From: a virus
Lineage: Duplodnaviria; Caudoviricetes
IMG/VR virus record: IMGVR_UViG_3300050014_000315
Coordinates: 1 to 63,743 of that record
Direction: 5' to 3' (one strand)
Length of the DNA stretch: 63,743 nucleotides
Positions 1 to 63,743 of the stretch are shown here, piece by piece. The translations under genes were made by a program, and so were the position numbers. The notes beneath the pieces are model-generated. The model was not told where the DNA came from, searched no databases, and was given only the letters and a program-made list of their open reading frames with translations. How positions within the stretch are numbered: the first letter of the stretch is position 1; each line of letters opens with the position of its first letter.

Positions 1-182
1 CGATCCAATGGACCGAAGAGTATCAAGGGGATGTTCAAAAGCAGTTGCGACATTCCCGATTAACCGAGCACTGCTACCTGGAATATTGGAAAGCATGTCC
101 TCGGTATAGCCGAGAACTCTCTGCCCTCCACTGACGCGCTGGGGCGCAAAGCCAAGTACCTTATTCTGCTCATCGGGATGAA
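1..182. repeat. Terminal direct repeat, left copy (assembly circularity overlap)
   Basis: 1-182 matches 63562-63743 except position 56 (C) vs 63617 (T). Confidence 0.97.
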
Positions 183-285
183 GTTGTCCAAACGAAGGGT
201 CCATCGTGGAGATCACCTTTCGGCGTTCCTCAATGGACAACTGGCGAAAGTTCGGATCTTGTAGAACGGTACCTACGTCAGCCAT
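1..285 (-). CDS. True N-terminal part of the ejection-type protein that continues across the origin into 61942-63561
   Basis: ATG at 285, just after the stop of 287-2329, reads MADVGTVLQDPNFRQLSIEERRKVISTMDPSF...YTEDMLSNIPG in frame with the 63657 ORF; full protein about 634 aa. Confidence 0.88.
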   Translation of the reverse strand, partial: MADVGTVLQDPNFRQLSIEERRKVISTMDPSFGQLHPDEQNKVLGFAPQRVSGGQRVLGYTEDMLSNIPGSSARLIGNVATAFEHPLDTLRSIGS

Positions 286-286
286 C

Positions 287-2329
287 TTATTTCACCACAC
301 CGATGGATTTCAAATAATCGTTCGCATTTTGGGGAGCGAAATTCCCACGACCACCACCAGATGAAGGAGCATTATTGGATGGAGATGCTGGCCCCGCTGC
401 TGGGTTCATCCCCGGTTGCCCATAAGTCCCCATCTGGTTGAGCATCGTTCCTCGCTTGCGATCCAAAAACGGAATGATGATATCCTGCACCGCAGAACGG
501 AAGTTCTCAGGGCTCAAGTTCTCATCAGTCATGTTGAACCCCATCTCTCGGCTCATGTCCGTTGCGGAGCCGAAGCCAAGGGCACCGGAAAGTTCATCCG
601 CAAAAGCGATTCTGGCCATTCGGAAGTTAGAGTACTTCTTATTGCCGACTGCAATACCACCGGGAACGATTGCCTTGTTTAGGATTGTTGCACCGGATCG
701 AGAGGCGGCATTAGATGCGGCAATTAAATCAGGAACGGCCAACTTCACGTTATCAAGAGCAGCCAATTGCTGTTGAACCTTGGGGTTCTTCGCTAAGGTG
801 AATCCCATTTCAAAAGATGCTGGATTGAAGTTTGGATTGAGGTCTGCCGCAAGATCGTAGATGGCGAGCTTCTGTTGAGGATCGCGACTGTACGAATACA
901 AACCACGGAACTGCTGCATTGTGAGTTTCCCATATGCCAGATCTTGGGCCACTCGGTATCGAGGTGTTCCCGGATCAATGGGGGGAGCAGGCTTGTTTCT
1001 AGCATCGACTTCGTTCTGAATACGGACAGTCGTATTGCTACCAGCTTGCCCAGGGGTTGGGTTAGTCAGCAGATACCCAGTACCGAAGTCTTTATCCTCC
1101 GGGGAAAGCGTCTTAGAATTCTGAATTGCCCCGTAGGTTTTGTTTGCGTCCGTGACTGCTCCCGTAGGGATTTCTCCTGACGCCCGAAGCTTACCGATGA
1201 TTGTCTGGTATTTGCTCTTGTCCTTTTCAACCTGCGGTTTGTTTGCATTCCTGGTCTGATCTGTGTTGTAGGCCGCTTCTGCCGCTTTAATGACAGATCG
1301 TGGAACGATTTCTCCCGCTTTGTGCCCTACGGCAAACGGAGCTAGTTCGTCAGATAGAGCGGCGAACGGAGGAGGATGTACGTATACCATCCCCGGCTGC
1401 GTGGGCGATGGCGTACTGGACATTCCGGGAGGAACCGGATCGCTTGCCTTCTGAAGTTGCGCGTCAGTTCCCCATTGCTTCACATATTGCTGCTCAAGGG
1501 CTTCGTTCCGCTTCGCAATAGCGTCTGCCGATTTAATCCCCGGCGCTGCCGCCGCCGATGCGGCTTGCGCTTTCCGCCATTCCGCTGTTGCGGCTCGTTG
1601 TTCTTCTTGTGAGGCTGCGTTTGCTAGCTCAGTCTTTTCCTTAGCCGCCTCCGCATTCATCGCGGATTGTTGCTGAATCTGTTGCACATTGCGCTGGTAC
1701 GCTTCCATCTGCGCGCCGTAGCCAGGATGCAAGATACCTTCCTTCGCCGCCTGTATTGTCGCGGGGGGGATATAGGATCTCCCTGCCGCATTGACATACC
1801 CGGCGGCAAAGCCCATTCCTGCCGATCCAAGCCGCTGAAGAATACCAGGGGCTCGTGGGACGGGTTCCTGCGGAACCTGCATAGCTCCGTTGGCGGCATT
1901 CTGCGGCACCGCCGGGGGCGGCGGCTGAAACCCCGTCATCCTCTGAGCAAATGTCGGCTTGAATGGAGGCGGAGTGATCGATCGCGTGGGAGCGCCTTGC
2001 GGTTCGGCCATCTCTCCATTCTCCGAGATGTTCGGGTTGATGGGTGGAGGAATCGGGGACGCGGGGTTCGGCGCCACGACATCAGGCATGGGAGTTGAGG
2101 CTCCCTGGTCCTGCTGCATTTTCTGCCGCGCGGCCTGTGCGATCAACGTGTCGTCATTCAGGTCGGGAATCGGCGGGGGAATACTGGCGACGGGCGCGGG
2201 CGGGACGACTGGACGCGGCGGCGCTCCCGCTGGAGTGCCGGAAGGCTCCAGCGTCGGGACAATCGGTTGTCCGTCTTCGTCAATCGGGTTTCCCTGCGCG
2301 TCAAAGCGCGGCATCGTCAAAACTGACAT
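287..2329 (-). CDS. Putative internal virion (DNA ejection) protein, Pro/Ala/Gln-rich
   Basis: 680 aa; coupled to upstream gene; low-complexity N-terminus; lies after the tail genes as in podovirus ejection clusters. Confidence 0.6.
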   Translation of the reverse strand: MSVLTMPRFDAQGNPIDEDGQPIVPTLEPSGTPAGAPPRPVVPPAPVASIPPPIPDLNDDTLIAQAARQKMQQDQGASTPMPDVVAPNPASPIPPPINPNISENGEMAEPQGAPTRSITPPPFKPTFAQRMTGFQPPPPAVPQNAANGAMQVPQEPVPRAPGILQRLGSAGMGFAAGYVNAAGRSYIPPATIQAAKEGILHPGYGAQMEAYQRNVQQIQQQSAMNAEAAKEKTELANAASQEEQRAATAEWRKAQAASAAAAPGIKSADAIAKRNEALEQQYVKQWGTDAQLQKASDPVPPGMSSTPSPTQPGMVYVHPPPFAALSDELAPFAVGHKAGEIVPRSVIKAAEAAYNTDQTRNANKPQVEKDKSKYQTIIGKLRASGEIPTGAVTDANKTYGAIQNSKTLSPEDKDFGTGYLLTNPTPGQAGSNTTVRIQNEVDARNKPAPPIDPGTPRYRVAQDLAYGKLTMQQFRGLYSYSRDPQQKLAIYDLAADLNPNFNPASFEMGFTLAKNPKVQQQLAALDNVKLAVPDLIAASNAASRSGATILNKAIVPGGIAVGNKKYSNFRMARIAFADELSGALGFGSATDMSREMGFNMTDENLSPENFRSAVQDIIIPFLDRKRGTMLNQMGTYGQPGMNPAAGPASPSNNAPSSGGGRGNFAPQNANDYLKSIGVVK

Positions 2330-2916
2330 TAGCGTCTCCGGTATTGCATCTGAGGTAGGTTTGCCGTCGATACGCGGGCGTCAGGGCGTCCATTGAGCGG
2401 GATCACGGCTTCTGGCCCATCCTCTCCCAGCAGGACGTTGGTGGGCTTGGAAACTACCGTTCCTTGGGCTGCTGCCTGCTGTGGCCTGGTGTTCCGTGGC
2501 GGCACGCCGAATTGTTCATGGAACTGGTTAGGAATGGGCGTCTGCGGAGGCATTAGGTTTGCCGCTCCATCATCTAGCGTCTGCGTGGCGTTGGGCAACT
2601 GCGGGACTGGAGTAGGGGCGATCCCACTTCCAGGTGTCGGCCCTTGATCTGGGCTGGATGACGGGATGCTCTGCATTTGCGCGATGTCGTCTGCCGTTTG
2701 CGCGTCAGACTGGGCTGGAGGTGCCGAACCGACCGGGAGTGGACCCTGCGCCGGCCCCTGCCCCCGATTCCGATTGCGATAGTTCATCAGCAATCCCCCT
2801 ACAGCCCCACCGGCTTTTATGGAATTCTGCATCTGCGCGTTCTGCGGATAGGCGGCTCCCATGTAACCAGATCCAAACCGCCCTGCCGTGTGTAATATTG
2901 CTCCGATATCCGACAT
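2329..2916 (-). CDS. Putative internal virion protein with C-terminal GEDGPE module
   Basis: 195 aa; AAQGTVVSKPTNVLLGEDGPEAVIPL...QMQYRRR. Confidence 0.6.
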   Translation of the reverse strand: MSDIGAILHTAGRFGSGYMGAAYPQNAQMQNSIKAGGAVGGLLMNYRNRNRGQGPAQGPLPVGSAPPAQSDAQTADDIAQMQSIPSSSPDQGPTPGSGIAPTPVPQLPNATQTLDDGAANLMPPQTPIPNQFHEQFGVPPRNTRPQQAAAQGTVVSKPTNVLLGEDGPEAVIPLNGRPDARVSTANLPQMQYRRR

Positions 2917-2917
2917 A

Positions 2918-3874
2918 TTACCTCCCGCCCTGTTTGTACTGCATCCTTGGACCGACCGGGACTACTGCCTCCGGGCCATTCTCTGCAATTCGCGCCCGAG
3001 TGGGCTTGCGAATGATGCCTCCCTTTGCGAGATTCATGTAATCTGCGTCTTGATTTTCAACCGCTCCAGGGGTGTACCCACCGCCTCCCCAGTTGTTATC
3101 ATTACCGCCGCCCATCCCTGGGTATGCGATCGATGACGTAACGGACGGCGAAGGCTCTGGTTCGGGTGGGGCTTCCGGCCACCCGCCGGCCCATGGAGGC
3201 GACTCGATGTATCCTCCCCCGCCGTTGGATTCTCCGCCGCCGCCTCCTGTCCCTGGATATGTAACGTTGCTGGACGCCTCGCCCGGCGCTGGAGGCTCTG
3301 GAATCTGGGGATCTGGAGCCGCAGGATTAGGGGATGGCTCGATAGGCTTCAGCGGAGTGGGGGTCGGCACGACTCCACCCCATTTCACATTGGAGTCCAC
3401 GGATGTCGGTGCTGGAGGCTCTGGGATAGTGGGATTCGTGGGAGGGGGCAAAGCAGGTGGCGCAAGTGGGGCTGGAGTCGTCGCGGGGCTCCCGCTTCCC
3501 TTAACCGGGCCAACACTCATAGTTGGGGAAGGCGGAATCACGCCCACGCCAGGCCCCATTGTCATGGTCGGATTTGGAAGGGTTTGCACGCTTGTATGTG
3601 TTTGCCCCGATTCAAGCGGAACAGGCGCGCTTTTCGGCGGTTGCGGCGGAGGCGTGTTGATCGTACCTCCAGGCATACCGCCTTCCGATCCTTTGTCCGG
3701 GGAAGTATTTTTCCTACTTGTTAGCGAGAAGCTCTGCGATGATGGATAATCCTCTGGGTCACTCCCAGGTCCACCTGTCTTGGGCCTCAACCGAGGGTCC
3801 AACTGATCGTAAATTGTCGGGTCCACCACGTTTTGACGCGGCAACCAAGGGTAACGGCTTCGGAGATCAGGCAT
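2918..3874 (-). CDS. Proline-rich putative internal virion protein with C-terminal AKGG/ENGPE module
   Basis: 318 aa; LAKGGIIRKPTRARIAENGPEAVVPVGPRMQYKQGGR. Confidence 0.6.
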   Translation of the reverse strand: MPDLRSRYPWLPRQNVVDPTIYDQLDPRLRPKTGGPGSDPEDYPSSQSFSLTSRKNTSPDKGSEGGMPGGTINTPPPQPPKSAPVPLESGQTHTSVQTLPNPTMTMGPGVGVIPPSPTMSVGPVKGSGSPATTPAPLAPPALPPPTNPTIPEPPAPTSVDSNVKWGGVVPTPTPLKPIEPSPNPAAPDPQIPEPPAPGEASSNVTYPGTGGGGGESNGGGGYIESPPWAGGWPEAPPEPEPSPSVTSSIAYPGMGGGNDNNWGGGGYTPGAVENQDADYMNLAKGGIIRKPTRARIAENGPEAVVPVGPRMQYKQGGR

Positions 3875-5675
3875 ACGCTGGAACCTCGTTGCGGCGACGA
3901 TAATTCATGCCGCCAAGTTTGATTACGATTTCCGGTCCGTCCTCGCCCACGCGAGCCACAGTAGGCTTATCCACCACGCCTCCCTTTGCAAGTGCGTTTG
4001 CCACCCCGCCCACTACCTTTTCCAGCGTGGTTGGCAATTGTGCCGCCTTAATCGCGCTCTGTTGGCTGGCCGCGTTCGCTCCAGTCGTATTGCCGAACGC
4101 CTGGAGTTGGCCGGCCATCATCGAATTCGCTTCGTTGTAGCCCGTCTGCTCTTCATTACGGATGTCCGAGCGCGCTGCCGTCTGATCGGAGCGGGTTGCC
4201 CCAGCCTCTTGCGTAGCACGCTGTGATGCCGCCGTGTCTTGGTAGCTCCCACGGCTGAACTGGGCTGCCTGGTTGGATTGGCTTGTCTGCTGTCGATTCT
4301 GTGCGAGCGCCTGCGCTCTCTGCGCCGCCGTCACATCCCCGGCAGTGGCGAGCGCCGTCTGCTGATTGGCAATATCGTTCTGCTCTTGGAGATACGCCGC
4401 CCCAGTGGTGGTTGCTCCGGCCGCCCGTCCCGTAGTCAGAAATTGCTGATTGGCGATATTGGCCTCACCGGATGTCGTGGCTGCCTGGGTTTCCCGCGTG
4501 GCGATGTCTTGCGCCGTCGCGAGTCGAGTCTGTTCTTTCTGCTGTTCCGTGGTGAGTCCGAGTTGCGCGGCCTGGATCTTGGCTTTTGTCATGGCGTCGG
4601 CGGAAGCAACCGCGCCGGTTTGCCGCTGCCGATCTAGCGCCGCAGCCATAGCCAAGGGGGAATTAGCCCCAGATGCATTCGCTTGTCGCTGGAGTTGATC
4701 GGTCGTGGCCGCCGTACCCTGCCCGACCGTGCGCGCCGCGTCTTCGATCATGGCTTGCTGCTGATCTGGACCGAAATTGTAATTGTTCTGATATTCAGAA
4801 CTGAGCCCCAGCTGTGATGGATCGATTGCGTTGTCCAACTGCTGAGACATCTGGCCCGTTGCGGTGTTGAGATCGGTCGCTCCCGTGTCGTATGTCCCGG
4901 CAACCTGCCCCTGATAATTGCGGGCGTCCTGACGAAGATTTTCAACGCTGGAGTTGTATGTCTGCGAGCCGATGTTAGCATTCCCCGTCATCGCCGCTTG
5001 CTCGTCGGGGGTCAACTGATTTTCCGCCGCCATCGCGGGAGTCCATCCGAGCGCATCCAGCCCCGCTTGATTCGTGATCCCAGACGCTTGGTCGGCGGTA
5101 TACCCAGGATTTTGCAGGAGATTCGCGTAAGCCTCATCTCCGGTAGACCCTAATTGGGTGGCGCGCATTTGCTGCTGCGCCATTTGCGTTCCGTAATTAT
5201 TCATCAGAACGCCGCCCTGCGTTACCGCGTAGGCATTCTGATTGGCGAGCATGTCCCCGACGTTATTGGAGGAATTGAAGGACCAATCGGGGACCGTGCT
5301 GGTGGTTCCGTCGGCGTTGGTTGTGGTCTTGATCGGATACCCACCGATGGCACCCGTCGTCATTGTCCCTGGATTGCTAGCGCCATAGCCCCCAGGCAAG
5401 ATCCCATTCGTAACTCCGTTCGTGGCAGGCGCCGGATCTGATGCTCCCGGTGTGACTGAATCGGAAGGCATCGTCGGTGTAGCAGGCGCAGGCGGAACAG
5501 TCGAATCTACTACACCAGTATTCGTATACGCCGGAGGGTCAGTCTGCGCCGCAGCTATGGCCTGAGCGCCGCTTGGATTTGCGGACGAATCGGCGTAGGA
5601 TGTCGCGCCAGGAGGAATCGGCTGTCCGAGCGAATTGAATGTGTACCCTGCATCGAGCATCTGTTGGTAGGTCAT
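3867..5675 (-). CDS. Putative ejection/pilot protein (Ala/Gln helical) with C-terminal AKGG/GEDGPE module
   Basis: 602 aa; long A/Q/T-rich helical region; LAKGGVVDKPTVARVGEDGPEIVIKLGGMNYRRR. Confidence 0.65.
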   Translation of the reverse strand: MTYQQMLDAGYTFNSLGQPIPPGATSYADSSANPSGAQAIAAAQTDPPAYTNTGVVDSTVPPAPATPTMPSDSVTPGASDPAPATNGVTNGILPGGYGASNPGTMTTGAIGGYPIKTTTNADGTTSTVPDWSFNSSNNVGDMLANQNAYAVTQGGVLMNNYGTQMAQQQMRATQLGSTGDEAYANLLQNPGYTADQASGITNQAGLDALGWTPAMAAENQLTPDEQAAMTGNANIGSQTYNSSVENLRQDARNYQGQVAGTYDTGATDLNTATGQMSQQLDNAIDPSQLGLSSEYQNNYNFGPDQQQAMIEDAARTVGQGTAATTDQLQRQANASGANSPLAMAAALDRQRQTGAVASADAMTKAKIQAAQLGLTTEQQKEQTRLATAQDIATRETQAATTSGEANIANQQFLTTGRAAGATTTGAAYLQEQNDIANQQTALATAGDVTAAQRAQALAQNRQQTSQSNQAAQFSRGSYQDTAASQRATQEAGATRSDQTAARSDIRNEEQTGYNEANSMMAGQLQAFGNTTGANAASQQSAIKAAQLPTTLEKVVGGVANALAKGGVVDKPTVARVGEDGPEIVIKLGGMNYRRRNEVPAYA

Positions 5676-5684
5676 ATAATTCCC

Positions 5685-6878
5685 CTATGCCGCGATCATG
5701 TGAATTGAACCCCAGTGCCCGTTAGTGCCAGTTACCGGAGATCCAGAACTCTGAAATGCAAAGAATTCCACGATGTCATTGACCGCCAAGCGGGCAAACG
5801 ATGTGACATGGGCCGTTCCATTCGGGCTTTCCCCGATATGGGATGGCGCACCGGCTGGGTCAGATCCGTTGATCTTCACTTGGAGCACCGTGATATACGA
5901 AGTGCTCGACATGTTGATATAGCCGGTAATCATGTACCAGCCGGCGGTCTGGCAGGTGAACCTGGAAGGGTTAACGCTTGTCGAATGGATTCCGCCAACA
6001 TCTTTGACGTTAGTATCAAATTGGATAGCGCCTGCGGAAGTTGGGATGGTCCATGATGCAGACCGGTATGCAAGGCTGTGTTGCGCCACAAGTGCTGGAC
6101 CTTGCGGGCCAGTTGCACCTGTCGGGCCAGTAGCACCAGTGCTTCCTGTAGGACCAGTTGGACCAGTTGGTCCTGTTGCACCCGGAGTCCCAGCCGATCC
6201 CGTCAATCCGGTTGGTCCAGTTGGTCCCGTTGCTCCAGTCGCTCCGGTTGGTCCAGCGGAGCCCGTCAGCCCTGTCGGGCCTACAGAACCCGTTGCTCCA
6301 GTCGCTCCGGTCGGCCCCACCATTGACGTTCCAGCGGGCCATACGCCGCCCGCTTTTGGACCGTACAAATAGTTGGTGGTGGTGCGAATGTAGAAGTTCC
6401 CGTCTGAACCTTCAGTAGTAGGGGCGGCAGTACCGTACAGAACCGTATTTGACGCTCCAGTTGGGTTCCATATTGATCCGTTGACCGTCACTGGGCTGCC
6501 CACAATATCCAATTCCAGCGGGGCTCCCGTGTTGTGATCCCACGATGCGATATTGGCTTTCTGGTCCGCAAATGTGAGGTCGAGCCCCTGCCCCGCCACC
6601 GTCTCCAAGCCTCCCTGCACATGGATTCCGCCTAGTATTCGATCACCCGACACATAGGAGCGAGAAGGTCTACGGGGGTCGCGCGTATCGGGAGAAGCCA
6701 GTTCCTTATGGCGATTTTCCAAATTGTCAATCGCCCCCTGCGCTTGGTCAAGTGCCCCCGCGATGGCTGTTAACGCGTCCTGCACCGCTGGATAGGTGAT
6801 AGTTGAGATTGCCGCTCGCACGGTCTGCGCCGCGCCGCGAAGGTTCGATACTGATGGAGTTCCTGATTCTCGTGGCAT
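5685..6878 (-). CDS. Collagen-like tail fibre with C-terminal C1q/TNF-like head
   Basis: 397 aa; [28 protein letters not shown] motif, (GxT)n run, [13 protein letters not shown]. Confidence 0.8.
6095..6318 (-). repeat. Gly-X-Y collagen-like coding repeat
   Basis: 9-nt periodic GPT/GAT/GLT triplets; boundaries approximate. Confidence 0.85.
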
Positions 6879-9202
6879 TATCGTTGCATCAAATAGGGGC
6901 TGTAGTACCAGCGAAGGTACGCCAGATTCCAGTAGTTATCGATCAATGAGTCCGAAAATTCCACAAAGGCGAGTTCGTTGCGCATCCGAGCCAAAACGAG
7001 AGCATCCTGGTCAGGGACGGTGGATAGAGCCACCTGACGGCACGGGAAGTTATTCGCCGCGTCAATGTCGTATACTTTCGGCGTGATAGATCCAAGCCCC
7101 TTCAGCCGCGCATGGAATCCGTGGTGCATGAGGATCTGCCCCTGCGAGACACCGCGTCCGGGCAATGGGCAGGTTCGATAAAGGGACGAAATCGCCGCGC
7201 CATTGTCCTGGTATGGAGTCGTATTGACGGAGAGGGTCGCGTCAGCGTATGTCGCTGTCGGCACCCCAACGGTGGCAAACGTGAATGTCGCCGGTGCTGG
7301 CACGGTGGCGATGGTGTAATATCCATTGAGCGCCGCTGTCGCCGAGCCTGAAACCTGAATCCGTTGCCCAACGTAGAGACCGTGTGCGCTTGCCGTGGTT
7401 GCCGTCGCAATGTTCGTTGGGGTTCCTGCCACGGCAATGTTGGTAAGCGTGGAATCTGAACGCTTGAATGCTCGAAAATCAGCGTCGCTGGTCTTTCGAA
7501 CTAACGGGTTTGATACGGAAGATCCGAGCCACAATTCCACCTTCCCGGAATTCCCAATCGCCTGCCCCGGAAGATCGTTACGAACCAGATCCATCGCTCC
7601 CAGGAAATACCCGTATAGCGAATCGAGAGAATACATGATGGTGTCTGGCGTAGTTCCGTTCGTGTAGTCCCACGTCATGATGTGTGAGGCGCTGGTTGCT
7701 CTATCGAGCGCCACCATTACATGCACACGCTTATTCCCAGCATCGTCCTTGATTTTTATTAAATATGACAGTCCCCAATTGATTCGATTCCAGTCTGGAG
7801 TCTGTAAATAGCTCACCGGCAGAGAAGTGATTGGTGCTCCCGTAAATAGATACAACCCAGCCTGATCTGCCAACCAAGCATAGTTTCCGCTAGGTGCAAC
7901 TTCTACCCCGTGGATTGCCTGTGTCCCATGTCTCCCGTCGATCAACTGTGCCGCTGCCCATGTCACTGGAACGTCGTTATTGTCAGTGGTTGCCCAAATC
8001 TCATTCGGGCCGACGATGTAATTGGCGCTTCCCATGTGAAACATGGTGACGATTGGCCGTTGCCCTGGGAGTTGCAGCATGTGCTGATCTTCCGTGATTG
8101 CTTGATAGCTGTTCGGCTCGCTCACGTAGATTGCGTCAATCGTGTTCCCTTGATTATCGGCCTGGGTTCCGAGGTACGCCATCCGGTTCCCAAACAGCGC
8201 AACATGGCGGATCTTGAACGCGCCGGTTGTAGTGTTGTTGCTACCCTGCGTAAGCCAGTACAGATAAGGAGTGGCATCTACCCCTTGACTAGCTAGGTCG
8301 GCGTCCGATGTTGAAATATCGACGTTGAACGCCGCACCTGCACCTGGAACTGAGGTTCTAGAACCTGGGACGATGTAATACTGGTTTAGGTTGGTGCTCG
8401 TGGACATTATTACCGATACCGCTGTCATTTCAGCCTGCATCGGATGTGAAGCGTTCCAGTTTAACGCGAAAGCCATCCGCAGGTTTTTCCCCCCTGAGGA
8501 TGTTACAGAAATCGGCGATAAAGATGGGCGGGATGCCGTAAATGAAGTTGTCGAATCCGGGGATACCCGCGTCACAAATCCGGTCGTGAATTCTACCAAA
8601 TACCCTAGGCGGTGGTCTCCTGCCGTGACTACTCCGGCGGAGTTCTCTGATATTACTGGAGCATAATTAGATGGTCCGCCGAATAGATTATCCTTTGAAC
8701 TGGGTCCAGACATCGGAAGAACGCACCCGATGCTTACTCCTTGCTGGCTGGAATCAAAAATAGTTCCATACAACCGCAGCCCTACTCCTATTATGCTTCC
8801 GCCGTTACATGGCGCAGAAAACATAGGTTTGTCAACAATTGCAGCGCATGACTTCAAGTCGTAAACCGCAAGGTATGTATATGGGATCTGCGACCTTATG
8901 TACGCTATAGCGGTAGTCCCAAAACTTGAATTGATCTGATAAAATGGCGCGATGTAATTGTACATCTCCGCAGGCTGACCGAGCGATAGACTCGTGAGTG
9001 CTGGGTTGACTGCCGCATATCCGTGCCGCTTCCCTACGCTCCCGGCGCTGTATTCCACATTCCGCGCCAGTAGAGCTTGCGACACAGCCCCGGAATAGAC
9101 CGCCGCGGCAGAGCGAATACCCACCATGGATGGATCGGTGAGAAGATTCGCCCCGCCGAAGGAGTTGATTTCGGAGTAGCTGTAATCGTTTAGGAGGCTC
9201 GT
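6878..9202 (-). CDS. Tail nozzle / tubular protein B-like (first ATG at 9127; possible ACG start at 9202)
   Basis: 749+ aa, beta-rich, downstream of adaptor; [12 protein letters not shown]...IYVSEPN propeller-like motif. Confidence 0.6.
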
Positions 9203-9252
9203 ATGGATACCCTAGAGGAGGGGCGCAAGCGCCAAGCCAGCGCCCCGATGGA

Positions 9253-10650
9253 CTACCGAGCCAGAAGCGCGGCGGTGATAACCAACCCGGCCACCTGGGA
9301 AGTCGTACCAGCAGGCTTGGTGCTCAAGCGGTCTCCCTTTAGTAGGAACCGATTACCGAGTACGGCCAATGTCGCCACCTGGGTGGTTCGGACCGTGGAC
9401 TTCAGGTTGAACGCTCCGGTTGTGACTGACACGCCAGATCCAGGGGCCGTCGTGCCGCTGTCCGCCGTGACATCGATGGTAACGCCGCCTCCGTCATTGG
9501 CGATGACATCGTAGTTGGCGCGCAGATCCAGAATCTCGTAGGTCCGGTCGGCAATAAAGAATGCCGCTGCCGCTAGGCCAGTGAGGTCGCTCTGCCCTAC
9601 CACATGATGCTTCGCGTAGGTGATTTCCTTGCGCCCTTGCTGGTCTTCGGCCACGGTGATTGTGACGACCAAACCAACCAGCGCGGCAAAAGTGGCGCCG
9701 CTAAACGCGATAGACAAACGATCCCCTGTCGCCAGACGGAGTGTCGCCGCAGTTGCGGTGAGTGTACCGGGATAGACGACGTTTGCGGTCTGTGTCAGCA
9801 GAATTCCGACGTTCGTGTTGTCAGAAAGTAGGGATGTTCCGCCGCCGGCTGCCGTAGTCCCTGTATCCTTCGTGACGGTGAGTTTCACGCCAGCCGTGCT
9901 GGATTTCGTAGACCACCGCATGTCGATGCCGGTGACAACGTATGCGCGATTGGCGACAAACACGTACTGGTTCTGCACCAGGTCCGCATTCGCCTTCACA
10001 CTGTAGTTGACTGACCGGCAGACCCCGCCAGGAGCGAGGCTGATAGTTACGGACACGCCAGCCAGGGAAGTAGTCGTACCAGCTATCACGATGCCCAGAG
10101 AATCGCCCTTCGCTAGTTGCAGATCCACGGCGTCGCTGTCTCCGGTACCCGTGGCTGCCAGCGTAGCCGCCGTCACAGTCGCATTGGCGATGGCGTGCAG
10201 ATCAAACGTCCCGCTCATCAGCGAAGTACCGGAACCCGGCGCGGTGCCAGAAGGGCACTTCTCCACGTAGGCCGTGCCCGACACGGAACTCTGCGTTTTA
10301 TGGAACCAGTCGATGCCCACGACGCGGTACGGCTGATCCGCGATGAAAAACAGTTGGGTGGTGATCGAAGCGGCATCTTCGAGGGGGAATGTGATGGACT
10401 TCCGGTCGTAATTCGCCGCCGATTCAGCTAGCAAGATCCGGTTGTTGGCGTCTACGCTCAAAGCGCGAATATCATCGGTGTTGGCGGCGTTCCTCCACCG
10501 TTCCTCAAATGTATTATCCTTGGCAAAAGACGGGATAGTCCCCGAGTATTTGGTGGACGCGGGGTTGTTTCTCAGGCCGGAGCGCTCCAGAAACGGAGCG
10601 CGAATAGCCGCTGTGAGATTCTGGATCGTAGTGTTGCGACTCATTGTCAT
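9253..10650 (-). CDS. Virion structural protein with three tandem beta-sandwich repeats (decoration/cement-like)
   Basis: 465 aa; three units FF(I/V)A..Y.V...GT..G.G.S...L..GD.L. Confidence 0.55.
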   Translation of the reverse strand: MTMSRNTTIQNLTAAIRAPFLERSGLRNNPASTKYSGTIPSFAKDNTFEERWRNAANTDDIRALSVDANNRILLAESAANYDRKSITFPLEDAASITTQLFFIADQPYRVVGIDWFHKTQSSVSGTAYVEKCPSGTAPGSGTSLMSGTFDLHAIANATVTAATLAATGTGDSDAVDLQLAKGDSLGIVIAGTTTSLAGVSVTISLAPGGVCRSVNYSVKANADLVQNQYVFVANRAYVVTGIDMRWSTKSSTAGVKLTVTKDTGTTAAGGGTSLLSDNTNVGILLTQTANVVYPGTLTATAATLRLATGDRLSIAFSGATFAALVGLVVTITVAEDQQGRKEITYAKHHVVGQSDLTGLAAAAFFIADRTYEILDLRANYDVIANDGGGVTIDVTADSGTTAPGSGVSVTTGAFNLKSTVRTTQVATLAVLGNRFLLKGDRLSTKPAGTTSQVAGLVITAALLAR

Positions 10651-10704
10651 TCTCTCCTTTGGTGATGGTTGATGTCGGAAGCGCCGGTAAAGGCATTTCG
10701 GGGA

Positions 10705-11640
10705 TTACAGTAGATAATTCACGTCCTGATTGACGCGTAATCGATATGGGGGACGCTGCGTCGGAGTGCATTGAAGAGCGCGCACGCCAGTCTGAAGTAG
10801 TTCGCGCAGAATACCACCCGTAGCGTCAGCTTGCATAGTTGGGCCAAGAGCCATCGTATTGAGTTCCGATGCTCGATCACGAGCACCCCTGGATGACGCA
10901 GCAAGCCCCGCTGTGCGAATGGCAAGGAAATCAATGCTGTCATCGATGCCCGTCGTGTCGGTAGAGCCAGACACCGTCGCTGCGCTAGAGATGTACACGA
11001 TACGCAGTTCGCGGATTCCCGAGCACGGGGGAAAGCGTAGGGAGTCTTCTTCCCACGACACACTCCCCAATACCGGGTTGGAGTTGCTCACCTGTTCGAT
11101 ACGGTTTACCTGCGTCAGTGGAACGAACTGATCGCCTGATTTGGTAGCTGTACCCGTGGCCGCCGTGTACGTCCCGATTCCCACCGCTCCATTCAGCAGG
11201 AAGGTGGACGGGTCCGAATACGTGACGGCAAACATGCCGTTGGCCCCGACGATTCCGAGTATGCCGAAGACCACCGCCTGATCGCCGTTGATGAACGGAT
11301 GCCCCGCTGCCGTGACGGTGATAAATCCAGAACCAGACGCGGCGTTTGTGATCGCCACGCTGGTCAGATTTCCGCGCTCTTCAACCGCCTCGATCTCCCC
11401 GAGGTCCGTGATGCCTGCCGTCGCTGGGCTGAGGAAGCTTGTATTCGCGGGAAGGTCATAGAATACCGTCCGCTGAACGCGCGGATTGGCGACTCCCTGC
11501 ATGGCGCGGTAGAGTTCCCTCAGAGACATCTGGAAAGGCTGCTCCAGCGCCGTATTGGTGAAATCCTGCCCACCGGCAACGAGATCGTCACCGAGGTAGA
11601 ACCGCGCAGCATCCAACACCATTTGTTTCGTCGGGACCAT
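10705..11640 (-). CDS. Head-tail adaptor-like protein with inserted FCCH-like beta module
   Basis: ATG at 11640; position between head genes and nozzle; ITVTAAGHPFINGDQAVVFG. Confidence 0.5.
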   Translation of the reverse strand: MVPTKQMVLDAARFYLGDDLVAGGQDFTNTALEQPFQMSLRELYRAMQGVANPRVQRTVFYDLPANTSFLSPATAGITDLGEIEAVEERGNLTSVAITNAASGSGFITVTAAGHPFINGDQAVVFGILGIVGANGMFAVTYSDPSTFLLNGAVGIGTYTAATGTATKSGDQFVPLTQVNRIEQVSNSNPVLGSVSWEEDSLRFPPCSGIRELRIVYISSAATVSGSTDTTGIDDSIDFLAIRTAGLAASSRGARDRASELNTMALGPTMQADATGGILRELLQTGVRALQCTPTQRPPYRLRVNQDVNYLL

Positions 11641-11647
11641 GTGAGCT

Positions 11648-12442
11648 TTACGCCGCCTTAGACGCCTTCTTCGCCGTGATCCGGTTCTCAAGGAACGCGA
11701 ACGCAGCGGGGTCTTCCAGCTTCTCCGGGATGAGGTCGTGCTTTACGTAGAAGTCCACCAGATCTACGCCGCACTCCTTGCAGACAAGCGCCTGAGCGCG
11801 GATCTGCTCACCGCAAGCGCGGCAAGCTTTCAATTCCACCTGCTCGATTTTGGGAACCCACGGAAGGTTGTTTGCCCCGAGCCATAGCGCCATTGATCGG
11901 TGCAGGTCGCTGATGTTTTTCACTTCCTGCTTGGCGTACATGACCGTGGCAGAGTTGATGAGGGCGAGCGCATACGCGGTCTGCCGGCGTCGCACTTCTG
12001 CCAATTCCTCGGCGGTCGGAACGTCCCCTGCGATGACCGTCACGCCAGGCCCCATATTTCCGTTACCCTCCACCACATCGGACGCCCAAGCGGTTACCAG
12101 CGTGCGCGCCACTTCGAGAGCGGAAAGCGGATGCGGGATAAACCTTTCTCCGTCCTGGGTGAAGTCGCGGCTCCACGTAAACGTATCGTACAGGCGGATG
12201 AGCGTGTGACCCTGGTTCACCTCGCACGGCGATTCATGATCCCGGAACAGCGGTTCCGTGGCGGGTACGCGCCCCGGATTGGAAGTACTCATGCGCTCCG
12301 GGTTGTACTCGCGGACGATAATCGCATCCCGCTTCGCTGCCGGATGCTGATAGGTGATGAGTCCGTTGTGCCTCGCGTAGTGCTCCACCGCGATGGGATA
12401 AACGGATAGGATCGTTCTACTGTTCGGGATGATGGTCGGCAT
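11648..12442 (-). CDS. Hypothetical protein with C-terminal zinc ribbon
   Basis: 264 aa; CRAC...CKEC. Confidence 0.6.
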   Translation of the reverse strand: MPTIIPNSRTILSVYPIAVEHYARHNGLITYQHPAAKRDAIIVREYNPERMSTSNPGRVPATEPLFRDHESPCEVNQGHTLIRLYDTFTWSRDFTQDGERFIPHPLSALEVARTLVTAWASDVVEGNGNMGPGVTVIAGDVPTAEELAEVRRRQTAYALALINSATVMYAKQEVKNISDLHRSMALWLGANNLPWVPKIEQVELKACRACGEQIRAQALVCKECGVDLVDFYVKHDLIPEKLEDPAAFAFLENRITAKKASKAA

Positions 12443-13019
12443 TTGCTTCCTTTGTGCCCCAACTGGGGTAGCTGATTGAATCTTTCGTGCCCTCGACGTG
12501 ATCGTATGTCGTAAGATCGTTCCTGATCCGGTCGTACATATTCGCCTTGCTGCGGGCTTCCTTCTTTTCGATGGTTTCGGTTGCGCGTCGCTCTACCTCT
12601 TCTGGGGTAACGCTGCGCTGTTTTCTGATCTCATCGATTGCGGCGGTAGTGAGTTCAATGCAAGGCTCCATACCAGGGTCCAAAACAACCGTCGTCGGGT
12701 AATACTGCCCAACGCGCGGCCATTCCAGGCTGTATCCGAAGTGCTTGCGCCACTCGCTTTCAGACGGAGATTCGATGAAATGGCACAGTATCCACTGGTG
12801 ATCCGCCACTAGGCACATCTTGCGAAGCGCGTACACGGGCCATGCTACGATCAGCCCAGTGTCCGGTTCCGCTTTGTAGTCGAACTTCCCGACAATCCGC
12901 ATCGGGTGGAGCATGGACGGGTCTTCTGACCACACCCACTTATAGAGCCCTTGCCCTGTTGCGACGCGCCCTAGATCTTGAGCGAGCCGGGTGTTCAGTT
13001 TTCGGATGTCATTGGTCAT
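12417..13019 (-). CDS. Hypothetical late protein
   Basis: Operon position; ATG at 13019 after the capsid terminator. Confidence 0.6.
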   Translation of the reverse strand: MTNDIRKLNTRLAQDLGRVATGQGLYKWVWSEDPSMLHPMRIVGKFDYKAEPDTGLIVAWPVYALRKMCLVADHQWILCHFIESPSESEWRKHFGYSLEWPRVGQYYPTTVVLDPGMEPCIELTTAAIDEIRKQRSVTPEEVERRATETIEKKEARSKANMYDRIRNDLTTYDHVEGTKDSISYPSWGTKEANADHHPEQ

Positions 13020-13030
13020 ATAGTGTGCGG

Positions 13031-13061
13031 AAAACGGGGCCGCGGGTTTGAGCACGGCCCC
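13031..13061 (-). terminator. Intrinsic terminator after major capsid gene
   Basis: GGGGCCGTG-CTCAAACC-CGCGGCCCC-GTTTT on minus strand. Confidence 0.7.
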
Positions 13062-13092
13062 AGGGTGGACGTGGACGGAGGAAAATCAGCGA

Positions 13093-14400
13093 TTAATAGC
13101 CCGACGGTAGTGTGACATTTGAGATGTAGAAATTTGCTCCGGGGTCAAAGCAGACGAAATCATACGCCTGTTTGATAATGAAGTGGCGAGCGGCCTTGAG
13201 GTTGCCGGTGCTCATGCGGGACTCGAACACAGTTTTGCCGCCGACATCATGGAACTTGGTGTCGAACAACTGCGCGCGGCCCCAGACCTTCGGGTTGGTG
13301 AAGTCGAAGCGGCTGCGGTCCTGCCGTTTGGAAAGGTGGCAGGTGATGCCGCAGTAGTCGAAGGTTTCCTCATAGCCGATGTTGCTGGGCATGAGGTCAG
13401 TGGACTTCTGGGCCTTGTCGGTGCGGAAGATGGTATTCAGCGCAATACCGAGCGAATGGACGGAGGCGCGCTGGCTCATGTGGGCGATTCCGATTAGTCC
13501 CTTGACCACGGACGCATCGCGGCGGGCGATAATCCCGTCGAGACCGAGCAGCCCGTGCTGGAAGGTCAGCGAACTGGAAGCGTTGATAACGGTTGGCACC
13601 AACTGAGGGATGGTGCTCTTCAATTGACCGAGGTAGTAATTCGTGGTGGTGGCGTCGTTCGCATAGTACAGACCGTGGCGGAAACTGTCGCCCGTAAGCG
13701 GGGCAGTCAGGTTGGCGAACGTCAGGATGTCGGTCGTCGCGCCGTCAGTGATCGTGCCATTGAAATAGACGACCTTGTTGGTGTAGTCAATGTGGTCGAT
13801 TTGCAGCGGGATCACACTGGTAACGCGCTTTGTGGTACCGAGCGTATCGAACACGCTGACCACCATTCCCTCGCGGAGTTTGCCGATACCGAGGTAATCG
13901 GTGGCTCCAGCGAACGTCATGGAATCGCCGCCGGACCATGCGCCGGACGAATACAGGCTGGAGGAATTGGTCAACTTGCCGCTTCCGTCGCCGTGGAATG
14001 CGATGTCGTCGTAGACCTTCATTTCATCCATCGCCTCGTTCAACTGCTTGGCGAAGACGTTCACGACAGCTTGGCCGGGCTTGCTGGTGGTGTCGATGGA
14101 CTCTTCGGACACCTCAACCACATAATCCGAGTAGATGTAGCCTGCCGTGAGCTTGTTGATCTTCATTCCCGACCCGGAACCCATGTCCCCGGCGTCCGCG
14201 TTGTACTTCTGGTAGGAACCACCACGGAACAACCGGATGGGGATGCGGTAGAGCTTCTGGGAAATGGTTTCGACCTCGCCGCCTTTGCCGATGAGGCCGG
14301 AAATCTGATCCGAGGACTCAAAATAGTCCTGGAGTTTGTTGCGTACCTTCTCGATGTTCGCTTCTAGCGAAGATGCTTTCAACGCTACGTTGTCAGCCAT
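13093..14400 (-). CDS. Major capsid protein
   Basis: 435 aa after scaffold; strong RBS AGGAG; FHGDGSG motif; followed by terminator. Confidence 0.85.
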   Translation of the reverse strand: MADNVALKASSLEANIEKVRNKLQDYFESSDQISGLIGKGGEVETISQKLYRIPIRLFRGGSYQKYNADAGDMGSGSGMKINKLTAGYIYSDYVVEVSEESIDTTSKPGQAVVNVFAKQLNEAMDEMKVYDDIAFHGDGSGKLTNSSSLYSSGAWSGGDSMTFAGATDYLGIGKLREGMVVSVFDTLGTTKRVTSVIPLQIDHIDYTNKVVYFNGTITDGATTDILTFANLTAPLTGDSFRHGLYYANDATTTNYYLGQLKSTIPQLVPTVINASSSLTFQHGLLGLDGIIARRDASVVKGLIGIAHMSQRASVHSLGIALNTIFRTDKAQKSTDLMPSNIGYEETFDYCGITCHLSKRQDRSRFDFTNPKVWGRAQLFDTKFHDVGGKTVFESRMSTGNLKAARHFIIKQAYDFVCFDPGANFYISNVTLPSGY

Positions 14401-14439
14401 GATGAATTCTCCTGATGTTGGAAGTTGTCAGGAACGCCG

Positions 14440-15762
14440 TTAAGCCTGCATATCCGCTGCAATCCGCCGGAAATTGAAATCACTCAGAGTCTCGCCTGGA
14501 TTCCGCTTGAGTTCAGGAATGATGGACTGGGCGCGCGGCGCGCCGCCGGATGCCGGGCCAACTTTGGCCGCTCCCTTTGCTAAAGCTACGTGCCGTGCAT
14601 CGGACGCAGCCTTGATGCCCTTACTCGCTTCCGCAATAAACTTTCCACGGATCGTGTGGATTGCTTGTCGCGTCATATTCGTCCAAATGGAGACGATAGC
14701 CTGTTTATCCGCAGGCGACTGCGTGCGTTTGGCTTTCTCCACTGCCAGATCGTACTGGCGGCGGCCCGCGGAGTTCTTATTCAATGCCTCCTGGCACTGA
14801 TCTACGAACGCCTTGCGAACCGAATTAAATGTCAAATCGTTGGGATAGTGCTGTTTCAATGGCGCGAGTACTTTATCGACATCTGCCGATGTGCCCGCGT
14901 TGATCTCTTGGATTGCCGACTGGTAGAAGCCGTTCCACTTGGCTTCCGTCGTCTGCTTGTTGATCCCCTGCAACTGGGCGCGGGCTTCAGCCAACTGGCG
15001 TACCGTCTCATTCGGTGCCGGAGTCCCCTTGCCCTGCCGCATCAACTGCTGAATCTGTTCGTCGCTTCGATAGGAACCGGGCTGCGCATCGGGTCCGCCG
15101 GCCAGCCACCATTCCATCGCCCGCGCGTTATCGAGCACGTACTTTTGGATATTGGCATCTTCAAATTGTGAGCCACGCTGATACATCCAGTCGATGGCAC
15201 GCTGCAATACCGGGGTAGCGACCGCCTGATATGCCTGTGGATTCGCTTTGGCGAGATAGTCGGGCAATTGCGCCGCGACCGTCTTCATCCCATCGGGAGA
15301 GAACGTGTTCCAATTATGGATGAACTGCTGCGCGTTCTCCGGGTCGGCGGAAGAGAAATCGTGCTCCATCGCGAGTCGGTCGGAGTATGCCGTCTGCATC
15401 CCAGCCACTTCTTCGATGGGAGGGAAGAGCGAGATGTCCACGCGGCCGTCTTCACCCACGATGCCGAGGGCTTTACCGAGTTCGCGGGCATATTTGTACC
15501 CGCTGTGAACCGTTTTCCAGCGGGAGTCCGTCAGATTCTCGATCTCCGGCTTTTCGTCTTCGGAAGGCTCGGGCGGAGTTGCGTTGGGGTCCGTTTCTTC
15601 TTCGGGTGCGATGGCATCCGGTACCTCTATCGGCGCATCGTCGCCATCCGGGATATCGTTCACTTCTGCCGTGGTTTCAGCTGAAATCGGCGGCGCTTCC
15701 GGGGTCGCTGGCGCATCTGGCGCAGCGAGATCGGCGGAGATCATATCGAGTGTATCGGCCAT
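14440..15762 (-). CDS. Capsid scaffolding protein
   Basis: 440 aa; acidic disordered N-terminus then helical; between portal and capsid. Confidence 0.65.
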   Translation of the reverse strand: MADTLDMISADLAAPDAPATPEAPPISAETTAEVNDIPDGDDAPIEVPDAIAPEEETDPNATPPEPSEDEKPEIENLTDSRWKTVHSGYKYARELGKALGIVGEDGRVDISLFPPIEEVAGMQTAYSDRLAMEHDFSSADPENAQQFIHNWNTFSPDGMKTVAAQLPDYLAKANPQAYQAVATPVLQRAIDWMYQRGSQFEDANIQKYVLDNARAMEWWLAGGPDAQPGSYRSDEQIQQLMRQGKGTPAPNETVRQLAEARAQLQGINKQTTEAKWNGFYQSAIQEINAGTSADVDKVLAPLKQHYPNDLTFNSVRKAFVDQCQEALNKNSAGRRQYDLAVEKAKRTQSPADKQAIVSIWTNMTRQAIHTIRGKFIAEASKGIKAASDARHVALAKGAAKVGPASGGAPRAQSIIPELKRNPGETLSDFNFRRIAADMQA

Positions 15763-15801
15763 ACTGTTTTGGTGGTTCCTTTCCCCATCTGGGGCGGTGA
15801 T

Positions 15802-18183
15802 TTACGCTTGCTGCCCATTTGCCGCCATCTGGGGCGGATGGGCCAATTTCGGCAGGTTGTTTTGGCCTGGGAAGGGTAGAACATTATGCCCTTCCGGGGC
15901 CGGCGGATGGCCCGTGGGAGCCCCAGACGGTCCTTGGTGCTGTCCTGGAGCCGGAGGCCCATCGGCAGGCGCTGGAGTGGCCGGAATACCCGGAGCGCCC
16001 GCATCTGGAGGCGGTGGCATCGTCAAATCGAGATGCGCCATGCCCCAGGCGACTACATTGCTGTATCCATCCGGTTTGGTGTCCTTTGCAATCCTCCCTG
16101 GATCGCTCTGGCACCATTCTTTGACGATTTGCGCCGAAAGCGCATGATCGTCTTCGAAAATGTCGATAGGCACGCTGGGATCTACCTTCCCCGTGGCCGG
16201 GTCATGTATGGGAGACGACTGGAGAAGCTCTCCGATGACCTTGTAGACCTTATCGCGGTTGTCGAGGTTCGGAAGTACCCATCCGTCCATGCCAAGTACC
16301 TGCTGGATCTGCGGAAGATTGTTGGGGTGCTGTAATCCGAGCATCCCCCAGACCGCTGGGCCTTTGTCAAGCAAACTCATGAAGAAGTCGCGCCGTTGAT
16401 TCCATGGAATCGGCATCTGCTCTTCGGTTTCGCAATGGAACTCTCCGGTTTCAAGTTCCGCGAGACTCGCAAGCTGCGATCCCTCTCCCTCATCTGCCGC
16501 TCCGTGCGCCGCGCCATACTTGGCGAACAGGCGTATGCCATTTTCGATGGATTTCGCCCAAAAAGAGCGCATTTCAGACCAAACCAAGCTCCATTGCATG
16601 AGCGCCTGGTTGCGGTCAAGTTCCGCCTGGTGCGCCGTCTTCTGCGGGCCGCCCGCTCCGCCAAAAACCGATGGAAGCGCGCCGCTGATCTCGCGGCCTG
16701 TTTCCCAGAGTGCATCGGTCCAGCGCCCGACTTCGGTATTCAACTCGGAAACGGGTGCCTTCCAGATGGAATTCTGGAGTTGCTGCCCTACTCCTGCTTT
16801 CGCCGGCACACCCTCACCCGGCAATAGCGCATGTTTCCGCATCTGCGCGGGGTCAAGTACCTGCGGGTCGAACAGAAACCACGGGATTGACCGTTCCGCC
16901 GTCTCCACGGCGATATTGTGCATGTCATTCGTGATGTCCTGAATACCAATGAGGTCAGCACAGATAGGATCGGCGTAGATGTACTCCGAAACATCCGGCT
17001 TGCAGTGCGTCCAATGGTCCTGGATGCGTTCTTCCTCAATATCCACGATCTCCCCGAGCACGATGGTCAGTTTCGCGCCGGTCGGGAAGTTCTCTACGAG
17101 CATCTGGCGGTTCTGATCGCTCTTAACCAACTCGTACATCAGCGGATGGAGCCAAATGCGCGTGTACAGCGTCCGATTCTTACGGCTCGTGCTCTGAAGG
17201 CTCATCGGAGACGCGGCGGTATCGCGCGCAATCGTCCCCTGAGTGGCTGCATTGCCTCCGGTCGTCCCAGAAGATGTGAACCCGCCGTCATCCTTCAGCT
17301 TTTCGCGCAACTGAGGATAGAGCTTGAGGATGCGCCCCGTGTGCTCATCGTATTCGTAGAGCAACCATGGCAATTCTTCGATGGATTTCACGTAGAACGG
17401 CGTGGTCACTTCAAACACCGTCGCCAGTGCGAATTCCACGGCACCTTTGGGGTACGACTTACTCCCAGTGACCGTGGGCACTTGATCGTTCTGGGGCGGC
17501 GTGTATTCGTCTTCGGTCAGTTCTGCGCCGCACTGCGGGCAGGTTCCGGTTGATTCTGGCTCTGGAGTGTCCGTCCCGCATTGCATACAATGGAACGAGC
17601 CCGGCTCGCCCTGCTGGTCCTTCAATTCATATACGGGCTCATCCGTCGTACCGTACTTCTCGGCATCCGCGACGTAAGTCTGATACCCAAATGTGGTGCT
17701 GATCTTCCAGAGGTTGCTAGCAAGCTGCCGCTGCTGCCGGTCCACTTCCCAATCGAAGTAGAAGCGGCGCGCCTCAATGTCCGCTCGCCGGGCGATGCGG
17801 ATAGCCTCTTCGTCGTCTGAACGATTCGGCATACATTTGACGGTCGGCGCGCGCTGTCCTAGAATTGCGACGAACTTCTTGCGATCACCGCGTAGGCGGT
17901 TTATTACATTGTCATATCTTCCGCGCGTCGTGCTCTGATCGCTGTACTTCGTGTTGCCAAGCGGAGTCCAGTCTGCAATCTGCCCGGAAACCATCTGGGG
18001 GACTAGATACTGACGGCCTTTGTCGTAGAGGACGTTTTTCTTTGCTTGCGCGTATTGGTAGACCTTCTCAACATCGATATCGCCACGAACATCGGACGCT
18101 ACGAGATTCATCAGGTCGTCTTTCAACGTGCCGATGATCTGCTCTTTGCTGGGTGCGGGTTGTGCGGCGCCGAGTTCTACCAT
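15802..18183 (-). CDS. Portal protein
   Basis: 793 aa downstream of terL; P22-like size and Pro/Gln tail; internal CxxC-CxxC insert. Confidence 0.85.
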   Translation of the reverse strand: MVELGAAQPAPSKEQIIGTLKDDLMNLVASDVRGDIDVEKVYQYAQAKKNVLYDKGRQYLVPQMVSGQIADWTPLGNTKYSDQSTTRGRYDNVINRLRGDRKKFVAILGQRAPTVKCMPNRSDDEEAIRIARRADIEARRFYFDWEVDRQQRQLASNLWKISTTFGYQTYVADAEKYGTTDEPVYELKDQQGEPGSFHCMQCGTDTPEPESTGTCPQCGAELTEDEYTPPQNDQVPTVTGSKSYPKGAVEFALATVFEVTTPFYVKSIEELPWLLYEYDEHTGRILKLYPQLREKLKDDGGFTSSGTTGGNAATQGTIARDTAASPMSLQSTSRKNRTLYTRIWLHPLMYELVKSDQNRQMLVENFPTGAKLTIVLGEIVDIEEERIQDHWTHCKPDVSEYIYADPICADLIGIQDITNDMHNIAVETAERSIPWFLFDPQVLDPAQMRKHALLPGEGVPAKAGVGQQLQNSIWKAPVSELNTEVGRWTDALWETGREISGALPSVFGGAGGPQKTAHQAELDRNQALMQWSLVWSEMRSFWAKSIENGIRLFAKYGAAHGAADEGEGSQLASLAELETGEFHCETEEQMPIPWNQRRDFFMSLLDKGPAVWGMLGLQHPNNLPQIQQVLGMDGWVLPNLDNRDKVYKVIGELLQSSPIHDPATGKVDPSVPIDIFEDDHALSAQIVKEWCQSDPGRIAKDTKPDGYSNVVAWGMAHLDLTMPPPPDAGAPGIPATPAPADGPPAPGQHQGPSGAPTGHPPAPEGHNVLPFPGQNNLPKLAHPPQMAANGQQA

Positions 18184-18186
18184 ATC

Positions 18187-18621
18187 CTACTGTGATTTAC
18201 CGCTGGGGTTATTCCCTTCCATGCCGCCCGCATATTGCGCGTAGAACGCCCGTGTTTCAGCCTCAACTTCAAGCCGCGCCTGCGACCGGGGACGTTCGAT
18301 AATCTCCGGCGCCTGCGAATATTCGGGAAGCGTCGGGGCGCCTGAGTAGATCTTGTGCCCGAATTGCATTTGCGCGAGGAAATCGGCAACCAACTCCGTA
18401 GAGTGGACGGTCTTTCCGCGCGCTTCCGCGAGTTCCGTCAGGATACGTTCATTCTCGGCTTCGAGGTATCGAACACGATCTTGCGCCTTGATCTTTGCTG
18501 AGTTTTCCGCTTGGATTTCCGCATTGTGAACCTCTCGCAACTGCTGCTCAGAGCGCGCCGCGTGCTGGAGCTGTGATTCCAGTTCGCGGAAAGCCGAGAA
18601 TAGCCTAAGAAACCATGGCAC
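18187..18621 (-). CDS. Hypothetical coiled-coil protein
   Basis: 144 aa; tight operon spacing. Confidence 0.6.
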   Translation of the reverse strand: MPWFLRLFSAFRELESQLQHAARSEQQLREVHNAEIQAENSAKIKAQDRVRYLEAENERILTELAEARGKTVHSTELVADFLAQMQFGHKIYSGAPTLPEYSQAPEIIERPRSQARLEVEAETRAFYAQYAGGMEGNNPSGKSQ

Positions 18622-18622
18622 T

Positions 18623-19018
18623 CTACTGCTCCATCCCTTCGCCCATATCAGCGCCCATCCCGCCGGCGGGCTCCACGGATTCTTGGCCTTCGCTCAATGC
18701 CCTACCGAGGGCGCTCAGGAAGGCACCAGCGGCTTCGCGCGCCTTGGATGGGTCATGGATACCAACCGATGCGCCAGCGGCTTCAATCTCCTGGAGCATC
18801 TTCGCGCCGCTCTCTTCCTGCGCCTCATACTCCGGCGTTTCCGCCGCTTCATGCTCGGGGGTGGGGGACATCCCCGGCGTGGGCTTCTTCGGGCGGCCGC
18901 CTACGCCGATGACAACCGCAAGGTCCGGCTTCTTCGCCGGACCGCCAAATGGCGGTGGCGGGGTCGAGCGTTTCCGGGGGCCTGCGCCCACGCCGAGATT
19001 GCTGAACTTGGGACTCAT
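18623..19018 (-). CDS. Hypothetical protein
   Basis: 131 aa; RBS AGGAG; basic then acidic halves. Confidence 0.6.
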   Translation of the reverse strand: MSPKFSNLGVGAGPRKRSTPPPPFGGPAKKPDLAVVIGVGGRPKKPTPGMSPTPEHEAAETPEYEAQEESGAKMLQEIEAAGASVGIHDPSKAREAAGAFLSALGRALSEGQESVEPAGGMGADMGEGMEQ

Positions 19019-19027
19019 AGATTTCTC

Positions 19028-20929
19028 CTAGTTGTAGAGTTGTTTGGCCCGCCGCGAACTCAATCGCGGGATGTAGAACGGTTCACCGCTGGCGCTCGCC
19101 GCGGCGAAATCAGCTTCCAATTTCTGCGCCACCTGGCACTTTACGTTCCCGTCCAGTTCTCCGCCGCGCATTCCCGCCACCATCGCCATCCGCTGCTCCA
19201 TCTGAACGCGCAACGGGGCTCTGATGGTTTCCTTGCTGTGTGAGAAGACGGCGTAGCGGAAACCGTCATAGACGTTATCCAGCGGATCTTCTTTAAGCTT
19301 CATTACGTCTTCGGGATTCTTCTCATCGCGTGCTCGGGTAAGCAGCGATTCAATGAGCATTGGGCAACAATCGTGGATCAAAACTCCGGGGAGCGTCTCC
19401 GGGCGAGACTGGCGCTCACAAGCATCCCGATAGTCCATCGCGCGGGAGGCATCCACCTGGAGTAGACGCATGAAAAGCTTCTGGTCAAATCGCTGAACCT
19501 CAACCGTGGTGATCGGCCACCATCGCAACAGCGACCGGATGTACTGGACACCCGCCACGCGCTGATTCGCGGCCTTGCGGACGATGATTCCGAATCGCTG
19601 CTGCTCTTCCATACGGGTGATGAACTCGCTCACGGTCCCTTTGTTGTCCGTGTAAGCCATTCCACTAACGGAGCCGACGCCTCCCACCCCGTCTTCAGCT
19701 AATACAATGGCCGACTGTGGCCCGAGTACATGAGCGATTCCCTGCCCGATTTGATCCGCGATGGCGCGCTGATCGTTCCGCTTGTCCCAAGCATCTGGCG
19801 AAAGGTACATTGTGATTACGCCAGAATCCAGACCTCGCAAATCTTCCAGCGTGGCTAGCGCGATCTCCGCTCCCCACGATTCAGCGCCCATGCCGGAGCG
19901 AACCATCTCCCGGTAAATGTGTGTGCGCTGATCGTCATTGTCGCAGCCCCAGTACACCGCGCCTTCGTGAGCATAACCCCAATCCATTCCGATGAAGCGA
20001 TTCAACCACGGGCTCAGAGTCTTCGACGGGATCACATGCCGCGCCTGCATGGGCTCTCCAACCATCGGGCCAGTAGCGCGAAACTCGGAAAGCATCAAAC
20101 CGGAGAGCGCATCCCAGTCCCCGTCTAGCATCGCGCGCCGCGTGGATGGGTCCAGGTCCAGTAGGTTCTTGATATATCCGGGGTCGTTTTTCTCCAACGC
20201 CGGGTTATCGGAAAGCCTCGCCGGGATGTAGATTCTGGTCTTCCCTGTGGCCTTATCGTTGATGCGAGTATTCGGCGGAACAACTGCTCCGCTGGCATCC
20301 TTCGCCTTGACGAATCGGTCGCGAACCCACCCATGGCCGGCGTTGCCTGGATTTGCCGTCAAGAGCGCCTGCGTCCGAAGCTCTGGGTATACGGATCGCA
20401 AACACGTTAGCACCATCTTGTACGACTTAAGGTCTGGTACCAACGTGGCTTCTTCAAGCAGTAGCCGGTGGAACTCCTGCCCTAAGTACTTCTCATAAGC
20501 GTCCTTATCGTCCAAATGGCCCAGGATGATTTTTGCCCCGGTGGGGAATTCGAACATCGCCAATGGGCGTTCACGAAACTCCGCTCCGATGGGGCCGTAG
20601 ATGCGCTTGGCTTTGTCGATCCAATCTCCCATGTCCGTCAAGTTGCGGCGGAGGACCAGCGCGCGATAGTTCGGATGATTGATATAGCTCACATCCGCCG
20701 GGCGCGTATGCGGTTGAAGGTTTCCGCTTACCAGCCAAACGATCCCTGCAGCGGTTTTTCCCCCGCCGCGGGCGCCTCCGTATAGGATCTCATCTTCTTG
20801 CGCGAGGAATACCGCCGTCTGGGGCCCGGGATGTGGACGCCAGAGTACGCTTACTCCCTCAGGCGCCTCATCGTTTACATTACCGATGATTGTTTGCGAA
20901 CGAACCTGTTGCTGCTTTTTTGCTGCCAT
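19028..20929 (-). CDS. terL: Terminase large subunit
   Basis: PHPGPQ, Walker A GGARGGGKT, LLLEEAT, TANPG, GMDWGY, YDGFRY. Confidence 0.95.
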   Translation of the reverse strand: MAAKKQQQVRSQTIIGNVNDEAPEGVSVLWRPHPGPQTAVFLAQEDEILYGGARGGGKTAAGIVWLVSGNLQPHTRPADVSYINHPNYRALVLRRNLTDMGDWIDKAKRIYGPIGAEFRERPLAMFEFPTGAKIILGHLDDKDAYEKYLGQEFHRLLLEEATLVPDLKSYKMVLTCLRSVYPELRTQALLTANPGNAGHGWVRDRFVKAKDASGAVVPPNTRINDKATGKTRIYIPARLSDNPALEKNDPGYIKNLLDLDPSTRRAMLDGDWDALSGLMLSEFRATGPMVGEPMQARHVIPSKTLSPWLNRFIGMDWGYAHEGAVYWGCDNDDQRTHIYREMVRSGMGAESWGAEIALATLEDLRGLDSGVITMYLSPDAWDKRNDQRAIADQIGQGIAHVLGPQSAIVLAEDGVGGVGSVSGMAYTDNKGTVSEFITRMEEQQRFGIIVRKAANQRVAGVQYIRSLLRWWPITTVEVQRFDQKLFMRLLQVDASRAMDYRDACERQSRPETLPGVLIHDCCPMLIESLLTRARDEKNPEDVMKLKEDPLDNVYDGFRYAVFSHSKETIRAPLRVQMEQRMAMVAGMRGGELDGNVKCQVAQKLEADFAAASASGEPFYIPRLSSRRAKQLYN

Positions 20930-20945
20930 TAGGCAATTCGCGTAT

Positions 20946-21137
20946 TCACTTTTCGCCGCGCCGCCTGTAGCTCATCTTCGGGCTGACTCGCTCAGGCAAC
21001 CCCTTCTCTGGGGTGGAAGCAAAATCGTGCATCTGTTGGTGAGTTAGCCCCCTCCCTACGCCTTCCGCTTTGGCCTGACCGGGGTTATGGTCTAGCCAGC
21101 CAAAGTAGCGTCTCTGCGCCTTGGAAACAGCCGGCAT
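20946..21137 (-). CDS. Small basic phage protein
   Basis: MPAVSKAQRRYFG...DFASTPEKGLPERV...MSYRRRGEK. Confidence 0.7.
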   Translation of the reverse strand: MPAVSKAQRRYFGWLDHNPGQAKAEGVGRGLTHQQMHDFASTPEKGLPERVSPKMSYRRRGEK

Positions 21138-21140
21138 ATG

Positions 21141-21449
21141 CTATCCCAGCCCCGCTCCCCGTCGAGCAAGCGCCGGGAACTTCGGATGCCCAGTGACTCC
21201 CCACGACAACGGGTATCGCAGAAAACCACTCTGCCTGCTGTCTCCCACCTGATCTCCTATCGTCCCAAGATCTGCTCCCCATGCGGGGCGCGGTCGGTCT
21301 GGCGCAGACTGCGGCGCTGCCATGACCACCCCCTTTCGCACCAGAACGAGGTATCCAGACTTCAGGTGACGTTCCGCGCTCCGTATGGAGATGAACCCAA
21401 GAGTCCCGTCAATCTTCTGTAAACGATAGGAACGGCTAGGTTTAGACAC
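21141..21449 (-). CDS. Hypothetical first gene of late operon
   Basis: 102 aa; GTG start downstream of the late promoter. Confidence 0.45.
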   Translation of the reverse strand: MSKPSRSYRLQKIDGTLGFISIRSAERHLKSGYLVLVRKGVVMAAPQSAPDRPRPAWGADLGTIGDQVGDSRQSGFLRYPLSWGVTGHPKFPALARRGAGLG

Positions 21450-21522
21450 GTGTGGATGTAACCTTTGGGAAGGGCGGGTGCGAGGATCAGCACCCGAGAG
21501 ATGAAAACCATCAGACGCCTAC

Positions 21523-21551
21523 AATATAGCGTTTAGATTCAACAGATGCAA
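21523..21551 (-). promoter_or_regulatory. sigma70-type promoter for late operon
   Basis: TTGCAT-17 nt-TATATT. Confidence 0.6.
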
Positions 21552-21580
21552 GGGGGATAATTTTCAGGATGAAATATCCC

Positions 21581-21616
21581 TTGCAATCTTCGCGGAGCCA
21601 TGTCACAATGGCTCCC
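21581..21616 (+). promoter_or_regulatory. sigma70-type promoter with palindromic operator over the -10
   Basis: TTGCAA-17-CACAAT; inverted repeat GGAGCCAT-GTCACA-ATGGCTCC. Confidence 0.6.
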
Positions 21617-21619
21617 GAT

Positions 21620-21769
21620 ATGCCAAACAAAAGTGAACCGCGTATTCACATTCGGATCGGGGATTCCCTGCTCCGAAAGCTGGACGAACTGCGCGTCAAG
21701 GAAGTCCCCCCGCCGAGTCGCCAAGCCATCATCCGGCGTATGATCGCAGCATGGAAGGAAACCAAATGA
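21620..21769 (+). CDS. Ribbon-helix-helix (CopG/Arc-like) regulator
   Basis: RIHIRIGDSLLRKLDELR...PSRQAIIRRMI. Confidence 0.75.
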   Translation: MPNKSEPRIHIRIGDSLLRKLDELRVKEVPPPSRQAIIRRMIAAWKETK

Positions 21770-22113
21770 AACGAACCCTACTCGCATTCGCACTTCTCGC
21801 CGCCACCGCGTTCCCTGCTGAACGCCACCTATGGCTGCTCACTCAAACCAATGTCACGGGCCTTCCCCAGACGAATACGGCGGCCACGCTGTACGGGGTT
21901 CAGGTCTTTTGCGGCTCCGACGATCCCGCCGTCACTGGATGGGATATCGCGATTTCCGTGTTAATGCCAAACGGCGAGCACCGCACGTTCACCGGACAGC
22001 TGAAGCGCCGAACGGATGGCCCCGATACGCCATACTCTGATATCTGGGTGGCGTGGGTTGGGGAGCGCATGGACTTCACGGTGGAGCGGCTGGAGGTAAC
22101 ACCCCATGTCTGA
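21766..22113 (+). CDS. Secreted hypothetical protein
   Basis: Signal peptide MKRTLLAFALLAATAFPA. Confidence 0.7.
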   Translation: MKRTLLAFALLAATAFPAERHLWLLTQTNVTGLPQTNTAATLYGVQVFCGSDDPAVTGWDIAISVLMPNGEHRTFTGQLKRRTDGPDTPYSDIWVAWVGERMDFTVERLEVTPHV

Positions 22114-22288
22114 TCCCAAGATATTCGAGCTACGCAAGAATGGATGCTTTGAACTTCTGATCCGCGCACAGGATTCTCTCGATGTGGTAATCATGGAAGC
22201 GATGGCAATTGCGGCGGCGAACAATCCAGCAGCAGTGAAGTTCTCCTACAAGGATGGCGTGGCGACAGTCACGGTGGAACGGCGATGA
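22106..22288 (+). CDS. Hypothetical protein
   Basis: 60 aa; RBS GGAGG; coupled. Confidence 0.55.
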   Translation: MSDPKIFELRKNGCFELLIRAQDSLDVVIMEAMAIAAANNPAAVKFSYKDGVATVTVERR

Positions 22289-22563
22289 AGACCCGCTACC
22301 CGGACCGCCGAGACAACACCTACGACTACATCACCGCACGCACAGGAGTCGTGCTCGGAGACTACAGCAGGACGAAGACGTGCCTAACGCATGGCGAATG
22401 GCCGGCGACCTCTCCAAACCAGGGGTGTCCGCAATGTAAGGCGATGAAACTGGACCCATTATGCCAATGCGGCCATCGCAAGTCGGAACACTGGCATGGG
22501 GCCGGAGGCGCAGAGTCTTGCGGCAAGCCAAACTGTAGGTGCAGAGGATTCCAGGGAAAATGA
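22285..22563 (+). CDS. Cys/His-rich hypothetical protein
   Basis: CLTHGEW...GCPQC; CQCGHRKSEH...CRC. Confidence 0.55.
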   Translation: MKTRYPDRRDNTYDYITARTGVVLGDYSRTKTCLTHGEWPATSPNQGCPQCKAMKLDPLCQCGHRKSEHWHGAGGAESCGKPNCRCRGFQGK

Positions 22564-22952
22564 CCACGATCTGCTCTAATTGCAACCCCATAACACGTGA
22601 CTCCAATCCGCCGACCTGCCGCGTGCTCTGCCTGAAGCGCGATGAACTCACCGCCCTCATCGCCAATCTACATGCCGGTCTGACCGTTGAACATGTCTCG
22701 GAGACGATGGAAGATCGCGTACTGAGTGATTCCCGCGAGGCAGTGGCTTTGGAAATCTGGGGATCGAAGAACTTGGCCGAACAGGTCTCCGCTGCCATAA
22801 TCCGCGTCCAGGACGGAAGCTACTACGGCTCCTGTACGGAATGCGGAGAGCCGATACCCAGCAAGCGCCTGGCTGCACTCCCATGGGCTTCTCTCTGCTT
22901 GGGATGCGCAGCGGAATGGGAGTGGGAGTGGGAAAAGTCATGCTCTATCTGA
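22560..22952 (+). CDS. TraR/DksA C4 zinc-finger protein
   Basis: AAIIRVQDGSYYGSCTECGEPIPSKRLAALPWASLCLGC. Confidence 0.85.
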   Translation: MTTICSNCNPITRDSNPPTCRVLCLKRDELTALIANLHAGLTVEHVSETMEDRVLSDSREAVALEIWGSKNLAEQVSAAIIRVQDGSYYGSCTECGEPIPSKRLAALPWASLCLGCAAEWEWEWEKSCSI

Positions 22953-23155
22953 AGCCGTCCTTCACCGTTCCTGCTGTTGATCGGATCATGCCCGGGACGT
23001 GCGAAAGGTGCGTCTACGGCACAGGAAGACACGCGGCGGCCTGTACGTCGTACATCTCTGCGTTCGATCGCATTGACGAGATTGTTGCATCCGTCGAGCG
23101 GCAATCTCCCATCCTTGAGCTGCTCGACCGTGCACGCCATGAGGGAGATCGGTGA
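22940..23155 (+). CDS. Hypothetical protein
   Basis: MLYLKPSF...CERCVYG; coupled. Confidence 0.5.
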   Translation: MLYLKPSFTVPAVDRIMPGTCERCVYGTGRHAAACTSYISAFDRIDEIVASVERQSPILELLDRARHEGDR

Positions 23156-23694
23156 ACGATTGGAAGCAACTTCTGAAAATTTTACACCGCTATGAGGTTG
23201 ATTTCCTTGTGGTTGGCTCCCATGCCATGGCCCACCATGGGTATACTCGCCCGACTGATGACCTAGACTTGTTTCTGCGCCCGTCAGAAGCCAACGCTAT
23301 TCGCGCAAGGTACGCCCTCGGAAAGTTCGGCGTGGACGTGACCAACGACGACCAGAGAAGGATTGCAGAACCCGGCTGCGTCATCCGCATCGGAGAGCCG
23401 CCTGACCGAATTGATCTCGCGACGTGCATAGACGGTGTGACGTTTGAGGAAGCGTGGGGCTCTAGATCCGCCGGCATGATGTTTGGCAAGCCCGTCAATT
23501 TCCTTGGATTTGATTGCCTGCTACAAAACAAGATGGCGAGCAAGCGGCCCAAGGATGCGGTGGACGCGGCGCACCTGATCGAATATCGGATGGCTAGTCT
23601 TCAGTTGGGAGTGGGGCTTACTAATTTGCACTGCGCCCTAGCATCCGACCACCCTTTCCACAGAAACGGCATAGGGGTTAAGCGGACTTCCTGA
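23152..23694 (+). CDS. Nucleotidyltransferase-superfamily protein (DUF6036-like)
   Basis: FLVVGSHAMAHHGYTRPTDDLDLF...NKMASKRPKDAVD. Confidence 0.8.
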   Translation: MNDWKQLLKILHRYEVDFLVVGSHAMAHHGYTRPTDDLDLFLRPSEANAIRARYALGKFGVDVTNDDQRRIAEPGCVIRIGEPPDRIDLATCIDGVTFEEAWGSRSAGMMFGKPVNFLGFDCLLQNKMASKRPKDAVDAAHLIEYRMASLQLGVGLTNLHCALASDHPFHRNGIGVKRTS

Positions 23695-24322
23695 GTATCC
23701 GCGCCACCACGTTCCGATGCCACGGCTTCCCGCCGCGCCCCACTCGCCCGCGCTGATTGAGTTCTCCCGCAACCGCTGTCGGGGTGGCCTTTTCACCAAG
23801 CTCCATAATCTCCGCCAGAATATCAGCCTCGCCGGGATAAAAGCCGTATGGTTTCTGCCCCTCACAGCGCCCGGTCTTCTTCTTCATCCGTTGCCGAGCG
23901 CCGCGAAGTTTAAGCACTATCTGAGCCCTTTCCCATTCGGCGATGCATCCGAAGATTTGGCGCATCAATACGCGCGTAGGATCGGTGGAGTCCAGGTCAG
24001 GTTCAGCGCAAGAAATCAGCGTCACACCGCGCTTGCACAGATCGGCAATAATGTTCTCTTGGGACATTAAGCGACGTGCTAGTCGGTCCAGGCGCTCGAT
24101 TACGATAATGCGCACGCCATCCAGTCCTTCGATGAGATCAAGCCACGCTGGCCTGGATTCCCATTCTGTTTTCCCGGATATAGCCTTTTCTTCGTACCAC
24201 CGCGCAATCTCGATATCATGGGCAGCAGCGTATGCTTCGATTGCAAGGCGTTGCCGCTCAAAACCATCTCCATCGATCTGGGCCACCCCAGAAACTCGGC
24301 TATAGGCACATGCTTTGGTCAT
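23678..24322 (-). CDS. Serine recombinase (resolvase/invertase family)
   Basis: AYSRVS, RLDRLAR, IAEWER, GQKPYG, C-terminal HTH-like segment. Confidence 0.9.
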   Translation of the reverse strand: MTKACAYSRVSGVAQIDGDGFERQRLAIEAYAAAHDIEIARWYEEKAISGKTEWESRPAWLDLIEGLDGVRIIVIERLDRLARRLMSQENIIADLCKRGVTLISCAEPDLDSTDPTRVLMRQIFGCIAEWERAQIVLKLRGARQRMKKKTGRCEGQKPYGFYPGEADILAEIMELGEKATPTAVAGELNQRGRVGRGGKPWHRNVVARILRKSA

Positions 24323-24326
24323 TGGT

Positions 24327-24551
24327 TCACCTGTCCCACCTTGCCCTAGCCGCTGATCGCGCGACATCCCTTCTGGTTTCACTTGAAACAGATGCCCGGC
24401 TCTTGCGGCCCATTGTTACTGCCGCCGGATCTTTAGCGGATTCGCGCTGTGCCTTGATCTGTTTCTTCACATGCGCCCATTCTTCTCGCGTCATAGGTAC
24501 AGGGCGCTTCCGCAAACTTCGAGTTGCGTCCCATCGTTCAGTAGTTGCCAT
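24327..24551 (-). CDS. Small basic putative DNA-binding protein
   Basis: KDPAAVTMGRKS...RRDVARSAARARW. Confidence 0.6.
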   Translation of the reverse strand: MATTERWDATRSLRKRPVPMTREEWAHVKKQIKAQRESAKDPAAVTMGRKSRASVSSETRRDVARSAARARWDR

Positions 24552-24557
24552 ACCAGA

Positions 24558-24602
24558 AGTTTATCCTAACGCTTGCATATTTGCAAGCGGAAAGCGTATA
24601 CT
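24558..24602. promoter_or_regulatory. Back-to-back leaderless promoters sharing a palindrome
   Basis: Minus TTGCAA-17-TAAACT-6-ATG(24551); plus TTGCAT-18-TATACT-6-ATG(24609); IR CGCTTGCA-TATT-TGCAAGCG. Confidence 0.7.
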
Positions 24603-24608
24603 GTGTCC

Positions 24609-25034
24609 ATGCACAAACAAAATATCGACCGCCTCGCCCGTGAGTTCTGGGAGCGGGTGGTAATCGCGTATGTCGGTCCAAATCCGAAGCTGGCTGGTGT
24701 TGCGGCTGACGAACTCACTGCCGAGTGGCGGAATCGGTTCGCGCTAAATGCCAGCCGGCCCGTGACATCGGACGAATCGTTTTCCGCCTCCATTGACGAT
24801 GCGCATAAACGCGCCATCGATGCCGCATATTGCCGCTCCGCCGAAGCCGAGCGTAAGCGGTGCGCCAGAATCGCGAAAGACGCCGAATCCTTATACGATA
24901 ACGCCTTAGGCGCGATCAATCATGAATCGTGGGGATGGGCGATGAACGAGATGGGTGAACCCACGCATGAGCAATGGACCGCCGCCGTGAAACATTTTAG
25001 AGAGATTGCGGCGCGCATTGTTAGCGGGGAATGA
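24609..25034 (+). CDS. Hypothetical protein
   Basis: Leaderless ATG; AERKRCARIA motif. Confidence 0.6.
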   Translation: MHKQNIDRLAREFWERVVIAYVGPNPKLAGVAADELTAEWRNRFALNASRPVTSDESFSASIDDAHKRAIDAAYCRSAEAERKRCARIAKDAESLYDNALGAINHESWGWAMNEMGEPTHEQWTAAVKHFREIAARIVSGE

Positions 25035-25255
25035 GCGGACGATGGCGTCCAGTTGAAACCGCATCGCACTGGATGTCGCTTCCAGGTTCGCCAGATTCCA
25101 TCGCTATCCGATAAGCCTCTCCCACCCCCACGGTCTCCCACATGGGACGGGCGATCTTGTCCAGTGCGCGAGTCTCAGCCCAGTTGGCAAGCTTGGCCTG
25201 GCTGGCGGTGATCTTCTGTGCGCTCATGATGTACGCACGGTTACTAGGCGGCGGA

Positions 25256-25981
25256 TCATGGCAGTTTCCCGTGGAACTTGGCATGGCACGGATGGCAAAG
25301 AACTATCAGATCCTTCATGTCCTCGCATCCGCGCCGCTCATATGTACGGTGGTGGACATTCAGCAGGCCGCCCTGGTTGCACAGTTGGCATTTGAACCAT
25401 GCCTGTTTCAGCTTTCTATTGCGAGTGTTGAGCCATTCCTCCGTAAGGAGGTATTCTCGATATGGCATTGAACGCAGGGCAGAAATTCGTTCGTCCTCTA
25501 CACGCCGTCGCTCTCTCCAGTCCTCGCTGCTGGCTTCCTGTTTTCTCTTTTCACATTCAAGGCAAAGTACGGGCAACTGGATGCGACGTTTCCTCGACAA
25601 TTCCGCAACGGAGCTGCGGCTGGCAAAGGGAACATCCGAACCGCACCCGTCACATGAAAACTTAGGGGCCGAGTCCCTAGGCAGGGTGGAGCAAAGCTTG
25701 CTGGCCGCCTTTGAATTTCCAAAGACGACGGATGCTATCGAAGACGCAGAAACGTCCGGCATGGACCAGTAGACTTTGCCAGCCCGGTCCAGCAGTTCTC
25801 CTTCAGGAGATTCCAACAGGAATACTCGTGCTACATCCTGAAGATCAGTCTTGCGGGATTCTAGCGCCGCGAGAGCCGCATCTACGGAATCCTGCGCAAC
25901 CCATAGAGCGTCGAGCGCTTCCGCAACGGATGGAGAAGCACCGGACGGAACCACATTCTCGTTTATTCGTTTCTCAAACAT
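25256..25981 (-). CDS. HNH endonuclease with zinc-ribbon N-terminal extension
   Basis: YREYLLTEEW...CQLC...VHHRTYE...LCHPCHAKFH. Confidence 0.85.
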   Translation of the reverse strand: MFEKRINENVVPSGASPSVAEALDALWVAQDSVDAALAALESRKTDLQDVARVFLLESPEGELLDRAGKVYWSMPDVSASSIASVVFGNSKAASKLCSTLPRDSAPKFSCDGCGSDVPFASRSSVAELSRKRRIQLPVLCLECEKRKQEASSEDWRERRRVEDERISALRSMPYREYLLTEEWLNTRNRKLKQAWFKCQLCNQGGLLNVHHRTYERRGCEDMKDLIVLCHPCHAKFHGKLP

Positions 25982-26455
25982 CTTGACTACTTCCTGTTTT
26001 TCCGCCTACAATGAGGCGTCAGACGGTAACGGATGACGCAGTCTTAATTAGTGAAACCCTCCGCCAAGTGCAGGCGACGCGACCGGCAAGCCGTGCTTCG
26101 TAACACGCCTTCCGCTCCCCGTTTTTGTCAATCAACGTCATAACACCCCCATTCTACCCCCGCCATACTCCATGGAACCAGATTCCCCAAAAGGGCATAG
26201 GGGGTCAACTCTGAAGGAACGGTGAAATGCGTAAGCGAATAATAGGCAACTAGCAGGCGATGGTACCAGAATCCGAAAACGGCCATACCGGGGGTCCGCT
26301 CCCTTCCTCCGGCCCTAGATACCCCCCCACTGGCCCTAGCGTGGCGCAGGCTGGCGCGCGTGCTCTTCGCTGGCACCTGAACCTACCATCAGGCGCGCGT
26401 ATCCTAGGGTATATCTAGGGCATCCGCACTCTATCTGTAGATTGGGTTCTCCAGG

Positions 26456-26989
26456 CTACTCGCAGGGTTCGGCGTCGATCACTCCATCCGGCTCACCTGG
26501 CGCGTCCAGCAGCCCTTGTGCGCGCGTGGTGATCTCTACAGGCATGACTGGCGCGGCAGATGGGACTATGAGCATCTGGCCCACATTGATCGTGGTCCTG
26601 CTGCCATCGCTGATCGCGCCGGTGACTCTCAGGCCAGCTTCAATGATTTTCGCCTGCGCCGTCAGGTAGCGCGCGCCCGCGTGCCATGCTGATTCGCCTG
26701 GCTGTTTGGACCGCTCGATACCCCACTGAGCCTCGGCAAATGATGATTCGAGCCGTGTCTCCCAGATGTTTTCGACTTGTTTTTGCCGCCTTTGCTCCGC
26801 TTGCTTCGCTTTCCGCTCCACTTCAGGGGAAGCCTTTGGAATCAGGTGGTTAGATCGATGTCGATACATTGCAGAGGGCGAAAACTTGTATGCTTCGGCA
26901 GTGCTCCGGTAGGATGCTCCGCTTGCGAGGGCGATATCGATGACCCTCCGATCAGGGCTGGTGCAGATGGAGCATTTAGGCTCTGTCAT
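26456..26989 (-). CDS. Putative terminase small subunit (HTH)
   Basis: CSICTSPDR...GASYRSTAEAYKFSPSAMYRHRSNHL; C-terminal TTINV...VIDAE. Confidence 0.55.
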   Translation of the reverse strand: MTEPKCSICTSPDRRVIDIALASGASYRSTAEAYKFSPSAMYRHRSNHLIPKASPEVERKAKQAEQRRQKQVENIWETRLESSFAEAQWGIERSKQPGESAWHAGARYLTAQAKIIEAGLRVTGAISDGSRTTINVGQMLIVPSAAPVMPVEITTRAQGLLDAPGEPDGVIDAEPCE

Positions 26990-27161
26990 GCCTTCAGTTT
27001 ACTCCATAATGTGTGCCGATTTGGCACAGTTTCACAGGTTGGCACACCACACTTTTAGCGTTGATTCCATTAGATTTAGGCTGGATTATGGCAATTTATC
27101 GACTTGGCACAGGGGTAGATCCCCTATATTTGTTTGCTATAACTTGCGGGCTTTTGGGGTT

Positions 27162-27177
27162 TGGCGCGTGCATTGCA
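27162..27177 (+). promoter_or_regulatory. sigma54-type promoter (-24/-12)
   Basis: TGGCGC-GTGCA-TTGCA, 35 nt before the ATG at 27213, which has RBS AGGAGG. Confidence 0.6.
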
Positions 27178-27212
27178 TTAGTCTCAGTGTCCGAACAATT
27201 AGGAGGCTGAAA

Positions 27213-27473
27213 ATGGTTGCAATCACCGGAAATACCTACCCCGTGAAAGACGCCATCAAATCCCTTGGTGGCCGCTGGAATCCAGATGCAAAATCCTGGA
27301 TGGTACCCGACGCGAAAGCAGACGCAGCGCGCAAACTGGTGGCTGGCGCACCAAAGAGCGCCTACGCCCCAGCGCGCAGCAGCAGCCGGTACTCTTCGCG
27401 CCGCAACCGAGATCACGACACCTGCAACTGTGATATGTGCCGCTCCGGCTCCGAGTGCCTATGCCGTTACTGA
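27213..27473 (+). CDS. Early small protein (GNTYPVKD..K.LGGRW family)
   Basis: RBS AGGAGG; recognisable phage motif. Confidence 0.75.
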   Translation: MVAITGNTYPVKDAIKSLGGRWNPDAKSWMVPDAKADAARKLVAGAPKSAYAPARSSSRYSSRRNRDHDTCNCDMCRSGSECLCRY

Positions 27474-27516
27474 ACGGCTAGTGTCGCAGCATTGGGTTTT
27501 ATACGAAGGGATCAAA

Positions 27517-27690
27517 ATGATTCAAGTTACCAATCTTTGCTACGACCGGCACGTAAACAAGACGTTCGCCGTTGTGCGGACGGCGGAATTCACCAACACA
27601 TTCTACGTGAGCGGGGAATGCACGGAGGAACAGTTTGCGGCATGGGTAATGCCCACTGTAGACCGGATGAAGGCAGAGGTGACGGGGTGA
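27517..27690 (+). CDS. Hypothetical protein
   Basis: MIQVTNLCYDRH; operon position. Confidence 0.5.
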   Translation: MIQVTNLCYDRHVNKTFAVVRTAEFTNTFYVSGECTEEQFAAWVMPTVDRMKAEVTG

Positions 27691-27694
27691 CGAT

Positions 27695-27892
27695 ATGACA
27701 TGGCAACCAGGTGACAGGGTATATTTTGTGGCGCAGCCGGAGCTTACCGGCACGGTCACTCGGGATCTCGAAGGGCCGGGATATTGGCAGTGCGTAGTGG
27801 ACCCAGACGACACGACGAAAGGGTTGCCGTTTCTCTTGGCTCGGGATTCCGAGCTTGAGTGCTATACCCGACCGGCGGAGGCGAAATCGTGA
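27695..27892 (+). CDS. Small SH3-like hypothetical protein
   Basis: WQPGDRVYF...GTV. Confidence 0.55.
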   Translation: MTWQPGDRVYFVAQPELTGTVTRDLEGPGYWQCVVDPDDTTKGLPFLLARDSELECYTRPAEAKS

Positions 27893-28059
27893 CGCCTCCC
27901 ATCGCTGGCCTAGCGGACGTTGAATGGGAAGCGAAGCTTGACGCGGCGCGGGTTACCGCCGAATGGAAAACCTGTAATCCGCGCAACATCGATTGCGGCG
28001 CAATGCCGATAGATGAAAGCCCGCTGTTCGGCGGGGCAAAACAAGAGGAAATGTTCTGA
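27889..28059 (+). CDS. Small protein ending in clamp-motif-like QEEMF
   Basis: GTG with GGAGG RBS; stop overlaps AAA gene start. Confidence 0.5.
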   Translation: MTPPIAGLADVEWEAKLDAARVTAEWKTCNPRNIDCGAMPIDESPLFGGAKQEEMF

Positions 28060-28895
28060 TGAAACCATTGGTGGAAAAATACAGACCGACGCGCCTTGCG
28101 GAGTTCGCCGGGCTGAATGACATCCGGGCAATGTTCGGGCGGTTTGCCTCTGCGCCATATAGCTCGGCATGGCTGCTCACTGGGCAGGCGGGCACCGGGA
28201 AGACAACGCTAGCCTATGCAGTGGCGGAGTTGATCGGCGGGCAGGTGATCCACGTACCGAGCCGCTCATGTGATCTAGCGGCAGTGGACGGACTTCGCGC
28301 CACTTGCCATAGCTACCCGATGTTCGCTCGTTCGCCGTGGTACGTCGTGATCGTTGATGAGGCGGACCAGATGACGCGGGCCGCGCAAGTGGCATTCCTG
28401 AGTCTGTTGGATTCGACTGAGGCGCCGCCGAACACGGTTTTCATTTTCACCTGCAACGACGTGGCGGGGCTGGAGCCTCGATTCCTCAGCAGGACGCGGG
28501 TTATCGGATTTGACCTGGCTCCGGACGCAGCAGAGGCGGTATCGTTTCTGGATCGTGTCTGGAAGGTGGAAACCGCGGCGGCATTACCGGACATGGCGGC
28601 GCTGTTCACGGCGTGTGACTCGAACTTGCGCGATTGCCTGATGAAACTGGAGGTCCAAATTGCCATGCACCCGTCGCCCTCAATTCAGCCGGCGAAACCA
28701 TCCGGCACGTGGGTAAAAAGACTGGAAGGGCGGCCGGTCATCGTGGGTTGCGGCGTAGGTAAACCCCTGAGCCAGGGTAAACCCCTGATGGGGACTTTCC
28801 TGATGTACAAAAAACTGGGGAAGATGGAAACTGGAATTGCGGACGGGAAAGAGATCGGGGCGCGCGCCAGCCTAGCCCCTCTCCCCACCGAATAA
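28059..28895 (+). CDS. Clamp-loader-type AAA+ ATPase (RFC/DnaX-like)
   Basis: LVEKYRP, GQAGTGKT, VIVDEADQMT, FIFTCN, FLSR. Confidence 0.88.
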   Translation: MKPLVEKYRPTRLAEFAGLNDIRAMFGRFASAPYSSAWLLTGQAGTGKTTLAYAVAELIGGQVIHVPSRSCDLAAVDGLRATCHSYPMFARSPWYVVIVDEADQMTRAAQVAFLSLLDSTEAPPNTVFIFTCNDVAGLEPRFLSRTRVIGFDLAPDAAEAVSFLDRVWKVETAAALPDMAALFTACDSNLRDCLMKLEVQIAMHPSPSIQPAKPSGTWVKRLEGRPVIVGCGVGKPLSQGKPLMGTFLMYKKLGKMETGIADGKEIGARASLAPLPTE

Positions 28896-28916
28896 AGTCT
28901 TTTAGGAGAATTCAAA

Positions 28917-29327
28917 ATGACGAAACAACAGCAGTCTGAACGTGACGAATACATCACCAAACTTCGCGAGACGCTGAAACCGGGTGACACTCTGTACACG
29001 GTTCTGCGCTCGGTGTCCCGCACTGGCATGAGCCGGGTTATTGACGTGTTTTTCTTCTCCTCCGATGCCGATGGGAAGATCCAAAAACAATGGCTCTCCT
29101 ACTGGATTGCGAAAGCCGGCGACATGACGTTTCAGCGCGGCGATGTCGGAAAGCCAGAAGGTATCAAGATCAGCGGTTGCGGGATGGACATGGGATTCAG
29201 CATCGTATACCACCTAGGGCGCACGTTGTACCCGGATGGGTTCGCGGTTGCCGGGCGCGGGCGTAATGGCGATACGTCCGGCCACGACAACGATGGTGGA
29301 TACGCTTTCCGCCATGAATGGCTGTAG
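28917..29327 (+). CDS. Conserved phage hypothetical protein
   Basis: LRSVSRTGMSRVI...GCGMDMGFSIVY; RBS AGGAG. Confidence 0.75.
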   Translation: MTKQQQSERDEYITKLRETLKPGDTLYTVLRSVSRTGMSRVIDVFFFSSDADGKIQKQWLSYWIAKAGDMTFQRGDVGKPEGIKISGCGMDMGFSIVYHLGRTLYPDGFAVAGRGRNGDTSGHDNDGGYAFRHEWL

Positions 29328-29460
29328 CGAAATATCCCCTCATACTGTTGCTCTGCCAGACCGCGGCCATCTGGTAGCGCGCGCGGCTGAGGGGAGGCCG
29401 ACGCAAATCAAGGATTTTGGCAATAACAACGGTCACTGGCCGTATATAAGGAGTCACACA

Positions 29461-29719
29461 GTGACAAATACGACGATTACCCTCTCTATCCGCCGCGCGA
29501 TTCTCCGCTCGGCTAATCAGCCCCAGGCCAACATCGCTATCGAGGTTATCCCCGGTATCGCGCTCGCGCCGCGTAGGCGAGTCCTACTACTGGACCACAC
29601 CGAGCGGAAAAACCATCGTGGATCACCCCGCCGCCTACGGCTGGCCGACCTGGTACCACGCATCCACCAGGCGCGTGCATGTGGGAGAGCAGTGGATCGC
29701 GCAAGCCTGCTCCGCATAG
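29461..29719 (+). pseudogene. Frameshifted small gene upstream of hammerhead
   Basis: GTG with AAGGAG RBS in frame 1; protein-like VGESYYWTTPSGKTIVDHPAAYGWPTWYHASTRR...CSA* in frame 2, which has no own start. Confidence 0.5.
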
Positions 29720-29776
29720 CCCCTGATGAGTCCCTGGGCAGGGGACGAAACGCGGGTTGCTATCCCCGCGTCGGGC
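29706..29776 (+). ncRNA. Type I hammerhead ribozyme
   Basis: GCCC-CTGATGA-GTCCCT(GGGCA)GGGGAC-GAAA-CGCGGG(TTGCTATC)CCCGCG-TC^GGGC; full catalytic core and three stems. Confidence 0.92.
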
Positions 29777-29794
29777 AAAGCCCAAAGGAGCACC

Positions 29795-30961
29795 ATGCAA
29801 GCTACGATCACTTACCTGCTCACTGAGCAGGCGCAACGCGCGCAGATGGCGGCCACAGGCCAGCCGGTGGCGCGCAAACAGACCATGACCATTGAGGTGT
29901 CCGCCGAAGATCTGCCGCTGCTCGATGTCAGCCACGAGGGAGTGGCATATCTCGATCTCGCCACCGCACCCACCGATGTCCGCTCGATGCCGTGCATGGC
30001 GCGGGAATGGAGGCGCCAGATCCTCGGAGGGGACTATCTCTCCACCACTATGCCGGAGTTTGCCGATCCTCCCACGCCTGACTATCTCAGGCATGAGGAA
30101 GAAAACTACAGTGCGGCATACGCCCTGGCTGTGCAAAAAAATGATCTGTATATCGCCGGGCGTAAGCTGATCGGAGATGACAATATCCGCTCCGCTATAC
30201 AGGCCGCAGTTGGTACGCGGCGCGGTAACAGACTGTATGATGCGGCGTATCTGGGCGGCCTGCTGGGACCGTTGGCGAGGGCCTCGCGAGATATGCAGAT
30301 TGCCAAGGTGGAGGCCAAAATGGCGGAGATTGCGCGCGAGCAGTTCGGAGCGGTGAACAGATTCATGTCTGATCCGGACGCCCGAGTGAAGATCAGCTAC
30401 AAAGGAGCGGATGTGAATCTGCCGGGCGCGCCGGTGATCTCGGATCGGTTCGTGTGGTACGGCGAACTGTATGCCGAGGCCCAGCGCCGCGAGCAAGCCG
30501 ACGCCGACGCGAAAGATGCCAAGGACGCCGCCCTGACAGCCCAGAAGGCCGAGGCCATGGATGCATTTGTCGCCGCCTCCGGAGATGAGCTGCTCCAGCA
30601 GCAGTACGCCGATGGGCTGTGCGCGCGTTCGGTAATCGTGTCCATGATGGCATCCGCCGCACTGGATGCCGCCGGCCTGCCGGGTGCTTGCCCGGCGCCG
30701 ACGGCCTGCGACGACAGCGGCTGCCCGTGCGCGGACACCAAGGTTGACACCATCCCGCCGGCGGTATACGCGGCGTGGAAGGCGATTGGCCCGCTACCGG
30801 AGGGTAGCACCGCTGAGTTCCGAGAGGTTCGGAACTGCACCATGGATGACGATGACCAGTACGACGGCGACACAGAGACCGCCGAACCGACCGAGTACCA
30901 CGCGTTGATAACGGTCCCGTCTGGTCCGTTCCGGTTCGTTCGGCGGATCAAATTATCCTAG
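29795..30961 (+). CDS. Hypothetical early protein
   Basis: RBS AAAGGAG; MQATITYLLTEQAQRAQM. Confidence 0.75.
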   Translation: MQATITYLLTEQAQRAQMAATGQPVARKQTMTIEVSAEDLPLLDVSHEGVAYLDLATAPTDVRSMPCMAREWRRQILGGDYLSTTMPEFADPPTPDYLRHEEENYSAAYALAVQKNDLYIAGRKLIGDDNIRSAIQAAVGTRRGNRLYDAAYLGGLLGPLARASRDMQIAKVEAKMAEIAREQFGAVNRFMSDPDARVKISYKGADVNLPGAPVISDRFVWYGELYAEAQRREQADADAKDAKDAALTAQKAEAMDAFVAASGDELLQQQYADGLCARSVIVSMMASAALDAAGLPGACPAPTACDDSGCPCADTKVDTIPPAVYAAWKAIGPLPEGSTAEFREVRNCTMDDDDQYDGDTETAEPTEYHALITVPSGPFRFVRRIKLS

Positions 30962-31021
30962 TATCCCGGATTATCCGTGTTGCGCCGAGCGGAGAAAATT
31001 CGGCGTACAGGAGGTTCCGCG

Positions 31022-31366
31022 ATGAAATTTGAATTGATTGGCAACCCGAGAATCGAAGACAGTTACCAGTGGGAAACCACCATGGTCTGCAACGTGCGCC
31101 GCGATGACGGCGAGACTGGCGATGTGTGGATTGTGGCCGGCGTGCCAGAATACCTGCGCGAGAGTAGCGGGGCGGCTGGGACACAGCACGGATACCAGTA
31201 CGTATGGGTATTTGGCGACCCGCCGGACATGTGGTGCCCTGAGAGTCTGCGGCCCACGGCAGACTCGATGGAAAACCCCGTGGCACCCTACGATGAAATC
31301 GCAGAGGCCATCATAGTGGCCTGCAAGAATGCCGCTCTCGCCGCTCACCGGGCGCGGGTGGCGTGA
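31022..31366 (+). CDS. Hypothetical protein
   Basis: RBS AGGAGG. Confidence 0.65.
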   Translation: MKFELIGNPRIEDSYQWETTMVCNVRRDDGETGDVWIVAGVPEYLRESSGAAGTQHGYQYVWVFGDPPDMWCPESLRPTADSMENPVAPYDEIAEAIIVACKNAALAAHRARVA

Positions 31367-31611
31367 TGGACATCCAGTTCCTGCCGCGATCTGCCTCCAC
31401 CGTGCTCGATAAGCGCCGCCCAGTGGAGGCGGCGCTCCGCAAGCTCCAGCCAGGCCAAATAATCGTCATTACGAATCGCCATAATTGCATCTCGATTCGG
31501 GATGACCTACAAAGGGGCGGAATTGATGCTAGAGTGACCCCCGCGCCAGATAACGAATGGACGGTATTGGTGGAGCAATCTCAATACCGGGCATCTTATG
31601 ATCTGGTCTAG
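31363..31611 (+). CDS. Hypothetical protein
   Basis: Coupled overlap. Confidence 0.5.
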   Translation: MMDIQFLPRSASTVLDKRRPVEAALRKLQPGQIIVITNRHNCISIRDDLQRGGIDARVTPAPDNEWTVLVEQSQYRASYDLV

Positions 31612-31661
31612 GGAGACGAACACAGGATGGCCGGAATCGCGGGGATAGAGAGGCCGGAAGC

Positions 31662-32048
31662 ATGAGCGATAGAAATAATCCGATGGGCTGGGAAGACGAC
31701 ATTACCAATCGAGAGCCGAAGACGGAAACAGACCCGAACCGCGCATGGCCTAAGCAGTGGTTTCCCGCCGCGCTTGACCGGCTGCTGGCCGACGTGCAAG
31801 CGAGTCCCGCAACGACCGAGATTGACCGATACGCGCTGGCGAAGATGACGGAGAAGTACGCCGCATCGCAGCTCGTAATCCACGGCCTACGCTCGCAGAT
31901 CAACGGATTGCGGGCAGATCTCACAATCTCGGAGCGGACGTGCGCTGTGCTGAGGGCGCAAGTGGTGCAGATGTCCCGGCCCTGGTGGCGGAAGGCATGG
32001 GCGTGTCTGGCTGAGTTTGTGGCTGTGATTGGGCGGGCACGGGGATGA
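31662..32048 (+). CDS. Hypothetical coiled-coil protein
   Basis: C-terminal RPWWRKAW. Confidence 0.55.
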   Translation: MSDRNNPMGWEDDITNREPKTETDPNRAWPKQWFPAALDRLLADVQASPATTEIDRYALAKMTEKYAASQLVIHGLRSQINGLRADLTISERTCAVLRAQVVQMSRPWWRKAWACLAEFVAVIGRARG

Positions 32049-32341
32049 CCGAGTTCGAATTATTTCAGGCGCTTCGCCCGCTTTATCCCGCACGCGAGTA
32101 CGCGCTGCTTCCGCAGGTCGCCAATGGGACCGGGGCAGGGTCCAAGCGGCATTGTGACGCGCTGGCGTTGAGCCTGTGGCCTTCGCGCGGGCTTTATCTC
32201 ACGGGGTTCGAGATGAAATCGTATATTGTCGGGGCCATCAGCCGATGGACGCTGGATCATTGGCGCGCTTTTTCCGACCGGGAGATGGCCCGGCAGTCAC
32301 CGGAAACGATGAAGCGGAGGAAACGTGCGGAGTCCGATTGA
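32045..32341 (+). pseudogene. Truncated MmcB-like PD-(D/E)xK nuclease
   Basis: QVANGTGAG..RHCDALALSLWPSRGLYLTGFEMKS then family-like sequence stops abruptly. Confidence 0.55.
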
Positions 32342-32564
32342 GCAACTGGAGGACTTGACGGCCTACTTGGATGCGGCAACCAGGGCGGTCCAGGAACTCA
32401 AGCGTAGCCCGTTGCGGCGCTACGAAGGCGCGGACGTGTTGCTGTTGGACCCGGAGTTGCTGGCTGACGTGATCGAAGAAAACCTGTGCGCGTTGCAAGA
32501 ATCACTGCACGCGGTAACGGAGACGTTGAAACGTGGAACGCAGGAGGAAACCAATGCGAGTTGA
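32325..32564 (+). CDS. Hypothetical protein
   Basis: GTG with GGAGG RBS; helical. Confidence 0.55.
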   Translation: MRSPIEQLEDLTAYLDAATRAVQELKRSPLRRYEGADVLLLDPELLADVIEENLCALQESLHAVTETLKRGTQEETNAS

Positions 32565-33234
32565 AATGGACCTAAACGGAGAAATCTGGATCATGAGCGG
32601 GGACCAGCCGGTGGCACAGGTTTGCCCGGAACAATGGAGCGGCGTCGAGTGCTTCAGTGAAATTCAGGAGATGATCCATTTCCGCGAATCATGCGGAGGC
32701 GGTATCGCGGCGTGCATGCGGCTCAATGCCAGGCTGACCGAGCGCGTGGAAGAACTCAGGGAAGTGCTCGCCCCCTTTGCAAATCGATGCGCAGAGAAGG
32801 CGCAGGGCACCAAATACAGCGCGTTAACAGATAGCCAATGGAGGCGCGCGCTCGAAACGTATCAGGAGTGTCCGGGCGGCGATATGTGCGGTTGCCATCC
32901 ACGGAGCGACGCCATTGATGCCGCGATGAAAGGAGGTGATGCCCCATGCCCGTCTACGGTTTACCGTTCGCCGGGATGTAACGATGCCCCGGCGCCAACA
33001 GGGCAGTCCGGCGCCGGGGCATCCGAAGACTTGCGTATGCCCATTTTCACGCCGTCCCCCGCGCGCAATGGAACGGGGGATAAAACACTGAACGCGAAGA
33101 TCCGCACGGAGGATGGTGTTCAAAAGGTCCGATGCCCTGATTGCGGAGTAACTACTATCTTCGATGAGTGTGAAGTGGTTGCCAGCTTCATTTGCTGGAA
33201 ATGCAACAGCAATATCGAGGTGAAAAATGTCTGA
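32554..33234 (+). CDS. Hypothetical protein with C-terminal zinc ribbon
   Basis: RBS AGGAGG; CPDC...CWKC. Confidence 0.6.
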   Translation: MRVEMDLNGEIWIMSGDQPVAQVCPEQWSGVECFSEIQEMIHFRESCGGGIAACMRLNARLTERVEELREVLAPFANRCAEKAQGTKYSALTDSQWRRALETYQECPGGDMCGCHPRSDAIDAAMKGGDAPCPSTVYRSPGCNDAPAPTGQSGAGASEDLRMPIFTPSPARNGTGDKTLNAKIRTEDGVQKVRCPDCGVTTIFDECEVVASFICWKCNSNIEVKNV

Positions 33235-34453
33235 ACGAATAGTGTTTACCGTGACTTGCGAGCATCCGTACATCAAGCATAAAGCGGGTAAAATCGCCGC
33301 CGAGATCCAGGATCATATGCGGGCATATTGGTTTCGGGATGCGAAGGTGAGCATCGAGGATATCAAGAGCGCCAGCACCGGCCCAAGCGCGGAAGCCTCG
33401 GCTCGGGCAGAGTTCGGAGACCCGTCGCCGGCGCCGCATGACGACGCGAAGAAGACTATTCCCCCAGTCTGTTCCGCGACGTGTCCGATATGCGACGGAA
33501 AAGGCATCGTGGAGGATATTTCAGCGCCGAACCAGGCCGCGAACTATCCGGTAATCCCGGATAGTTGCCTGTGCCGGAAGGTCTACATTTCATCGTCCTG
33601 GAAAAACCGAGATCGCGTGCGCGAAGTTGCAATGTCCCTGCGAAAGCATGGGCACGAGGTCTATGATTTTACCGATCCATCCTGCCGCAAAACGCCAGAG
33701 ATCCCGCCAGAAAGATTCCCTGATCCGTTTGACCCAGAGCGTGGATCGTATGCGCAATATATTTCCAGCGTCCCGGAATGGCGGCATGCCGTGGAGTGCA
33801 ACCAAGAAGCAATCCGATGGTGTGATGCGGTAGTCCTACTGCTCCCATGCGGCGCAGACGCCCATGCGGATTGGGCCTACGCCATTGGGCTGGGGAAGCG
33901 CACCTGTGTGGTGGGTTCCCCGAAGATGGGGGAGCGCACACCGACGCATCTCTGGGCTGATGCTTTGCTTGACACGGATGATGGTATTCCGCAATGGGTA
34001 TCCCGCGTCTCCATCGCCGATCCCTGCCCACTGGAGGCCGAGAACGCCAAGCTGCGTGCCGACATCGAGGCCAGACAGCGGGGCACCGCCGAAGTTGTCA
34101 ACGAGGTCCACCGGATGAAAGCGGACCTGGATGCCATTGCCATCGCGCTCCCTGGCACGTTCTACGCCGGGCTTCCGCTGGCGCAGAGAGTCCAGCAGAT
34201 GAGTGCAGGGTGGTACAGGGCCGTGGCTGCCAACCATTACCTGGAGTCCGAAAACTCGACGCTCCGGGAAAAGTCTGACGTGCTCATCATGGAGCGCGAC
34301 AAGGCTAGCCACCGGGCAGAGAAGGCGGAGAAGGATTTGGCAAATGCGTTGGAGGTGCTGAACTCCGTCTCCACACACTATCCGCGGACTTGCGACTTAG
34401 ATCGCGCCGACGCGCTGCTACTGAAGCACAGGGAGGTCAAAAATGCCGAGTAA
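33227..34453 (+). CDS. Mosaic protein with nucleoside 2-deoxyribosyltransferase-like domain and coiled coil
   Basis: KVYISSSWKN...GHEVYDF...CDAVVLLLPCG...AIGLGK. Confidence 0.7.
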   Translation: MSERIVFTVTCEHPYIKHKAGKIAAEIQDHMRAYWFRDAKVSIEDIKSASTGPSAEASARAEFGDPSPAPHDDAKKTIPPVCSATCPICDGKGIVEDISAPNQAANYPVIPDSCLCRKVYISSSWKNRDRVREVAMSLRKHGHEVYDFTDPSCRKTPEIPPERFPDPFDPERGSYAQYISSVPEWRHAVECNQEAIRWCDAVVLLLPCGADAHADWAYAIGLGKRTCVVGSPKMGERTPTHLWADALLDTDDGIPQWVSRVSIADPCPLEAENAKLRADIEARQRGTAEVVNEVHRMKADLDAIAIALPGTFYAGLPLAQRVQQMSAGWYRAVAANHYLESENSTLREKSDVLIMERDKASHRAEKAEKDLANALEVLNSVSTHYPRTCDLDRADALLLKHREVKNAE

Positions 34454-34797
34454 AATGACGCGAGGGATGCGCGCCGCTGCCTACTGCCTGTTTCAGGTTG
34501 GGGAGAAGTGACGTGAAATGTTCTGAAATGACGCCTCGATATCGGTGTCTGGACGAACTCCAAAGGCTGCACCGAGAGATTCTGGAGTGTTTCCAATGCG
34601 CCCAGATACGGGAAAAGATCGGGAAGCTCTCCGCCATCATGCCGCCGGCGCCGTCCAGCGCCGTCTCGATTCGGATTCCCAACCGTCGCGCGGCTGTGGT
34701 GAAACTGTGCTGCTGCGTCTCTCCTGCCGGCTGGGAGTGATAGATTAAGCGTTCTCCGATCATTCAGATCCTTCCTTTCCGCCATCGGACATGCGAA

Positions 34798-34878
34798 TTA
34801 GTGCAACAGAATCAGCACTGCCAGCACGACGGCGGAAATGAATACGGCGACTCCGCACAGCATCAGGTCATTTGGCAT
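34798..34878 (-). CDS. 26-aa single-TM peptide
   Basis: MPNDLMLCGVAVFISAVVLAVLILLH*; overlaps the end of the RHH-like gene. Confidence 0.4.
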   Translation of the reverse strand: MPNDLMLCGVAVFISAVVLAVLILLH

Positions 34879-35113
34879 TTCCGCACCTCTGGCACACTGG
34901 AATCGCGCCGCTCTCACCCACAATCAGCTCCGCTTCGCACTTGAGACAGTGGACGACAATCTGTCTAGATAAATACTCGCGCATTGTTTTGGTGACCAGC
35001 GCGGAAAATGATAGGTGATCCGCAGCGGCGTGCGCCCTAGCCGTCCTGAGAACACTCCGGGTCATCGTGATCGACGTTTGCTGAACTGGATCTTTTCTTT
35101 TTGATCTCGCCAT
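34868..35113 (-). CDS. RHH/Arc-like regulator with zinc ribbon
   Basis: QTSITMTRSV...SFSALVTKTMREYL; CLKC...CQRC. Confidence 0.65.
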   Translation of the reverse strand: MARSKRKDPVQQTSITMTRSVLRTARAHAAADHLSFSALVTKTMREYLSRQIVVHCLKCEAELIVGESGAIPVCQRCGNAK

Positions 35114-35121
35114 GTGATAAT

Positions 35122-35150
35122 ATCCTATTCCTGCGTAGGGACGTTGTCAA
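35122..35150 (-). promoter_or_regulatory. sigma70-type near-leaderless promoter
   Basis: TTGACA-17-TAGGAT-8-ATG(35113). Confidence 0.7.
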
Positions 35151-35397
35151 CAGATATCTGAGATTTATTTTCGCCGGGTATCCTCATCGATTCCGCAATC
35201 TCTTCGGCACTACGCAACCGAGCGGGGTTCTCCAATTTCCGCGCCCGGATTGCACCCAGCGCGTCGATGGCACCGACCAGCTTGAGCGTTGCCCCTAGCG
35301 CGTGTGTGATGCCCAGATGATGTTCGAGATCCTTGATGGATTCGCGGCACGCCGCGCGCGCTCGGTTGATGCTCTCGATCTGTTCTTCAATCGTCAT
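35125..35397 (-). CDS. Hypothetical protein
   Basis: ATGA overlap with dnaB stop. Confidence 0.55.
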   Translation of the reverse strand: MTIEEQIESINRARAACRESIKDLEHHLGITHALGATLKLVGAIDALGAIRARKLENPARLRSAEEIAESMRIPGENKSQISVDNVPTQE

Positions 35398-37961
35398 TCG
35401 CTGTATTCCTCGTTACTAACTTGTTCAAATCGCTGATAGTTCGGGAAAAACCAAAAATCCTGGTAAACATTCCGCCGACCGTCTCGCTGTTTGGGGAGCA
35501 TAAATTTTACCGGCACCTGATTCGAGTCCTCGTTGCTGGCTCGGTGGATAAACCACACGCCATTCGCATGATTTTCGATGTCACCGCTGTTGTGCGCCAC
35601 AATTCCATTTGCGATAAAGTTACCGCATCCAGGCACGCTAAGGTCAAATACTTCCTCGGTCCCCGCCGGCTGAATTGACGCGATTGGCTCCCACAGCAGG
35701 TCACTCTCTGCCCACATCAACACTTCGCGATCATTATGTTTCATCGACCACTGCTTGGCGCTGCTCCGACGCATTGTCTTTCCTTGGTGCGTCCAACCTC
35801 CATACTTCTTTCCGCCACTCCGTTCCCAGCAGAGTTCGCTAATTTCCACCGGGAGATTGAATAAACCGCCGCCGGTCTCCTTTTTGGGCGGTCGATTTAG
35901 GATTTCCTGAAGCATTCTGCCCTTCTTGCCGCGCGCCGGGACTGCGGCAAATCTTCGAATGTTGCTGTCAACGATTGAGACCGTCAGTCGATAGATCGGC
36001 TTACTGGACTTTGTATTCCAGACTCCCCGGTTTAAGGTAGACACTACTCCAATCTTTAGGAGTAATAGTTGAACGTCCTCCAATAGGCCGCTGCTGGTTG
36101 AATCGAACTGTACCTCCGCTCGGGGGTGCTGCTTACTGAATTTTACGCATCCATCAGTTGCTAAGTACCCGGCGAGAAATTCATAAGCCGCAACGATTCC
36201 CGATTCGAATACAAAATCAGGTACCCTCTTGTTAGACTCCCGGCATCCGTAGATTCCCAGTCCCCTCAACCATTCACGCATCGGGTTTCCGTGCGGCTTT
36301 CCGTACCCGTTCTCAAACAGTTGCGTGTAGTACGTGGCAAAATAGCCTTCGGGATGCTCGCATGGCGTGTGCGTCAGCGTCGGCCAGTGCTGTTTTATGA
36401 TCGATCCGGCATCCTCAAAGACTTTCCGGTCAGCCGAAATAAAACTGATTGATGAATGGTTGAGATATGATCCATCCCCCACTAGATAGCCCAGCAACCT
36501 GCACAGGTCGGCATTTTCTTTGACTTCTGTACCAACATCAAAGATCCGTTTCGCCGTAGCAATACCGTCTCCCGATTTAAGCTCAGACAGCGGCTTCCAG
36601 CCATTCGGGGTGAGGAACGGATGGTTCCCAGTGGCGCGCACAGTTCGGCCTGTCCGCGTTCGCAGCGCGAACACTTCCCTGATTCCAGTGCTCCACACAC
36701 GTTCTGCCGTAAATACCCGCAGACGTTGCCGCTTATCACATCCCAAAATCCGGTACGGATTCCCACCAATCATATCCTTAACGCACAGCATTCGGCCACT
36801 GTCCGCGTCCACAACGCGCGTATCGCCGGTTACGCATTCTTTGAGATCCGATAACTCCGGTTCGCGCGTCTGTCCCGACTTATTTCCCTGTTGCCGGGCA
36901 AATTGCGAGAGCAGGAGCACGGGAATCTTAAATTCCGTCGCCAGCATCTTCAGCGCCCAGGCGTTTGCTCCTACCGCTTGCGCGCGGTTGTCGTATTTGC
37001 CTGAGTTGCCGAGAAGCTGCAAATAATCCACAATGACGTGATCGACCCGATGTTTCAGGCGTAGCCGGCGGAGCGCCGCATGGATTGCCATGGTGGTGGT
37101 GCTTTGAGTGTCCAGATATAGAGGCATGTCGTGGATCTCAGTGGCGGCTGAGTTCTCAGCTGATTTTTGCTCCGCATCTAGCGTCCCCCGGTTGGCGGAC
37201 TCGGAATCGATACGCCCAAACTGGTGGATTGCTTTTTTTAGCAGCGCTTCCGCGCCCACCTCCAGCGAGAAGATTGCCACGCCAAGGCCCCTACGGGCCG
37301 CTGTGACCGCGTGCTGTAGCATGGCTGATGTTTTCCCCGAACTGGTGTATCCCGCGAGCACCCAGAGTTCGGCAGGCAGCATACCGCCCGTTCTGTAGTT
37401 CATCCACGGCCACGGAAATAACAATCCCGACTCCCGGCGAGACCGGAGAATTGCCGAGAGTCCCACGGCATCGATAATTTCCGCCGCGCTCCGAAGGCCA
37501 CATCCAACCTGTTGCGGCGACAATTGCATGATGGTTTGTGCCGCGCCGTCGAGAATCTGCTGGGGCGTCTCGATACCTTCCATACATCGGTTCTGAAGGT
37601 GCTGGCAGGCAAAAAACACATTTCGCAAAAGCGCCTTGTCTTTGACGCCCTGCACGTAGGCATCCACATTCGGTAGGCGCGGGAGTCCGTCGTCCAGCGA
37701 AACCAAGTAGCTCAGGCCGTCGCAGGATGCCGCCTCTCCAAATTTCAGAAGCTCGGCATAAACCGTGGTGCGATCCACAGCCCGGCCAGAATCATAGAGC
37801 CCGCAGACGCGCTTCCAGATGCGCCGGTGCTTCTCCAGGCTGAAATCTTCAACCTCTAGCACGGGTCGCATGGCGTGAATCAATTCCTGGTCCAGCATGG
37901 CGGAGCCGAGCACCAGCCGCTCGAATTCCAGATTTTCGGGTAGTCCTTTTTCTCTCGCCAT
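35394..37961 (-). CDS. dnaB: Replicative DNA helicase DnaB containing an intein
   Basis: GYTSSGKTS, IFSLE, VIVDYLQL, LLSQF, PELSDLKE/SGDIE, KQRDG. Confidence 0.95.
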   Translation of the reverse strand: MAREKGLPENLEFERLVLGSAMLDQELIHAMRPVLEVEDFSLEKHRRIWKRVCGLYDSGRAVDRTTVYAELLKFGEAASCDGLSYLVSLDDGLPRLPNVDAYVQGVKDKALLRNVFFACQHLQNRCMEGIETPQQILDGAAQTIMQLSPQQVGCGLRSAAEIIDAVGLSAILRSRRESGLLFPWPWMNYRTGGMLPAELWVLAGYTSSGKTSAMLQHAVTAARRGLGVAIFSLEVGAEALLKKAIHQFGRIDSESANRGTLDAEQKSAENSAATEIHDMPLYLDTQSTTTMAIHAALRRLRLKHRVDHVIVDYLQLLGNSGKYDNRAQAVGANAWALKMLATEFKIPVLLLSQFARQQGNKSGQTREPELSDLKECVTGDTRVVDADSGRMLCVKDMIGGNPYRILGCDKRQRLRVFTAERVWSTGIREVFALRTRTGRTVRATGNHPFLTPNGWKPLSELKSGDGIATAKRIFDVGTEVKENADLCRLLGYLVGDGSYLNHSSISFISADRKVFEDAGSIIKQHWPTLTHTPCEHPEGYFATYYTQLFENGYGKPHGNPMREWLRGLGIYGCRESNKRVPDFVFESGIVAAYEFLAGYLATDGCVKFSKQHPRAEVQFDSTSSGLLEDVQLLLLKIGVVSTLNRGVWNTKSSKPIYRLTVSIVDSNIRRFAAVPARGKKGRMLQEILNRPPKKETGGGLFNLPVEISELCWERSGGKKYGGWTHQGKTMRRSSAKQWSMKHNDREVLMWAESDLLWEPIASIQPAGTEEVFDLSVPGCGNFIANGIVAHNSGDIENHANGVWFIHRASNEDSNQVPVKFMLPKQRDGRRNVYQDFWFFPNYQRFEQVSNEEYSE
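35589..36836 (-). mobile_element. Intein (416 aa) with LAGLIDADG homing endonuclease
   Basis: CVTGDT N-terminus, ATGNHPF block B, LLGYLVGDG and FLAGYLATDG, VFDLSV...VAHN/S C-terminus. Confidence 0.95.
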
Positions 37962-37962
37962 A

Positions 37963-38937
37963 TCAGCCCTTCGTGTAGATCGACTTCGGTTGGGTTACCG
38001 TTTGCTGAGCTTCGTCCAGCCACCGCTCTTGGTGAATCCAAGTAGCGCCCATTGCCAACAGCATCTCGGGGTCGGCGGCCGCCTTGGCGGCATAATTCTT
38101 AGCGCCTTTCCAGAGCATCACGGCCTTGTCATGGTCGGCCACGGAGCGTTCATAGGCATTCATCGTGGGATTCATCGCGTCATGCCGGGGGTAGATTTTC
38201 CAGAACTCTTCCCACCAGGGAAGGCGGCTGTTGAGGGCGCGCTTGATTTCCTCCGTGGTGCGATTTGCTCTACGAGAACGTGGCTGCTTGCCGTCGGCTG
38301 TTGTGGGTTCTTTTTCCTCGGCAAATACATCGTGTCGAACCACGCCTTGTGATTCGGCGGTAAATGGAACATGATTTTCCTCTGTGTCAGCGCCGTTAGG
38401 CGCGGGGGGTTTAGGGGGTTCTTGTAGTGAATCCGAAACCGAAACCGAAACCGAAGCCGTAACGGTCGGCTTTTGCTCTTCTTTTGCTGGACGGTTTGTA
38501 CCATCAAAATTACCAGCAAAACTACCATCAGCCGCTCTTTTGCTCGTCTCCATTCGGCTTTTTGCTGCCGCTTTTCTGACGGTACTGATGTGGGTATCTC
38601 GTGCCATTCGACGGCAGTAATAGCAGCGCCGGTCATCTATGGAGTAAGTACCGATACGCGCCATCTCCGAGAGGCACTTTTCAACCTCACGCGACGCCTT
38701 GCCAACCTTGGCGGCAATGTCTGCTACGCCCATTGGCTCTCCAGTGGGAAGCTCTGCAAATCCTCGGTGGGCTTCGTTTTCGCTCATCCAGCAGAGCATT
38801 CGACTCCACAATCCCTGAGAGGAAAGGGAGAGGATCTGCATGTCCCGCTCGTAGTCAGCGGTGTAGAACCAAAAGCCTGGTGATTTCTTGTCTGACTTCG
38901 GCTCCTGGACTTCGGGCGTGTCGGTTGTGGTTTTCAC
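37963..38937 (-). CDS. Phage replication initiator / replisome organiser
   Basis: PGFWFYTADY...GLWSRMLCWM N-domain; FWKIYPR...ATWIHQERWLDE C-domain; directly upstream of dnaB. Confidence 0.8.
   Translation of the reverse strand: MKTTTDTPEVQEPKSDKKSPGFWFYTADYERDMQILSLSSQGLWSRMLCWMSENEAHRGFAELPTGEPMGVADIAAKVGKASREVEKCLSEMARIGTYSIDDRRCYYCRRMARDTHISTVRKAAAKSRMETSKRAADGSFAGNFDGTNRPAKEEQKPTVTASVSVSVSDSLQEPPKPPAPNGADTEENHVPFTAESQGVVRHDVFAEEKEPTTADGKQPRSRRANRTTEEIKRALNSRLPWWEEFWKIYPRHDAMNPTMNAYERSVADHDKAVMLWKGAKNYAAKAAADPEMLLAMGATWIHQERWLDEAQQTVTQPKSIYTKG
38471..38566. repeat. Iteron-like repeats inside initiator gene (candidate origin)
   Basis: TTTTGCT x4 plus one inverted copy; 12-bp units TACCATCAAAAT/TACCAGCAAAAC/TACCATCAGCCG. 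Confidence 0.4.
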
Positions 38938-40857
38938 TTGCTCCCCCTCATTTCCGACTCGGACAAATTGAACGGAGCTTCCGGCTCATCCGCCTCATCC
39001 GTGGCCTCGGCACTCTCAATCCGCTGCTGAGTGGCGTGTTTCCGATTACCCTGGCAGTATGGGCAACTTCCATGGTTCCTGCAACTGGCGTTCACGGGTC
39101 GGATGCCACGATACTGCCGGCGGCGATCACGGGAGCGGCTCATGCCTGCCTTCCCATGAGAACCAGCGCGCGGCGGTCCAGTTCATCATCTGAAACCTCG
39201 GGACTCAGCTGCCTTTTCGCGCGCTTGGCTTCGGCGTTTTTCCGCAATATCTCGCCGCGGCGGGTGACATCGGCCATGTAATAGCGGGCGCGTGCTTCAC
39301 GGGCCTTGCAGACGCGGCACTCCCCGCATCGGCAGGTAGGTGCTGGCCCAGGCTTCAGCTTCACGGGAATAAGGGCAGGGATGCTCATGCGGTAGCTCCT
39401 AGGCTATCCATCCGCTTCTTGCACTTTTCCAGACGGCATAGTCCAGTTTTCAGCGCCGCTTCAAGCACAAACACACAATCTCGTGCGCGCTGCGTAGCGA
39501 ATTCCCATGCTTCGGACTCAGTCTCAAAAGTGCGCGTTGGCTTCCATCCATATCGTAGATGCTGGCGCTCTTCCTTCTCGACTGTCTTCTTCTGCCTCTG
39601 CTTCACGGAATCGGTGTATTCGGCAACAGTCCAGATAAACTCCGTTGCCTGGGTATCTTTGGCGGTAGCGCGCCGGGTGATGGAGAGTTCATCGGACATC
39701 CGATTCCTCCACGTATCCGATGATGTTGGCAATCGCCCTCAACTCTGAGGCGCCGCCCCCTCCGTACTGAATCATGCGGTAGATTCGGTAACGGTTTTTA
39801 TCCGCCCACAGCGAATCCATGTAATCCGCCTCGGTCACAACCCGGTACTTGTTTTTCGCGTACTTTTTCTCACTCCACGGGACTCCCGTCACCCAACTAC
39901 GCGATGTCTCGCGAATCAGTTCTAATTTCTTTACGGAGCGACAACCCTCAATAGCAACCAGATAGATTGTCGTCGTTCCGGGTACGCCTTTAGTTTTATC
40001 GACCATTGGATTTCGCCTGCTCCTTCTGCTTCGCATGCAGCGCCTTGTACATCGCCAGCCTATTCACCCTCTCGCACTTGGTACACCTGAGCGCGTCGGC
40101 CCTCTTACCTGTTGGCTGCTGCTCGCACACGATGCACATGGTTGGTTTGCGTAGCGCCGCCCTGCGCGCGTTCTGCGTCTCGTTGTGGACCTTCCGCCGC
40201 ATCTCCGGGTCCACCGGCTCTCGGTATCGCGGTAACTTGCTCTTCGGCGCGGGCTTTATCGTAACCATCTGTTCCAGCGGGCCGGCGCGGACGCTCTTGG
40301 TCGGCGGTGTCCAAGGCTTCACAAAGATGCGAGACTGCACCCAGGAGTGGTTACGATCCTCTGCGCACACGGCGGCCAGCATGACAGCAGCGCATTCCGG
40401 GGAGCATGTATCGCACAGATCGCAAGTCATAAAAATAGCCCAGGGTACAAGTCACCCACCTTATCCGACGCTGCCAGATAGCGGTAGCGCCGTTCAAATT
40501 GATCCTGCCTCACGTTGCTCTTATTGCCGTTGAGCGTCGCGCGGACCAGCACCTCTCCAGATGCGGTGTCCACTACCATCACTCGGCGACCATCCTGCTT
40601 GCACTCCCATACGCTTCCAATTTTGATGTCTGTCATTTCGCCCCGCTTTTGCAGCCATGCCCCGGCGCGCACCAATGGCGGTGTCCGTCGTAATAGACCT
40701 GCACCTGAACGTACTTTGCCCATCGCCAGCGAAGACAGCAGTTCGTGAAAAATAGCGCACGGCCTGGATACTTGAATACCTCGGGCGGATCTACATTGGA
40801 ATCGACAAACCGAATAGCAGGCTGGCAGTCGGCTGCGAATATATGGACCGTGCTCAT
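38934..40857 (-). other. Run of small coupled hypothetical genes (38934-39143, 39140-39388, 39385-~39700, 39689-~40006, 39996-40430, 40427-40636, 40633-40857)
   Basis: Overlapping start/stop codons; several Cys-rich. Confidence 0.6.
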
Positions 40858-41333
40858 GGCCGCGCCGCCGCGTGAGCATCTGCCCATGTAATCGCTACCG
40901 CAAGGGCACTCCATATGTCGGCAGACACACCAAATAACGGTCCTGGAGACTTCTTGGTGCCCACCGGGCCTAGCCGATCAATCAACGCCTGCCGAATGTT
41001 CGCGTCCTTCGCCCGGCTGGAGTGGCAGAGGTGATTCTTGATCTGGATTCGCGGAATTCGGTCGCATTTATCGGGTCCGAACGCCTCCATGAAGCGGCCA
41101 ATCCAAACGCACGTCTCGAAGACTTCCGCGCCAACCGCCATACCGTATGATGCGATCATCTCGATACAGCATCGGTTATAATGATCTAACTTGAAGTTCC
41201 CGATTATGCCCAGCATGTCGGCGTTAGTTTCCTTTCCCTTCCATTCTATTCGCGCGCCATCCCAAACCACATATGCGCTCTCGGTGGGTCCAGGGTCAAT
41301 CGCGAGAATTTTGATAGGGATGTCATTAGTCAC
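40854..41333 (-). CDS. RuvC-like Holliday junction resolvase
   Basis: ILAIDPG, CIEMIASYG, DIWSALAVA. Confidence 0.8.
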   Translation of the reverse strand: MTNDIPIKILAIDPGPTESAYVVWDGARIEWKGKETNADMLGIIGNFKLDHYNRCCIEMIASYGMAVGAEVFETCVWIGRFMEAFGPDKCDRIPRIQIKNHLCHSSRAKDANIRQALIDRLGPVGTKKSPGPLFGVSADIWSALAVAITWADAHAAARP

Positions 41334-41542
41334 GTCTGTCCTCGCGGATTACCACCGTCTGGAAGTTCGCGCCAGGGTACTCGCCCCATACCTGGCGGCG
41401 GTCGTAGATCTTTTTCGTAACTCTCACTCCATCAATCAGATATATGATTCTCATTTTCGTTTTACCCGCCGATGGGGTCTGATGTCATCGGCGGGCCTCC
41501 ATTTATTGCATCACCGGTAGTGTGCCGGTCCACAAAGCTATG

Positions 41543-41854
41543 TCACTTCGCCAGCCGCGTAATCATCTTGTTGACGGACACGCGCCGATCCGCCTGGGCA
41601 GTCCCGAAGGCGTAGGCCGCCATCTGCTCGTGGCGCATCTCGTCGCCGCATCCCCAGACGGCTATGCCGCGCGTTTCCTCGCCTTCGGCAACGTAGGGAA
41701 ATGAGAGCGCCAGGTACACTTCAGATATCCGGTGCTTATCTCGCGCGGCGGCCACGTCGTCTAGAAATGCTTCCATGGCCGCGTTGCCGTCATTCGCGCT
41801 TGCGAACGGCTCTCGGATTTTTCGCATCAACGCCGCGTCGTTATGGTCACTCAT
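41543..41854 (-). CDS. Hypothetical protein
   Basis: ATGA-coupled; 103 aa. Confidence 0.55.
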   Translation of the reverse strand: MSDHNDAALMRKIREPFASANDGNAAMEAFLDDVAAARDKHRISEVYLALSFPYVAEGEETRGIAVWGCGDEMRHEQMAAYAFGTAQADRRVSVNKMITRLAK

Positions 41855-42291
41855 GCGTTTTCCTGGAGGTCCAGCAACTCCTGTCTATCCGCGTCCGTCA
41901 TCGCTGTGACTTTGACCTCTTCTCCAGAGTCAAGACGAACGATGCGCTTGCAACCGACTTCTGGCGTATCGAGTTCCACGCGACATTCCACGTTCCGGTA
42001 TTCGTAGCCCATGCCGATCTGCTCGGAAAGACGCTGGATCTTCGTGTTTTCGGCTTCTATCTGGCCATTTAAGTCGGAGTCGATTTCCTTTTTCTGCTGC
42101 TCAATCGCTGTGCGCCGTCGGTTGGATGTGGCGAGTTCTCTGGCGCGGTCGCTGATTTCCGCATCCGAAAAATCACACTTCAGATATTCCGTATATTCCA
42201 ATTCACTACCTCCCACGTCGCCGCTGGCTTCGGAACTCCAGATCCTCCCAGATTCTCGGGCTCCGCTCCAGTGGCTACGTGTGGATGGCAA
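41851..42291 (-). CDS. Conserved phage hypothetical protein (true start probably near 42200)
   Basis: EYLKCDFSDAE...GYEYRNVEC...RLDSGE..MTDADRQ. Confidence 0.65.
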   Translation of the reverse strand: MPSTRSHWSGARESGRIWSSEASGDVGGSELEYTEYLKCDFSDAEISDRARELATSNRRRTAIEQQKKEIDSDLNGQIEAENTKIQRLSEQIGMGYEYRNVECRVELDTPEVGCKRIVRLDSGEEVKVTAMTDADRQELLDLQENA

Positions 42292-42356
42292 CTTTTCAGT
42301 TGCCCTGTGAATTTTGGTCTAGCCGTAGCCATCGCCGTAGCCGCTGCCGTAGCCGA

Positions 42357-42653
42357 TTATTGCTGCCATACCTTCACCGCTTTAATGGACGCCTGAGCTG
42401 CTGGAGTCACGCCCAGAATTTCGATTGCCTCGGTAAGTGTCACCAGCGGCACGGCGACGGGGAATTTGCACGCGGTCGAATTGCTGGTACCACTCACAGC
42501 CAATTGCGAGAGCGACGCCGCTCCAGCCCAATACCACAATCGACGCGCAAGGGAGAGAGTTACCTCTTTCCCCTTCCTGCTCTCTAGCGTTCCGGCGAAG
42601 ACACCGGCGCTGTACGTTCTCACGATCACGTATGGTTTCTTTTTTGTTGCCAT
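42357..42653 (-). CDS. Conserved phage protein (DUF6948-like)
   Basis: YVIVRTYSAGVFAG...ARRLWYWAGAASLSQLA. Confidence 0.75.
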   Translation of the reverse strand: MATKKKPYVIVRTYSAGVFAGTLESRKGKEVTLSLARRLWYWAGAASLSQLAVSGTSNSTACKFPVAVPLVTLTEAIEILGVTPAAQASIKAVKVWQQ

Positions 42654-42750
42654 CTTTCCTCCCATCGGAAGGCTCGCACTATCGCGCGAACCCACTGATG
42701 TGGAGGTCGGCGGTAAGCGCCGACCTGTGCTCTAGTTACTCGCGCATCCG

Positions 42751-43158
42751 CTATCCTTTCGCCGGCTGGTCCAGCAGCTGCGGTACTGAAAAGCCGGATT
42801 CTATGATCCGGTCAACGTCCTCATCGGACACGCCCGTGCCGTCGCTCTCCTTCCACGCGCGCTGGAACATGCGAATTATCGAGTCCCGGTCTGACCCGAA
42901 GCGAGTGAAGAACTTATCTGGCCCGAGGCGGTGTATACTGCCCGCCCCATCCCGGTGATGTTCCATACCGCACAGGGGTATTGCTTCGATATCCGGGTAC
43001 TTCTGCCCCAGTCCGCGACGCGATGTGCTGAGGCCGACGTGGGCGGCCTCTACCGGGCTGCTGGAGGCTCCACTATGGGATTGTTCACAAGCCCAGCAGG
43101 GAAGGCCGCGGAGCCATGATAGATAGGCGTAGTTTCGAGTTGGCTTCCGGTGCTTCAT
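42751..43158 (-). CDS. DUF968/NinG-like HNH-related nuclease
   Basis: YLSWLRGLPCWAC, EAAHV, GQKYPD..IPLC..HH. Confidence 0.75.
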   Translation of the reverse strand: MKHRKPTRNYAYLSWLRGLPCWACEQSHSGASSSPVEAAHVGLSTSRRGLGQKYPDIEAIPLCGMEHHRDGAGSIHRLGPDKFFTRFGSDRDSIIRMFQRAWKESDGTGVSDEDVDRIIESGFSVPQLLDQPAKG

Positions 43159-43571
43159 AGGTCTACCTCGTATCTAGGAACTTCTCCTGGGCTCGGAAGA
43201 TAGCACCCCAACTCCGCGCCCAGACGCATGAGGTTATCCACAAACTCGCCCATCTCCTTGGTATCCAGAGACGACGTGCTGCGTACGGTTGGAAGCGAAG
43301 AATCTCCGTGGATCTTCAGAAACTTAAACTTAACCGCGTCCTTCATTTCGTCGTCGTCATATCCGCAATGTTCCGCCAGAATGTGGATGCAAAAATGGAG
43401 GTACGAATTCTGCGACAGCGTGCGCTTCTTACGTCTGGAACGCGGCAATGGTACCTCGATCTCCCTGCCCTCAAGCCGGCACAGAGCGGAGAACCACTTA
43501 TCCCCTTCACCGGGCGCCCAGTCGATCTTGCCTTTGCTCGCCGTACCATGGAGAATGGGTGAGGCCGCCAT
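43155..43571 (-). CDS. NinB/Orf-like recombination protein
   Basis: RTLSQNSYLH...RSTSSLDTKEMGEFVD. Confidence 0.7.
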   Translation of the reverse strand: MAASPILHGTASKGKIDWAPGEGDKWFSALCRLEGREIEVPLPRSRRKKRTLSQNSYLHFCIHILAEHCGYDDDEMKDAVKFKFLKIHGDSSLPTVRSTSSLDTKEMGEFVDNLMRLGAELGCYLPSPGEVPRYEVDL

Positions 43572-44165
43572 TTACTTCACCACCAAACTGATTCCGCGCT
43601 CCCCGATATGTGCTCCGGGGACTCCGCCGAGCTGCTCAATCCCCGCCCGAACCGCCGCGTTGCTGACCGCCACCGTGCATTTGGTGTCGGCGGGGAAAAG
43701 CGGCTCCATTGTTGCCCAGTCGCTATATGGGACCGTAACCGTCGCCGTCCGATACTCTTCGGGGATCTCTGCCTCGTCGGTGATTACAAGTGGCGCTATG
43801 CCACCATTCCCTCGGAGGCTGATGGTGTGTGTCTGCCCTACCAGCTTTCTCGGGCCTTTGCGCGGCTCGGGCTGGCGTTCCAGTCCCTCTATGAGGTAAC
43901 CATCCAACCGAGCCAGGTCGGCCTGCTCTGTGGCGATTGCGGCGCTGATACGATTACGCTCCGCCTTGAGGGTGTCGATGCGGCGATCCTTCCAAATCCG
44001 AACCGCCGCGCATCCGTCGATCTTCGCCGGCAGAGTCTGCAAATACTCGCGTATCTGCCCATCGATGGCTTCCGTGGTCTCGCCTGCTTCCACCATCTCC
44101 GAGCGGAGTTCCATTAGGTCGGTGAGACCCCGATCCAGCGAGAATAACGTCACGTCGGAGGTCAT
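43572..44165 (-). CDS. Siphovirus Gp157-like protein
   Basis: KIDG, LKAERNRI, DEAEIPEEY, VPGAHI. Confidence 0.75.
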   Translation of the reverse strand: MTSDVTLFSLDRGLTDLMELRSEMVEAGETTEAIDGQIREYLQTLPAKIDGCAAVRIWKDRRIDTLKAERNRISAAIATEQADLARLDGYLIEGLERQPEPRKGPRKLVGQTHTISLRGNGGIAPLVITDEAEIPEEYRTATVTVPYSDWATMEPLFPADTKCTVAVSNAAVRAGIEQLGGVPGAHIGERGISLVVK

Positions 44166-44839
44166 ACGCTCCCCTTTTTCAGATCGGCCAGCGCCATCCT
44201 AAGATCGTCGAACAGCAGTTTTGCCTTCTCGACGACGACCGGGATTTGATCGATCTCCTGGTACCCATGGAGCCCCATCACGCGCTGGAATTCCTCGGGA
44301 TGCTTGGCTGCGATGAACTTCTGAAGCCATCCTTGCGCCGCCGTGGTGATGCTCGCTTTCAGGTCTCCGGTGGACTCCTGTGGAGCGGCAGTTCGAACCT
44401 GTACTTTGGGCTTCGGCTGAGCCCTGGAATCCTCTGCACGTGGCTGTGCGCCTTCCCCATCCGTGTCTTCTGGTGCTACTCCGCCAACTGCGGCTAGAGA
44501 ATAGCGCCGAGCGTAAGTGATGCCGATTCCAATTGCTTGCGGGGAATCATCCTTTACCGTCAGGGACAGATCTGACGAAATCCACTGGCCGGATGAATGG
44601 GCCAGCAACGTCGTCACTGTGACCCTGGCTCCCTCTGCCGATGGCATCTGGATTACCGACAGACCGTTGGCCCCGAGCGGTTCACGAATTGCCGCCCAGA
44701 TGGACGACAGATCCGCGTACTTGTTGTGGAAGGATGGATTTACGCTATCCTTGGAAGCTCCTTCCATGGCGCGCTGCGCGGCGGAAAGTGCCGTAGCTAG
44801 TTGGTCGATGCTGTCAGATTGACGATAGTTAGATGGCAT
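44162..44839 (-). CDS. erf: ERF-family single-strand annealing protein
   Basis: KDSVNPSFHNKYADL, LAHSSGQWI, GITYARRYSL, DTDG. Confidence 0.9.
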   Translation of the reverse strand: MPSNYRQSDSIDQLATALSAAQRAMEGASKDSVNPSFHNKYADLSSIWAAIREPLGANGLSVIQMPSAEGARVTVTTLLAHSSGQWISSDLSLTVKDDSPQAIGIGITYARRYSLAAVGGVAPEDTDGEGAQPRAEDSRAQPKPKVQVRTAAPQESTGDLKASITTAAQGWLQKFIAAKHPEEFQRVMGLHGYQEIDQIPVVVEKAKLLFDDLRMALADLKKGSV

Positions 44840-44887
44840 AAATTACCTCGGTCAGCGTGTCAGTGGGAATTGTCGCCAGTTCGCCGC

Positions 44888-47061
44888 TCATAACTTTGCC
44901 TCCGTAGCCTTGTCCCCGCGCATCCAAACCTCCAGTGAATTAGTGGCCGGATGGGTTCTGAACGATAGCTTCATCTCGCGTTTTTTGGCACTCTGATACA
45001 GGCTTGATTGGGCGATTGACAAACTGGCATACCCCTCGCCGGATACCATCAGAGATTTACCCTCTGGGATCGCCACTAGATCGGCAAAGAACTGGTCCAA
45101 TATTCCGGGACGGTGGAGGGCTTGCGGCGTCCGGTCCGCTGTGGTGTATGTCATATCCCCTCCGCCGGCTGGGCCGGTATCACGGGGGTCTTCCGTGTCT
45201 TACTGCCCACCGGGCGACCGGGCTTGCGCTTGCGCGGCGTCTGATAGCCGAGCTTCGCCAGCGCCTCATTGATCCCAGCACGCTGTAATATCAGCGCCGC
45301 GATCAGGTCTGTCTGCTGTTTCGCTGCGTCTGCCGCCTTAAGTAATAGCGCGTCCGCCAATTCTTGCGGCGTCGATTGAATTTCCGTTTCCATCGTCGTT
45401 CCCTCGCTGTTCACAAATCCTCCTTAGTCGCCTCGCCTATAGAGAGCGCCGAAAGCACCTTCTGGGCAAATTCCCGAATCTGCTCGGTTGTGCCGTGGAA
45501 ATTCACCGTGTCCTTGCTGAATACACTGCGATTCGGCGCGTCTCCGCAATACGATTCGAGCCAAACGCACAGCGGAAGGTTATGAATACCGCCAACCGTA
45601 CTCCGGTATTTCTGCACTTCCACTTTTCCGTCAACGTGCAAGCTAATTAATGCCATCGTCGTTGTCCTCTTCCCTTGTGGGTTCGTTCTCTTGCCTGGCC
45701 TGCGACCTACACGACAGGGGAGCCCCGCATGGAGTCTCGCCGCACATCGAGCAAGTCGAAGCTAGATCGCTGTCCTCTACTCCGCACAAGCAGCCATCCG
45801 TTGAACCGCACTCATGGCAACTGCTGACGTGCTCGGTTCTGCCGGCGATTTCATCCTCATCGCCGTGCAGATGGTCATAGCGCCCAGATCCCTCTGCCGC
45901 GTATCGACTCATGCGCTTGCTCCCGCCGCGGCCATCGCTGTATCCCGCGCGATACCGGACCAGTCTGCCAGGTCGCACGGATGCGCGATCCTCTCATCCG
46001 GCATGGCGGCGCGCGCCTTTTCGAGGGCCGTCTGCGCCTCGGTGAGCATGTCGAGTATGTCGAGCGGCTTTGCCTGCGTTGCGATTCCCTGCGTCATTTC
46101 GTATCCAGAATTGCTGCCACGTCTACCCAGCTAATGACACCAGCTATCGAGGATTTCTCCCACAGCGCAAGCCGGTCGTAGGCGCGGCCCTTGCGCTCTA
46201 GCTCGGATTGTGCGTCCGACTTAGCCAAATTCAGCGCCTTCTCGGCATCCCACTTTTCATCCCATGCCTTGTTTCGCGCCGCCAGTCTGGCTTCCACATA
46301 CGGCGGATAGTGCAGCTTGCAAAATCGCTTGCCGCCATGGTGCATGGACGCCTTGATACTGCACTCGTGGCCGAAGTACGGATCAACTGTGTGTATGGTC
46401 GCTGAACATTGGTCTTCTGGCTTCATCTAATTCCCTCTTCGAATCATCCCGCTTGCCTGCTCGATAACCCTTCCACCAGCCTTCGGCCACCATCGATGCA
46501 ATGTGCCTCATGGAGTTAGGTGACAAGGTTGCGCCGCGATCCATCCAGACGGATGGCACTATGCGCTTCGCCGCTCGTTCAGCCCTCACGAACAGAAGGA
46601 CAGTTCGCTTAGTCGTTGGCATTGTCATTCCCTCGGCGGGCACCTGCTGGCACCCGTTTCCATTTGCTGCTGATCTTCCCATTCCGCCGCGTCGCTCCAT
46701 TCGGAATCTAGGCAATCGTCGTATTCCTGCTGCGCGGTGATTGTGCCTTCTCCCCCACACAGTTCACACGTCGGGTTTGCCTCCATGCGGATCGGCGCAT
46801 CCGGGCCGGGGCGAATTCCCTGCGGCTCTTCGTGGACGCATGGGCATTTCATCGTCATCGCATCCACCCCGCGAAGTTATTCGCGCACTCCCGAACCAAC
46901 TGGCCCAGGAGAATGCCGCCCATTGCCAACATCCCCAGGGAAAATATGATCTCGGCCAGGCGCGGGCGATTGCGGATACGGCGCGCTTCAATCTCTCGCA
47001 GGTAGAGCGCGTATTCCGTGGCGGGTTCTCCGTAGGGATGGTTATACGTCTGGGTTCTCAT
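44888..47061 (-). other. Run of small coupled hypothetical genes (44888-45154, 45151-45414, 45411-45656, 45909-46097, 46094-46426, 46625-46867, 46855-47061)
   Basis: ATGA/GTGA overlaps; plausible compositions. Confidence 0.55.
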
Positions 47062-47627
47062 GCTTGATCCTTCGACGGCAGTAGATATGCTCGAATAATC
47101 ACCGATTGAGCATCCCTGGCGGCAGCCTCGGCGGCAGCCTCGGCGGCAGCCCAGGCGGCTGCCTTGGCGGCATCCCTGGCGGCAGCCCAGGCGGCTGCCT
47201 TGGCGGCAGCCCAGGCGGCAGCCTCGGCGGCATCCCAGGCGGAATCCCTGCCGGCAGCCCAGGCGGCTGCCTTGGCGGCAGCCTCGGCGGCAGCCCTGGC
47301 GGCAGCCGATATCCGCCCCAGCGCGAAGTCACGCGCGGCCTGAATCGCAGCCCTCGGGCGCGCATCGCCGGGATACTGCCTCTCGAATATCGGCAGCACC
47401 GATTCCGCAAAGTCTGCCGCCATCAATCGCGCGATGACATCGCAATTCTGTTCCGTCGCCTGCAATGCCCATAGGCAGTCGGCCACGCCGTTGCTGTCCA
47501 GGATGCGTAGCAGGTTGATCGGTGCATCGGGATCGTAGGTGGCGCCGACTGATGTCAGCAGCTTGCGCCACCCGGACGCGCAGGGATTGCACGCGCGGAT
47601 GCGGTTCAGGCTCGTGGTGAGCACCAT
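47058..47627 (-). CDS. Imm5-like phage protein with AAAW/AAARD repeats
   Basis: RIRACNPCASGW, SNGVADCLWAL, ADFAESVLPIFE..DARPRAAI. Confidence 0.75.
   Translation of the reverse strand: MVLTTSLNRIRACNPCASGWRKLLTSVGATYDPDAPINLLRILDSNGVADCLWALQATEQNCDVIARLMAADFAESVLPIFERQYPGDARPRAAIQAARDFALGRISAAARAAAEAAAKAAAWAAGRDSAWDAAEAAAWAAAKAAAWAAARDAAKAAAWAAAEAAAEAAARDAQSVIIRAYLLPSKDQA
47111..47307 (-). repeat. 12-nt coding tandem repeat (Ala-rich)
   Basis: GGCGGCAGCC-based units encoding AAAE/AAAW/AAAK/AARD. Confidence 0.85.
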
Positions 47628-48235
47628 CGCGTGCTCGGATGGATTAGGTCGAGTGAGTGGCTGGAGGTTAAGAAGCATTGAGCGCCTCCAGCGCATCGAG
47701 ACAAACGACCCCCTCGCGCTCGACATGCACCACAGCCGTGTGTTCTCCCAGGACGAATGCTTCGTGCGTGGTATTCGTCTCGCGGCCAGCCTTCTCGCCG
47801 ATGACAGGGTGGTAAAGGACGACGGTTCCCACGGAATGTTCGTGGTTCCACACGATGGCCTGTGCTTTCAGCTGATCGATGGTCTTTCGTTTCGACCTAG
47901 GCATTGATGGCCTCCATTTCTTCGACTCTCTCCGCACGTCTATCTGACCCCAAACCAAATGCGATGCCAGAACCCGAAAACGTAGGGCAGTGGTTATCGG
48001 CCACTCCCCTACAGGTGGACGCGCAAGGAGAATTCAGAGTAGGCATATCAGACTCCAGATCGCGATTGCGATGACCGCCGCGCACGACGTAAGGGCCGCC
48101 ACGGTCAGGATGAACACGAACGCGGCCCACAAACCACTGCTCCAAAGCTCGGGCGCAGCAGAAGACGCGGGGCGGGATTCAGCGATTTGCTCGGCGCAGA
48201 ATGGGGGAGATCATACGGGCTGTAGGGAGGAGTGC

Positions 48236-48580
48236 TCATGCCTTTACCTCGCCCTCGGGGAGCAGAGCTTTGACAGCCCGCAGCGTGGCAATCGGCAGGC
48301 TGGTCCATTCGAAATCTCGGAGTGCGTAGGCCAGTGCTCGCTGGGCGCGCTCTTCGTTCTGCTGCACCAGTTTCTCTTCGTCTTCCGGCTTGAATGGGAA
48401 GATATAAGCGCCGTAGCGATCCGAATTACCCCATTCGCGGCCAGACATTTTCCACGTTCTCCCTCCCTTGGTTCTGAGCTTCACCTTGAGGACTTCGGAG
48501 ACGGTGAGAAATCCGCAAATGTCTATGTAATGCCGCTCGGTCACCCGGTCGCCGGGCTTCAAATCTCGCAGGCTGCTCAT
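48236..48580 (-). CDS. Hypothetical beta-barrel protein
   Basis: DLKPGDRV; coupled. Confidence 0.55.
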   Translation of the reverse strand: MSSLRDLKPGDRVTERHYIDICGFLTVSEVLKVKLRTKGGRTWKMSGREWGNSDRYGAYIFPFKPEDEEKLVQQNEERAQRALAYALRDFEWTSLPIATLRAVKALLPEGEVKA

Positions 48581-48837
48581 ACCGCCGCCTCGAACACATG
48601 GAATACCAACTGACCGCCCGATATCTGGACTGTCCCGATGTAATCAGTGAGCCCATCTGCCGGGTGGCCCGTGCCCACTATGCGAATCTCGCGATTCTCA
48701 AGGGGTTGCTCGGGGTCCACCAGCGCCCATAGGAAAGGCCATGCGTTCTGGACCTGGACCGTTAGGATGCGCGCCCCAGAGGGCATCGGAATCTGCTGAA
48801 CGTCGGCTGTGGAGATAGGGTACTTGTGTATGGTCAT
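48577..48837 (-). CDS. Conserved phage protein
   Basis: TIHKYPI...MPSGARILTVQ...LWALVD...GTGH...YIGTVQ...LVFHVFE. Confidence 0.75.
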   Translation of the reverse strand: MTIHKYPISTADVQQIPMPSGARILTVQVQNAWPFLWALVDPEQPLENREIRIVGTGHPADGLTDYIGTVQISGGQLVFHVFEAAV

Positions 48838-48845
48838 GCCTTTTC

Positions 48846-48983
48846 TCACGTCTTTGGCCTCCGCTGGCACGTGCTAGCGTGCTTGACAAGCTCGGATGTC
48901 ATCAGCCGCGCCTTGCACCAGCCACAAGGGACGTATTTTGCGGGGCGACCCAGCTTCCGTGTCGGCTTGTTTGCTTTCTGCAT
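48846..48983 (-). CDS. 45-aa C2HC zinc-finger protein (not in ORF track)
   Basis: MQKANKPTRKLGRPAKYVPCGWCKARLMTSELVKHASTCQRRPKT*; leaderless start. Confidence 0.65.
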   Translation of the reverse strand: MQKANKPTRKLGRPAKYVPCGWCKARLMTSELVKHASTCQRRPKT

Positions 48984-48989
48984 AACCTG

Positions 48990-49018
48990 AATTTACGCCT
49001 GCCAGATCTGGATGTCAA
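48990..49018 (-). promoter_or_regulatory. Leaderless sigma70 promoter heading the replication/recombination arm
   Basis: TTGACA-17-TAAATT-6-ATG; palindrome CCAGATCTGG in spacer. Confidence 0.75.
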
Positions 49019-49081
49019 TTGTTTATTTAGAAATTCGTAGTTACCGTTAACTATTGAGTAATTTCCCCGGACCGGTCAACA

Positions 49082-49342
49082 TTACCATGGGGCCTTTCCA
49101 TCATCTCCAGCGTTCTGTGTTCGGTATGTGTCAACCTGCACGTCCGGTGGCTTACCGGTTCGCCTACCGTGCTTCAGCGAATCCGCGAACCACTCAGCAT
49201 ACGTCCGTTGCTGTGAGCGCCGACGTTGCTTGCTCCGATTGACACGCGGCGTTCGAAATAACGGTCCGGTCCTGACGTTCCCCTTGGCGTACTCCAACGA
49301 AGTCCGTCTGATTTCGTCTATGGTCATTCTATTTTTCTCCAT
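49082..49342 (-). CDS. Basic hypothetical protein
   Basis: MEKNRMTIDEIRR. Confidence 0.45.
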   Translation of the reverse strand: MEKNRMTIDEIRRTSLEYAKGNVRTGPLFRTPRVNRSKQRRRSQQRTYAEWFADSLKHGRRTGKPPDVQVDTYRTQNAGDDGKAPW

Positions 49343-49345
49343 AGG

Positions 49346-49604
49346 AGCGCCTTCTCTTCGGTTTCCCCACCACATGGGGTTCCAAGAGGTCTTTGCTGCA
49401 TATTCCCTGCAACGCGAACCCGACTACCTATCGACCATGACGTAGGCGCTTATGCCGGGATTAACCCGGCCCGGAGCATGGATTTTTGGTTTCGCGGCAA
49501 ACAACGGAACGTGAGAGAGTGCAACGGAGGGGATAACGCTTGTGATGAAGGCCCGCTGCGAGTCGGCCAAGACACCACCGACGCCTTGAAGACGCAGCCA
49601 TCAC
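49346..49604 (-). ncRNA. Candidate structured RNA (unknown class)
   Basis: Several nested complementary segments; strand inferred from flanking genes. Confidence 0.35.
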
Positions 49605-50173
49605 TTGAGAGCCGCCTGAAAATCGAAATCGAACTGCTCGTGAAATCCGAAGGGGGAAATTGGCTCCGGCATGTTTTCAGGCCGCAACCGGACAGCCACC
49701 AAGCCGCCCTGCGTTTCCCCGTCGCGCTCGAATCCAGCACGTAAATAGCAGCGTCCAAAGTCCCGCTTGTGTTTTACTTTTTCTCTGTCAATGAATGTCA
49801 CCATTCCGAGCGCAGGCGGATCTCCGTAGAACCAACGTGTTACCGCGACCGCATCGCGGATTAATTCGCTTGCCAGTGGGCCAGATTCGCGCCGGAAGCA
49901 TGAGTTTACCCACGCTCCCGGCCATCGGTGTTTGACGTATTCCGCGAACGGCCAAGATGTCACCCACAGAGCTCCGCAATTGGGAGTGAGAAGCACAAGG
50001 CATCGACCGGGAGGGGTGAATTGTGGAGTGCCTATCTTTTGGCGGTTGTAGTGGCGGTCTGCAAGTGGAAGAGCGCGCGGGTCCGCGCGATGCGATAAGG
50101 TCCAAAAACTCGATATTGAATCTGTATGGATCACCGTCTTGACCACGGCGTTCCGAGGGGGCCAGTGGGTCAA
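49601..50173 (-). CDS. Mom/XF1762-related GNAT-like protein (putative DNA modification)
   Basis: LADRHYNRQ, ASELIRDAV, GMVTFID, GRCYLRAGF. Confidence 0.55.
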   Translation of the reverse strand: MTHWPPRNAVVKTVIHTDSISSFWTLSHRADPRALPLADRHYNRQKIGTPQFTPPGRCLVLLTPNCGALWVTSWPFAEYVKHRWPGAWVNSCFRRESGPLASELIRDAVAVTRWFYGDPPALGMVTFIDREKVKHKRDFGRCYLRAGFERDGETQGGLVAVRLRPENMPEPISPFGFHEQFDFDFQAALK

Positions 50174-50209
50174 GCACTGGCCCGTGGCCCTCAGAACAAT
50201 TCCAACTTC

Positions 50210-50238
50210 AGATTACGCTAACTCTGGATGGATTGCAA
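50210..50238 (-). promoter_or_regulatory. sigma70-type promoter
   Basis: TTGCAA-17-TAATCT. Confidence 0.6.
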
Positions 50239-50429
50239 GCGAAAACGCAAGGGGCGGTGACCATGCGGGTGAAATCGGATTGTGGAGGCATGGGCATTTT
50301 TGCGCCAACCGCACAGTCACGTACGGTCGCTTACAGAATAGCACTCCAAATAGGGGCTATGCGGAATCCAGTGTAGAATGATGCGGTTCCAGGCGCAAGA
50401 AAATAATTCACCACATTCGGACTTCACTG

Positions 50430-50458
50430 TTGACAACCACGCTGGAATCCGATAAGAT
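50430..50458 (+). promoter_or_regulatory. Leaderless sigma70 promoter inside outer element
   Basis: TTGACA-17-TAAGAT-6-ATG(50465). Confidence 0.75.
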
Positions 50459-50464
50459 AAGAAC

Positions 50465-50773
50465 ATGAAAAAGATCAACTGGACCCTAATCAGAACGCTC
50501 CCGGCAGACGCGGCAATCGTCACGGGCGGGCCGGAGTACGGTTGCTTCCGTTGCGCCCACGTCCCGGCTGGCCGTCATCACGTTGAGATGCTCCTGGCCG
50601 AGACCGGGGAAGGCATCGTGCTCCGACTGCTTGAGCCCCGCAAGGGGCAGCCGTCCAAGTGGGGGCAGGCTCACCTAATCGCTGGCCAGCTTGAAGACTT
50701 CAGAGTGCCCACTTGCGAGGAAAGCCCGCTCAGGCCTCTGGACCTGGAAAATCGGCAGGTGTGGTCATGGTAG
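50465..50773 (+). CDS. Passenger hypothetical protein
   Basis: Leaderless start; 102 aa. Confidence 0.65.
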   Translation: MKKINWTLIRTLPADAAIVTGGPEYGCFRCAHVPAGRHHVEMLLAETGEGIVLRLLEPRKGQPSKWGQAHLIAGQLEDFRVPTCEESPLRPLDLENRQVWSW

Positions 50774-51096
50774 GCGTCCCTGCGGAAACGATGCGACATA
50801 TCTTCCCCGACGCATCGAAGTTGCCAGCGCATATTGACTGCATTTGCTTCCAAGTACAGGCGCATCTCGACGGATACCCGGTTTGGTACGTCCGTGATCT
50901 GCCGGCAAACGGCGGCGACTTCGAATGGACGGAAGACCCGTCAGCCGCCAAGTTGCTTGGGTGGTTCTGGCAGCAACGCTTCCTGGCTTTCTGCCGGCGC
51001 GATACAAACCGACCGAACTATGGGTGCCTGCCGGTCTACCGCTATGAGGAAGCCGGCAAGTACAAGCGGATTTATCGCGGGGAGGTTGCGCGATGA
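50767..51096 (+). CDS. Passenger hypothetical protein
   Basis: Overlapping operon gene. Confidence 0.55.
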   Translation: MVGVPAETMRHIFPDASKLPAHIDCICFQVQAHLDGYPVWYVRDLPANGGDFEWTEDPSAAKLLGWFWQQRFLAFCRRDTNRPNYGCLPVYRYEEAGKYKRIYRGEVAR

Positions 51097-51320
51097 TCGA
51101 ACACGTCAACGGAGTAGTGCTTGGGCCAGTAACCATAACCGCCACTATCCACACGCCAGATGGCAAGCCGTACGGCAACCCGAAGACCTTTGAGATAACG
51201 GAATCATCGGAGGCGAGAATGTGGGCCGAAGGAGTCCGCGCCAATACCCTGCGGAATCTTGGGCTAGAGGCCGCACGTCTCGGATGGGATCGCCCATGGG
51301 AGATGAGAACCCATGACTAA
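51093..51320 (+). CDS. Passenger hypothetical protein
   Basis: ATGA overlap; GGAGG RBS. Confidence 0.6.
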   Translation: MIEHVNGVVLGPVTITATIHTPDGKPYGNPKTFEITESSEARMWAEGVRANTLRNLGLEAARLGWDRPWEMRTHD

Positions 51321-51657
51321 GTGCATTTGCCACGCTGGCTGCGACTGCCAGAATCCAGACCCGAAACCGGGGTCGGCTCGCCTGATTAGCGAGAACTGCC
51401 CAGTACACAACTGGCGACCATATCCCGTTCTCGGCTGCCCAGTGGTGGGAATACATGTTAACGGCGCAATCGATTCTGACGATACCGTCCAAGCACCAAA
51501 GCGGACACGCGAGGAAGCCGCCGAAATGGTTCTACGGTCCATGGTGGCTGACATGCGCCGGCAAGGGTGGAGTCTGAGTAACGAATCGGCAGATCAAATG
51601 GTAGCTAAATTGTCTGCTGAAATACTGGCGCTACCGGCCACACCGGAGTCCGAATGA
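51313..51657 (+). CDS. Passenger Cys-rich hypothetical protein
   Basis: CICHAGCDC...CPVH. Confidence 0.6.
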   Translation: MTKCICHAGCDCQNPDPKPGSARLISENCPVHNWRPYPVLGCPVVGIHVNGAIDSDDTVQAPKRTREEAAEMVLRSMVADMRRQGWSLSNESADQMVAKLSAEILALPATPESE

Positions 51658-51667
51658 GAGGTACCGT

Positions 51668-51775
51668 GTGGGCGTGCCAAACCGTCTCGGGATGAAGGAC
51701 TGGATTGTGTTGGAAACACAAGAGGATGCGTACAATATGGGCTATTCGGAAGACAGTGTGGAAAGTGACAAATGA
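51668..51775 (+). pseudogene. Detached N-terminus of ISL3 transposase
   Basis: GTG(RBS GAGAGG)-GVPNRLGMKDWIVLETQEDAYNM joins in frame to RVVAGKPIQPEVCPRC when 51740-53474 is removed. Confidence 0.8.
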
Positions 51776-52971
51776 GCGATAACACGTCAACAGCGCCGAA
51801 ATCGGAACTTAGCGTAGAAAATCACACTGAAGTCCGAATCGCGCCGTCCTACGATCACGCCGGAATCACGATCTACAATGGCGATGCTCTGGAGATCCTG
51901 CGCCAACTCCCTGATGCCACTGTGAATTGCTGCATCACGTCGCCGCCGTACTGGGGTCTGCGGGATTATGGCACGGCGACGTGGGATGGTGGTGACACGG
52001 AGTGTGATCATCTTCAACCGCGTAAAGGCGGCGAGGGCCCAGCGTTACCGATAAATGGCGGCGGATCAGATCGGGATACTTCGGTTGGGTTGCAGCAGTT
52101 CCATGGGACTTGTCGTAAGTGCGGCGCACGCCGGGTTGATGCCCAGATTGGTCTTGAACGCACGCCCGAAGAATATGTGGCGCGTCTGGTTGATGTCTTC
52201 AGCGAAGTGAATAGAGTGCTGCGCGACGACGGCACCCTTTGGCTGAATCTAGGCGATTCATTCGCAGGTGGCGGGAATAATCGCGGCGGTAATCCAAGCG
52301 AGAAATCGCCCAAGCAGAAAAGCAACCGCGGCGGCTATGGCCAGATCGCCACTCCAATTCCAAAGAGCCTCAAGCCAAAGGATTTGTGTGGCATCCCTTG
52401 GCGCACGGCATTCGCGCTTCAGGAGGACGGCTGGTGGCTCCGTTCGGATATTATCTGGGCCAAGCCGGCGCCGATGCCTGAGAGCGTTACCGACCGGCCA
52501 ACGAAGGCGCACGAGTACATGTTCCTGCTGGCGAAGTCCGAGCGATATTGGTACGACGCCGCAGCTATCCGTGAGCCATTTGCAGATGATCGCATGGGGA
52601 ATCCCAATGGTGGTGGCCAGTACGCGAGGGAACTGTATCCTGTTCGTGGACAGGATGGCCTGCGCACGGGACAATGGACGCGCGGCGAAGAATTAGGAGG
52701 GCGCAACAAGCGTGATGTGTGGACCGTCAATAGCGACCCGTTTCCAGAAGCTCACTTCGCCACGTTTCCGCCTGCGTTGATCCTGCCGTGTGTTCTGGCC
52801 GGCTGCCCGGCCGGCGGAACTGTCCTGGACCCATTCAGCGGGGCTGGGACAACGGCTCTGGTAGCCAAAGAGCAAGGACGCCGGGCCATAGGGATAGAAC
52901 TGAACCCGGATTATGTCTCGATGATCGCCAGAAGACTGCGGCAGGACAATCTGTTTTCAACTCTACTATGA
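51772..52971 (+). CDS. N4-cytosine/N6-adenine DNA methyltransferase (beta class)
   Basis: TSPPYW before DPFSGAGTT; IIWAKP, HFATFP, GIELN. Confidence 0.93.
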   Translation: MSDNTSTAPKSELSVENHTEVRIAPSYDHAGITIYNGDALEILRQLPDATVNCCITSPPYWGLRDYGTATWDGGDTECDHLQPRKGGEGPALPINGGGSDRDTSVGLQQFHGTCRKCGARRVDAQIGLERTPEEYVARLVDVFSEVNRVLRDDGTLWLNLGDSFAGGGNNRGGNPSEKSPKQKSNRGGYGQIATPIPKSLKPKDLCGIPWRTAFALQEDGWWLRSDIIWAKPAPMPESVTDRPTKAHEYMFLLAKSERYWYDAAAIREPFADDRMGNPNGGGQYARELYPVRGQDGLRTGQWTRGEELGGRNKRDVWTVNSDPFPEAHFATFPPALILPCVLAGCPAGGTVLDPFSGAGTTALVAKEQGRRAIGIELNPDYVSMIARRLRQDNLFSTLL

Positions 52972-53174
52972 GGTGGTACATGAATCTAACGAAGCGGTTG
53001 AAGCAGCGAGCTGTGGCTTGGGACTTAGTGGCCGATAATCTTAACCGCCTGCGCGCACTGAAGTTGGAAGAGGCTAATCTGGCGGCTGCGCTATTGGACC
53101 GCGCCAGGCGCGAAAAGGTGGAACTGGAAGAGTTGCTGGCGCTGCTGGACGCTGAAGGTGTAACCGATGTGTGA
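52968..53174 (+). CDS. Small helical passenger protein
   Basis: ATGA overlap with MTase stop (alternative start 52980). Confidence 0.55.
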   Translation: MRWYMNLTKRLKQRAVAWDLVADNLNRLRALKLEEANLAAALLDRARREKVELEELLALLDAEGVTDV

Positions 53175-53379
53175 CATGCCGATGGATAAGATCGACGTGA
53201 CCTGTCCATACTGCTGGTGGCGAGGCAAGCGGCACCCGTACACGTGGGCGGCGCGGCCGTGCCCACGCTGCGGGGAGCCGGTGAGCGGGGAGTGGATCTT
53301 CAAGACCGCCGCCATCCCTGATCGCGAGCAGGCGGCGATTGACATGCTACGCGACATGCGCGGAGGAGCAGATGATTGA
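53167..53379 (+). CDS. Small zinc-ribbon passenger protein
   Basis: CPYC...CPRC. Confidence 0.55.
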   Translation: MCDMPMDKIDVTCPYCWWRGKRHPYTWAARPCPRCGEPVSGEWIFKTAAIPDREQAAIDMLRDMRGGADD

Positions 53380-54689
53380 TGGTTTGGCGTGGGACATTCC
53401 ACAAATCACGAAAGGGGAGACGGATGTCGGTGACAACCTGTTTTCTACACTGGAATCCGCATAGCCACAATATGAGGGTCGTAGCGGGGAAGCCTATACA
53501 GCCCGAAGTCTGCCCGCGTTGCGGTGTGGAAAACCCGCGCGTCTACAAGCACGACCAGCAAGACCAGACGTTCATGGACACGCCCATGCACGGCAAGCGT
53601 GTCGGTATCCAGGTCGTTCGCCAGCGGTGGCGTTGCCTGGAGTGCGGCAAGACCTTCCAGCAACTCCTGCCAGAGATGGATGAGAAGCGGAATATGACGC
53701 GGCGCCTGGTGGACTACATCCAGCAGCACTCCCTGGTCCGAACGTTCACCGAAGTGGCTGACGACGTGGGAGTCAACGAGAAGACCGTCCGGAATGTCTT
53801 CCGCGAGTACGTTGCACTGCTGGAGGAAGACCGCGAGATTGAGACGCCAACATGGCTGGGCATTGACGAACTGTTCCTGATCCGGAAGCCGCGGTGCATC
53901 TTCACCGACGTGAAGAAACGATCCATCGTTGACTTGCTGGCCAAGCGGGACAAGCTGACGGTCTCCAAATGGCTCACAAACCTACCCCATAAGGCCACAG
54001 TTGAAGTGGTGACCATGGATATGTGGAAGCCCTACCGGGACGCGGCACAGGCACTCCTGCCGGCCGCCAAGGTGGTCGTAGACAAGTTCCACGTCGTCAA
54101 GATGGCAAACAAGTGCTTGGACGATACCAGGAAGCGACTGCGGGCCGATATGACCACTGCTGACCGGCGCAAACTCATGCGTGACCGGCATATCATCCTG
54201 AAACGCGAGAAGGACTTGGACGTGATGGACCACGCGGCCATGGAAGTGTGGACCGGAATGTTGCCGGAACTTTACTACGGCTACCAGGCCAAGGAACGGT
54301 TCTTTGGCGTCTACGACGCACCAGACCGCAAGGAAGGGCAGGAACGATACGACGCTTGGCTGGGCAGTCTGGACATGCTCACGCGCGTGAACTTCAAGGA
54401 ACTCATCACTGCCTGCGAGAACTGGAAGCCGGAGATCCTGAACTACTTCGGGACCGGCGCGACGAACGCCTACACGGAAGCCGCCAACGGGCTGGCCAAG
54501 ATAGCGAACCGCAACGGAAGCGGCTACTCGTTCGAGGCGATACGCGCCAAGATCATCTACGGTAGTTCGGTCAAACGCGGCAAGTTCGGCGAGTCGTGCG
54601 TGGACGAGGAAATCTTCGCGGAACTCACGCGCCCGGTTGTGGAAACTCCACAGCCGACCGAAGAAGAGGAGACAGAAGGTGGTCAGTGA
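53379..54689 (+). CDS. ISL3-family transposase (body; native N-terminus displaced to 51668)
   Basis: CPRC...RWRCLECGKTF, LGIDE, TMDMWKPY, DKFHVV, TNAYTEAAN. Confidence 0.93.
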   Translation: MVWRGTFHKSRKGRRMSVTTCFLHWNPHSHNMRVVAGKPIQPEVCPRCGVENPRVYKHDQQDQTFMDTPMHGKRVGIQVVRQRWRCLECGKTFQQLLPEMDEKRNMTRRLVDYIQQHSLVRTFTEVADDVGVNEKTVRNVFREYVALLEEDREIETPTWLGIDELFLIRKPRCIFTDVKKRSIVDLLAKRDKLTVSKWLTNLPHKATVEVVTMDMWKPYRDAAQALLPAAKVVVDKFHVVKMANKCLDDTRKRLRADMTTADRRKLMRDRHIILKREKDLDVMDHAAMEVWTGMLPELYYGYQAKERFFGVYDAPDRKEGQERYDAWLGSLDMLTRVNFKELITACENWKPEILNYFGTGATNAYTEAANGLAKIANRNGSGYSFEAIRAKIIYGSSVKRGKFGESCVDEEIFAELTRPVVETPQPTEEEETEGGQ

Positions 54690-54719
54690 CTTTCACCACT
54701 CAAATCCGAATAGCCGGAA

Positions 54720-55166
54720 TTATTTGACTCCGATGATCGTGAGCAATGACTTGTTCTTCTTCGGTTGGACTGTTTTCGCCGCCGCACTCGCTGCCGCGAT
54801 GGCTTCGCGATTTCGGGAGATCCCCGCGCGGTTATCGGCGTCTGACTGCCTGTTCCGTAACTCTGCCCGGTCGGTGCGTTCATCCACGATGGTCCGGTAC
54901 TGGGTGAGTTCGATTGCCAGCCGATTGAAGCCGTCAGCCATCGCTTCATTGGCGTTGATCTGCCGCAGGTTGATGCCGTCCTGGTTTATTTTGGCGGTCT
55001 CCAACGCGGCAAGGCGGGCGTTCTGCTGGCCTTGCCAGTATCCGGCGGCGGAGACTACCCCGGCCACGGAAAATAAGTAGGAGGCTAGGGTGAGCATCAG
55101 CGCGAGTAGGCTGATATTCACCCCTCCGGGAATCTTCGTAATTACTGGCTCGCTGTGGTGGTTCAT
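54720..55166 (-). CDS. Membrane-anchored coiled-coil protein (lysis-region, holin/spanin-like)
   Basis: One TM segment ISLLALMLTLASYLFSVAGVVSAAGYW then helical. Confidence 0.5.
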   Translation of the reverse strand: MNHHSEPVITKIPGGVNISLLALMLTLASYLFSVAGVVSAAGYWQGQQNARLAALETAKINQDGINLRQINANEAMADGFNRLAIELTQYRTIVDERTDRAELRNRQSDADNRAGISRNREAIAAASAAAKTVQPKKNKSLLTIIGVK

Positions 55167-55210
55167 ATTCTCCCTTCTGGCATCTGTATCGCCGCCGAAT
55201 CTGGTAATCA

Positions 55211-55426
55211 TTACTTACTAGCCTGGTCCTTACTGGGGGGCGCATTCACGCCCGAAACATTCGAGTCTTTCCCGAAGATTCCCAAACTAGCGAATCCTCC
55301 GGCCATGACGAACGCAGCGGTTACGATCGCCCACTTAGGGAGAGGTACGCCTGCCGTGCTCAGAGCCAGCACCAGCCCGGCGCCGGATGAAACAAATCCC
55401 GATAGAGTCGTTTTCCAAGATCGCAT
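55211..55426 (-). CDS. Putative holin
   Basis: 71 aa; MRSWKTTLSG, two TM segments, FGKDSNV; RBS AGGAG. Confidence 0.7.
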   Translation of the reverse strand: MRSWKTTLSGFVSSGAGLVLALSTAGVPLPKWAIVTAAFVMAGGFASLGIFGKDSNVSGVNAPPSKDQASK

Positions 55427-55434
55427 GGTTTCTC

Positions 55435-55965
55435 CTACGGCTTGAACGAAATTCCGATGCGCGGAATCAGGTTCCACGCGCCGTTGATATATACCCCGCC
55501 CAGCGGTACCACTACGGCCCACTGCGGCTTGAAACGGTAGATAATGGTCGCCTGGAAGCTCCCGGCCAGCGATACGTTCACGCCGCTTGGTTGCGCCTGG
55601 CTGAAACCCGCGCCCGCATCGCCGCCGATCAGAAACCGCCAGTTGCCGGCGGCGTAGACCTGTTTGTGAACGCCCTGGCGCACGCTGGAACTGAAGCCCC
55701 AGTACACGCGTTTGGTAATCGGGTCGATGATTTGCACCGGCGCAATATCCGTGCTGGTGCTCAGATACAGCCCGAGCGAACTGGCGACCGGGTACACAGC
55801 GGAAGCAAACAAGTTCACGCGCGGATTGCCGATCTGGTTGAAACTCGCGCCGGCGGAAATGTACGTCGGCATGGCAACCGTGGCGACGGTGGGCGCGATG
55901 GGTGTAACGGTCTGCGCCGCCGCCGTGAGGCAGAGGCACGCGAATAGAGCGGTGATCGTTTTCAT
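55435..55965 (-). CDS. Secreted outer-membrane beta-barrel-like protein
   Basis: Signal peptide MKTITALFACLCLTAAA; alternating beta strands; ends RIGISFKP. Confidence 0.6.
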   Translation of the reverse strand: MKTITALFACLCLTAAAQTVTPIAPTVATVAMPTYISAGASFNQIGNPRVNLFASAVYPVASSLGLYLSTSTDIAPVQIIDPITKRVYWGFSSSVRQGVHKQVYAAGNWRFLIGGDAGAGFSQAQPSGVNVSLAGSFQATIIYRFKPQWAVVVPLGGVYINGAWNLIPRIGISFKP

Positions 55966-55975
55966 AAGTCTCCTA

Positions 55976-56278
55976 TTATCCGTCCGCTGGAAGATCCGGC
56001 AGGCGTTCTATTGTGACCCGCACATGGGAACCACAGTAACTTGTCAAATGGCCGTTGATGGCTATGGTTGTTTGCAACTCCACAGCATTGTCGGGCCACA
56101 AACAACCCATCCGGGAATCGTCCTGCCTTACCGTTCCATGGATCTCGCGTATTCCAAAAATGGTTTTCTTGGGTAGAACTACGCCTTCGACGACGGTCTT
56201 CGTTACCCACGGTTCAGGTTCATTGCAGTGAGCGTTCAGCCACGCCATCGAATCATTGGAGAGTTCAATCGTTTCCAC
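55976..56278 (-). CDS. Hypothetical protein
   Basis: RBS AAGGAG; GTG start. Confidence 0.55.
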   Translation of the reverse strand: METIELSNDSMAWLNAHCNEPEPWVTKTVVEGVVLPKKTIFGIREIHGTVRQDDSRMGCLWPDNAVELQTTIAINGHLTSYCGSHVRVTIERLPDLPADG

Positions 56279-56286
56279 GAGTCTCC

Positions 56287-56532
56287 TTATTTGGGCGCGA
56301 ACGTTGCGAGCGGACTCTGCTGGGCGGCCGCCTGCATTTCTTCCTTGAGCTTGTCGAACGCGAGCAACATCACGCGAACCTGCACGGTCAGCCCGGCCAG
56401 ATGGTCCACCGCGTTCAACGAGATGACTTGATAGGTGTCGCCGCCGTCGTATCCCACGTGGCTCAGGTACTTCTGGGACTTGACAGATTCGGCACGTAGT
56501 TTTTCCACTTCGATGGTGAATTGGTTTGGCAT
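56287..56532 (-). CDS. Hypothetical protein
   Basis: RBS AGGAG; MPNQFTIEV. Confidence 0.55.
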   Translation of the reverse strand: MPNQFTIEVEKLRAESVKSQKYLSHVGYDGGDTYQVISLNAVDHLAGLTVQVRVMLLAFDKLKEEMQAAAQQSPLATFAPK

Positions 56533-56533
56533 T

Positions 56534-56830
56534 TCACTCCTTTGGTTTGAGCCGTACCTCAACCGAGGCCCCTCCATTAAGCGCCGCGAGGAAGGTCGTT
56601 ATCTGATCGGCCATTCGCGCGAATGGCGCGATGTCATGGGCGGCCTTGTCCTCAGTGGCTTCTACGCCCAAGATGGCAGCCGAGATGAGATTCGTCTGCT
56701 GCAACATCAGGTTGTTGACCTCGGCACGGATTCCGGCTTGGAGCGCCGGGATTATCTCGGCCTTCAGACGGTCCAACATCGGGTCGATGGTGTCCGTGTC
56801 GAAATCTTTTGCGCTGATTCCTATTCCCAT
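56534..56830 (-). CDS. Hypothetical helical protein
   Basis: RBS GGAG. Confidence 0.55.
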   Translation of the reverse strand: MGIGISAKDFDTDTIDPMLDRLKAEIIPALQAGIRAEVNNLMLQQTNLISAAILGVEATEDKAAHDIAPFARMADQITTFLAALNGGASVEVRLKPKE

Positions 56831-56881
56831 ATAATCTCCATTTTACTGCACCGCCACGCCGCGCTCCAGCAGCTTTGGATT

Positions 56882-59800
56882 TCACGGGATCACCACACTT
56901 GGTATCCTGGCCGCCATATCCGCCCGCGCCGCCGCAACTTCGCCGATCAACTCCACGTCACTCAATGCGCGCGGGAACACCGCCAGTTCCCCAAGCGTGC
57001 CGTAGAACGGCTGCGTTCCACCGGCCAGCGAGCCAAGCGTGATCGCCCCCGTCAATGATGACGAATCACTCACCGTCCCGAGGGCCGTGAATGTGCCGTT
57101 CGCCGCGATTCCAGCGCTGCTGTAGATCGTCGTCGTCGATCCGCTGCGCCGCAGAATCATCGTGGCGAAACTGCCATCCGTCGTAAGCGAAAAGGCGCTT
57201 GACGTTGTGCTGCCGATCTTGACCTTCCAGGAATTCGCCGTAGTGGAATTCCTGGAGATTGTAATTTTGCCCGCCTTGTCTAGCGGTGTTTCTGCACTCG
57301 GAATCGTCCCATTCGAATCGTGCTCGAAGGTAAGCAACAACGTGAAGTCGGTCGCCAGCGTGGCGTTGTACCCCGTTGTGATTGTCACCGTCTGCTGACT
57401 GCCATAACTGGCAGCCATCGGAAAGCCGAAGCCATTCATGCCCTGCCCGCTATACGACATGTTGGCGAGTCCGGTCGTGTTGTACGTACCGGGAATCGAG
57501 GCCGCATTCGAAAGCACCGTAGACATGGAGGCCGACGTGAAGGCGTAGAGCAAATCCGGCACAATGGCGTGCTGCCCGCGCCCGTTGCCAAAGTACTGGC
57601 GCGCTACTGCCGATGTGCGCGGAGCGAAGATCAGATCTCGGTACGTTGGGCTGTAACGATCCACGTCCGGATTCGTATAGTCCTGCTGGACATAGCTGCC
57701 CGTAGTACTCATGCGAACGCGCGCCGTACCGTTGCCGAGGTCTACATAGCTTGGCCGGATCAGATCCGGAAATACTGGGTAGTATAGTGGGTGAGTCACC
57801 GGGTCTTTGGGAATTGTGTACACCACTACCGCATCGTTCCAGGACCAAGGGTACCTCCCAAGGTCATAAATCAGAATCGAGCCTCCCTGATCTAAAGACG
57901 TAGAATTCGGGTTGGCATAGCTGATTGCCCCCCATCGATTAAACGGAGATCCAAGCCAGAATATCTTGGTGCGCCTACCGAGATTAAGAACGGTGCCAAT
58001 GCTGGCATCGTACGTGGTCCAATTGGAATCTAGCAACCCATCAGACCCGCTGCCACTACCGGTGTAGACCTGATACCGTCCTGCGAACTGGGATGCCTCC
58101 GTGATCGCTATGTCCTCGACACGAACCCTCACGATCCAATTTCCAATATTTCCCACCGAGGGGGTGAGCGCAGATCCATACACCCATCCATCGGTGCCAA
58201 CGTTATGAGGGCAGGTAAATTGCGTACCCGCCGTTCCACCCCAATCCTGGCAAAAGTTTGCAGCCTGCCATGCCAGCGCAAGAGTCGTGGAACATCCTAC
58301 TGCTGTGGTTGGATAGTCGTAATTTCCTTGCCCTGCGCCAGTGAAGGTCGAACCACTCACACTTGGTCCAGTATTACTCTGAGGCCCAATTGTAGTGGAC
58401 CAGTGATCTGCCGTCTTCTCAACGACCGTGCAAGCCGCCGATCCGCCAGCACGCGGCAGATACTGGTACATCTTCCCGCGCACAGAGACCAGGCCCTCCG
58501 CGTAGGACCTGCCGCCATCTGCGGTGTACGTCGTTGGATGATTATTGCCTCCAGATGTCGTGCCACCGGTGTTGTTCGACCCCGTGGTGTTGCCCAGTTG
58601 GGTCGCGGTAAGGCCATCCGCACTCAGTTTGCCTACGCCAACTGAATTGAAACAGCAGGACAACGCACCCACGTAATCGTTGCCGTTCACGTACCAGTTA
58701 CCATCGTCGGCCATGGTGCCGAAGAGGGTATCGCTATTGTATGATCGCCCGTTGCTGGGCATCCCGTTCTTACCCGTCCCCTGATCGTCGTAGTAAATCG
58801 GGTTACCGTAGCTGGCCACCGTGAACGGCACGCTGGTCAGCGCGGCGGGGGTCGCTACCCCAGTTGTCTCGTAGCTGATCGTTGTGGTTCCACTAGTGTC
58901 CACCGACGACGCAAAGCAGTAGTACGTCGTGCTCGGATTCGGTACCACAACCGCGATGGAGTGCGAGGTTACACCGTAGTAGGTATCGCCGGCTTTGACG
59001 GCATCCACAACCGGTGTGGCATACGAATACGGTCCACCGGATACCGTGCCGCACGAGCCCTGCGAGGACTGCTTAGTCCCGGTCGTCCATGTCAGGAGGA
59101 CCGAATTCGCCGTCACCGCCGTGGCCGTTGCCGAAAAACTCGGAGAGATGTTGTTGGTCTGCTCCGACCCGAACGTCACGTACGTGCCAGGAGCATGTTG
59201 ATTTCGGTACTCCGTCATGATCCAATCAGCCGATCTCGCAATTTCGGTGGAATGGCGAAATTCATCTACCGTAGCAGGGTGAAAAGCCAGATCAAATGAC
59301 TGGCCTAATCTAGCTGGTGAAAAAACAGTAAAAGTGCCGCAACCGGATTGGCTCGCAGCTTGCGTTCCGTCCACATATAACCGGCACATACCATCAATAT
59401 TGGTATATGTCGCTACGGCGTAATGCCATGTGCCATCGGCAATGGCGGGAGATGAGCTGTCAACTGTGACCACTAACATGATACTCCGCAAATAATTGGT
59501 CCCGGCAACAGTGTACATGAGCATCCCGACATTTCGCTGGTCCACCAATACGTTGGTGTTGGCGGAAGACCCAGAGAACCATATGGATGTCGTGTAGCTT
59601 GATGTGGACGGAACTGCCGTGGAATAGATCACATTCTGATTTGTGCCGTTAAAACTCTGACCTTTCCCCAGCGTTCCAGCACCGAACGCTCCAGTCACCT
59701 GCGTTGATAAATTCGTAGTGCTATTGTAACCACTCTTTACATCGATAGCTTGAGCGTTCGATGCTTCATCCAAGTGCGAGACGATCACGTAGTTTGAGTC

Positions 59801-60214
59801 CCACGCGCTTGCTCGCGTGCTCTGGTAAGTCGAAACGCCGGAGTTCCCGTAGTACATCGAGACCAGCACGTCCGATCCGTGAGTAAGCGTGCCGATCTTG
59901 ACGTGGATTTCCGCCGTCCCAGCTGAATACGACACCAGATCCCACAGCAACGCAGAACCGGAGCCGGAGCAGGAAGTCGAATTATCAAACACGATGTCGA
60001 AGCCGCTGGCGTTCAGGACGTGGGCGGATAGATTGGAGTCCGCAGCCGGGTTGATGAGTGCCGTGAAATTGGAGAGGTCGGCGGAGCCGCTGACCATCCC
60101 GCCAGACCCACCGTTGTAGGTTTTGATGGTCACCACCTTGCAGTACGTGTACCCGTTGGGGTACGCGCCCCATGCCGCAGTCGCCAGGGCTAATGAGCAG
60201 AGCAAGCGTCTCAT
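56882..60214 (-). CDS. Large adhesin/fibre-like protein (DUF2341-like, LamG, FN3-like, propeller-like, LamG) with signal peptide
   Basis: MRRLLCSLALATAAWG; MYYGNS; DGTWHYAVATY..LYVDG; ARSADWIMTEYRNQ; PSTTYY; FYGTLGELAVFPRALS. Confidence 0.75.
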   Translation of the reverse strand: MRRLLCSLALATAAWGAYPNGYTYCKVVTIKTYNGGSGGMVSGSADLSNFTALINPAADSNLSAHVLNASGFDIVFDNSTSCSGSGSALLWDLVSYSAGTAEIHVKIGTLTHGSDVLVSMYYGNSGVSTYQSTRASAWDSNYVIVSHLDEASNAQAIDVKSGYNSTTNLSTQVTGAFGAGTLGKGQSFNGTNQNVIYSTAVPSTSSYTTSIWFSGSSANTNVLVDQRNVGMLMYTVAGTNYLRSIMLVVTVDSSSPAIADGTWHYAVATYTNIDGMCRLYVDGTQAASQSGCGTFTVFSPARLGQSFDLAFHPATVDEFRHSTEIARSADWIMTEYRNQHAPGTYVTFGSEQTNNISPSFSATATAVTANSVLLTWTTGTKQSSQGSCGTVSGGPYSYATPVVDAVKAGDTYYGVTSHSIAVVVPNPSTTYYCFASSVDTSGTTTISYETTGVATPAALTSVPFTVASYGNPIYYDDQGTGKNGMPSNGRSYNSDTLFGTMADDGNWYVNGNDYVGALSCCFNSVGVGKLSADGLTATQLGNTTGSNNTGGTTSGGNNHPTTYTADGGRSYAEGLVSVRGKMYQYLPRAGGSAACTVVEKTADHWSTTIGPQSNTGPSVSGSTFTGAGQGNYDYPTTAVGCSTTLALAWQAANFCQDWGGTAGTQFTCPHNVGTDGWVYGSALTPSVGNIGNWIVRVRVEDIAITEASQFAGRYQVYTGSGSGSDGLLDSNWTTYDASIGTVLNLGRRTKIFWLGSPFNRWGAISYANPNSTSLDQGGSILIYDLGRYPWSWNDAVVVYTIPKDPVTHPLYYPVFPDLIRPSYVDLGNGTARVRMSTTGSYVQQDYTNPDVDRYSPTYRDLIFAPRTSAVARQYFGNGRGQHAIVPDLLYAFTSASMSTVLSNAASIPGTYNTTGLANMSYSGQGMNGFGFPMAASYGSQQTVTITTGYNATLATDFTLLLTFEHDSNGTIPSAETPLDKAGKITISRNSTTANSWKVKIGSTTSSAFSLTTDGSFATMILRRSGSTTTIYSSAGIAANGTFTALGTVSDSSSLTGAITLGSLAGGTQPFYGTLGELAVFPRALSDVELIGEVAAARADMAARIPSVVIP

Positions 60215-61365
60215 TGAAGTGTCACCCCACAGATTCTAGTCGTAATCGAGCCCCCCGTCAGATTACTCAGATATCCGGCTGGATTAACGCTTGTGTTAAC
60301 CAGTTGGAGATACACGTCCTGGGTACCGGCTGCCGTGGTGGCAAGCGAGATACCGCCACCAGTCTCTGCGAATGCCGGACTACTCGCAGCCATCAACGGG
60401 AAGCTAGACTTATACCCGCACGGAGTACCGGTAGTCCCGATGCACGCCGCAAGCGCAGTAACGGCCGCGCCACCCGTCGTGCCGCTCACAGTCAAGGTAC
60501 TGGTTTCCTCTATTCGAAAAGAGCGTGGCGACCAGTATGCCGGACACGTAAAGAGCCGCACTTGGTACGAGGTCGCCGCTTGCCCGGAGTAGTCGGTGTA
60601 ACTCGACACCACTGTAGTACACGTCTCAGGAGCCGCGTAGGTTGTTGCGCCGCTATGCAGATTTGCATTGGCCGAAACCGGTAGGTCGGCTGTTACCAAA
60701 ACGCCGAAGGCGGGATCGGCCCCCGTGTGCCCTCGTAGCACTTGATTGTCCGCGCCTACCGCGATTCCCTTGGCGTCGGTGGCCGTTGTCCAAACAGGTA
60801 GTTGGTGGATTAAAGGTGTGCCGCTGGAGGTCACTGTTCCAGAACCCGCGCCGGATGCCCCAGTATCCCCACGCGGAATCGTGAAATTGAAAGTCGCAGC
60901 AGAGGACGAACCTGCGTTCGTGACTATCACGCTGGAGCCAGCCGCTCCTGTGGTCACTGTGCCTACCGCGATGGTCGCCGCCGCGCCGTTGGTGCCATTC
61001 GTCCCATTGGTTCCCGCCGCACCAATCCCGCCAGTCGTCGCGTAGCAGTTCAGCGTCTCGGGGGTTGCTACTCCGAAGACCGAGGAATTCGCGCCTGCCG
61101 TGGTCTGACTCACACTGACTGGCGCATTGCTGGAGCTATCGAAGCACCAGATCTGGTTAACCGCATTCCCCAAGTTGTGCGTACAGGTATTGGTGGCTCC
61201 CGTCGCGCTGATCGGGTTCTCCGTGCAGGCTTTCGGTGTTACCCCAGAACCGCTAGAACTACCAGGAGGGCATGTCATCATGCCCAGCAGCGGATCGTAC
61301 CACGGCTTGCATTGGCCGAAGGAGAACCCTGCGAAAATCACAAGCGAAATTAGAAGTTTGGTCAT
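60211..61365 (-). CDS. Fibre-like protein with signal peptide
   Basis: MTKLLISLVIFAGFSFG; GTNGTNG; ATIAVGTVTTG..TFNFTIPRGDTG; GSGTVTS. Confidence 0.7.
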   Translation of the reverse strand: MTKLLISLVIFAGFSFGQCKPWYDPLLGMMTCPPGSSSGSGVTPKACTENPISATGATNTCTHNLGNAVNQIWCFDSSSNAPVSVSQTTAGANSSVFGVATPETLNCYATTGGIGAAGTNGTNGTNGAAATIAVGTVTTGAAGSSVIVTNAGSSSAATFNFTIPRGDTGASGAGSGTVTSSGTPLIHQLPVWTTATDAKGIAVGADNQVLRGHTGADPAFGVLVTADLPVSANANLHSGATTYAAPETCTTVVSSYTDYSGQAATSYQVRLFTCPAYWSPRSFRIEETSTLTVSGTTGGAAVTALAACIGTTGTPCGYKSSFPLMAASSPAFAETGGGISLATTAAGTQDVYLQLVNTSVNPAGYLSNLTGGSITTRICGVTLQ

Positions 61366-61373
61366 AGAATCTC

Positions 61374-61934
61374 CTATTGATTGGTGGACGCCGTTGAACA
61401 GGCCAGCCCGTACCCCGTTCCCGTGCTCTCAAAAACCGTGCCGTCGAGCAGACTGCTGGAGTTCAGCGGCATCGCCAGAATGGCCCATCTCGTTGCCGTC
61501 AAGAGCGGAAACTTCGTGGTAATTACCAGCCCCGCATCCGTGTATGTGGCATCCGCTACCGCCGCCGTGGTGATTGTGTACGCCGTGCTGCTGGTGACAG
61601 ATCGGACGGTGTACGTTCCGTTTAGGTCCGTGTCCACTGTCGCGCCGGTGATCGTTACCCTCGCGCCAACGTACAGGCCATGCGCCGCCGAGGTGGTCAC
61701 CGTGCCAACATTGGCGGAAACTACAATATTGGTTAACGTGGAATTGCTCACCTTCTGCGTTGTGATAGGGCCAGCCTGCGGAGACTTGCAGACGAAGGTG
61801 ATATTGCCGCTCCCGTCGTAGAGCAGATGAGTCACAATTGGGCTGTTCGGGAACGCTCCCACTTGGTTAACGTCGGCGCCCCCTTGTGCAAAACAGGCGG
61901 CGGTGAGGATGAAGATTGCGAAGATCGTTTTCAT
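61374..61934 (-). CDS. Secreted protein with FCCH-like beta module
   Basis: MKTIFAIFILTAACFA; TTSAAHGLYVGARVTITG..LNGTYTV. Confidence 0.7.
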   Translation of the reverse strand: MKTIFAIFILTAACFAQGGADVNQVGAFPNSPIVTHLLYDGSGNITFVCKSPQAGPITTQKVSNSTLTNIVVSANVGTVTTSAAHGLYVGARVTITGATVDTDLNGTYTVRSVTSSTAYTITTAAVADATYTDAGLVITTKFPLLTATRWAILAMPLNSSSLLDGTVFESTGTGYGLACSTASTNQ

Positions 61935-61941
61935 GTGTCTC

Positions 61942-63743
61942 CTAATGGATTCTAACCCGTGGTGGCATTACGCCATTGTGGGATTTTCTGATCGATTCAA
62001 AGATTGCGCCACGTTCTTTCGCACCGCGCGGCTTCATCATCGGATGGAGGCGAACCGGGGAAGGCATAGGCGCTTGTGCCATGCGGGGAGAGCCTATATG
62101 GATGGGCGGCGGCGCTCCGATGGGCACGATGGCTTCGGGGCCGGCCTCTCCTACCGTGGCGACGGTTGGTCGGCGGATGATGCCGCCTCGGGCGAGTTTG
62201 GGCGGATAGTTTTGAAGCTCATCTTGCGTCCATGGTTGTCCGGTAGCGGGGTTGATGTTGGCGCTTTCTTCCGTTTTCCCTGCCATACCTGCGGTGTTGA
62301 ATACCCGAGAAGTGATCGGAGACGTGAATGCGTTCCCGGTCCCGTATGCTCCGCGCGCCGCTGCGATTCTTACACTAGGGGAAGATAGTGCTTCCTGCGC
62401 TCCGAGCACTGCGGCTGCGCCCGCTGGTCCACCAGTCATCCCTCCAGCCAAAGTTGCCGCCATTGCGCCAGTGGGTCGGGTTGCCCGATTGATTGTGTCC
62501 TGGATAATCCCCGCTTTTTCGCTTGTCCGCTGTGCCGCATCCCGAACAGGAGTAAGGCTCTGAATTTGCTGGTTTATGGGTTGCGCGCCAGGGACCGCAC
62601 GGTTGAATTCAGCGGACATCTCATGGTATGCGCGATTCCCCAGCTTTCGCGCGCTGTCCTTCAGCGGAACGGCTGCGTCGAATCGGGTGAAGTCGTCTCC
62701 AAATTGGCGCTTCATCCCCAAATAATCCATAGGTTTCTGGAAGTTTGAAATTACGGGAGCGGGTGGCGTCCCAGGGACAACGGTGGGGGTTGGCGGAGGC
62801 GCTCCAATAATTGGAGAAGGAGGCGGGGTGCTGTAGGTGATTGGAGTTCGCGATCCAGTTGGGTATTCCGTTGTTCCTGTGAACCCAGGTCGCGGGGTGT
62901 TCAACTGCGTCCGCATCGGGGTTAGGTCGTCTACCAACCCATTGGCGGCCTGTACTCCAGAAATTCCCGAATCGACCGCGTTGCGCGCAGGCGTAAGCGA
63001 TGGGGTGCTGCCTGCGTTCTGCGCTGCCATGGCCCGCGCCTCCAGTTCGGTATTCAGCTCTCCTAGTTTTTTGGCGGAACTCGCCTTTATCGCTTCCGGC
63101 GTAAGCCCCGATGTCAGTTCCAGAGCAGCCTTTGCCGGGGTGGCTCCATATCGCTCCGTTTTCCCCGGTAGCCCCAGCGCACTTTTGATGAGCCCCTTCC
63201 CCGTGGCCTTGATGCCATATCCAAGTGGCTTGGTGACGAGATTTAGTGGGTTAGTGAGGTCGCTGGTGGCTCCAGCAAACTCTGCTGCCCGCGTAGCGCC
63301 CGACGCCACACGTGGAAGACTGGCGAAGTCTGCCGTTGCTGCCGTTCCGCGAGCGAGGCCACCGAAACCGCTAGCAATGGCCGATACATCCGCTACAACA
63401 CCCACCGGATCGGTGCGCAGCGTCTCTGCAAATGCTTGCGGGCTTCCATAACGCTGCTTAAGGGCATCCCACATGGAGTCAAGTTGTTGCGCGGCGTCAT
63501 GCTCTCCAGTGCCAGGAGTTCCAACCGGAATCCCTGCCTTTTCCGCCAATCCCACGGGTATCGATCCAATGGACCGAAGAGTATCAAGGGGATGTTCAAA
63601 AGCAGTTGCGACATTCTCGATTAACCGAGCACTGCTACCTGGAATATTGGAAAGCATGTCCTCGGTATAGCCGAGAACTCTCTGCCCTCCACTGACGCGC
63701 TGGGGCGCAAAGCCAAGTACCTTATTCTGCTCATCGGGATGAA
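61942..63743 (-). CDS. Putative ejection protein (start at window position 285 across the origin) with ARGG/GEAGPE module
   Basis: KQRYGS..TDPVGVVADVS; LARGGIIRRPTVATVGEAGPEAIVPI. Confidence 0.75.
   Translation of the reverse strand, partial: HPDEQNKVLGFAPQRVSGGQRVLGYTEDMLSNIPGSSARLIENVATAFEHPLDTLRSIGSIPVGLAEKAGIPVGTPGTGEHDAAQQLDSMWDALKQRYGSPQAFAETLRTDPVGVVADVSAIASGFGGLARGTAATADFASLPRVASGATRAAEFAGATSDLTNPLNLVTKPLGYGIKATGKGLIKSALGLPGKTERYGATPAKAALELTSGLTPEAIKASSAKKLGELNTELEARAMAAQNAGSTPSLTPARNAVDSGISGVQAANGLVDDLTPMRTQLNTPRPGFTGTTEYPTGSRTPITYSTPPPSPIIGAPPPTPTVVPGTPPAPVISNFQKPMDYLGMKRQFGDDFTRFDAAVPLKDSARKLGNRAYHEMSAEFNRAVPGAQPINQQIQSLTPVRDAAQRTSEKAGIIQDTINRATRPTGAMAATLAGGMTGGPAGAAAVLGAQEALSSPSVRIAAARGAYGTGNAFTSPITSRVFNTAGMAGKTEESANINPATGQPWTQDELQNYPPKLARGGIIRRPTVATVGEAGPEAIVPIGAPPPIHIGSPRMAQAPMPSPVRLHPMMKPRGAKERGAIFESIRKSHNGVMPPRVRIH
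63562..63743. repeat. Terminal direct repeat, right copy
   Basis: Matches 1-182 with one mismatch. Confidence 0.97.

Follow-up and report, generated by a model that had tools for sequence, protein, structure and literature searches.

A methylase-carrying cassette with ISL3-type ends inside the transposase gene of a cargo-bearing element in a peat phage genome

Introduction

How did a DNA methylase gene come to lie inside a transposase gene of a phage, and what does the arrangement mean for both genes? Phages and bacteria often carry orphan DNA methylases, which shape restriction barriers and epigenetic regulation and whose spread has mostly been inferred from context. The question is raised by a locus in the window, that is, the whole stretch of 63,743 nucleotides given by virus record IMGVR_UViG_3300050014_000315 of IMG/VR (CheckV completeness 69%), whose phage context is indicated by matches to a terminase large subunit and a DnaB-like helicase and whose habitat is peat. 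We analysed the region 50355–54715 and compared it with metagenome runs X1 (the likely source run), X23, X3 and X5, all as assembled contigs, which drop rare variants, so that rare excision products would be invisible in this comparison. We propose that the region very probably comprises two related ISL3-family transposons, the smaller inside the larger, and this degree of confidence applies to the whole explanation developed below. The anatomy, the empty site, the further copies and the methylase cargo of the family are shown directly, whereas movement by a transposase in trans, joint transcription, translational coupling and impairment of the interrupted transposase are inferred.

Results

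A cassette interrupts the transposase gene after codon 24

The transposase gene is interrupted after codon 24 by a cassette of 1727 bp (51740–53466, plus strand), whose ORFs contain no transposase domain. Codons 1–24 (51668–51739, plus strand) form an orphan N-terminus that aligns, as far as the break, with the N-termini of related ISL3 transposases, and codons 25–428 with the stop (53475–54689, plus strand) follow the cassette with zinc-ribbon, HTH and DDE domains intact. An inverted-repeat search identified the left repeat of the cassette, E2 (51740–51769, plus strand), and its right repeat, E3 (53442–53466, minus strand); the two match at 20 of 25 positions (51740–51764 against 53442–53466, pair I2) and are bordered by a perfect 8-bp target-site duplication, ACAATATG, at 51732–51739 and 53467–53474, a match expected by chance with a probability of about 1.5e-5. 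ACAATATG forms an AT-rich island within the GC-rich transposase gene. Removal of the insert joins 24 and 404 codons into a transposase of 428 aa, the length of the natural intact relative in L232 (1789–3075). An earlier note on this DNA had described this element, its duplication and the restored ORF, and all of these were borne out.

At the left boundary, the stop of the orphan N-terminus (TGA, 51773–51775) overlaps the methylase ATG at 51772. At the right boundary, the frame 53376–54689 is open through the right repeat, and the transposase body can be read in phase from ATGs at 53379 and 53424; the overlap and both starts, pointed out earlier, are present in the sequence. This ORF retains PF14690 (E = 2.2e-11) and PF13542 (E = 2.5e-10), both exceeding the Pfam gathering scores, and PF01610 (DDE_Tnp_ISL3; E = 3.2e-55, profile positions 1–240 of 240), in agreement with the earlier statement that the zinc finger and the DDE core are kept. 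The transposase was at most 47% identical to any protein among the matches listed, of which 8 of 12 rows bear an annotation at the match, in each case 'ISL3 family transposase', less than 60% identical in all 3529 matching plasmid records and at most 58% identical to 26 relatives on viral contigs.

The empty site and further copies occur in other samples

The empty allele that the earlier note proposed to seek was found. A joint linking 51731 to 53467 is present in contigs of all three non-source runs examined (X23, X3 and X5); it skips 1735 positions, the 1727 of the cassette plus one 8-bp copy, the eight letters fitting either side. The metagenome contig L197 reads straight across the predicted empty site with a single copy of ACAATATG, and the transposase gene is also uninterrupted in L222, L232, L252 and L268. 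The transposase bodies of the empty copies differ from that of the window by 7–13%. In contigs of run X1 the joint was not seen; a Logan contig of that run (12,904 nt), perhaps from the same sample as the record, covers 49500–55500 with zero differences.

The same cassette was likewise sought, and found, at another locus: L203 holds a copy in different flanks, 98.9% identical over 1728 nt. In X23, X3 and X5, contig flanks beyond 53466, past E3, depart from the window, and word depth in X3 is about 25 over the cassette versus 0–5 over the transposase body. A gene-less form of the cassette also exists in X3, marked by a joint from 51863 to 53392. Within the record itself, a search for a second copy of the cassette or of the transposase body returned none, the only likeness being a 24-nt end at 50355; an 11-mer at 29711–29721 that resembles the end was set aside as a chance match because its likeness does not extend beyond 11 nt. 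Region 51740–53466, with IS-type repeats around passenger genes and no transposase gene, has the make-up of a mobile insertion cassette (MIC), and its transposition is recorded in its duplication, empty site and copies at other loci. The similarity of its ends to those of ISL3 elements and its co-occurrence with them in X23, X3 and X5 suggest that it is presumably mobilised in trans by an ISL3 transposase of the same lineage. By ordinary ISL3 transposition, the cassette would have entered the outer transposase gene at codon 24, in an AT-rich 8-mer.

The cassette carries a methylase gene

The main gene of the cassette (51772–52971, plus strand) encodes a predicted DNA methyltransferase of 399 aa and N6/N4 type, as judged from its profile matches to PF01555 (E = 1.7e-47, profile positions 1–220 of 221) and to the PHROGs family phrog_67, 'DNA methyltransferase' (E = 4.5e-77). 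Its translation contains SPPY at residues 57–60, which we take to be the catalytic (D/S)PPY motif of N6/N4 methyltransferases. Similarity of this methylase to GenBank phages is patchy only, at 69–75%. Downstream lie a 64-aa ORF (52980–53174, plus strand), conserved in L203 and with zero Pfam or PHROGs matches, and a Cys-rich, zinc-ribbon-like ORF of 70 aa (53167–53379, plus strand), identical in L203, whose Pfam zinc-ribbon matches are sub-threshold and which has no PHROGs family. In the Protein Atlas the 70-aa ORF scored 0.93 with few shared features and a 114-aa ORF scored 0.79, values that serve as leads only. A search of the cassette with Pfam and PHROGs found no restriction endonuclease gene, and we treat the methylase as an orphan because the 64- and 70-aa ORFs belong to no Pfam or PHROGs family.

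The last part of the cassette (53339–53464, plus strand) is a relic of a methylase C-terminal tail, ending in ...DNLFSTLESA with its stop 2 nt from the tip. The same tail closes the full methylase ORFs of L249, L241, L200, L258, L259 and L272, and one-residue variants occur in L250 (...TLESE) and L224 (...TPESA). Near the left end, a subterminal inverted copy of the left repeat (51821–51845, plus strand, pair I7) lies within the methylase leader coding region, and the two are predicted to form an RNA hairpin of -32.2 kcal/mol (z = -2.47; 2 of 200 shuffles as stable). Folds of the E1 module, the transposase leader and the right end were no better than shuffles (z = -0.27, -0.77 and +0.08).

The outer element carries its own cargo

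The 24-nt end mentioned above is the left inverted repeat of the outer element, E1 (50355–50378, plus strand), 23 of whose 24 positions are identical to the reverse complement of E3; the right repeat, E4 (54686–54715, minus strand, pair I1), belongs to a type found 22 times among the metagenome loci listed. E1 and the same module of about 100 bp recur in other flanks in L197, L232 and L266. The module contains a promoter-like site, TTGACA-17-TAAGAT (50430–50458, plus strand), with 10 of 12 consensus matches and a putative function; it lies just before the first cargo ATG and overlaps a subterminal copy of the end motif that is conserved in L232 and L266. There follow four small cargo ORFs with overlapping stops and starts (50465–51657, plus strand; 50465–50773, 50767–51096, 51093–51320 and 51313–51657). 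None of them matched PHROGs, the last two (51093–51320 and 51313–51657) matched nothing in Pfam, and among 106 loci no homologues were found, bar one marginal zinc-ribbon match. This cargo recurs in L197 at 98.3% identity, next to another flank outside E1, and L232, L252 and L266 hold different cargo in the same position.

Directly upstream of the transposase start is a right-end-like motif (51638–51660, plus strand, repeats D3 and I21), which contains the stop of the last cargo ORF and a ribosome-binding-like site, GAGAGG. In L232 and L252, too, the last cargo ORF ends in this motif, and the last cargo stop in outer-type elements uses the same frame of the right-end motif as the methylase-tail stop. 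Contigs of X23, X3 and X5 depart from the window exactly at 51638/51639, and these runs show zero cover outside 50304–54725, including everything beyond 54725.

In L232, E1 and E4 bound an element of 2978 bp that has an intact transposase gene, different cargo and a perfect 8-bp duplication, AGTGATTC; in L232 and L197, transposase and passengers move within one repeat pair. The outer element in the window has no target duplication (CAAATAGG versus GGAATTAT), and an empty phage site for it was not found in the viral loci searched by neighbouring genes: relatives of the 190-aa gene upstream occur in 80 viral loci, where synteny stops at that gene, and the downstream 163-aa gene has zero relatives in viral contigs. 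The outer element is an autonomous-type, cargo-bearing ISL3 transposon (a 'transporter IS'), not a plain IS; its order is left module with promoter-like site, four cargo ORFs, transposase gene and right end. The earlier note, which had drawn the inner cassette correctly, missed the left end at 50355 and the four cargo ORFs.

Cassette ends are conserved and enzyme cores vary

A search for the end pattern matched 95 metagenome stretches, and the 80 loci examined hold 85 ends. Dozens of relatives are spread across peat, permafrost and freshwater assemblies. In a typical member the methylase ORF runs nearly from tip to tip, starting at +33/+36 in the left repeat and stopping 2 nt from the right tip. 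Among methylase-length ORFs (at least 235 aa) scanned from nine complete E2/E3 elements, eight of nine contain PF01555, and further E2-led ORFs include five with PF00145 and three with PF01555. The methylase cores are 23–41% identical, in contrast to 71–98% for the C-terminal 45 residues. This pattern argues that enzyme cores, of N6/N4 and C5 methylases alike, have been swapped between copies while the ends were conserved.

The flanks of the family ends are unrelated and AT-rich, a preference that ACAATATG fits. A perfect 8-bp duplication was present in one of nine other complete two-flank E2/E3 elements (L249, AAGAAATC), and the near-identical copy L203 has none. The missing duplications may have arisen from recombination between copies or from chimeric assembly of a repeat family; their scarcity weakens the case for simple cut-and-paste in every copy. 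For instance, TTGTTCTC borders the left end in L270, L190 and L192, and in L241 and L205 it borders the right end. A scan of viral contigs for the ends gave three stretches only: L191/G001, with a left end and a methylase 88–89% identical, in which the 3.6 kb examined hold no right end, and two others in which the left flank is the same and the methylase another. In species-representative genomes all 13 matches were of other ISL3 end types, none of them E1–E4.

Expression features are shared by cassette ends

Stops in all three incoming frames, with first bases at 51766, 51773 and 51780, surround the methylase ATG in E2. Such stops are shared by 24 of 25 distinct E2-type left ends, and an SD-like site with an outward-reading ATG is present in all seven distinct right ends, where it sits in an alternative frame of the conserved methylase C-terminal tail. 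Because these features are so widely shared, the wiring appears generic to cassette ends and not an adaptation to the window site; the wiring into the operon described earlier is thus right as to the features and wrong as to their being specific to this site. The left repeat, by closing three incoming frames near its own ATG, would provide stop-restart coupling, and in small family members the methylase ORF runs to a stop inside the right repeat, so that the ends seem suited to expression from any operon entered.

A promoter scan of 50200–54900 returned one promoter-like site, the consensus match at 50430–50458, and none in the left module of the cassette; a consensus scan of the same interval found no plus-strand terminator-like site. 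The genes from 50465 to 54689 are all co-directional and free of intervening terminator-like sites, so the methylase and the cargo of the outer element most likely share a transcript.

Discussion

The analysis supports the view of the earlier note that the transposase gene of a related element harbours a non-autonomous, methylase-carrying ISL3-type element. The note had added that the helper need not be inactivated, which is doubtful: residues 1–24 include Leu7, invariant in 23 of 23 related ISL3 transposases (alignment A1), and the first strand of a modelled N-terminal beta-hairpin (strands 13–19 and 23–29, pLDDT 92–93; model mean pLDDT 87.9). Because the insertion takes away this conserved strand, the transposase in the window is probably impaired, and the outer element has probably lost its self-sufficiency and come to depend on intact copies elsewhere. 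Against such a loss of function stands that the body is open under low dN/dS (0.05–0.13 versus six relatives: full-length bodies L268, L222, L232 and L252, partial L240 and L215), free of stops in the window copy and interrupted by one only in L252 among the six, and that in L266, a natural variant, the transposase starts about four codons before the break, overlapping the stop of the preceding ORF.

These last observations would also suit a new autonomous cargo transposon, in which 51740–54715 is self-mobile with a working transposase begun at ATG 53424, ATG 53379 or Met24, and in which the internal right repeat would decay into a motif upstream of the transposase gene. The frame open from 53376 through the right repeat, the SD-like AAGGGGAG 7–8 nt before ATG 53424 (same layout in 7/7 right ends), the pairing of the ends at 51740 and 54715 at 23 of 30 positions (I1), the 1846-bp element L234 with exactly this end-type pair and the right-end-like motif that ends the last cargo ORF before the transposase gene of outer-type elements all agree with such a unit. 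We nonetheless consider it rather unlikely: no contig examined has 51740–54715 at another site, the lost residues hold Leu7 and a strand of a confident hairpin, an in-frame insertion has a probability of 1 in 3, and the SD-like site and ATG overlap a conserved methylase tail that is read in the other frame, so that their conservation needs no function of their own. Targeting of the helper, proposed earlier, would mean that the cassette or its family prefers a site in the transposase gene and so tames or exploits its helper. Four structures, the window included, have breakpoints no more than about 12 nt from codon 24; in L210 an in-frame deletion is joined exactly after ACAATATG, L254 diverges after CACAATA and in L266 the upstream sequence is replaced until about 10 nt before the 8-mer. 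Yet the breakpoints of L210, L254 and L266 all lack a cassette end, every other E2/E3 end examined lies in unrelated AT-rich flanks, and an AT-rich island in a GC-rich gene is what a general preference would select, so that we regard directed attack as quite improbable.

It was also proposed that reversible, precise excision toggles the transposase and links methylation with mobility. Although the empty form exists in other samples and removal of the element with one duplication copy restores the frame, we saw no sign of such a switch: the joint is not among the X1 contigs, which drop rare variants, the empty copies, at 7–13% difference, look like never-occupied relatives and not like revertants, and the many kinds of methylase in the family speak against the ends sharing one regulatory methylation site. 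We give this reading very little credence. Chimeric assembly of repeat copies is scarcely credible as the source of the nested arrangement; the family is multi-copy in these samples and several contigs look recombinant or chimeric at end modules, but a chimeric join would not yield a perfect 8-bp duplication together with in-frame ORF halves, and the X1 contig, though maybe of the same sample, matches in full.

Within the nested-transposon reading, a more far-reaching version joins two ideas, an ISL3-derived, transposase-less lineage specialised in moving methylase genes and an origin of cargo transposons by nesting; we advance it tentatively, at somewhat less than an even chance. If it is right, transposon ends double as the start and tail of the methylase ORF, the core is swapped by recombination across the N6/N4 and C5 superfamilies, and stop-restart signals of its own let the cassette be read from any operon entered, so that phages acquiring cassettes would gain methylation patterns protective against host restriction. 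The nested copy in the window would then capture a step in the origin of cargo-bearing ISL3 transposons: with a cassette at the 5' end of the transposase gene, the left end of the cassette and the right end of the IS would become the new termini, and the internal right end would decay into the motif upstream of the transposase gene. The locus makes a concrete methylase vehicle visible, with identifiable ends, same-lineage transposases in the same samples, an empty site and relatives. It makes testable whether a transposon chassis serves to shuffle methylation specificities, whether such cassettes are expressed by translational coupling from host operons and whether cargo-bearing ISs arise through nested insertion.

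Elements of the ISL3 family end in imperfect inverted repeats and duplicate 8 bp of their target. Pairs I1 and I2 and the 8-bp duplications in the window, L232 and L249 agree with this. The window transposase combines PF01610, PF14690 and PF13542, and the GG-starting imperfect repeats of about 25–30 bp, 8-bp duplication and AT-rich targets are those of ISL3 ISs; unlike these, the outer element has cargo between a left module of about 100 bp and the transposase gene, and a right-end-like motif immediately upstream of the transposase start. ISPpu12 is an ISL3 example of a transporter IS. Transporter ISs (tIS) are ISs bearing passenger genes (PMC3129680 and PMC9330008); the outer element resembles them in having passengers and transposase inside its repeats, with L232 a unit with a duplication, and differs in that its passengers lie upstream of the transposase gene in one operon-like string and vary among the close copies window/L197, L232, L252 and L266.

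MICs and MITEs, as defined in PMC3129680, have IS-type ends without a transposase and are moved in trans by a cognate transposase. By that definition, the cassette is MIC-like in its IS-type ends, passengers, duplication and lack of a transposase, in the related intact transposases of the same samples and in its gene-less form; unlike MICs, the family almost always carries a DNA methylase, whose ORF starts in the left module and in small members stops in the right repeat, and it keeps its ends while exchanging the enzyme core between two methylase superfamilies. Furuta et al. 2010 (PMC2853133) described R-M or orphan methylase units with imperfect inverted repeats and 8-bp duplications and raised a possible transposase in trans. 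The cassette methylase likewise lies between imperfect inverted repeats with an 8-bp duplication, whereas its repeats are assignable to an IS family, transposase genes with matching end types occur in the same samples (one being the target), no restriction gene was found and the units form a large family; an ISL3-type methylase cassette family is not described in the literature searched, that is, full texts without supplements such as the tables of PMC2853133. Nested insertion alone is ordinary: ISAba825 lies in an ISAba3-like element (PMC9330008), and the window similarly has one IS-type element within another. In contrast to that case, the insert here is non-autonomous, belongs to the family of its target and follows the orientation and frame of the transposase coding sequence that it interrupts. 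Among these known systems, the nested block is a mobile insertion cassette in a transporter IS.

Nested insertion of a methylase cassette in an ISL3 transposase gene

The sequence of 51668-53474 was as the earlier note had described it, with a methylase cassette inserted into a transposase gene. The 1727-bp cassette at 51740-53466 is bounded by imperfect terminal inverted repeats (20 of 25 positions matching) and flanked by a perfect 8-bp target-site duplication, the direct repeat ACAATATG at 51732-51739 and 53467-53474, which agrees with the preference of this family's ends for AT-rich flanks. Upstream of the insert, 51668-51739 encodes 24 transposase residues, and downstream, 53475-54689 encodes 404 residues with the ISL3 zinc ribbon, helix-turn-helix and DDE domains (Pfam PF14690, PF13542 and PF01610). 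The 24-residue piece is the true transposase N-terminus, as it could be aligned with the N-termini of relatives from viral contigs up to the break, and Leu7 was invariant in an alignment of 23 sequences. The 428-aa ORF predicted on removal of the insert has the same length as a natural intact relative, L232:1789-3075; the TGA/ATG overlap at 51772-51775 was likewise present, as were ATGs in frame at positions 53379 and 53424.

Part of 50300-54800 was found in 24 public runs from 16 studies, four of which (X1, the likely source run, and X23, X3 and X5) were compared as assembled contigs. All three non-source runs contained a contig joint leading from 51731 to 53467, with 1735 bases skipped and 8 letters fitting either side, and their contig ends diverged precisely at 51739/51740 and 53466; the contigs of X1 showed the occupied form only. 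In X3, word depth was ~25 in the cassette versus 0-5 in the transposase body. The predicted empty site was also read straight through in L197, a metagenome contig carrying the outer cargo at 98.3% identity, and the transposase gene was likewise uninterrupted in four further loci (L222, L232, L252 and L268). Conversely, the entire cassette was found at 98.9% identity between unrelated flanks in the metagenome locus L203. The earlier note had named a cassette never seen elsewhere and a missing empty allele as what would speak against its account; an empty site and a second location were both found, and both points were thus answered in its favour. No second copy of either element was found in the IMG/VR virus record, which is 69% complete by CheckV. 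We conclude that the nested transposition is real and, in itself, ordinary.

The outer element is a cargo-bearing ISL3 transposon

The outer element proved larger than first thought. A further, fourth end at 50355-50378 lies in left-end orientation and, when compared with the inner right end read in reverse complement, matches it at 23 of 24 positions. All of 50465-54689 is on the plus strand, flanked by minus-strand phage genes (the phage nature of the record is based on terminase and helicase matches), and runs X23, X3 and X5 cover nothing outside 50304-54725. Furthermore, a complete element of 2978 bp is present in L232: it combines an outer-type left end and a right end of the 54715 type with an intact transposase, its cargo (1.5 kb) is a different one, and it has a perfect 8-bp target-site duplication. 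Taken together, the fourth end, the strand block, the run coverage and the complete relative establish the outer element as a cargo-bearing ISL3 transposon spanning 50355-54715, or 2626 bp without its insert. In the window, the outer element has no target duplication (left end at 50355-50378, right flank at 54716-54723), and no phage relative close enough to reveal its empty site was found. The inner left end is most like the outer right end and the outer left end most like the inner right end, so that the best-matching pairs are interleaved, not nested.

None of the outer element's four small ORFs matched a PHROGs family, and the last two had no Pfam match. Cargo varies among close relatives (the window and L197 versus L232 versus L252 versus L266), and its limits are constant: a ~100-bp left module and, just before the transposase start, a right-end-like motif (51638-51660 in the window, ~1745-1785 in L232 and ~2040-2065 in L252). 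The last cargo ORF ends inside this motif (tails ...PESE or ...LESE), in the frame used by the methylase tails (...LESA) that terminate within true right ends. The motif may be a decayed internal end from an older nested insertion. Within the left module, the interval 50378-50455 holds a 24-codon mini-ORF that ends immediately ahead of the first cargo start codon; the C-terminal half of this mini-ORF is similar to the leader peptide found in the cassette methylases. A second X1 contig (record 2) carries the left-end module (window 50358-50454) with 8 differences over 97 nt, embedded in other sequence to the left and right. At least two elements of this kind thus occur in the likely source sample. 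A viral contig, L007:1949-7219, encodes a 55% identical transposase with a right-end-like motif immediately before its start and a matching left end ~4 kb upstream; the interval between this left end and the transposase contains, on the opposite strand, genes resembling those for RecT, nucleases and methylases.

A family of methylase-carrying cassettes

A degenerate end pattern matched 95 metagenome stretches. The 80 loci retrieved from these held 85 ends: 23 cassette left, 8 cassette right, 22 and 5 of the outer types, and 27 others. Ten complete elements of 823-1727 bp had the cassette end types. Eight of these have a single ORF whose TAG stop lies two bases short of the right tip. In five elements this ORF opens at an ATG located 33 or 36 bases inside the left tip; in the remaining three that ATG opens a 76-77-aa ORF, and the tip-ending ORF comes after it. 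Leaving aside L203, which is the window's own cassette, nine complete elements remain: eight have a methylase ORF that passes the PF01555 gathering score, and one, L273, does not encode a methylase. Cassette-type left ends also lead into C5 cytosine methylases (PF00145; L234, L212, L219, L221 and L228) and further PF01555 enzymes (L260, L271 and L191). L234:816-2661 (1846 bp) has mixed termini, cassette-type on the left and outer-type on the right, and the last residues of its 595-aa C5 cytosine methylase are the transposase C-terminal tail. The methylase cores are 23-41% identical (87% in one pair) and the last 45 residues 71-98% identical; the first residues appear conserved by eye.

Judged from its sequence, the cassette in the window is derived within this family: its 399-aa methylase (51772-52971) has its own stop and is followed by two small ORFs, and a relic at 53339-53464 is all that remains of the family tail. 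A gene-less form, with a joint from 51863 to 53392, was found in X3. A left end of the cassette type also occurs in another viral record (L193, G001:C1:5227-6491), together with a methylase of 88-89% identity and, after it, a Cys-rich ORF unlike that of the window; the 3.6 kb inspected there contained no right end.

Nine further complete cassettes could be compared with their flanks on either side, and of these L249 alone has a perfect duplication. L200 and L203 share one left flank joined to two different cassettes, and the 8-mer TTGTTCTC is the left flank in L270, L190 and L192 and the right flank in L241 and L205. Recombination between copies, exchanging cargo in place, or chimeric assembly can explain both the shared flanks and the missing duplications.

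Targeting, transposase function and the wiring of the ends

Breakpoints in L210, L254 and L266 fall at or within ~12 nt of the same codon (the equivalent of window 51725-51739), which hints at a fragile or favoured spot near codon 24; none of the three has a cassette end at its breakpoint. In L210 an in-frame deletion fuses codon 24 with the C-terminal tail, in L254 divergence begins after CACAATA, and in L266 a new upstream ORF overlaps the shortened transposase start. In the assembled contigs, nothing supported reversible excision, on which the excision-controlled switch envisaged by the earlier note would depend. The variety of methylases would also argue against a shared regulatory methylation site in the repeats.

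In the predicted structure of the intact L232 transposase (mean pLDDT 87.9, pTM 0.79), residues 13-19 and 23-29 form part of a confident N-terminal beta-hairpin. Because the insertion takes away the first hairpin strand of this model together with the invariant Leu7, the transposase is probably impaired. However, its body is without stops and shows a dN/dS of 0.05-0.13 against six relatives, and the L266 variant starts only four codons before the break, both of which argue against impairment.

The cassette had been proposed to be wired into the operon. The features concerned are present, but they are not specific to this site, since they recur in 24 of 25 distinct left ends and all seven distinct right ends. 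The left ends have stops in all three incoming frames at +20 to +44, on both sides of the ATG. Three sequence sub-variants each supply the third stop differently, as TAA, TAG or TGA, a pattern that would point to selection for stop-restart coupling. In RNA, the left repeat is predicted to pair with the inverted copy of it that lies subterminally (-32.2 kcal/mol, z = -2.47), and this pairing could instead damp read-through expression. By consensus scan, the cassette left module contains no promoter-like site, the outer left module has a 10-of-12 candidate at 50430-50458, and no plus-strand terminator-like site occurs in 50200-54900. The right ends have a Shine-Dalgarno-like site and an ATG at 43 nt from the tip; both fall within the conserved methylase tail in another reading frame, so that their conservation requires no function of their own. 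That this ATG is in frame with the transposase in the window has a 1-in-3 chance.

Comparison with known systems

The window transposase belongs to the ISL3 family, with at most 47% identity among the plasmid matches listed and <60% in all plasmid matches. Cassettes without a transposase (MICs and MITEs) and insertion sequences with passenger genes (tIS) are established categories (PMC3129680 and PMC9330008). Methylase or restriction-modification units that are bounded by imperfect inverted repeats and associated with 8-bp duplications have been reported, with the transposase unknown (PMC2853133). A search of the main texts of papers retrieved no description of a methylase-dedicated ISL3 cassette family. 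This family of methylase-carrying cassettes is less ordinary than the nested insertion itself.
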